Origin: Octopus bimaculoides
Taxonomy: Eukaryota
NCBI RefSeq assembly: GCF_001194135.2
Contig: NC_068989.1
Location: forward strand, 60,106,720 to 60,145,309
DNA length: 38,590 bases
Direction of reading: 5' to 3'
Positions 1 to 38,590 of this stretch are shown in pieces. Below the pieces are notes generated by a model. It saw only the letters and a list, made by a program, of their open reading frames with translations. It was not told the DNA's origin and made no database searches. The translations under genes were made by a program, and so were the position numbers. Position 1 is the stretch's first letter. Each line of letters starts with the position of its first letter.

Positions 1-109
1 TGAACGGTGCATATCAAGCATAGATGTTGTATACCGCTTTGAATGAACATGGAAGGTAACACACCTGACTTCTCACGAAAGATTTTATTGATTAGAACCA
101 TTTAATAAG

Positions 110-354
110 GTCTGAATTCAACAGAATTCTGGGAATATATAAATAATGAAAGGAAATACTACTTCATTGATTGAGAAACAGATCTGAAAAGGAATACATT
201 TTCCCTAATAATTCCAAACCGTATTTTGTAAAAAACCAAAATCCGAACAGCGATTAAAGCAACTGTAGTTCTTATGATTGCGAATTGGTTCGAGAATGGT
301 GCTGCTTATCTAAAATGCACTCCACTTTCGTTCATCTGCAGATATGAACTTTGA
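110..354 (+). pseudogene. Possible decayed C-type-lectin-like domain end (stops and frameshifts)
   Basis: Mixed-frame reading RKYYFID*ETD.. / FPNNSKPYFVKNQNPNSD*SNC / VVLMIANWFENGAAYLKCTPLSFICRYEL* resembles the PN..NC..W..C..FIC end of CTLDs, but needs two frameshifts and has C-x6-C rather than C-x7-C. Confidence 0.3.
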
Positions 355-992
355 TATTAATAATTCAGCTATGTTATATTGGAAAATCACATGGGACTGC
401 CGTCTTTTCTAGTGTAGCTATAAACTCAGACAAGCTAATTTCTTTGAATTTTCGCCAAGAATATATTTTGTATAGGCTTTTAATTTCCGATATCTTGCTT
501 GATAATGACAACATATTTATTCTATATTCTAAAACGCAAACTGCCTTCACTAAGTCAGTTAAAGCATAAGCTATATTTACTTCAATATGTTAATCTCTGA
601 CAAGTTTTTATTTCTCCCAGAGTTTGTGATGTCATGTGGATTGCAGCTGAAAACAGTTCATTGCTTCTTCAGTTCATAACAAAACCACAAACACTTTGAA
701 ATATTTGTAGAAGTATTGACTGGGAGATTAAAAACTCAGGTAAACCATGTGGGTCTACTCTAAACATGCGCCTATAGATTGAAGAGCAACATTTAGGCGC
801 GGGATTGCATTCTTGATAATCACGGTAATCCTATATCTGTGTCATTCCCTGATTAGAGTTTTCTGTGTCTGGAAAACTGCATCGTCCATGTGTTCATATG
901 CTTTGTATTCATCTTTTATGTGAACTCCCACAAAATTGTAAAATGTCTCCTGTGGCAACTAAAAAGGAAATCATCATCAACACCACTATCTT

Positions 993-1310
993 CCTCCTCC
1001 TCCTCCTCCTCCTCCTCCTNNNNNNNNNNNNNNNNNNNNNNNNNNNNNNNNNNNNNNNNNNNNNNNNNNNNNNNNNNNNNNNNNNNNNNNNNNNNNNNNN
1101 NNNNNNNNNNNNNNNNNNNNNNNNNNNNNNNNNNNNNNNNNNNNNNNNNNNNNNNNNNNNNNNNNNNNNNNNNNNNNNNNNNNNNNNNNNNNNNNNNNNN
1201 NNNNNNNNNNNNNNNNNNNNNNNNNNNNNNNNNNNNNNNNNNNNNNNNNNNNNNNNNNNNNNNNNNNNNNNNNNNNNNNNNNNNNNNNNNCATCATCATT
1301 ATTATTATCA
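993..1310. repeat. (CTC)n microsatellite, assembly gap 1020-1290, then (CAT/TAT)n
   Basis: Seen directly in sequence. Confidence 0.95.
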
Positions 1311-2830
1311 CACTTCCGACTTGTGTTACAAGTGTGTAAAGTTTCATATATATTAATCGCGTATAATGTAAATAGGATTTCAACTTGAACCAAGATTTCT
1401 GTCTAATCAATATATTAGTAGACTACATATTTGGTTGATGTGTATAATCGACTACAGTGCCAATTGTACGAGAACTTAGCTCGGAAGTACGCCTGTTTAC
1501 CTTAAATATTGTTTTTGCGTACCTTAGATATGCCAACTGCGTACACATAATATATAAAAATGCATCTACATAAAAAATGACTACAATAAGTACGTAAGGT
1601 TTGTAGTAATATAGATTAGATATTTCTCTTTCAATCTATTAAAAAAAACTTTGTCACAGTCACCACTGCTTATTATATTGTTGAAGAAAAAAATAAAGAC
1701 AATGATTGCTTTTAGTTTTTTATTTTATTTTGTAATACAAATGAAGGAAGTTAGTCTGCTAGAAGCCAGTCTGACGATTAGAAATAACATTTTTAATTTT
1801 TGCTACTTAGTGCAGACATAACAAGAAATAATTGAAAATAAAAAACAAAATGAATGAATTATAAAAAATGGATTTCATAGTTTTTCATATTTATTATTGA
1901 ATAGATGCTTTAAGAAATCTTTAAGCTTCCATCTTGATTCATTTACAGTCTGTCTGATATTGATCGAAGCTAAAGTAACGTTTGTTCTCTGCTAAATATT
2001 GGATAATTCTATTGAATTGTGTTAGGTTCAATAGTTTGAAGTATATAGTCAAAAGGGAAGTTATGCAGTTTGGAAACAACAGCTCAATGTGTTTAAGACT
2101 TTACTAAAATATTTAAGAATATGTAAATGGCCGAATCGACGGAGTAACGAAGTTCCAATTCTGAAACCAACAGTTCGTATCTTTTCACCGGTACTGCGAG
2201 TGATAGTGACTAATCTAAGTAACATCAAGATTTCACAATCTACATGGTTATTACTAACGAATGGCAGGCACAAACATTAGTTCTATAAAAATCTGTCAAC
2301 ACTTGGACAACTTCAGTACTGAGTCTAAAAGAAATGCCTATGTTTCAGGGAGCCACCATTCCACAGCGTAAGGTATTAGTGTGAGATAGAGAAGGCAATA
2401 TGAAAGAGATTTCATACCAGTACTCAACTGTACGACCTCCGCCTCAATTACATTCGAGTGTAATGCACGTCGCTGCTGTTGGCTAATGGAATGTCAGAAC
2501 AAATGTACCTCGTCTATAATAAGCACTGAGTTTTGTTCGAGTAATCTTCGAAGAAAGTGGTGTAACTAACGATGAAACCAGTAGTAATGGAAAACGTAGA
2601 AATGAATTTGGCTCTCCTGAATCACCAAAACACATGCTTCGAAATAGGCTCGCTTTGCCACTGCATTTAGTTTCTGATTTCAGTTATGAGTAACATAATG
2701 ATGGATGATATGCAGCATCTCACCACACGTTAAATACCTCGTATGGATGTGTGCCTCCATATGTGTCCTTGTCATGTCGGAATGTAAACTACCAGAGAAC
2801 GTCGTCGTCAGGGCACCGAAAAACAATACC

Positions 2831-2933
2831 NNNNNNNNNNNNNNNNNNNNNNNNNNNNNNNNNNNNNNNNNNNNNNNNNNNNNNNNNNNNNNNNNNNNNN
2901 NNNNNNNNNNNNNNNNNNNNNNNNNNNNNNNNC

Positions 2934-2968
<35 letters not shown>

Positions 2969-2978
2969 CGACAATAAC
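2831..2978. repeat. Assembly gap followed by (CAA)n microsatellite
   Basis: Seen directly in sequence. Confidence 0.95.
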
Positions 2979-3059
2979 AATTAGACTCCTGGAATATACG
3001 GTGCAGTACAGCTAGATATGGATGGAATGCGTGCCTTAGAGTTGCCACCGAATTTCTCT

Positions 3060-3205
3060 AAATGTAAGAAAGTCAGAAAAATTGAGTGTACCAGGCTTAA
3101 ACAAAAGTACTGTGTTCACTTCATTCAACAAAAACTTATTTAAGGTGGTGCTCCAGCATGGTCTCAGTCTAATGACTGAAAGAAGTAAAAAGTAAAGGGT
3201 AAACC
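3060..3205 (+). mobile_element. Degenerate 3' part of SINE family C
   Basis: AAGGTGGTGCTCCAGCATGGTCTCAGTCTAATGACTGAAAGAAGTAAAA matches the reverse complement of 20035-20090 (copy at 20030-20275). Confidence 0.75.
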
Positions 3206-3830
3206 CACAAAAATACATACGTACATTCATGCTAGGAAGATAGAGGAACAACTTGGCTTAGAATTTCTTGCGCATTCTTTATAATGCATGCCTTTTACAC
3301 ATTTTATTAAATACACATAAGCCAACATGTAAAAAGTTCCCATGCCTGAAATCGAAAATAAGAAATATTTATATAAAAAAGAAAAACAGCCTACAAACCT
3401 CACCTCCTTTAACACATACATTAAATGTTATAAATAGCAACCAAATATTTTCAAGAACGATGATCCACTAGAGACAAATATGCTGTTCAAAAACCTCTAA
3501 ACCTACCTACAAACTCTTGTGATTATTAAAAACTTGCTAAACAAATTCTCCATACTAATATCACTGTCGCATACCTAAATGGTAACCTACACTCTAAGTA
3601 TAAACAGGGAAAATACCATAAATATTTCCAACCTGCAAGCCAAATAAACTCTACCACCTACCTACATTCCTTTGTGAATCCTTAAATACCAGTCGCCTAA
3701 AAGCTAACATACCAGGAAAATACACTTAACTGCTCAAGTTAAGGCATTCAGATTCTCGAATCAAAAGGTGAAAATCCTATTAATATCTAAATAAAACCAA
3801 CAAAAAACAAACTTTGTGATAGGTCTGACT

Positions 3831-4220
3831 TATTGTTGTTGGCACTCCGTCGCTTACGACGTCGAGGGTTCCAGTTGATCCGATCAACGGAACAGCCTGC
3901 TCGTGAAATTAACGTGCAAGTGGCTGAGCACTCCACAGACACGTGTACCCTTAATGTAGTTGTCGGGGAGATTCAGCGTGACACAGTGTGACAAGGCTGA
4001 CCCTTTGAATTACAGGCACAACAGAAACAGGAAGTAAGAGTGAGAGAAAGTTGTGGTGGAAGAGTACAGCAGGGTTCGCCACCATCCCCTGCCGGAGCCT
4101 CGTGGAGCTTTTAGGTGTTTTCGCTCAATAAACACTCACAACGCCCGGTTTGGGAATCGAAACTGCGATCCTATGACCGCAAATCCGCTGCCTTAACCTC
4201 TGGGCCATTGCGCCTCCACC
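3831..4220 (-). mobile_element. Full-length tRNA-derived SINE (family A) with target-site duplication
   Basis: Minus-strand tRNA-like head (GTGGAGGCGCAATGGCCCAGAGGTTAAGGCAGCGG...GTTTCGATTCCC), (CAA)n tail, and TSD GAyAGGTCTGACT at 3818-3830 and 4221-4233. Confidence 0.9.
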
Positions 4221-4669
4221 GACAGGTCTGACTAACAGCTTTACAACATTCTTTTGTTAATCATTTTGACTTTAAGTGTGTGTACCTAATTAGGTGTGTA
4301 CTTAAACGTACACTCCTAATTACGAAATTATGCATGTATGGATAAATTCTAACCACCAGTACTTACCCAAATGTAATCAATAAAAATTATCTATACCATT
4401 TTACCGGCACAACCTACCATGCAACCTAATTATCATTGAAGAGAACTCAGGTTACCGTAGAAAATTTTTTTGGACTCAAACAAGGACTATGTAAATGATT
4501 TGCAGTTCGACGATGGCTTAGCTGGCTGAAACTTCGAAGTCACTGCCAGTACTGTCCTTGTTGAAGAATAATAAATTTGAAGTCTATCAAATATATTGAG
4601 TATCTTTTCAGTTTATTGTAAAATTGTTTTTATTATAACTTAAAAATAAGTAACGATATGCGTATACAT

Positions 4670-4759
<90 letters not shown>

Positions 4760-4778
4760 GCGCGCGCACACACACACA
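4670..4778. repeat. (CA)n microsatellite
   Basis: Seen directly in sequence. Confidence 0.98.
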
Positions 4779-5424
4779 TCTGTTCGGATATGTAAATTTG
4801 GATATAGATATATGTATATGTTTCTCAGGGTGTCCAATTATACGTATATTAGTATTATATAAGTGTATGTATATAGAAGTATTACATAATTAGATATATA
4901 CGTGCTTATGTTCCATTATAAACAAACGTAGATATGTATACACGTATGTGCGCACGTACCTACAGTTCTCTTTGCTGTTCTCCTTTTTATACTCTCAGTA
5001 TTTATACTACTTCCTTCTTTCCATTTTCTTCCTGGCTCATCTTATTTCTGTTCACAACTTAAAATAGCCATAGAGATATTTCTTCATATGTCACTAAAAT
5101 ATCCAAGGAGTTTGGAAGCCCCACAAAACTTTACGCTCTGAGAAAGGCAGCTAAGGCGAACCTTTGAAATCACTGCCAACATTTTCCTTGCAAAACCAAA
5201 AGTGATACTCTGCTTAGATGTATTAAGTGTTCATTCACTTAATATTTGACTATCTTTATATAGAAATCTGTTTATAAAAATAAGCATTGTATATGTATGA
5301 ACTACAGTCATCACACGCAAGCGAGTATTTCTTGAAATCACGTAACATTTGACTTATTGCAGCTGGGGTAATCATTTTCACGTAACATTCGGATTACAGC
5401 AGCTGGGTGTCTTCATTGCAGGTA

Positions 5425-6686
5425 GAGGAAGGCGAGGCAAGTTGAGCCAACGTTTGATCTAGGCACGTTAGGACTGAAATGACTGAAGGTCTTGCAGAAA
5501 TGAATATTTTTACTTTCAAATTTAGCTCTTGGAAATCATTTGTAGCTAGTTCTAACTTTCCACCTTCACACTGAAAGTCACCGTGACCTTTGAAAAAATG
5601 AGTGTCAAATGGTTCAACATACCCCACCTATGGGGTAAGTGCTTCCAAGATCTGGGTAAGTTGTACCACACAAGGGTATGTTGGTTAGTGCCCCAAATAA
5701 ACATAACTGAAGCACAAGACCATTGTTCTGTCTGAAAAATATTTTTAACACTGAACGAAATGGTTGTCTTGTACTCAGGGTTATAGTAGTCAGTTAAAAA
5801 CAAAGTGAATCATAGAAAAGTCAAGATTGTCAACTGTGGTAAGTCGACTCAGTTCAACTGTCACAGTTTTAAGTCATAATTAAGGAAAATGCCAACATCT
5901 GGTTATGGCAACTAAAGCACAATATCTTGCTCATCAATGCCAGCTTCATCATTTGGATAGGGGAATAGATGTTAGAAATCAAGTCGATTAAGCTGCCACA
6001 CTGACAAGTCATGGTTGAATATAAGCTAGCCAGAACAATGAGAAGACTGCCAATGTTCTTAGGCTGTGGAAGTAAGTGTGCTACGTCTACCAGTTCAAAA
6101 CCTGATTCATCCTTTGGATTTGTAACAAACACTGAGTTGTCAGCTCCAACTTTTCCGGCAACCTTTTACAGGAAGACATTCGAACTGAAATTCTTCTCTA
6201 TTGAGTATATTGACCCGGGCAATGTAATGCACATTTGACAACCACAAAGTCACCTATAATGATATCTACCACTGGTCGGTTGAAAGCTGAGCCATGGCTC
6301 AACTTGCTCCATAAGGTCTGGCTCAACTTACCTCAAACTGAACTTCCTGAGGGGTCTACACAGGCACACATTACTTATGCGTCCATTGTGTGAAAGGCTA
6401 TGGCAAACGTTGAGGCCCATACCCGGGCTAGCAATTGTTCCATATGCTGCATATGGAAGAAACAAGCGCTTACCTGTTTCACACTTTTTAACTTTCATGA
6501 CTAAAAATCGAAATTTTCGCTCTGTGACACTAGTTTCTGTTTCAATCTTGAAAACAATATGGTGGGATTTGGATTAATGTAGTTGATCATCCATAGATGG
6601 CATCACAGCTCTGGCTAGCTCATTCATAACTGGGTGGGAAGTGGTGGCTCAACTTAACCCTATGTTCAACTTGCCTTACCTTTCCC
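5425..6686. mobile_element. Non-autonomous or decayed TIR DNA transposon flanked by TA (Tc1/mariner-pogo-like by TSD)
   Basis: Left end GAGGAAGGCGAGGCAAGTTGAGC vs right end reverse complement GGGAAAGGTAAGGCAAGTTGAAC (18/23 match). TA at 5423-5424 and 6687-6688. Internal repeats of the AAGTTGAGCCA/TGGCTCAACTT motif. Confidence 0.75.
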
Positions 6687-8002
6687 TACTCATCTTCATC
6701 TACCTGGACTGGAATAATTTGGAACGAAATTTCTTGTTGAAGGATACAAGGCATCACCGGTTGTGGAATAGAATCAATGATATTACGATTGTGAACCCCA
6801 AATCTTACTCATGAGATCACGGACCATATACGTTTATATTTATATATTTATCAATATCGAATGACTGATTGCCTTTTTGATAAAGGGACTACACAGCAAG
6901 AAGCATCTGTAGTGATAGCAGTGAATAAAATGTAGTTGAAATATTCTAAAGAATTATTTAGACTTAGTTACTAATGGTCAATGAACTATATTATGTTTGA
7001 TGTCACAAACTCAACATTTAATGGTTAGCAAAGTTAACGGAGGAACGAAAGCAGTAAGTAGTATTTTATCAGTTAAAACATTAACCAGATCCTATAATTA
7101 GTTTATCTTTGAGAAATAGGGAATTTTCTGAATAATATCTTAATTTAGAGTTTTCAGCAATAGAAATAAGGATAGATGAAATCTGTTAAACACAAAAAAA
7201 ACAAACGAAGAAAAAAAAAAAGCAACAACAAGAAAAAAAAAACACAATAAAAAAAACAAACAAAAACAAAAAGAAATGGAAACAGTACGTTTCTGCACGA
7301 CTTGAAAATACAGATGTCATAAAAACAACTAAATATTTACTATTTCTCCTTTCTTCTGAATATATTTCATTATCAGTCTAAGTCCTTTATCTCTAGATCA
7401 TTTTCTTCGAGCCAGGAATTAACTTTTGATCACATTTAAATTAAAATGTAGACATGAATATTCTTAAGAATTACAATTAACTACGTAAAATTTAATCTTT
7501 TTCTCCGTGACGGTTTTAAATTGCTTAACATCTATAAAGTGAAGGCAACAAAATAGAGGAAGGTACTTTATTTATCTTTCAGATTCTCTTTGTCTGTAGA
7601 GAGTTCTAGAAGTGTCGAACAAAGATGCAGAACATAATCAAAACGTCATATGATTTATACAAAAAAAAAAAAAGAGCTTTTGTTCTTCCATTAATTTTAT
7701 TGAAATACTTGAAGTCAGTATATGATTACAGCTTTAAAGAAGACATTTCTTGTATACTACAGCTTTTTCAGGTCATAACATACAAAAGAATGAAGAATTT
7801 TGTCTTTTATTGATTCATCTGCAGCAAAGACAGAGCAGCTATTTAATGATACGCCTTTATCAGTGACACATACTGAATATATTTTCCTCTTTAACATTGT
7901 CTCTCTATCACGTCTTTTCCTCTCAGTTTATCGCTTTCTCTTCTTCTTTTTTGTTAAATTCTCTTTCTGTCTAAGTATCTCTCTCTGTTATGCTGTTTTC
8001 CT

Positions 8003-8003
<1 letters not shown>

Positions 8004-8089
<86 letters not shown>

Positions 8090-8125
8090 CCTACCTACCT
8101 ATCTACCTACTTACCTACCTACCTA

Positions 8126-8159
<34 letters not shown>

Positions 8160-8212
8160 NNNNNNNNNNNNNNNNNNNNNNNNNNNNNNNNNNNNNNNNN
8201 NNNNNNNNNNNN

Positions 8213-8263
<51 letters not shown>

Positions 8264-8264
8264 T

Positions 8265-8331
<67 letters not shown>

Positions 8332-8382
8332 TTACCTACCTACCAACCTACCTACCTACCTGTCTGTCTGTCTGTTTGTCGG

Positions 8383-8463
<81 letters not shown>
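8004..8463. repeat. Compound tetranucleotide microsatellite (TATC)n(TACC)n(TGTC)n with internal gap 8160-8212
   Basis: Seen directly; explains ORFs 7800-8692. Confidence 0.97.
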
Positions 8464-8464
<1 letters not shown>

Positions 8465-8926
8465 CCCTCCTATTTTTATAGTTCATCCTTTTACTCTTAT
8501 TCATTCTATCTCTTCATCTTTTCTAAGTATTTCACTCTCTGTTTCTGCTTGTTTATCATCCTGTCTCTTTCTCTACTCATTTCTCTCTTTACCCCTCTTT
8601 TTCGCTTACATTCTGAATATATGTTCAAACATTGTTTCAAAGATTTTTCTTTATATTTAATCCTAATCTCCTGCCAAGCAAGGAGTCTCTAAATGGTCAC
8701 GTGACCTACTAAATAGATTAGCCAACAAAATCTCCAAATTACTCAACTGTCTTAAAGATGGGAAATGGAAGGACAGATAAGTTATTGCAGTCGTAGACAA
8801 ACCAGGCCATCAAGAAGACTGGATGACCATGGATGGAACGTCTGTTATCATAGGATCCTGCGAAAAGAGTTCTTTGGGATGCCCAGCAATAGCGACAGAT
8901 CTGATTGTCATTATTACTAACATGTA

Positions 8927-9146
8927 AGACGATGAGTTGGCAGAATTGTTAGCACGCTAGGCACAATTCATAACGGTATTTCTTCCATCTGTACGTTCTG
9001 AGTTCAAATTCCGCCGAGGTCGACTTTGCCTTTCATCCTTTCGGGGTCGACAAATTAAGTACCAATCAAGTACTGGGGTCTATGTAATCGACTTATCCCC
9101 TTCTCCAAAATTTCTGCCCTTGTGGCAAAATTTGAAACTATTATTA
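8927..9146 (+). mobile_element. SINE family B copy with type-A tail (TTGTGGCAAAATTTGAAAC)
   Basis: GAGTTGGCAGAATTGTTAGCACG...GAGTTCAAATTCCGCCGAGGTCGACTTTGCCTTTCATCCTTTCGGGGTCG matches 29710-29956 and the minus-strand copies. Confidence 0.9.
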
Positions 9147-9883
9147 CCAACATGTACACACACACACACACGCACCCGTACTCACTCCTACACGGTAATA
9201 TAAATAGTATCCACTGCATTAAATTGTACAAGCGAATCTACCCATCTACGATGGAGGCATAAGATGAGAGAGGGAAGTAATAACGGCAATATGTATTGAG
9301 AAATGTGTAAATGGACTTGATAGATAACTGGGTGATGTCTTAGCGAAATCACATTATTGTTGGTAATACAGCATTGTATTGCAGCTATATGATATGTGTT
9401 TGCGACTAAGTGACATGTGATGACGATTCACTCCCGAACTGAAATAGGCTCCCAGCCTCTATATCATCAATGGTTATGTGGACCACTCCTAACGAAGGCC
9501 AGCGCTTCCTTCGACCACTATATAAAAGTATTAAGAAGAAAAATGTTATTTAGATATACTTTAGTTGTTTACACTATTTTACGCTTGTTTATACTCTTAT
9601 ACATTCAAAGTTAACGAATTTCCTTATTTGAATTATGAATCATATTCCTTTCGATAATATCAATATGATTACAAAACTTCTTTATAGACGATATTTTCTG
9701 TTTGGTCGACACAAATTTTCAAATTACTGGAGTCCGTTGCTCTACTCATAGCGACGTGGAACTGGCCGTGTATAAACATCGGAGTGGGTAAAAATACACA
9801 GACACGATCTGGTGCTGTGCCTTGTTAGCTGTGAATGTGCGAGCAGATTCTTTAGGGTTGCAAAAAATCAAACTAAGACTTAC

Positions 9884-9953
9884 CTCTCACTGTTCTATGC
9901 GAATAATGTCTGGATGTTCTGGTACCATGGGTTATTTTGATTGACAAAACTGA
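9884..9953 (-). promoter_or_regulatory. Candidate Inr (TCAGTT) plus short non-coding first exon with consensus donor AG|GTAAGT
   Basis: AACTGA at 9948-9953; GACTTAC|CTC at 9877-9886; locally CpG-richer sequence. No downstream exon identified. Confidence 0.3.
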
Positions 9954-10824
9954 GATGTAAAGAACAGCCGCTTCGATTAGTCGTTTCGAATCCTGCTCGA
10001 GACAAACACTTCAATAACCACTAAATAATCACACACACTATATACTGACACACACTTTATCCATTTTATTTTCGCTACTAACCGTCTTCGCGATCCCTTC
10101 ATATCTACGGTGGGGCCAGAGTTACACGTGGTTGGTGAATTTTTAATAAAAATACGAAGATAGCTCATCAATGCTAAAAACCTTCCTGACCACCATCTTT
10201 GTAATCCTGAAAAATATCGTAACTCTTGGTCTAGCTGTCTGGCCGTGAAGAGTGAACAGACAAAGAGACAGGCAGAGGGACATTCCAACGAGCATAACGC
10301 CCATTATAGTAAGATAGCAAATCTACCCATCTACAATGGGACATAAAAGGATAGTTTCGCAAATCTGAACCTTCTAAATTCACGAACTATACGGGGTGGG
10401 GTTGGGAGAAGAATCCAGAGTTAATTCTCGTCACCGGAATTTTAGCAAAAAAAAAAAAAAAAANNNNNNNNNNNNNNNNNNNNNNNNNNNNNNNNNNNNN
10501 NNNNNNNNNNNNNNNNNNNNNNNNNNNNNNNNNNNNNNNNNNNNNNNNNNNNNNNNNNNNNNNNNNNNNNNNNNNNNNNNNNNNNNNNNNNNNNNNNNNN
10601 NNNNNNNNNNNNNNNNNNNNNNNNNNNNNNNNNNNNNNNNNNNNNNNNNNNNNNNNNNNNNNNNNNNNNNNNNNNNNNNNNNNNNNNNNNNNNNNNNNNN
10701 NNNNNNNNNNNNNNNNNNNNNNNNNNNNNNNNNNNNNNNNNNNNNNNNNNNNNNNNNNNNNNNNNNNNNNNNNNNNNNNNNNNNNNNNNNNNNNNNNNNN
10801 NNNNNNNNNNNNNNNNNNNNNNNN

Positions 10825-10911
10825 AGTACTAGGGATAAGTTGATTACATAGACCCTAGTACTTTATTGGTACTTAATTTGTCGACCCCGAAAGGATGAAA
10901 GGCAAAGTCGA
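10825..10911 (-). mobile_element. SINE family B fragment next to gap 10464-10824
   Basis: TGGTACTTAATTTGTCGACCCCGAAAGGATGAAAGGCAAAGTCGA matches the core of the other copies. Confidence 0.85.
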
Positions 10912-11588
10912 ACAAGTCACTGTATTGAAGGTAGAAATGACAAAGAGAGAAGACCGTTTGTCTCTGAGTCAGAAGATGGAGAGCAGCCTTTAGAATCTGG
11001 AGTAACTGAATCTAGTCTGATTGAGGCATTTTATCAAAAGGGGCTCGTGAAATCCGAGTCGATAGCCAACCGAAGAGTTGTTGTCTGACTGAAAATCATA
11101 CAACTGTCAATAAATTTGCATCTAGAAATAAGTTGTGTGTGTGTGTGTGTGTAGTAGTAGTAGTAGCATGTGCATGTTTCAATATAATCTAATTAACATT
11201 GATAGCAAAATTATTTCCCTACTTTACATTTCTAGTCATGCTAGAAAATTCTATAGATCTAATTGAAACAATTGTATCTGTGGCCGTGTATGGAAGTATT
11301 AAAATCGTCAGTGTCTTCATCCATGAATCGTTCCTTTTTAGGTACAGTTGCATTTTGATGCCTTCTCCTTACCATCCTACTCGCGCTTTTCCCCTTTAGC
11401 TTTCCTTGAGACTCTGGCTTTTAATACCTTCTCTCTCCTTTTTCCCATGTTTTTCTTCTTTGTCCACCTTGTGTTCCAGACTTCCGATCCTAACACATCA
11501 TCTCCTGCTTTGGATCACTCACTCCACTCCTCACTCTTATATCTTTTCTTAATCTCAATTCCACTCCCGTCGATTCCAATCGAATTAG

Positions 11589-11666
11589 ACAAAGATTGTG
11601 CACTGAGACTTTGCGAGGGATATAGTGTTACAGCAGTTAAATCGAACTATGGACCGCTTTGTCCAG
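11589..11666 (+). CDS. Candidate internal exon, phase 1-1: (D)KDCALRLCEGYSVTAVKSNYGPLCP(G)
   Basis: Bounded by TTAG| and AG|GTAAAG, 78 nt, open, Cys-containing, preceded by a long pyrimidine-rich tract. Confidence 0.35.
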
Positions 11667-13316
11667 GTAAAGTGAATATAATAACATACTCATTAACTAC
11701 TTCGATTTCCTATCATGTATGTCAGTGATGTCAGTCTGTAAGTATTCATTCCTCTTCAAGTGTTGATTCAAGCCTTATAAACTAAGGAAATGGGTGTTCA
11801 GTGTTGTAATTACAACTGCCAGCTGTAGTTGCCACGAAATGAATGCAATATAATGAAATAAGTATTTCTTTTTTCTTAAATTTCATAAAACTGCGCTAAG
11901 AAAATGAAAATTAGTCTCCGACTGACTGTTTGACACACTCTTAATTAGGCTTGTTGCAATATTTCGTCTCAGTATAAGTGATACGAAGGAAATTAAATGG
12001 CTCCGACTGTGAATCGAAGCTATGACGCTGACTAGGCTCACTGAAAACCAAACTCTAATCTTTCGATAATCTTCTGCTAATATTCCAAACATAGGAACTT
12101 TTCATTGCACTTCAGTCAAAATCCCTTCTATTTTGTACTTATTGCTATGTCAGAGGTTTTAAAATAATCCCGATTCCTAATTCTTTGGAAAGCCTACTTT
12201 AAAGTTTTGACATGGAAAAAAGAATAAACTAACAAAACAAAACAATTTTGGTTATAATTTATTTGGCATCTTTCTGTATGAATATAAGATTTAAACTAAG
12301 CTAAAGCATTCATGGAAATAATCCCAGTCTTTTGTCACGAAAACAATAATTCAGAAAATATATATTAAAAACAAAATTTTCTTTATATTTAAGTGGAGTT
12401 AATCTGTTTTTTCAATCAAACTAATATCTTTTAAATGGTATATTTTGTCAAATAACTAAATTCTTTCATTAATCGATGTAATTTTCCATTTCTGTTTAAG
12501 TACTATTGTAAAGATTTACTTCTCAGATTTTAATTGATTCTGGAGTTCTGCATGTGATCACAAGAGGGTTTTTGTTAGGTTTGTTTGTTATTTATATTTT
12601 CATTCACATTAATGCAATCACTGAAACCGTTTTTAACTCGAACCACCTTTTTCCATTTTTACACGTAGGTTTTTTTAATTTTATTTAAAGTATTCAGTCT
12701 GTTTTGAGTTGCAACTTTCTGTGGAAACAACTTCAAAAATATTTCACTCATTTTATTTAGTTTATCTTTTATTTTATCTTTTCTGTTAACGCCATTATGA
12801 AAAGACACACACTGTCTCAGTATACACACGCACGTACACACTCATGCGCATACATTTACGTCACATAAAGACACAGACACACCTACACACCCATATGTAA
12901 AGTTACTAGAAATGTTGGTCAAAGGGCAAAGGTTTCGGTAGAGACGAATTTATTTACTTTTCCCTTTCTTTGTGTGCGTCTCGGCTTAGTTTATAACTGA
13001 GTCACTTTCCGGTTGAATGACAGAAAATATTTAGAACAAGAAATCGATATCATCATCGTCATCATCGTCATTAGCGGCATCCTCACAACAGCCATCATCG
13101 TCATCAGCAACATCATCAACACAAAAACAACAAAGAGGTCGCGTTTCTTAAGGTTAGACGTTTTAGAAGTTGCAGCTAAATCTCCCTGCTGAATAATGTA
13201 ACCTTAAAAAGATTTGAAAGTAATAAAACTGTTGGTGTTACAACAGAAACCAAACAACACAAAGAACAATAATAACAACTAAAAATATACATTTTGCGTA
13301 TAAATATTTACTTTAG

Positions 13317-13384
13317 GTTCCAATATGGTGCAGCCACATGGGACAATTCAGGAATCCCCTACATGATTTCCGGTTACCGCAAAA
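13317..13384 (+). CDS. Candidate exon: FQYGAATWDNSGIPYMISGYRK
   Basis: TTTACTTTAG| acceptor, open frame, weak A|GTAAAC donor. Confidence 0.25.
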
Positions 13385-13621
13385 GTAAACAGAAAGTGAC
13401 CTTAACTATTCCTTCCATGACGCTGAGTCACACATTGAATGTAGGCTCACTTAGCGAGGTCACACTCACCATTACCACACTCTGTTTTTTTAACAGATCT
13501 ACTGGAGGGCATTACTTTTTCCCCTGTCACCTGTATATTCTAATGATACAAAAGTTGATCAGGATTTAATCGTAGAGGAAAAGCAATGTATTTCGTCCTC
13601 TCATACAACTTGTTTTGCAAG

Positions 13622-13662
13622 GGCCACCAAATACAGGAAATTTGCTGTACGTCTTTGAGCAA
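13622..13662 (+). CDS. Candidate exon, phase 1-0: (G)PPNTGNLLYVFEQ
   Basis: TTGTTTTGCAAG| acceptor, CAA|GTATGA donor; phase-compatible with flanking candidates. Confidence 0.2.
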
Positions 13663-14672
13663 GTATGACAGCAAGATGATCTTTATGACAAAATCAGTGA
13701 GAACAAATATGTCTTACACGTGATAATAGCTATTCGATATAAGTCCACTAGTTAGTAATATTCGAATATAGAAAATTCGCAAAACATTTCGTTGTCTTTC
13801 GCACATTCCTGTTTCACATCGGCCAAGGCTTCCTGCACATTCTCTTTTGAGGTCATACGAAAATATCCCTCTCTTTTTTGAAAAAGAGGGCTATCAACTC
13901 CTCCTCTCTCTTTCTTGGTTAAACTCGGGCAAGGAAAACATGAATTTCTGCGAATTAACTCGTCAATTCCTTTCATTCAGCTGGCTCAATTAGAATTGTT
14001 CTGTATAATCTAAAACATTTGTTTATGGTTTAAAATGATTATTGGTGCTGGACTTGGTGCATTTTTCAATCAAATTTGTTTCAAAGACTGTTCTTTTGTG
14101 TTTCATCCTCATCCTTTGTGCAAATGGAAATAATTTAGGAGCTCTGTCTACGTATTTTCTTAAAAATTATGATTTTGCTATCAACACTATGGTGAACACC
14201 TGTTCCTTTCTCTCTGAGTGGGGTCAGCTTTCAACGCGTGTAAATAGTTCTTTTTTAATTAAAAAATGTGTACCATCTTATAAAATCATAAGACAAGCTT
14301 TTCCTATATCCCAGATAGTTAGGTAGACCTGATATTCCGAAGCACTATGGTTGTAAAAAAAAAAACAAGACAAAAAACAAAGCAAAATACAAATAGGGCT
14401 CTTAGACAAAGGCGCGCACATACACAATACAAAACGTATCAGGTAAAGTGGAAGGCTAGTGTTACAAAACATGAAAGATATACGAAAACGGGGGAAAATG
14501 TATAAAGTTAAAAATTTGGCGCACAAATCAAATACAAATATAAGGTCACAAAAAGAATGAGAAGTCGTGACTCAGGCTAGATCAGGACATCCACGGTTCT
14601 GACCATCATTCACTTTAATCAACTTCTGCATGCTTGTTCTCCGAAATTACATCTTAGCAATTTTAATTTTAG

Positions 14673-14720
14673 CTAAACTGCGAAAGGGACTTATATAATC
14701 TGGGGTGCTACCCTTCAACC
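14673..14720 (+). CDS. Candidate exon, phase 0-0: LNCERDLYNLGCYPST
   Basis: TTTTAATTTTAG| acceptor, C|GTGAGT donor, 48 nt open. Confidence 0.35.
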
Positions 14721-14894
14721 GTGAGTAGATAGCTGAAGTAGTTTTGCCAGTCATCTGTTACATATGGGTTCTTAATACTTTCCTCCTTTTGAAGTACCCT
14801 GAAGTTCAGCCACTCCGTAGGATGGTGGTTCTTCATGAGGGAGTGAGGAAACTCGTTTGAGTGCTAATAAATACCCTCCACATATTACTTTTAA

Positions 14895-15236
14895 ATCAAT
14901 TACTTTGACTCCAATGCTCGACTGGTACCTATCGATCCCGAAAGAATGAAAGGTGAAGTTGACCTCGGTGGCATTTTCTCCAGCGTGCTAACGATTCTGT
15001 CAGCTCACTGCTTTAAGGATTGATTTGAAATTTTGAAACAAGGTCAGCAAATATGAGTGATGGGGTAAGTCGGTTACATCGATAACAGTACTCAATTGAT
15101 ACTTTATTTTATCGATCCCGAAAGGATGAAAGGTAAAGCTGTTCTCGGTGACATTTGAACTCAAAACGTAAAGACGGACGAAATGCTGCTAAGCATTTTG
15201 TTCGGCAGACTATCAATGCAGCCAGTTTGCCACTTG
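14895..15236 (-). mobile_element. Two tandem degenerate SINE family B copies (about 14895-15013 and 15020-15236)
   Basis: Repeated core ATCGATCCCGAAAGrATGAAAGGT and head ...TAACGATTCTGTCAGCTCAC / GCCAGTTTGCCAC. Confidence 0.85.
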
Positions 15237-15269
15237 AAAAAATAACAACAACAACAATAGTAATAATTA

Positions 15270-15650
15270 AACGACCAGATATCACTTACCCACGGAAGGA
15301 GTCTAAGGAATGAACCTTCATCAACTAAGCTGTACCTTCAGATCACAATATAGTGAAGACAGAGAAGAGAATCGGAAAGTACCAAGACCTAACATTGGAA
15401 GTGACACACAGCTATTGAGCCTCAAAAGTGAGTGGGAGTTGTACACTTGATCCATTTCAAAGAAAGCAATATTTTGGCATAAAAAGCTGCGCATACAAAA
15501 CTTTCATAGGAAGTAGTCAGTTGGCAGTAATACTTGGAATAGCCCATGTGTTGAGAAAAAGTATTCCGTCTCTAAGCTGTGAGAGGGTACTGAGATGTGT
15601 TATAGGTAACTCGGGAGAAGTTAGGATAATAAAAATGTATAATTAAAAAT
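15270..15650 (+). mobile_element. 5'-truncated R4/Dong-like non-LTR retrotransposon, REL-endonuclease region and 3' end
   Basis: RPDITYPRKESKE*TFIN*AVPSDHNIVKTEKRIGKYQDLTLEV...AVILGIAHVLRK matches the PD..D.AVP.D.N....K..KY..L and LGTAHILRK motifs. Preceded by AAC/AAT repeats at 15241-15268. Confidence 0.75.
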
Positions 15651-15712
15651 ACGATATATTTACGCCGTATGTAAACAAAGAAGTTTGTTTTTCGAAGCGC
15701 TGAAATGTATGG

Positions 15713-15994
15713 TAGAACAAGTAGAAAGATAAATTTTATTCAACGCATAGATACTGAACTGTATACATATAAAGGATAAAATCCTCTTTTCTTCTTAAAG
15801 TAAAAAAAATTGTCGGCAGCCAGCCATGAGAATCGGACTCACATCCCTCTAATATATTAGGATGTGAGTTCGATTCTCATGGCTGGCTGCCGACAAATTT
15901 TTCTGCTTTTAAAAAGAAAAAAGGATTTTATCCTTTATATGTATACAGTTCAGTATCTATGCGTTGAATAAAATTTATCTTTCTAGTTGTTCTA
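15713..15994. repeat. 282-bp near-perfect spacerless palindrome (fold-back, MITE-like), TA at both ends
   Basis: The two arms of about 140 bp are reverse complements with few mismatches; centre CTAATA|TATTAG at 15854/15855. Confidence 0.95.
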
Positions 15995-16392
15995 TGATAT
16001 ATTTATTCTAAAAGAGTATGAGGAACTGGAAAACAGTTTTGACAGCAGGTAGATGGGAAATTGGACAATTCGACATCAAGAAGGAATCTTCAAGGAGACC
16101 CTGAGTTATCACTGCTGTTTATTGTTAGTATGGTTTTGAGGAAGATGGGAGCTGGTTATAAACTGCAGAAGAACACGACACCAATTAATTACCTGTAGTT
16201 TATTGACGGTTTGAAGCTTTACGGAATTATCAGAGGTCAACTGGACTCTTATTTAGAATGTACGAAAGTTCTCATTTGACATTCAGATGGCATTTGGTCC
16301 AGTTAAAGCGCACTGTTGTTAAACTGAGGAGAGAGCGAAAAGTCAACGACAGTGGATTACAATTTCCAGATGATATGCGTATACGAGAAGTG
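15995..16392 (+). mobile_element. R4/Dong-like reverse transcriptase relic
   Basis: KSMRNWKTVLTAG; GI(F)QGD.LS.LLF-like; MGAGYKLQKNTTPINYL*FIDGLKLYG (degenerate MDD box); DIQMAFG motifs, with stops and frameshifts. Confidence 0.75.
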
Positions 16393-16409
16393 AACGGAAA
16401 GGGTTATAA

Positions 16410-16543
16410 GGGTTATTTTATCGACCCGAAACAAGTTGAAGTACAGCCGACCACGGCAGAATTTGAACTCAGAACGTAAAGGCAGACGAAATGCTGCTCA
16501 GCTTTTTGCTCCGCATGCTAACAGTTCTGTCAACTCGTCTCCT
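16410..16543 (-). mobile_element. SINE family B partial copy
   Basis: TTTATCGACCCGAAA...AATTTGAACTCAGAACGTAAAGGCAGACGAAATGCTGCT. Confidence 0.85.
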
Positions 16544-17920
16544 TGTTCGCAGTTAATGTTCTTAATATTTTGAAATAATTTTTTTTTTATTGATTTACTT
16601 AAGAGTATATATTAATTTATCAAAACTCTACCTCATCAAAAATTCATTGAACTTTAACCTTTGATTTGTTTTGCTGAATGGGAGTTCTTGATTCTGGTAT
16701 TCCTTCTTGTGATTGATTCTGGTATTCCTTCTCACGATTGTCTTATATTTCACCTAGGAATATCTCTCTATTTTGGAGAGAAGACTAAGCGATCCGTTAT
16801 TCTTTGAATATTTACTTTCCAATTAGAAGGGAAATGGGTTTTATTCTTCCTAAGATTTATTCTTGAAAGCAATATCTATTACGTCAGGGTGTACTAATTG
16901 GCTTGAAAAATGTCATGGTTTTGCATCATTACATCATCAATTCCATCTTCTAATGACATTTAAAAAAAAAAAGAAATCAACTTTAACAAATAATATCTAT
17001 TCGAAGATTATTATTAATTTCTATCATGGAGATTTAGCATGCATCTTTTATGTGGGTCTGCATTACGTTATATGTTCCCTCAGGATAATTTCTGTACAAG
17101 ATTAATGTCGATTTTCGTCTTTGTTAAATTAGCGAAGGTGCTAATAATTTTTTTTCTCGTTACTACTTCCTTCATTGCGACCTAGTTTCCTATGTTTAAG
17201 TTACTGGCATGGGCAATAGCTATTATGCTTATTTGTTTTTTTTAGGTACTATATTGTTCGTAGAAGTAATTTGTGCATTGTTAATGGAACTAACATTGAA
17301 GCCATGTCTGCTGGAGTTACTGCATTAGAGCTCTTCTCTTGTTAAATATTCGTCGGCGTAAATATTTTACAGGCATTTCCTGTTCGTGTTTACAGTGAGT
17401 CTTCAAATGATAAATGTTTGAAACACGGCATTAGCATTCTGCTTTGTAAATACCGCGAATAATATAGCGAAAATAGTATGAGAGTCCTTAGATTTTGAAA
17501 GTGTAAGTAATACATTACATATATTATACCACACCACGCATATATTACATATATATGTATATATACATACACACAAACACAAATATAATATACAACAAAC
17601 TCACATATATGTATGTGTCTGTGGGTGCGCCATGCATATGTCTGTGTGGGAGTATGGGTGTGTGTATGTGTGTAAGAATATGTACTCACTAAAGATTCAT
17701 CCTGATTCATTGTATACCACTGCTCCTTGGATTCCCATCACATTATCGATTCGTACAAATTTGAATGTTTAACACCGAATGTTTTAATACAGGTACATTT
17801 ATGTATTATACGGTTTCATGATTTGTATATTTGTACTTGAATATGCCTATGATGCGAAATGTTTTAATTTGATAAAGCGACCTGACCTCTGAAATTTGTC
17901 TTCCATTCTTGCCTGTATAC

Positions 17921-17922
<2 letters not shown>

Positions 17923-17960
<38 letters not shown>
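17923..17960. repeat. (TA)n microsatellite
   Basis: Seen directly in sequence. Confidence 0.97.
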
Positions 17961-17963
<3 letters not shown>

Positions 17964-19199
17964 GCAAAAAGGTTAGAGATCTATACAAAACAAATGTTTA
18001 TGTATATAAGATGGAGGTGGAAATAGCACAGAAGTAAATCTGAGACATTTCAATCTAAGAAGGAGTTTAATAAAAATGATTTCAAAAATTATATGAAGAA
18101 AATATTACTAATTTCGACGATGAATCTCACGTAATAAAATATCAATAAGAATTTATAAAAAATTGAAGTAAAAGCGGTTTGCCTTCTGTTTGGGGGTAAA
18201 AAACATGCCCACAACCAACGAGACCTCTTGGTCCACAGCTTCACCAATCCCGGTGAATATAAAATATTGATGATCTATTTAGGGTATTCCTCACTACCTT
18301 GGGAGGTACAACAAATTACGGTGAAATGAACTACGGTGAATTACAGTGAACTACAATACTAAACCGAAAAGACATCTTGGGTTGTCTCTCATACTTGTCG
18401 AATTGATTTTAAAAAATCGTTATCACTGAATCTATGTTGAATATAAATGGATATTATTTTACATGATTCTGCATCAGCTTGTTTCCTAAATCAGAGCAAA
18501 GACCGTTTAGTGATTCGTTGAAATTTTTACCTGTCGGAATTATTTTATTTTATTCCTAATTTTTAGACACACCCACATTCAAATATACTTAATGTAGGAC
18601 ACAGGAATGATAACGGGCGCAGGAATCACGGAATCGAACTAAATGCGTTACAATATTCAGTTTTCTTTGATTTAATTCAAAGACTAAAAAGTGTTGATGT
18701 AAAAACGCCTAACACAAAAGAAAAATAAAATCTTTAATCATATTTTATGAAAATAATTTAACTAGCTGTGAGGAATGAGTATGTTCAGCAACTCAATCAT
18801 GCGTAAATCGATTTCGCCTGTCATTTCTTCAGGTGTGAAGAAAATAAGTACCTAGTTGATTTACACATTAAAGAGTAAATTGAAACAAGTGACTGACTGT
18901 TTAATGTTGCAGTTCAGTGGGTTTTGAGTTCAGTCTCTGTTGTCCCTGACACCTTGAAGACATTAGCATCATGTCGAAATCAAGTACTACTTTCATTTGG
19001 TTAATGTTATGGATACAGGAATAAATTGCAGATCTGGAAGCCAAAATTTGTCTTCGGCAGAATGAATACTAAGAAAATGAATACTTTTATAAAATTGAAT
19101 ATCACTTCTTGCAATAACTATCTCGTTTGGTGAAGATAATGTCTCTAAAATAGTTTTGAGATCCACATAACTACTTGGATGTTGAACACCCTGGGTATA

Positions 19200-19415
19200 A
19201 CACACACGCACCCCACCCCCCACACACGCAGAAACACATGTAAACACACACATAAGTGCATGCATATGTACACACACATATATACATGTACACGTACAGA
19301 TGCACTCGCACACACATATATATGTGTGTGTGTGTGTAGGTGATTGTGTATGTATGTATGTATGGATGTGTAAGTGTGTGTATATATGTATGTATGTGTG
19401 TGTGTGTGTGTGCAT
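19200..19415. repeat. Mixed (CA)/(TG)/(TATG) microsatellite block
   Basis: Seen directly; explains ORFs 18993-19465. Confidence 0.92.
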
Positions 19416-20029
19416 AAGAACGTTAAAGACATGCTAGGCAGAACAGACGAATATTTAGCCTTCATCAGTTATCTCGCTATGGGTTCTAGCAGTTTCGAAG
19501 TTTAGTGGCATTAAGAAACCTCTGGATACTACTGTCAAAGCACTTTGTTGAAGTAAAAACTTGGCGACTGGATGTTGGAAACAAGGAAATGGAAAGGTTG
19601 TACGGTTAATACTTGTGACTAATACAGAAAAGAAGAACACATATGTCTATCTAAAATGAAATTAAATGAAATAAAACGTTTTTCGACAAAAGAGAAAGCA
19701 AAACTGTAAATTGTGACGAAAATGAAAGGACACAAAACAAATATAATAATGCAACAAGTAGGACACAGAAGGGAAAAGAACCAGGAATGTTGTGTGTGTG
19801 TGTGTGCGAGTTTGTATAGATATTATAGAGTGTTCAATGTGTGACTAGGTTAAGTGGCACAGATTACATTCTGTAAAATGAAAATAAAAGAGGAAAATTC
19901 TTGCTTAACGTGTATCTATCGTTTAAATTTACTGAAAATAACTGAAGACAGACAGTACATGTTTAAGAAAAACGTTTAATTATATATACATGAATATATG
20001 CAAATATGCTGACACCATTGTATATTAAT

Positions 20030-20275
20030 ATCTTTTATCCTTTACTTGTTTCAGTTATTAGACTGCAGCCATGCTGGGGCACCGCCTTGGATTTTTTAGT
20101 CGAATGAATAGTCCCCAGTATTTATGTTTTAAAGCCTGGTACTTATTCCATCGGTCTCTTTTTGCCGAACCGCTAAGTTAAGGGGATGCAAACACACCAA
20201 CACCGGTTGTCAAGAGGCGGTGGTACAAACACAGACGGAGAATCAAACACATACATACATACATACATACATGCC
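20030..20275 (-). mobile_element. SINE family C copy with adjacent (CATA)n
   Basis: Shares a core (GTCGA..CCCCAGT..CTGGTACTTATT..ATCG) with family B; its end matches fragments at 3060-3205 and 28372-28430. Orientation inferred. Confidence 0.8.
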
Positions 20276-20289
20276 TTGTTGAGGACTTT

Positions 20290-21090
20290 TGATTAGTAGA
20301 TGGAGACCATAGAGCATTTGAAAGCTTGAGTACTGGATTGGTCTGGGTTAGCCTAAAATCCTCAAAAATTCAAAGGAGGGTATGAGGTAGAATATATACT
20401 CATCCACATGGCACAAAATGGAATTTTCCTGACAGTACCGGTAATGTAGATCGAAATTTATGACACATCGGGATAAATTAAGTTCCAGAACACAACAGAA
20501 ATACAATGACGTATTATGGTTAGTCTGTGACCATCTTGTAAGTGCTCTCTTCCCAGAGGAAAGGTGATGTAGAGAATAACATCAACTTTTGCACAGATCT
20601 TTACAATTTCCTTCTTGAAAATTTTCCTCGAGTTCACAATCAACATGTAGCTGGACCCTGGATAAGCATTGCCCCGACGTTACATAAAATCCTAGGTCAC
20701 TTCTGGGAACTGACTGAGTTAAACAATTGTGAAGGACTCGGGAAGACAGATGAAAGTGGAATGGAAGGTTGCAATAGAGTTTTAAGGTGATACTTATCGA
20801 GCCTCCAGTTACATGTTGAATTTGGACTCGAGGAAAATGTTCAAGAAGGAAAATGTAAAGATCTCTGCAAAAGTTCTTGTCGTTCTCTACATCACCTTTC
20901 TTCTTGGAGAAAAAGAATTAATTTATCACGGGTAACTTCTCAAGTGAAAAATCTTGCTGATACTCTGAGGAGGACGTGGACTGCTTCTGATCCATTGGTT
21001 CTTGATAAGAAAGTGAAGGCGCTACAATTTTGCAGGCAATGTAATGTTTATGTACACTCAGTTCGTTACCATGAGAAAAAATACAGCTAG
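20290..21090 (+). pseudogene. RAG1/Transib-like DDE transposase pseudogene, C-terminal part
   Basis: TGNVDRNL (cf. RAG1 MNGNFARKL); SIAPTLHKILGHFWELTELNNCEGLGKTDESGMEGCNRVLR (cf. RAG1 [35 protein letters not shown]); after a 123-nt insert, KRINLSRVTSQVKNLADTLRRTWTASDP (cf. [25 protein letters not shown]); then CRQC-x4-H-x4-H. Comparison done by eye from remembered sequence. Confidence 0.78.
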
Positions 21091-21237
21091 TACTGCCGTA
21101 ACATCTGATGATTACTTGTTTAACGAAATTATGCTATAATGTATCAAAGCAAGTTATCATTATGGTAAATCGTGCTTATTCTTCATTTTAATCTAAATTA
21201 TACTCATTTGAAGATTTACGGAGATTTGGGCCCAGAC

Positions 21238-21744
21238 CGAGCTTCAAATGAGTCCACAAATTTTCATAATTGTCTGATCAATATGCTTCCAATGAGCCCT
21301 TAACCACATTCCAATCGTCATTTAATTCAAATTATGTCACTTTTTGTGTTTTGGTCCCGAAATATGCAAATATGAAAATCTGACCCCAGATCACCGATCT
21401 AAAAAAAAAAAAAAAAAAATCACCAGTTCCGTAAATTTCCAAACTTGTGTTATAAATACGTTTACAACGAGGTCTCAACTATCTTCCAATCTTCTTTTTC
21501 ATTCAACCGATGCCCTGTTTTGTATTTTAGCCTAAAATGCTCAAATATGGAAATTCGGTTTCTAGACCGAATTTCTAAAATAGCTTTATCGATACGTTTC
21601 CAATGAACCCTCACCTACATTCCAAGTGTCACTTAACTAAGGTTATGCCAAATTTTGCCCCAAATCCCTAGACTTTTGAGAAATTTTTGTTTTTCATAAA
21701 ATTCCAGAATTTCTTTGCTAATACGCTTTCAACGAGTACTCACT
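21238..21744 (+). repeat. Five dispersed copies of a ~24-bp motif (ATACGyTTyCAAyGAGyyCTCAC); probable transposon subterminal repeats
   Basis: Copies at about 21238, 21281, 21456, 21592 and 21721; hairpin AAATTCGGT-TTCTAG-ACCGAATTT at about 21551-21574. Confidence 0.7.
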
Positions 21745-21759
21745 CGCTATCGGGATATT

Positions 21760-22299
21760 TTCCTGCCAAGCTATGACCAAACGTCAATGAAATCATCTTC
21801 TCAGCCCAATGCATTCTGGAGGTAAGGTGAAGAGCCGAATACTATTGCCACACATATGGCCTATTGACTGGCCATAGTCTTCAGCAGCTTCACGTAGCCG
21901 TCTGTATTGAGGGTAGGGCCTTGTTAAAAGATGTGGAGATGTATTTCGGCGTGAATTCCTAGTCTCTCCTTGTTGGCCACAGCGACGATGTCTCCATTGC
22001 AGCTGTCCGTGTTACATCTTACAACCTTTATAGTGTTCACAGAGCACTGAGTTGCAGTTATGACGTCGGCAATTTAACGCCTGGCGCGAATCGTCATGAT
22101 GCAGCTAACTGTATTTCAATATTCAGATGGCTTCCAGTCTTCCATGTCAGCTAATCTTTTCTCAACTATAAATTTAAACTTCACGCTCTTCAACGTCTAT
22201 AATGTTCACCAATACATCAAGCTGTTCCTGGAAAAGAAGGAAACATAACAAATTGTCAAATATAGTCCGAACGTCTTGTACATCCGAATCTTTACCCTA
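21760..22299 (-). mobile_element. Internally deleted Tc1/mariner transposase relic (possibly DD37D/maT-like)
   Basis: MEDWKPSEY*...IMTIRARR..TATQCSVNTIKVVR...; HIF*QGPTLNTDGYVKLLKT; DSALHLTS (cf. QDSAPAH). Probable 5' end at TA 22298-22299; no matching 3' TIR seen. Confidence 0.7.
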
Positions 22300-22907
22300 T
22301 GAAAGGAACCGGCCATATTGCAGCGATTGGACTTCAGATTTTTCTAGTTTCCTAGGTAGTTGTGTTAACGAAAACTACAGGTCACGTGCGCTCGTTTGCC
22401 ATTATAAGTATTTCTATGTCCGTGCACACTATTGCTGGGTAGTCATTGCAGCTAAATTGCATTCTTCTGTCTCTTTGTCTGAGATTCATGTATACCTCAC
22501 CAGTATAGTCTGATGAGTAGCGAGGTGTCTCTGTAATTGTCAAAGACCCGGCCACGTACTTTGTTGTACTAGATTATGCGTTACCAATAGCATTCACACA
22601 CAAAAATCAGATATACTTACATTCATATACACATATCGAAGTGTGTGCATATTATACACTCACTCTCACACATTCGTATACAGAAATATGGTACTTGTAG
22701 GCTATGTGTGCGGTATATATCTCATTCTGCTCTATATTACCTCTCGTAGTTTTACTTCCAAATATACTCATTATCAAAATGTGTCAATAGAAAACAATAA
22801 ATTTTCACAAGACACTTATATATACATGCATGAATGCACAAATGCACACACACGCACACATGCACACAAATATACACATATACATATGCATATAAATCAT
22901 TTATAAA

Positions 22908-22995
22908 TGGTGTGGTCGAAGTAGATAAAACTATAAGTTTGGATAGAAGGCTGCTCTTGGGACTCGAACCCACATCTTCTAGAAACGTGACGCAA
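22908..22995 (-). mobile_element. tRNA-like head fragment (B-box GGTTCGAGTCCC), probably from a SINE or other repeat
   Basis: GATGTGGGTTCGAGTCCCA is similar (16/19) to GATGTGAGTTCGATTCTCA in the palindrome at 15861. No cloverleaf evident. Confidence 0.45.
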
Positions 22996-23624
22996 ACAAT
23001 ATACATGTATGAGAATACAGACACACACATACTTAGACCCATATACACAATCGCACGCGCATATGGAAGCACAGCTATCACTACACCCGTTGTCGCTATC
23101 TTTTGTATCTAATGGTGTTGATAGACTGCATGGCGTATGACTTAATATAGATTCCTCGATTATTTCATTCTTGCTACAGACATATTGTTGGAGATTTGAT
23201 TAAATGTTTTACAGCTTTGTTTCATTAGACACTTAATTAGTAACATAAGCTCGCGTTAATAAAAGGCACCAGAAGGCACTTATTATTTGCTCTCGATTCT
23301 GAAAAGAAATTCATCAGCACAAATCGCTGTTGATAGTAAAATGACTATCACTAATAATTTATTTCATCTATGTCTGAAAGAGCGATTAAAATGTCCTTCT
23401 AACAGACGAAAATATTCTAATCTAATTTAATAGAATTTATGGACTTTACTTACGTATTTTCAGTCATCTCCTTCTTGTGGGATGACAAATTCTTGAATTC
23501 TGCTTAGAGATTGTCATTGGGAGAGGGAGGCTACAAATAATGCAAGATGGTTGGCATTTTATGGTGCACTAATCCTCAGGGAGGTGGCAATTCTCAACTA
23601 TTTGTTGTGCATTTGGATATTTTA

Positions 23625-23842
23625 TATTGGTTTCAAATTTTGACACCAAGCCATCAAGTTCGGAGTATGGGGTAAGTCGATTACATCGACCTCAGTATCC
23701 AATTGGTACCTATTTCATCGAGTGCGAAAGAATTAACGGCAAAGCCGGCCCCAGCAGCATTTGAACTCAGAACGTAAAGACGCACGAAATGCTGCTAAGC
23801 ATTTTGCCTGGTGAACTAAAAATTCTGCCAGCTCGCCGTCTT
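23625..23842 (-). mobile_element. SINE family B copy, type-A tail
   Basis: Full head ...TTCTGCCAGCTCGCCG and tail TGGTTTCAAATTTTG. Confidence 0.9.
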
Positions 23843-24054
23843 TGTATATTTTATATTGTAAAACATTTTAGAGCTATTATTATGCTGTACAACGTTTTTC
23901 ATAACCTAATGTCTTATTAAATATATTGAGTCTAAAGAAAGAAAAGAAGCCCCTCACCTAGATTAACCTAAGGCGTTCAATAAGTATATGCACGCGAAAT
24001 GTTCTGACATGTCATTATTAAATAGAGAATATTCATATCCTAGAAATAAGATTA

Positions 24055-25570
24055 TGCGACATCAGTGTTCTTGGTGTACTGGGGACGTATTGGATTGAGG
24101 TTGGACACTTCAACACGCATAGTGTACGCTAGTTGTCTACTCTAGAGGAAACCTGCACAGAATCGGTGCGGGAGTTCTCCGTATTAAGAACATCCCCCAA
24201 AATTTGATTTTCTACAGGGCAGTCATTGCTCAGCTACTCTATATGCGTTTAAAACCCTTACCTTTCAACCTGTTTTAAATCCCTGTCTATGTGTCTACAA
24301 CGGATGCAGATGGGGAGGAGATACAGGCCTTTTATTGCAATGTGCAAGACATTCTCTTGCTACCCAAGGCAAGCCCTGTGCTGGTTATTAAGGACCTTAA
24401 CACTAATGAGGATAAGAACCCCTTGGGCAGTGAGGCATGTAGGTGTTAGGACCTAGGACCTCTGAACTGCTCTGGGTAGCGACTTCTCATCACTTCTAAT
24501 GACGACAACAGTCTCTATGTTGCCTTTCAACAGCCAAAATGGAGAGGCTGAAATTGGAAATTTCTTAATAAGAAGCACACTGACCAGATCAATCACATTC
24601 TGATGAAGTGACATTATACAGTGGTTGGTAATCGGATGTTCAAGTGGCGCGTAAGCCAACGGAATGATTTAACATCAGGAAAGAATTTTGGCAACTGTGT
24701 CTTGTTTCGCCTCTCTGTTTTAACTCTACGCTTAGAAGGTGATGCAGAAGTTGGTGACTGATCTCGGTTAGATTCGTGTATGCAGCAGTGTCCTGGCTTT
24801 AAGGGTACCGCGAAAGGTATGGCTGGAGGCCCAACCTTCCGAGAAAAACAGAAGGACAGCTGCAATAAGTGTGAATTTGAGAGGGAAATATGTTGAATAA
24901 AATTATAATTAACTGATCCTTCTGTATTTTTTTTTTACCAAAAGCCAGGAACTTTTCAGCCTCCTCTTGCAAATAACCTTCGTTATGCTGATACCATTAT
25001 GCTTGTTAAACTCCAAATATTGACTCACAAACTTAGTGAAGTCTCCAGTGAGTTTCAGTTAGAGATTAAAACCCAAAAGAGTAAGATCATGGCAGTTATC
25101 AGAGACTCAGAGCAGTTGATTATACGATCAGAGGGTCAAGATAACACAAGTTGACAACATCAAGTACGTGTGGTCCATTCTTGCCATACAGCGAACTACA
25201 TTCAGGTAATCAGAGAAAAGCGTGGTGAAAAGATCAGCTTTGAGGTCACTTAAGTACAAAATGGAAAGACTATACCCTCAGCAAAAGCATCAAGTGAAAT
25301 CTCTAAAAGCTTGGTCTGAAAGTAGCATCATATGTGGATGAAGCATGGAGCTTAAGGGTAGTTGACACCAAGTTTCCGAGGCCGTTCGAGGATCATTTGG
25401 GTGACTCGTAGGGTGAATGGTTCAGTCGTGGAGGAGCTGGGAGCCGAACGTAAGTTTGTGACGATGGTTAGGCGGCGAATACAGCAATATTTTGATCTCA
25501 TTAGCAGGGCCAATAATCTCCACGAATTACAAATAGCTACAGTAGCAACAACAATAAAATTCAAGCACAC
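24055..25570 (+). mobile_element. RTE-BovB-like LINE relic (APE endonuclease, deleted middle, RT C-terminal half)
   Basis: ISVLGVLGTYWIEVGHF; MRLKPLPFNLF*IPVYVSTTDADGEEIQAFY; FQQPKWRG..DQINHIL; ANNLRYADT; RIIWVTRRVNGSVVEEL..RRRIQQYF; many stops. Confidence 0.85.
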
Positions 25571-25639
25571 AAAAACCGCCCCTTAATGTCTCTATTTGAG
25601 CTGATGAAGTGCACAGCACAAAATGACACCCACCTTACT

Positions 25640-26133
25640 ACGAAGGAGGAGGATTTCCTCTCGAAAGAAGATAAGATTTGTTTTCTCACTGTGGTAGCAA
25701 TTGCGAGACAGGTAATTTGGAGAACGAGGATGAAAGGGTTAAAGTCGGGCATTTTCATCTCTGGCTCTGCACTGGTGAATTATTACACCTTCCATCTTAA
25801 AAAGGAAAATAGAGCTAGAGAGGAAATGCCTGACGGCGAAAACGTTTGAGAGTCGATGGAAGAATGTAGCACGAATGTTGCGAGTGGATGTAACCACATG
25901 AACGCGACACGGGCTTTATCTGAGGTATCAGTGGCGAAGCGGGGCTCGTGGGGTCCGTGCTGCACCCGTCTTTCCACTCCGTCCGTAATGTCTTCCGGTC
26001 TGTCTTATCATTCATTTTATTTATTTTGTGTTAACATTTTAAGTCATCTTTTTGTTTCTGTCATCCGTTTCTCTGACCCCAATCTGATGTATTGTCACCT
26101 CCGTGTTGGCCCCTTGTGGGCAATAAAGAAATA
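25640..26133 (+). mobile_element. 5'-truncated L1/Tx1-like LINE (ORF2 C-terminus, 3'UTR, AATAAA)
   Basis: ICFLTVVAIARQVIWRTRMKG...LVNYYTFHLKK/KIELERKCLTAKTFESRWKNVARML*; pyrimidine-rich UTR; ends GCCCCTTGTGGGCAATAAAGAAATA. Confidence 0.7.
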
Positions 26134-26218
26134 GTAAGTTCCAAAGCATCAGCAAATACATTTTTGCTTAGCATTGTGACGTCATTAGAATTTTATATGA
26201 CATTAGGAAAGCAATGCC

Positions 26219-26249
<31 letters not shown>

Positions 26250-26333
26250 TGTATGTATGTATCTCTCTATCTACTACCTACCTCCCTCCTTCCCTCCCTA
26301 CGTACGTACGTACGTACCTACCTATCTACCTAC

Positions 26334-26417
<84 letters not shown>

Positions 26418-26465
26418 CTGCATGTCTGTTTGTCTGTCCTGTGTCTGTGTGTCTGTGCATACACA
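26219..26465. repeat. Compound (TATG)n/(TACG)/(TACC)/(TATC)n microsatellite
   Basis: Seen directly in sequence. Confidence 0.95.
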
Positions 26466-28371
26466 TATATCTTTCGTAATAATCGAGGCTGATAAGAAAC
26501 ATCATACAATGTTAACATCTTTCATTATATTCCACGTGTATTTATGTTGGAAATATATTCTGTAGGTCAACACGAGGAAGAGTAATGTGAAATATAAAAG
26601 TCAATAGAAGTTTGAAATATGTATAGTGTTGTACACATTGTCGCCGTTTCCATTGTGTATATGCAACTTGATTTAGCCCCAGTACAGCGCTTCAAATTGC
26701 TGAAGTTAAGATAAACATTACAGTAATTTATAACTTCGACGCAGTGTTTTCAGTTTTGGGCATTCAGTTTAGATAAAAATTGACGTCGAGATTTCTTAAT
26801 TCATGTAAAGCTTCTAAAACGTAGATTGAAGTGTTCAGAAAATATACTTAACACTTCTCAAATATGATTCAATTGTTTGAGATTGGCGAGATACTAAGAA
26901 ACAAACAAAAGCGGTTATCCATTATTATAATGTTAAAAGTTATTTATAAGGATGTGACCCACTGCAAAGGGTTAAGATATTTTCTGTATCAATTTAATAT
27001 TTAACCTTTGTCAGAAAATGATTTGCATGCTGATATGCATCGGTATTTCTCAATGTCTTGAATACAACGAGTTTATATTTAAGAAGAGTAAATGGCTTTC
27101 AGTATAAAGGAAGTTATCTACGAAGTCAAAAGTTCAACAATAATATTAACATGCACCTTTTGAATGGCGAATAAATCCTTTTCATTCTCAACATCAGCAT
27201 TGATTCATATAAGTTATGAAGAAAGATCTTTCGAACAATAACCAGAATTATCTTGCAGACACCTGGTAGAAGAATACTTGAGGCCATTAATTAAAGTCAC
27301 TTCTCAAGAGGCACGAAATATATATTTGTATGTGCACTAAAATAGCTGAAGTCATCAACAGGTCAAGAATATTGGATAATTGTACGAGAGTTTATTGTAA
27401 CAGCTGACAGGCTTCTTTCTAATCCTCTCTACCATTCTAAGTAGTGTACAATAAGGAGCTTATCCATATATTATGCTCAAATATATAATGTACTGAAAGA
27501 CTTTCCCATTATAGGAAAATATCAATTGATGTCCAAATCAATAGACATTGGTCTAACTATACCGATTCTAATTTTGTTTCATTCAGATCTCCTAAAAAGT
27601 CAGATATATTAAAATGTCAGCTAAACCGTGTCAAGTTAGATTAACATTTTTGTTTAGATTGTATTATTGTATAAAAGAAAAACGTTAGACTTTGCCAGAT
27701 AAATTCACTTTACTATTTACTCCCGATGTTCTTACAAATCTTTTAATGCTACTGTTTACTTTGATGTATGGAGTTTCTTAGAGACAATATATTATATTTT
27801 TCTCTTCAAACAAGTGGCAAATATTTATCTAGTTATGAAAAGAATAATCTTTATCAATTTCAGTCTTTGCAGAAAGAAATGAAGTTTTAAAGAATAAGTT
27901 TGTCGGAAACTTTCTGAAGCTAACATCACCAGCAATACTATTAAAACTGTGATAGCTGTACAATAGAATATATAATCTATATACAACTAGTATATATATA
28001 TATAGTAATTTATTCTAGTGAATAGTTTACACATACCACTCTGAGGTCAATATAATTAAGTCTAAGAAAATGACTCCATTATGTTTCTGCATACATCTTA
28101 TCATCTTTCGGATAATAGCAAATGCAAAGAAAGATGTTGAGTTGCAATCAAACACAGGTAGATCGAAGAACAGTTAATGAAAAGCAACATTTAAAATATT
28201 CTATCACACTAACATAAAGAAACAGCAGTAAGTTGCAATGTATGTATGTAATGTATGTATGTATGTTTCAAAAGAGCACAAGTATAGCTATAAAACTAAC
28301 GAACTAGTTCATCAATATCATGGTTCCGGATCCAATCAAACTGGAAATTAGATCGATACGGCTGATTAAAA

Positions 28372-28428
28372 CCCATGATGACAGTGCTCCAGAAGAAACG
28401 CAGTCCAATTACTGAAACAAATAAAATC

Positions 28429-28430
<2 letters not shown>
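28372..28430 (+). mobile_element. SINE family C 3'-tail fragment
   Basis: GACAGTGCTCCAGAAGAAACGCAGTCCAATTACTGAAACAAATAAAA matches the family C tail. Confidence 0.65.
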
Positions 28431-28461
<31 letters not shown>

Positions 28462-29158
28462 NNNNNNNNNNNNNNNNNNNNNNNNNNNNNNNNNNNNNNN
28501 NNNNNNNNNNNNNNNNNNNNNNNNNNNNNNNNNNNNNNNNNNNNNNNNNNNNNNNNNNNNNNNNNNNNNNNNNNNNNNNNNNNNNNNNNNNNNNNNNNNN
28601 NNNNNNNNNNNNNNNNNNNNNNNNNNNNNNNNNNNNNNNNNNNNNNNNNNNNNNNNNNNNNNNNNNNNNNNNNNNNNNNNNNNNNNNNNNNNNNNNNNNN
28701 NNNNNNNNNNNNNNNNNNNNNNNNNNNNNNNNNNNNNNNNNNNNNNNNNNNNNNNNNNNNNNNNNNNNNNNNNNNNNNNNNNNNNNNNNNNNNNNNNNNN
28801 NNNNNNNNNNNNNNNNNNNNNNNNNNNNNNNNNNNNNNNNNNNNNNNNNNNNNNNNNNNNNNNNNNNNNNNNNNNNNNNNNNNNNNNNNNNNNNNNNNNN
28901 NNNNNNNNNNNNNNNNNNNNNNNNNNNNNNNNNNNNNNNNNNNNNNNNNNNNNNNNNNNNNNNNNNNNNNNNNNNNNNNNNNNNNNNNNNNNNNNNNNNN
29001 NNNNNNNNNNNNNNNNNNNNNNNNNNNNNNNNNNNNNNNNNNNNNNNNNNNNNNNNNNNNNNNNNNNNNNNNNNNNNNNNNNNNNNNNNNNNNNNNNNNN
29101 NNNNNNNNNNNNNNNNNNNNNNNNNNNNNNNNNNNNATATATATATATATATATATAA
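28431..29158. repeat. (TA)n flanking assembly gap 28462-29136
   Basis: Seen directly; explains the 265-312 aa X-filled ORFs. Confidence 0.97.
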
Positions 29159-29289
29159 AGCAAAATAGCTTGTTATAAAATCTCAAGAAGAGATAGAGTA
29201 ATAACGTATAGTAAACAATAAAGCGAGTAGCCACATCAAAGTGGCAGTTGACTGTTACTACTGGTTTAACCCCAGGTGGATTATCCGTC

Positions 29290-29510
29290 AGCTGGTTTTC
29301 GGTGCAAGCTCTGCACCCTTTATATGCAATATAAAGCTAGCAAGGGGAGAGAACCCCTACTACCCTCCAGCAGCTAACAGGATCGCGGGATTGGCCCAGT
29401 TTCGAGCGATTTGTCTCACATCAGGTGCGTGCACCTGCGCAGTGGAGTGATAGCTAAGATCCGCCTCTGCCAGCGATATATTGTAAACAAAGTGACCATG
29501 GGTCACTGAT
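29290..29510 (-). promoter_or_regulatory. Candidate TATA/CCAAT promoter patch with several short palindromes
   Basis: CCAAT (minus, 29390-29394), TATAAAG (minus, 29318-29324), E-boxes CACCTG/CAGGTG, TGTTTAC-type motif, AGTGACCATGGGTCACT (29491-29507); GC-richer than its flanks. Confidence 0.3.
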
Positions 29511-29529
29511 TTGCAACGAGCATAATAGA

Positions 29530-29562
<33 letters not shown>

Positions 29563-29709
29563 TAGATTTAGATATGAATGTATATTCAGTCACCCAATCA
29601 AATTTAATTGCTTTTTTGTTGAATTGTATTATATCATATCATATTATGTGTACCGTCACAATTTTTAGTATGATCACAACTGTCCGATGAATAGAAACGA
29701 GAAACTCTG

Positions 29710-29956
29710 GCAGAATCTGGTAGAAGGCGGCGAGCTGGCAGAGTCGTTAGCACGCTGGCCGAAATGCTTTGCGGTATTTCGCTCGTCGTTACGTTCTGAG
29801 TTCAAATTCCGCTGAGGTCGACTTTGCCTTTCATCCTTTCGGGGTCGATTAAACAAGTACCGGTTACGCACTGGGGTCGATGTAATCGACTTAATCCCTT
29901 TGTCTGTCTGTGTTTGTCCCCTCTATGTTTAGCCCCTTGTGGGCAATAAAGAAATA
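29710..29956 (+). mobile_element. Full-length SINE family B copy, type-B (L1/Tx1-like) tail, 17-bp TSD
   Basis: TSD AGAAACGAGAAACTCTG at 29693-29709 and 29957-29973; head GGCGGCGAGCTGGCAGAG..GAGTTCAAATTCC. Confidence 0.95.
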
Positions 29957-30812
29957 AGAAACGAGAAACTCTGACTAACAGTTTGTGAAGATATTTTCAG
30001 CTTTAATAAAAGCATACTCGTTATTCAAGTACTAATTTTTTCCATTTTTTTTTGCATTTATGTGCTTACTCCTATGTATGTATGCTTGTATGCATGTATG
30101 TATACACATATATTTATGATAGGAAACTGACTGATAAAAGGAAAGAGAGGGTAAGAGGAAAGAAAGAGAGAGGGGGAAGGAGAGGGATTCATAACATGTA
30201 TCCTTTTAATGTTGAGTTTTGCTAAGCGTCGGTTAGTTTTTCCGTCTGCTGGCAGATCAAACTAAGAGCTCCCAAAGACAACGTTTTATTAAACTTTTCA
30301 AGTGCTTTAAATCCATTATGAAGGAATTATGGAATTATCAAACATTAAACATCATACGGAAAATATTAAATGCTTCCAGAAAACTAGAAATATTGATGTT
30401 TGGTTAGTGAGTATCAGGAAGGTTTATAGCTATTTAGTCGGTACGTAGTTGGAGCATGAAGGAAAGCTGTTGCCATCGGCATTCAACGAGTGTTTACATA
30501 TTGTTGCTTATGTGCCGAGAGAGTGAGATTAATGTTTTTTGATGTTTACAAGCTTTTTTTTTTAGCAGCTCCAATGAAATCGAAATATGAGGATCAAAAA
30601 TTTAGAAAATCGCAGCATTAGATACATATCACAGTATATGAGTGTGACTTGAAAATCTTTTTCTCCACTAATATAAATACATATGTTTCTATTTATATGT
30701 AAGCATCATTAAATTCATACCTTTCATATACGTATGTATGTAAGAATGTATCTATATATGCATGTATATATATGAGTGTTATATATGCGTGTTTATATAT
30801 ATATGGCTATAT

Positions 30813-30814
<2 letters not shown>

Positions 30815-30848
<34 letters not shown>

Positions 30849-31080
30849 NNNNNNNNNNNNNNNNNNNNNNNNNNNNNNNNNNNNNNNNNNNNNNNNNNNN
30901 NNNNNNNNNNNNNNNNNNNNNNNNNNNNNNNNNNNNNNNNTTCATCAACTTGCAGACATTGTATCGTGTCAATTTTAGTTGTTTATTTGTTTACTAAAAG
31001 GACAACAATAACAATATACAAACACATGTGACATATTATGTCATATCAGTAATTATAAAAATGACAACCCCTAACTTTCT

Positions 31081-31122
<42 letters not shown>
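30815..31122. repeat. (TA)n tracts and gap 30849-30940
   Basis: Seen directly in sequence. Confidence 0.93.
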
Positions 31123-31123
<1 letters not shown>

Positions 31124-31324
31124 GAGATGACAAAGGTAAACGGTTATGCTATGAATCTCATTAGCTTACAGCTGTTTCTGTTATAAGATACAATGGATTC
31201 ATAGATGAGTGCCTAAATAACATCCTTTAATTAATCGGAGCTACGTCTAACGAAGTGGTGCAATTTACACCCCACCATACACAATCATATAAATGGTGGT
31301 GGATCTCTGTCATCTAGCGGTTAG

Positions 31325-31592
31325 TATTCAGTTGAATTATCTGCTCCCGAATTAACTTGCACATAGTCGAGCATTCCACTGACACGTGTACACTCAAAGT
31401 AATTCTGTACCATCGTGACGATGTGTGTGACAAGCCTAAATCTATCCGACTAGCTTTCTATATTGTTAATGTCTACCCAAATTCATTTAAAATTCATGGG
31501 TCGTAGAAAGTGATGTTTGCCCAAACCAAGATGCAACACATTAAAATCGAATCCAGGACCTCATGGTCGTAATCATTCGCCCACTCTGCGCC

Positions 31593-31595
<3 letters not shown>
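31325..31595 (-). mobile_element. Degenerate SINE family A copy
   Basis: GAATTAACTTGCACATAGTCGAGCATTCCACTGACACGTGTACAC aligns with about 3905-3950; degenerate tRNA-like head near 31540-31592. Confidence 0.7.
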
Positions 31596-31623
<28 letters not shown>

Positions 31624-31832
31624 TGTATGTATGTATGTATGTATGTATGTATGTATGTACGTACGTATGTATTTATGTATGTATGTCATTGTTCAGTTTC
31701 ATTTCAAGATTTCTTGCAAATAGAGAAAGAGCCAGTTTCTAATCTAGATTCAAGGCTCCTTCATTGGAATTTCAACATCAACAACAAAATACTTTTGTAT
31801 GTATGTATGTATGTATGTATGTATGTATGTAT
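31594..31832. repeat. Two (TATG)n microsatellites
   Basis: Seen directly in sequence. Confidence 0.95.
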
Positions 31833-32973
31833 CTGTGCAGATTTGTATGTTTTGCTTTATGCATGTATTCCCATGCATATAGTTGCATAGCTAGACATGC
31901 TTATATATATTTAAATGATAAACTTCTGGTAAGTTCCCGTGATGGATTAGTTAAGTAGTCTTCGAATTAGCTTTTTCCTTTCTGGTTTTGAGAAGCCTAA
32001 TTTCTCAAAACTGCTGTGTGTGTATGTATGTATACACACACGCACCCCTACACGTACACATACATACACATGCACACATAAATTATCTCAGTGAAATCAT
32101 TCATGAATTAGATTAATCAGGTAGGTGGTAATGTACTAAATGATGTAGGGAAAAAATTCTCAAAAATGGAAATTTGTCTCTTTTAGTTGGAGAATGAAGC
32201 AGAAATCTAGCAGTAATTGTTAAAGACTCTTAAAGATAAGATATTTTAGTTGGGTTATTCTTTACTGGAATATTTTACGTGACCCGTGACCAAAAAGAAA
32301 CTTTCAAACATGCCGTCTACTGAAATCTAGCTTTTGTTGTTATGTCTTCATATGTACCTTTGATGCAAACGCCTTATTATCATTATCTTCAGTTTTAATA
32401 ATTTAGTAATACAGAAATCAATGTTTTGGAGAGTACTTGAATCACCATAAACATTTTCACGAACATATATACATATATACACTTAGAGGAATGCGTTCAT
32501 AAAACAAATGCACAAAGGAGAAAAATATGTACCTCCAACATTTCCTAAATGTATGCTCTTGGACTACAGGAACTATTTCTGTTAGCTCACTTTTGTAAAT
32601 ATTCAAACAACACCATATAATTGTTCGTAATCTCTTTTACCCATTATTAGGTAGACAATGACTACCACCAACGTGAAATATTTCAATTTATATCACCGAT
32701 TCAATGAAATATTTTCTCCTTAGTTCACTGCTTAGGATTATGCAAATTACTTTTATACAATCTCATCTATCAATTTTATTGATGTTTTCAAAACAAGCTG
32801 TGTCCCAAGGGAATGAAATGGGTGTTACGAACAATTACGCCAGCACGGAAAGTGTAACATTTCGCACTAAGATCCTTCAATAAAGTAGTAAGGTAATCAT
32901 AATGGCTTGCAGAACGATTTAAATAAATTAAGAAAGATGCATTATTTGATAATGTAAACTAGGGTACTTCATG

Positions 32974-32975
<2 letters not shown>

Positions 32976-33037
<62 letters not shown>

Positions 33038-33047
33038 NNNNNNNNNN
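32976..33047. repeat. (GA)n microsatellite and short gap
   Basis: Seen directly in sequence. Confidence 0.97.
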
Positions 33048-33499
33048 GTAGCTGGAATGACCAGGGAGTGAACTATAACAAAACAGAAACAACATAAAAA
33101 AAGCATCAACAACAACAACAGCTTTTAATACAATGCTAGTAAATAGAAAGATAATTACTGATATATGTTGAAATATAGTAAACAATGACGAATTGTAAAC
33201 AAAAAAAAATCTTCGAAAGGTAAGTGCTGTGAGGAGTGATAAATTCTCATGTTTTCGAGAGAAGAATTCTCTCCTGAAAAAGCGAAAAGAAAAGAAAAAA
33301 AAGAAACAAAAAAAAAGAATAAAAACAACCAACAGCGAAACCTGAAAACATGTCTTTTATTGGTATTTGACATTTGCTATAGACATGCTTTTTTATGGCT
33401 CTTTGATGTAAGCTCCACGTTATTCTTTTCGGTTTCGAGTATTTTAATAATACAGAAATCAAACTGTTGTTGACTATATATGCCACCACAGACATTTCC

Positions 33500-33529
33500 A
33501 TAAACACACACGCACACACACATGCACGA

Positions 33530-33560
<31 letters not shown>

Positions 33561-33690
33561 TGTTTAATCAGAGAAATATACACGCATATAATCAGTAGTT
33601 TATACGTATATTAAAGTAGATGGCAAAACATCCCACCCTTCGCACATGCCCATACATACATACATACATACATACATACATACATACCTA
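33500..33690. repeat. (CA)n and (TACA)n microsatellites
   Basis: Seen directly in sequence. Confidence 0.9.
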
Positions 33691-33840
33691 TCTTCCACTA
33701 CATATACATATATATGCACACTTACAGAAAATATATTGAGACACAAATAAAAGATTGATTAGATTTAACACTATTTAACTATCAACGTTAGCATACGATA
33801 TTAAAAATTTATATTGACATGTCATACAGTGGTGATGATA

Positions 33841-34978
33841 ATGGTTTTAGATTTTGGTACAATACCAGTCATTTTAGAGCTGGGAGGTGAGTCGATTACA
33901 TCAACCCCCAGTTCTTAACTGGTACTTATTTTATCGAACCCGGAAAATGAAAGGCAAATAAGATCGCGGCAGGATTTGATCCGAGAAGATAAAGATTTGG
34001 AAGAAATACCGCCAATAATTTTTTTCGGACGCTCTAACGATTCTGTCAGCTCACCGACTTAATTGTTTCTTATAGGCACAAGGTCAGCAATTTTGAGAGG
34101 GATGGTGTTAGTCGATTACATCGATTTAAGGACTTCACTGGTATTTTACTTTATCGACTCTGGAGGAATCAAAGACAAAGTTGAAATTGGCAGGAATTGA
34201 GTTCAGCACGTAAAGAGCCAGTAGAAACACCACAAGGCATTTTTCTGCGACACTCTAACGATTCTTTCATCTCGCCGCCCTAGATAATAATTATAGAAGT
34301 CTCTACAATTTTCAGGAGGTTGACTGGAATTAAGACAGTACATGTAGTTAACATTATTTTCAAATTTCGGTACAGGGCCAGCAGTTTTGGAGGGGAAGAT
34401 TAAGTCGATTATATCTACTACTTAACTGGTAATTATTTTACCGACCCTGAAATGATGAAAGGCAAATTCGACTTCGGGGGAATTTGAATTCGAAACATAA
34501 AGCTGGAAGAAATACCTATTTCTTTACTACCCACAAGGGGCTAAACACAGAGGGGACAAACAAGGACAGACAAAGGTATTAAGTCGATTACATCGACTCC
34601 AGTGCGTAACTGGTACTTATTTAATCGACCCCGAAAGGATGAAAGGCAAAATCGACCTCGGCGGAATTTGAACTCAGAACGTAACGGCAGACGAAATACC
34701 GCTAAGCATTTCGTCTGGCGTGCTAACGTTTCTGCCAGCTCGCCGCCTTACGTGTAGTTAATACTGGTTTCAAAATTTGGCACAAGACCAGCAATTTTGG
34801 GGGGAGCGGTTGCGTCGATTACATCGGCCTCGTTGATCAACTGGTACTAATTTGATCGACCCCGAAAGGATGAAAGGCAAAACCGACCTCGGCGGGATTT
34901 GAACTCAGAAAGTAAAAGCGGAATAAATGCTGCTAATCATTTTGTCCAACTCTCTAACGATATTACTACTCGCTGTCT
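33841..34978 (-). mobile_element. Head-to-tail array of five SINE family B copies (about 33841-34060, 34063-34281, 34355-34516, 34517-34749, 34760-34978)
   Basis: The core GTCGATTACATC..CTGGTAC..ATCGAC..GAAAGG recurs five times in the same orientation; the fourth copy has the type-B tail and is the least diverged. Confidence 0.88.
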
Positions 34979-34999
34979 TGAAATATGAAATAATAATAA

Positions 35000-35585
35000 A
35001 CAATATGGAAAAATAGAGAAAATGGAACGCTCACAAGTCTACAAGGCAAACAACTAGTGAATCAGAGTGCAATTCTAAGTCAGAATGATAACAGGACATT
35101 GAAAGAACATTATGAATATTTTTCAGAAAATGAAGTCAACAATGCATTACCGTAAATTAAAATGTTTATCATTATAAAACAAGATTCCCAAATGAAATGC
35201 GACAAGTAGAAACCTATAAAATTGCCATCCAATAACAGATTCTCAGAAGAGAACTATATTTCTAACAAAGGAAGATATGCGCACCATGCGGTAATAGTAC
35301 AATATAAAAGCAGGACAAAAAAGCTAACCATCTTCAGAGAAATAAATTCAGAATAAAGAAAGAAATTAACGATATACTCTCAAAGTATAAAACTCGAGGG
35401 GAAAAAGATAATGCCATACACCTGAATGCTAAGGAATCGCAAGACATCACTGCAAAGTACACATACCATCCTACATCTAATGCGGTAACATAATAGAAGA
35501 AAAACAGAAGATGCACAACTTAGACAAAACAGGAATAAAATCAAGCGACAACAGGAAATATGCCGTGGAAAAAAGTAATAATAAC
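35000..35585 (+). mobile_element. Possible N-terminal relic of an R4/Dong-like ORF
   Basis: A-rich decayed coding sequence: QGKQLVNQSAILS, IKKEINDILSKYK..DITAKYTY..SNAVT, GNMPWKK resemble the N-terminal region of R4-clade ORFs. Confidence 0.4.
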
Positions 35586-35599
35586 CCTTTCAATTATAG

Positions 35600-35765
35600 A
35601 CCGCGAAACTTTTGGTGGGTGATCTAATCGATTACATCAAACTTGGTACTCAAATGTACCTATTTCAATGGCGCCGAAACACAAGGTCTACGTCGGTGAA
35701 ATTTGAACTCGGAACGTAAAGACGGACGAAGTGTCGCCTGGAATTCTGCCACCTCGCTACCTTAC
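35600..35765 (-). mobile_element. Degenerate SINE family B copy
   Basis: AATCGATTACATC...AATTTGAACTCGGAACGTAAAGACGGACGAA...ATTCTGCCACCTCGC. Confidence 0.8.
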
Positions 35766-36136
35766 ATGCATTTAATATCGGAAATTTATAACATGGTATA
35801 AAAATTTAAGAGAGAAAAGTAATTCGCAATTCAACAGAAGAATTATTTGCCAGGAATTTACTGTTGCTGAAACATTTCGATTTGAACTGATGAATTTAAT
35901 AGCGTTTTATTACACGTGTTGGTTCACAAGTAAAAGTTTGTTTTTTTAATCTGAACGCCAGCCCTGAATTATATCCACAATCAAGATAGTTATGTTTGTG
36001 TTAATATATTTAATGCAGGGACATGAAAGAAAAGTGAGGAAAATTAATGCGATTTTATCATGTTTCTGTTTTATTATGACTTCAACAGCGAAACACAAAC
36101 TTTATCGTGATATGCTGTAGTATGGATGAAATCACT

Positions 36137-36137
<1 letters not shown>

Positions 36138-36167
<30 letters not shown>

Positions 36168-36255
36168 NNNNNNNNNNNNNNNNNNNNNNNNNNNNNNNNN
36201 NNNNNNNNNNNNAAAAAAAAAAAAAAAATAATAATAATAATAAATAAATAAATAG
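36138..36255. repeat. (TA)n, gap 36168-36212, poly-A/(AAT)n
   Basis: Seen directly in sequence. Confidence 0.93.
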
Positions 36256-36830
36256 AAAATTAGTTTATTGTACATATAATTAATGCAGGCAGCATCACAA
36301 AGTCAACTCGAAAGTATTATGCTCTGAAATTAGTCACAGACTAATTTTATTTTAAGACCAAAACATGTCCAGAGTTAGCCACTGGCTAATATTATTTACA
36401 CTAAGGATTTATAGTCAAGCTTCTAATGCTCTGTACGTTACGTGTTATCATGCGACTAGAGTTTCAGAATAATGTATTCTATGAACATAATAAAGATATA
36501 TAGCACATTTTATCTGTAAATAGGTACTGTATGTGAGCAAATTTATCAATGCGTACTCTGTAGAATCCAATAATGTTTGTCTAGCTTGCAATGTTGAACC
36601 CTGAATCGTGGAAATATAACCTCTGTATCTGAAATAGTTTTTACCCGACATGTTAGTCCAGAATAGTTATGAAGATGCTTATGTGCATCTTAGATAGGTC
36701 ACTCTTTCTGTTTTTAATTAAGCTTGATGTCTCTGTATTTCAAGTAATTTGTGTTAGAGGACTAAAATGAAAGGCGTTTATTTTCTCTGGGAATCGAAGT
36801 TGTAGATTACTGTCTGTGTTAGAGCTCTCG

Positions 36831-36832
<2 letters not shown>

Positions 36833-36895
<63 letters not shown>
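36833..36895. repeat. (TA)n microsatellite
   Basis: Seen directly in sequence. Confidence 0.97.
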
Positions 36896-36898
<3 letters not shown>

Positions 36899-38056
36899 TC
36901 TCTTGTTTAACTGTGAATTAGCTTAAGTTTTGACTGTGAATATCATGGGTAATAATATCTGCACGAAAGAAATACAAACTGAAATTTGATGAGAATTGAA
37001 GTCGGAGCGTTGAAGCCGCTAATTATATACCCTTAGCCCAAGATTCTAGTACAGTTCTCAGTAACTCACCGAGATTTAATTTTCACTGAAACAGAATTTT
37101 ATCCGGGTGTTCCTGTTCTTAAAATCTCCAGGTTTGAGGCTGATGTTCCCTCGTTCTGTATTCAACACCATCGTATTTTTAAAAAGGTGTCATTTGTAAA
37201 TCGTAAAGTAACAACATTTGTTGAAATCATTGAGAATAACGATTGTCCATGCTAGAGGAACCTGGTTTTCCCTATGTTGTTGTTTTACACACATTACACA
37301 GAATGTTCTGAGCTGACGTAAATCAGCATTCCGGTTTCCACTAATGTTTTGGTAAAATTGTACGTCACAGAACATAGCTTCTCTCTCTTAACAAATTAAA
37401 GCAACATAGCATTTTGTGTCTAGTCTGAAGATACAATTCACTTTTATTGATTAAGAAGTGACACAACTGTTGAAGTGGTTAGAGTGTCGTATCTAGCAAC
37501 AGAAACGGCAACAGTTCACTTCTTGTCATTGGCACTAAAGAATGTCTTTGGCAAAACAAGTAGACTCTCAGTGGCTCAGTTTCCTAGATAACACCAGGAA
37601 TAATTTCTATTATCATATTAGGTTTTACCGATGGGAGATGTTAGCATTTCTCATTAGTAAATGGTTTCCTGTCCTAAACATATATTTTCCTACTTCACAG
37701 CTTACTGGATATGGAAAAAATACATAAGCTTAAGTTAGAAATATATTTGGTTATCAATAACGAAATTATATTACTTGGACAGAAGTATCATTTTGTTGAA
37801 TCGGCAGTCCGTATGCATAGAGCGTGCTAAAATTACATGATAGAAAGAGCTAACTTGTTTGCCCGTTTAGTGTCTTCAGAAACTGTCAAAAACACTTTAA
37901 TCTAATATGATTGACATGTTAAATGTGTAATTTTGATGGCAATGTGACTGCAGCGAATCAGTTAGGAATGTAAACATAACTAAATAAACTAATATAATGT
38001 ATTCGATTCACAGTTTTTATATTGTAATATTTACATAAAACACTAAAACATCGGTA

Positions 38057-38132
<76 letters not shown>

Positions 38133-38438
38133 TTCTTTTTATCACAGGTTTTGTTGGAGCTTCTGGAGTCTTGAATGCGTAGCGGGCTTACTACCTGCAG
38201 CCTATGGTACCGTGCTATTCGTTCTTTTCAGCTATCTGATACTTTCCTGATTATTCCGGCCGTGTCAAGGAGGCAAACCTTTTGCAACAGTTCTGCTGGG
38301 CACTCTTTTCTAATTTCCTTTATATTCCTCTTGATACCTTCTGGTACTGTTCCCAAGGACCCAACAATAATTGGTACTATCTTCACCTTCTTCATTTTCC
38401 ATAGCCGGGCTATTTCGTACTTAAGAGGGTTGTATTTA

Positions 38439-38439
<1 letters not shown>
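38133..38439 (-). mobile_element. 5'-truncated R4/Dong-like element flanked on both sides by (TTA)n
   Basis: Minus strand 38437-38228 reads KYNPLKYEIARLWKMKKVKIVPIIVGSLGTVPEGIKRNIKEIRKECPAELLQKVCLLDTAGIIRKVSDS*; (TTA)n at 38058-38132 and 38440-38469. Confidence 0.85.
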
Positions 38440-38469
<30 letters not shown>

Positions 38470-38590
38470 GAGTGAGAGAGCAGTGCATGCCATCAAAGTG
38501 ACACTGGGGTAAAATATACGAAGCCCAGTATACCCATCATGACTACCCGTCTGATAAAGGTACACAAGGCACATGCATCACAACCATATG
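38470..38590 (-). mobile_element. 3' end of an interspersed repeat ending in an (AAT)n tail, truncated by the window edge
   Basis: ...CACTGCTCTCTCACTC(AAT)n on the minus strand; family recognised from memory only. Confidence 0.45.

What the first reader, a model, noticed from the sequence alone, without database searches (positions are those of the whole stretch)
20290..21090. RAG1/Transib-like transposase relic retaining the Zn histidines, catalytic Glu and a CxxC-H tail
Seen: HKILGH, ESGMEGCNRVLR, SR..S......D.LRRTW..S and TGNVDRNL, collinear with the RAG1 core. Known: mouse RAG1 uses H937/H942 (HKTLAH) for Zn and E962 (SEGNESGNK) for catalysis; invertebrate RAG1L proteins carry a C-terminal C-x2-C-x3-GH-x4-C motif. 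Here CRQC-NVY-VH-SVRY-H has identical spacing. Inference: a decayed copy of a RAG1-like/Transib lineage in a cephalopod, relevant to the origin of V(D)J recombinase. Active copies, and possibly a RAG2L partner, may exist elsewhere in the genome; neither a RAG2L nor CAC..TG TIRs are visible here.
Basis: partly seen in the sequence, partly recalled or inferred. Interest (0 to 1): 0.8.

Follow-up and report, generated by a model that had tools for sequence, protein, structure and literature searches.

The report
Dead fragment of a Transib transposon
This is the broken last third of a Transib cut-and-paste transposon, a mobile-element relative of the RAG1 gene that builds antibody diversity. It is an ordinary dead copy of a known kind, not a RAG1-RAG2-type element.

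Summary
The reading frame at 20270-21139 scores 140.9 bits against a profile of intact relatives and is 63% identical to a 221-aa metagenome protein.

A profile of full-length relatives (about 730 aa) hits:
- HzTransib at 2e-63
- amphioxus RAG1L at 1e-47
- vertebrate RAG1 at about 1e-33 across the whole core

A predicted structure matches only RAG1, Transib and RAG1L chains in the PDB.

The window copy is only the last ~36% of the transposase. Both catalytic Asp residues and the ZnC2 cysteines are missing, and the copy carries 10 premature stops, frameshifts, four deletions and a 119-nt inverted self-duplication.

The C-x2-C-x3-GH-x4-C knuckle is truly homologous but decayed: Gly is now Val, and a 2-nt deletion removed the last Cys.

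It reads CTCAGCCCAATGCA, against the family's CTCAGCCCACTGTG.

A complete relative is 3.6 kb, starts with CACAGTG, has one ORF, no RAG2L and no N-terminal RING. This is therefore a Transib with a CCGHC tail, a combination already described as "Subgroup I" Transibs, and not a RAGL element. The cephalopod host was not verifiable.

The parts
20270..21139 (+). Transposase pseudogene: the C-terminal ~36% (profile positions 473-733 of 733) of a Transib-type transposase, spread over three frames
   Evidence: hmmsearch of the A2 profile against the six-frame translation scores 140.9 bits. tblastn with P0001-P0004 and P0154 hits here.
20270..20344 (+). First homologous stretch, HALLRTFD**METIEHLKA*VLDWS. 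It is the 5' truncation point and is followed by a frameshift (a 16-nt gap at about 20363).
   Evidence: It aligns to P0002 residues 90-115 and L002 443-523. Stops are at 20294-20299 and 20327-20329.
20437..20460 (+). TGNVDRNL, the remnant of the conserved GGTTTxGNxAR motif (RAG1 'NGNFARKL', HzTransib 'DGNTARRF'). A 24-nt deletion just upstream removed GKGGTTTD.
   Evidence: Alignments.
20551..20669 (+). Left arm (the original coding copy) of a 119-nt inverted repeat whose arms are 86% complementary
   Evidence: the repeat finder. This arm is in frame with the relatives.
20683..20700 (+). HKILGH, the two ZnH2 zinc-ligand histidines (equivalents of mouse RAG1 H937 and H942)
   Evidence: These columns (H620 and H625 in P0009 numbering) are invariant in A2. 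They align to HKLLIH of HzTransib, HKVIEH of BbRAG1L and HKTLAH of RAG1.
20752..20787 (+). ESGMEGCNRVLR, the third catalytic residue in its E-x-x-N-K/R context. The catalytic Glu codon is 20764-20766.
   Evidence: E647 and K651 are invariant in A2. The stretch aligns to SEARNK (Hz), NEAGNK (Bb) and NESGNK (RAG1).
20788..20906 (+). Insertion of an inverted copy of 20551-20669 (repeat finder places this arm at 20790-20908). It splits ...NRVLR | RINLSR... and begins with a stop codon.
   Evidence: It is absent from L001 and L002 at this position. It matches L001 4017-4144 on the opposite strand, and gives a minus-strand hit.
20926..20994 (+). SRVTSQVKNLADTLRRTWTASDP, the conserved C-terminal-domain motif (SRK.S....N..D.....W..SDP)
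   Evidence: It aligns to HzTransib 'SRKKSRQASNEDILNMLIISSDP'.
21031..21072 (+). Decayed CCGHC zinc knuckle (CTT1/CTT*), reading CRQCNVYVHSVRY-H. Gly is now Val, and the last Cys codon was destroyed by a 2-nt deletion at about 21070.
   Evidence: Intact in P0001-P0004 (FCKHCDVYGHSIRYC and similar). The DNA alignment is. zf-CCHC_2 hits 4 of 11 relatives.
21095..21139 (+). True C-terminus, AVTSDDYLFNEIML plus the TAA stop, in the frame reached after the 2-nt deletion
   Evidence: It matches VVTSDDKLFNDLTMKY* of P0001.
21257..21811 (+). Non-coding 3' part of the element: three degenerate copies of a ~130-175-nt subterminal repeat (about 21257-21390, 21433-21558, 21650-21811) with an A19 run at 21401-21419
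   Evidence: BLASTN matches to the 3' regions of L002 (78-80%), L001 and L003-L005. TRF did not detect the repeats.
21800..21813 (+). 3' terminal inverted repeat remnant, CTCAGCCCAATGCA. The family consensus is CTCAGCCCACTGTG, the reverse complement of CACAGTGGGCTGAG. The heptamer CAC is mutated.
   Evidence: In the six-locus alignment all flanks diverge immediately after this 14-mer. The exact 14-mer lies at both ends of L006 and L007 and at the 3' end of L002. The match alone (3 mismatches) is not significant; its position is what counts.

Best explanation
Window 20270-21813 is a dead, 5'-truncated copy (the 3' third) of a Transib-superfamily DNA transposon.

How intact family members look and work:
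- They are about 3.6 kb, bounded by 14-bp terminal repeats that begin with the RSS-like heptamer CACAGTG (CACAGTGGGCTGAG).
- They carry a single ~730-aa transposase. It has the RAG1/Transib architecture: an NBD-like region, an RNase H fold with a DDE triad, a ZnC2/ZnH2 zinc site, a C-terminal domain, and a C-terminal C-x2-C-x3-GH-x4-C zinc knuckle.
- By analogy with HzTransib, BbRAGL and RAG, such a transposase would pair the two ends and cut by nick-then-hairpin at the CAC. It would insert with a 5-bp target duplication, and the knuckle would clamp subterminal TIR DNA. These mechanistic steps are inferred, not shown here.

The window copy can do none of this:
- It lacks the 5' TIR, both catalytic Asp residues and the ZnC2 cysteines.
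- Its frame is broken by 10 premature stops, at least two frameshifts, four deletions and a 119-nt inverted self-duplication.
- Its knuckle has lost Gly and the last Cys.
- Its only TIR has lost the CAC.

It is a neutral fossil. It is not a RAG1L-RAG2L (RAGL) element.
For: Superfamily:
- P0001 (63% identical to the window peptide) hits HzTransib at 1.8e-5. P0002 hits HzTransib at 1.7e-9 and BbRAG1L at 1.2e-5.
- The A2 profile of 11 relatives hits HzTransib at 2.3e-63 (218 bits), BbRAG1L at 1.2e-47 and RAG1 at about 1e-33 across the whole core.
- Pfam RAG1 PF12940 hits 6 of 11 members, best E 6e-16. PF26100 RAG1_RNase_H is precomputed on the relatives.
- The AlphaFold model of P0009 (pLDDT 71) has 49 significant PDB matches. 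All are RAG1, HzTransib or BbRAG1L (best 3.6e-21); the next is Hermes at 0.034.

The window belongs to this family:
- 140.9 bits against the profile.
- 76% DNA identity to L001.
- Shared 3' subterminal repeats and a shared terminus.

Transib rather than RAGL:
- The L006/L007 element (3621 bp between perfect 14-bp TIRs) has one ORF of 728 aa and nothing else longer than 102 aa.
- In the window, L001, L002, L003 and L011 the 3' TIR lies 300-1350 bp after the stop, with no ORF longer than 77 aa in between.
- Full-length relatives have no RING-like N-terminus.

Decay: the lesions are listed.
Against: - The window peptide on its own gets no Pfam hit, so the assignment rests on intact relatives.
- A 5-bp target duplication could not be confirmed. 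The L006 flanks are CTATA and GATAT, and the window lacks a 5' end.
- My NJ tree is poorly resolved. Family monophyly appears in 19 of 200 bootstraps, and the RAG1+BbRAG1L branch falls inside the wider set of relatives. The family's exact position relative to RAGL is therefore open.
- No copy from the host genome itself could be examined, so a RAG2L-bearing variant elsewhere cannot be formally excluded.
- The nick-hairpin mechanism and DNA binding by the knuckle are inferred from HzTransib and BbRAGL, not tested.
Confidence: 0.92

Rival explanations
1. It is a relic of a RAGL transposon (RAG1L plus RAG2L, ProtoRAG-like), the direct kind of ancestor of the V(D)J recombinase.
For: - The CCGHC tail is the hallmark of the CTT* domain in invertebrate RAG1L (PMC7204232).
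- The family has about 57 profile positions after the ZnC2 CxxC that align to RAG1 and BbRAG1L but are nearly absent from HzTransib (18 residues).
- In the NJ tree the RAG1+BbRAG1L branch nests among the wider relatives.
Against: - The same tail and the same extra ZnB region are described for Subgroup I Transibs (PMC9435367).
- The complete relative L006/L007 has one ORF between its TIRs.
- There is no ORF between the transposase stop and the 3' TIR in the window, L002, L003 or L011.
- The relatives have no RING/ZDD N-terminus and are about 730 aa long.
- HzTransib outscores BbRAG1L in every search.
Confidence: 0.04
2. It is a domesticated or otherwise functional host gene fragment derived from a Transib transposase.
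For: The ZnH2 histidines and the catalytic Glu are still readable, and an 82-codon open stretch exists at 20542-20790.
Against: - There are 10 premature stops, at least two frameshifts, internal deletions of conserved residues and a 119-nt inverted insertion in the middle of the catalytic motif region.
- Two-thirds of the protein is absent.
- The element's own non-coding 3' end and TIR remnant are still attached, as expected for a dead insertion and not for an exapted exon.
Confidence: 0.01
3. The motifs are a chance resemblance, or the fragment belongs to another DDE superfamily such as hAT, P or Sola.
For: Pfam gives no hit for the window peptide itself.
Against: - E=7e-57 to P0001.
- 140.9 bits to the family profile.
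- The family's only structural and sequence matches are RAG1, Transib and RAG1L. Hermes (hAT) appears only at E=0.034.
Confidence: 0.005

Closest known systems
Subgroup I Transib transposons of Tao et al. 2022 (e.g. ctenophore and Hydra Transib-9 types; PMC9435367)
   Same: - One transposase gene and no RAG2L.
- A CTT1 tail with C-x2-C-x3-GH-x4-C.
- An extra ZnB segment after the ZnC2 CxxC that HzTransib lacks.
- An NBD-like N-terminal region that aligns to the RAG1 NBD.
- TIRs that start with the CACAGTG heptamer.
   Different: - Named Subgroup I sequences were not on hand, so clade membership is inferred from characters and not from a tree.
- Beyond the shared 14-mer the two ends differ, but a 12/23-like asymmetry was not demonstrated.
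- The window copy is a dead fragment.
HzTransib (Helicoverpa zea Transib transposase, PDB 6pqn and related entries)
   Same: - It is the best-scoring solved relative (218 bits with the profile).
- Same DDE, ZnC2/ZnH2 and C-terminal-domain motifs (HK.L.H, SE..E..NK, SRK.S...D....SDP).
- Single-ORF element with a CAC-type TIR.
   Different: HzTransib lacks the CCGHC knuckle (it has a different tail, CTT2 according to Tao et al.). It also lacks about 40 residues after the ZnC2 cysteines. Identity is only about 20%.
BbRAG1L of the amphioxus ProtoRAG/RAGL-B transposon (PDB 6b40), and mollusc/nemertean RAG1L (PMC7204232)
   Same: - Same core fold and catalytic and zinc residues.
- The same CCGHC C-terminal tail, which in BbRAG1L clamps TIR DNA.
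- Heptamer-type TIR.
   Different: RAGL elements carry a convergent RAG2L kelch gene, and their RAG1L proteins have N-terminal Cys pairs and a RING/ZDD. Neither is present in this family. The profile score is lower than for HzTransib (166 against 218 bits).
Vertebrate RAG1 core
   Same: The alignment is collinear from the NBD to the C-terminal domain at E of about 1e-33. TM-scores are 0.5-0.66. The family TIR heptamer CACAGTG is identical to the RSS heptamer.
   Different: RAG1 is a domesticated host gene with an acidic tail in place of the knuckle, and it needs RAG2. Identity is about 17%.

Membership tests
RAG1/Transib transposase superfamily | Significant sequence similarity of the transposase core to RAG1, RAG1L or Transib | tested here: met
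   Family profile against the PDB: HzTransib 2.3e-63, BbRAG1L 1.2e-47, RAG1 about 1e-33. Pfam RAG1 hits 6 of 11 members. The window frame scores 140.9 bits against the family profile.
RAG1/Transib transposase superfamily | RAG1-type fold (RNase H catalytic domain plus the zinc-binding and C-terminal domains) | tested here: met
   Tested on the full-length relative P0009. All 49 significant Foldseek hits are RAG1, HzTransib or BbRAG1L, with TM-scores up to 0.67. Not testable on the fragment itself.
RAG1/Transib transposase superfamily | DDE catalytic triad | tested here: met
   In the relatives, D273 (DGSG; nearly invariant, at least 90%), D376 and E647 (both invariant) are conserved in A2. The window keeps only the Glu (codon 20764-20766), because the region encoding both Asp residues is deleted.
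RAG1/Transib transposase superfamily | ZnC2 (CxxC) plus ZnH2 (HxxxxH) zinc site | tested here: met
   C391, C394, H620 and H625 are invariant in A2. The window keeps HKILGH (20683-20700) but lacks the CxxC because of the 5' truncation.
RAG1/Transib transposase superfamily | TIRs beginning with a CAC(A/T)GTG heptamer | tested here: met
   CACAGTGGGCTGAG lies at both ends of L006 and L007, at the 5' ends of L008 and L009, and at the 3' ends of L002, L003, L004 and L011. The window has a 3'-end remnant with 3 mismatches, placed by positional homology.
RAG1/Transib transposase superfamily | 5-bp target site duplication | tested here: inconclusive
   Only L006 shows both flanks, and they differ (CTATA against GATAT). 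The contig may be chimeric. The window has no 5' end.
Intact or autonomous Transib copy | Complete open reading frame and two TIRs | tested here: not met
   The window holds only profile positions 473-733. It has 10 premature stops, frameshifts, deletions and an inverted insertion, and no 5' TIR.
Subgroup I Transib (Tao et al. 2022) | CTT1 tail with C-x2-C-x3-GH-x4-C | tested here: met
   The strict motif is present in 39 of 62 relatives that have a tail, including P0001-P0004, P0009 and P0154. In the window it is decayed to CRQCNVYVHSVRY plus a 2-nt deletion.
Subgroup I Transib (Tao et al. 2022) | ZnB segment equivalent to RAG1 alpha11-alpha12 (lost in Subgroup II, e.g. HzTransib) | tested here: inconclusive
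   Profile positions 414-470 align to RAG1 and BbRAG1L, while HzTransib has only 18 residues there. The AlphaFold model has low confidence at residues 420-469, so helix equivalence is unproven.
Subgroup I Transib (Tao et al. 2022) | Asymmetric TIRs | tested here: inconclusive
   The 5' and 3' ends share only the first 14 nt and then differ. The 3' ends share TGATTTT at about positions 18-25, and the 5' ends have an A-rich block at about positions 29-34. There are too few complete elements to define spacers.
Subgroup I Transib (Tao et al. 2022) | Phylogenetic grouping with named Subgroup I members | not tested
My NJ tree has only three references and is unresolved.
RAGL transposon (RAG1L + RAG2L) | Convergent kelch-repeat RAG2L gene inside the TIRs | tested here: not met
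   - Window 21140-21813 is 674 bp of degenerate repeats.
- The complete L006 element has a single long ORF.
- L011 has no ORF longer than 77 aa between the stop and the TIR.
RAGL transposon (RAG1L + RAG2L) | RAG1L N-terminal Cys pairs and RING/ZDD | tested here: not met
   Eight full-length relatives have 3-7 Cys in the 264-321 residues before DGSG and no RING pattern. The N-terminus of the window copy is deleted.
RAGL transposon (RAG1L + RAG2L) | Placement inside the RAG1L clade | tested here: inconclusive
   NJ on 321 columns: BbRAG1L+RAG1 pair in 128 of 200 bootstraps. The window's subclade (P0002, P0005, P0009, P0154) is separate from that pair, but the deep nodes are unsupported.

The most novel reading that the evidence does not exclude
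The relic samples a large and largely uncatalogued clade of single-ORF, CCGHC-tailed Transibs. That clade has about 1,400 protein clusters at 50% identity in public data, many from open-ocean metagenomes, and some copies are identical across independent samples and therefore probably still active. It may be the Transib lineage closest to the one that captured RAG2L to found the RAGL transposons. If the window's host is a cephalopod, this would also be a first described cephalopod representative.
Probability: 0.2. Interest if true: 0.5.

Novelty: new member of a known kind. Interest (0 to 1): 0.25.

Why it matters
As a single dead fragment it matters little. It adds one more Transib fossil to an invertebrate genome and should be masked as a repeat rather than annotated as a gene.

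Its modest value lies in what it points to. The family combines a Transib gene plan (one ORF, no RAG2L) with two features otherwise associated with RAG1L: the CCGHC DNA-clamp tail and an extra segment in the zinc-binding domain. Its TIR begins with the exact RSS heptamer CACAGTG.

Intact members seen in marine metagenomes could serve as tractable material for testing how the knuckle tail reads subterminal TIR DNA in a RAG2-independent enzyme.

Tried and rejected
- Pfam on the window peptide, with and without the inverted insert, gave no hit at E<=10. The fragment is too short and decayed, so the assignment had to go through relatives.
- The first protein search found a single relative. More came only from searching with that relative (P0001), from the exhaustive representative search and from a profile.
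- Looking for the missing 5' two-thirds elsewhere in the window found nothing on either strand (hmmsearch --max; tblastn).
- A second TIR-like 14-mer at 22038-22051 (CACAGAGCACTGAG on +, 3 mismatches) was rejected as chance. 36 of 100 shuffles give at least 2 such matches, and no homology to any element follows it.
- TRF did not detect the 3' subterminal repeats. They are visible only by BLAST to relatives.
- The target duplication could not be confirmed.
- The first NJ/bootstrap run timed out. The rerun was unresolved at depth, so I do not rest the Transib-versus-RAGL call on it.
- tRNA and Rfam scans, run to type the adjacent SINE-like piece, found nothing.
- Host identity: the sample accessions of the relatives led only to an ocean-metagenome paper. 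The window's organism remains unverified.

Full report
**1. Observation**

Exact coordinates come:
- TGNVDRNL: 20437-20460
- HKILGH: 20683-20700
- ESGMEGCNRVLR: 20752-20787
- SRVTSQVKNLADTLRRTWTASDP: 20926-20994
- CRQCNVYVHSVRYH: 21031-21072

That frame contains stops at 20383, 20461, 20479, 20521, 20539 and 20788. HALLRTFD..HLKA..VLDWS (20270-20344) lies upstream in a second frame. AVTSDDYLFNEIML plus TAA (21095-21139) lies downstream in that second frame again.

**2. The resemblance is not chance**

The peptide finds one protein, P0001 (221 aa, from an ENA metagenome contig), at E=7e-57 and 63% identity in 5.8 billion sequences. Searching with P0001 gave P0002-P0004. An exhaustive phmmer search with P0002 against 1.84 billion cluster representatives gave 1,435 hits at E<=1e-3 and 119 at E<=1e-30. 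Many of these are full-length proteins of 700-790 aa.

A profile of 11 of them (A2) scores the window's frame at 140.9 bits. Apart from the internal inverted duplicate, it finds nothing else in the 38.6-kb window.

**3. What the family is**

Sequence evidence:
- P0001 alone hits HzTransib (PDB 6pqn) at 1.8e-5 and amphioxus RAG1L (6b40) at 0.18.
- P0002 hits HzTransib at 1.7e-9, BbRAG1L at 1.2e-5 and RAG1 at about 0.04.
- The A2 profile hits HzTransib at 2.3e-63 (218 bits), BbRAG1L at 1.2e-47 (166 bits) and about 15 RAG1 chains at 1e-30 to 1e-34. The RAG1 alignments run from the nonamer-binding domain to the C-terminal domain.
- Pfam RAG1 (PF12940) matches 6 of 11 members, best E 6e-16, and zf-CCHC_2 matches the tail of 4.
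- The database's precomputed annotation is PF26100, RAG1_RNase_H.

Fold evidence: an AlphaFold model of the full-length relative P0009 (pLDDT 71, pTM 0.55) has 49 significant Foldseek matches in the PDB. Every one is RAG1, HzTransib or BbRAG1L (best 3.6e-21, TM up to 0.67). The next hit is the hAT transposase Hermes at E=0.034.

Conserved columns in A2:
- the DDE triad: D273 (nearly invariant) in DGSG, D376, and E647 in E-x-x-N-K
- the ZnC2 pair C391 and C394
- the ZnH2 pair H620 and H625
- the C-terminal C696, C699, H704 and C709

TGNVDRNL corresponds to RAG1 NGNFARKL and HzTransib DGNTARRF.

**4. Transib, not RAGL**

Literature retrieved here says the C-x2-C-x3-GH-x4-C motif defines CTT* of invertebrate RAG1L (Martin et al. 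2020, PMC7204232). It also says the same tail (CTT1), together with the alpha11-alpha12 segment of the zinc-binding domain, occurs in 'Subgroup I' Transibs (Tao et al. 2022, PMC9435367; see also PMC10462144). The tail therefore does not discriminate between the two. What defines RAGL is a convergent RAG2L gene inside the TIRs and a Cys-rich RING N-terminus on RAG1L.

I tested both features:
- L006 and L007 carry a complete element of 3,621 bp between perfect 14-bp inverted termini, CACAGTGGGCTGAG...CTCAGCCCACTGTG. It has one 728-aa ORF and nothing else longer than 102 aa.
- The same 14-mer, with at most 2 mismatches, marks the 5' ends of L008 and L009 and the 3' ends of L002, L003, L004 and L011.
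- In every locus the 3' terminus lies 300-1350 bp after the stop codon. L011, with the longest gap, has no ORF above 77 aa in it.
- Eight full-length relatives have no RING-like pattern and only 3-7 cysteines before the DGSG motif.

The family does carry the strict CCGHC motif in 39 of 62 members that reach the tail. It also has about 57 profile positions after the ZnC2 cysteines that align to RAG1 and BbRAG1L but correspond to only 18 residues in HzTransib. That character set matches Tao's Subgroup I.

I could not place the family on a tree with named Subgroup I members. My NJ tree used three references, transcribed from the alignments printed, and is unresolved at depth. Family monophyly appeared in 19 of 200 bootstraps and BbRAG1L+RAG1 in 128 of 200 (the first attempt, timed out).

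**5. Anatomy of the window copy**

The DNA alignment to L002 and L001 and BLAST show that homology starts at about 20268-20272. That point sits directly against a (TACA)n microsatellite and a SINE-like dispersed repeat (20020-20262; a second copy lies at 3088-3189 on the minus strand). About two-thirds of the element is missing, including the 5' TIR, both catalytic Asp residues and the ZnC2 cysteines.

Lesions in what remains:
- stops at 20294-20299 and 20327
- a frameshift at about 20363
- five more stops before 20540
- a 24-nt deletion that removes GKGGTTTD
- 18-nt and 3-nt deletions
- a 119-nt inverted copy of 20551-20669, inserted at 20788-20906 between ...NRVLR and RINLSR... (the arms are 86% complementary)
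- Gly changed to Val in the knuckle
- a 2-nt deletion at about 21070 that removes the last Cys codon and shifts the frame

After the true stop (21137-21139) come three degenerate subterminal repeats shared with L001, L002 and L003-L005. In a six-locus alignment, similarity ends in all sequences immediately after TCTCAGCCCACTG(T/C)G. The window reads CTCAGCCCAATGCA at 21800-21813. The 14-mer match alone would not be significant; it is the register with the other termini that identifies it. The heptamer's CAC is mutated, so the end could not be cut even in trans.

**6. Mechanism**

Shown here:
- the family has the RAG1/Transib sequence, fold, catalytic and zinc residues
- it has RSS-heptamer TIRs and a single gene
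- the window copy is truncated and riddled with inactivating lesions

Inferred from HzTransib, BbRAGL and RAG biochemistry:
- intact members excise by nick-then-hairpin at the CAC and insert with a 5-bp duplication
- the CCGHC knuckle clamps subterminal TIR DNA

The target duplication was not confirmed (the L006 flanks are CTATA and GATAT). The window copy has no function that I can see.

**7. Novelty and score**

Transib is a well-known superfamily, and the CCGHC-tailed subgroup has been described. This is a new (dead) member of a known kind. A mollusc-wide TE survey found only one intact Transib (PMC10294476). I found no paper reporting Transib in cephalopods, and I could not verify the host. 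The window is 35.5% GC, rich in microsatellites and carries N gaps, as expected for a draft eukaryotic assembly.

The most interesting residue is the family itself. It is large, partly still intact in ocean metagenomes (P0159 is identical on four contigs), and intermediate in characters between HzTransib and RAG1L. Interest: 0.25.

Noticed in passing
window 20020-20272: A SINE-like dispersed repeat (20020-20262) followed by a (TACA)n microsatellite abuts the exact 5' truncation point of the Transib fragment. A second, 78%-identical copy of the repeat lies at 3088-3189 on the minus strand. No tRNA or Rfam match was found for it.
   Followed up: partly
window 20551-20669 / 20790-20908: A 119-nt inverted self-duplication (arms 86% complementary, 120 nt apart) places the HKILGH...ESGMEGCNRVLR segment in the loop of a potential foldback. 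It probably arose by template switching or break repair after the copy died. The 14% divergence between the arms shows the event is old.
   Followed up: partly
window 22038-22051: CACAGAGCACTGAG on the + strand resembles the family's 5' TIR 14-mer (3 mismatches) 225 bp beyond the relic's 3' end. No homology to any element follows it, and the shuffles make it compatible with chance.
   Followed up: yes
window 1020-1290, 2831-2932, 8160-8212, 10464-10824, 28462-29136, 30849-30940, 33038-33047, 36168-36212: Eight runs of N (assembly gaps), mostly flanked by microsatellites. The window is 35.5% GC and has no convincing long ORF, so it looks like intergenic or intronic repeat-rich DNA from a draft eukaryotic assembly.
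   Followed up: no
L001 1794-3515: Immediately upstream of the related, also 5'-truncated, copy in L001 there is a 1.7-kb tandem array that reads as (VDDGMRGSS/VDDGMRDNL/VDDGMVNSS)n on the minus strand. It is probably a satellite that replaced the 5' part of that copy.
   Followed up: no
L003, L004, L005 (gene 1158-3347 in L003) and L006/L007: Identical full-length transposases occur on contigs from independent ocean samples: P0159 on 4 contigs including a TARA sample, and P0154 on an ENA contig and a Logan contig. L006/L007 also has perfect TIRs. This suggests young, possibly active elements in some abundant pelagic animal.
   Followed up: partly
L006 248-283, L009 155-190; 3' ends of L002, L006, L001 and window 21744-21813: Beyond the shared 14-mer the two ends differ. 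The 5' ends carry an A-rich block (CCTAAAATC / CCCAAAAAT) about 21-23 nt after the heptamer, reminiscent of an RSS nonamer. The 3' ends share TGATTTT about 11 nt after the heptamer. This may be a 12/23-like asymmetry, but there are too few complete elements to judge.
   Followed up: partly
P0174: One of only two source-named relatives is 'uncharacterized protein LOC126879708' of the beetle Diabrotica virgifera; the other (P0171) is a JGI 'hypothetical protein'. Members of this Transib group are thus being annotated as host genes in insect genomes.
   Followed up: no
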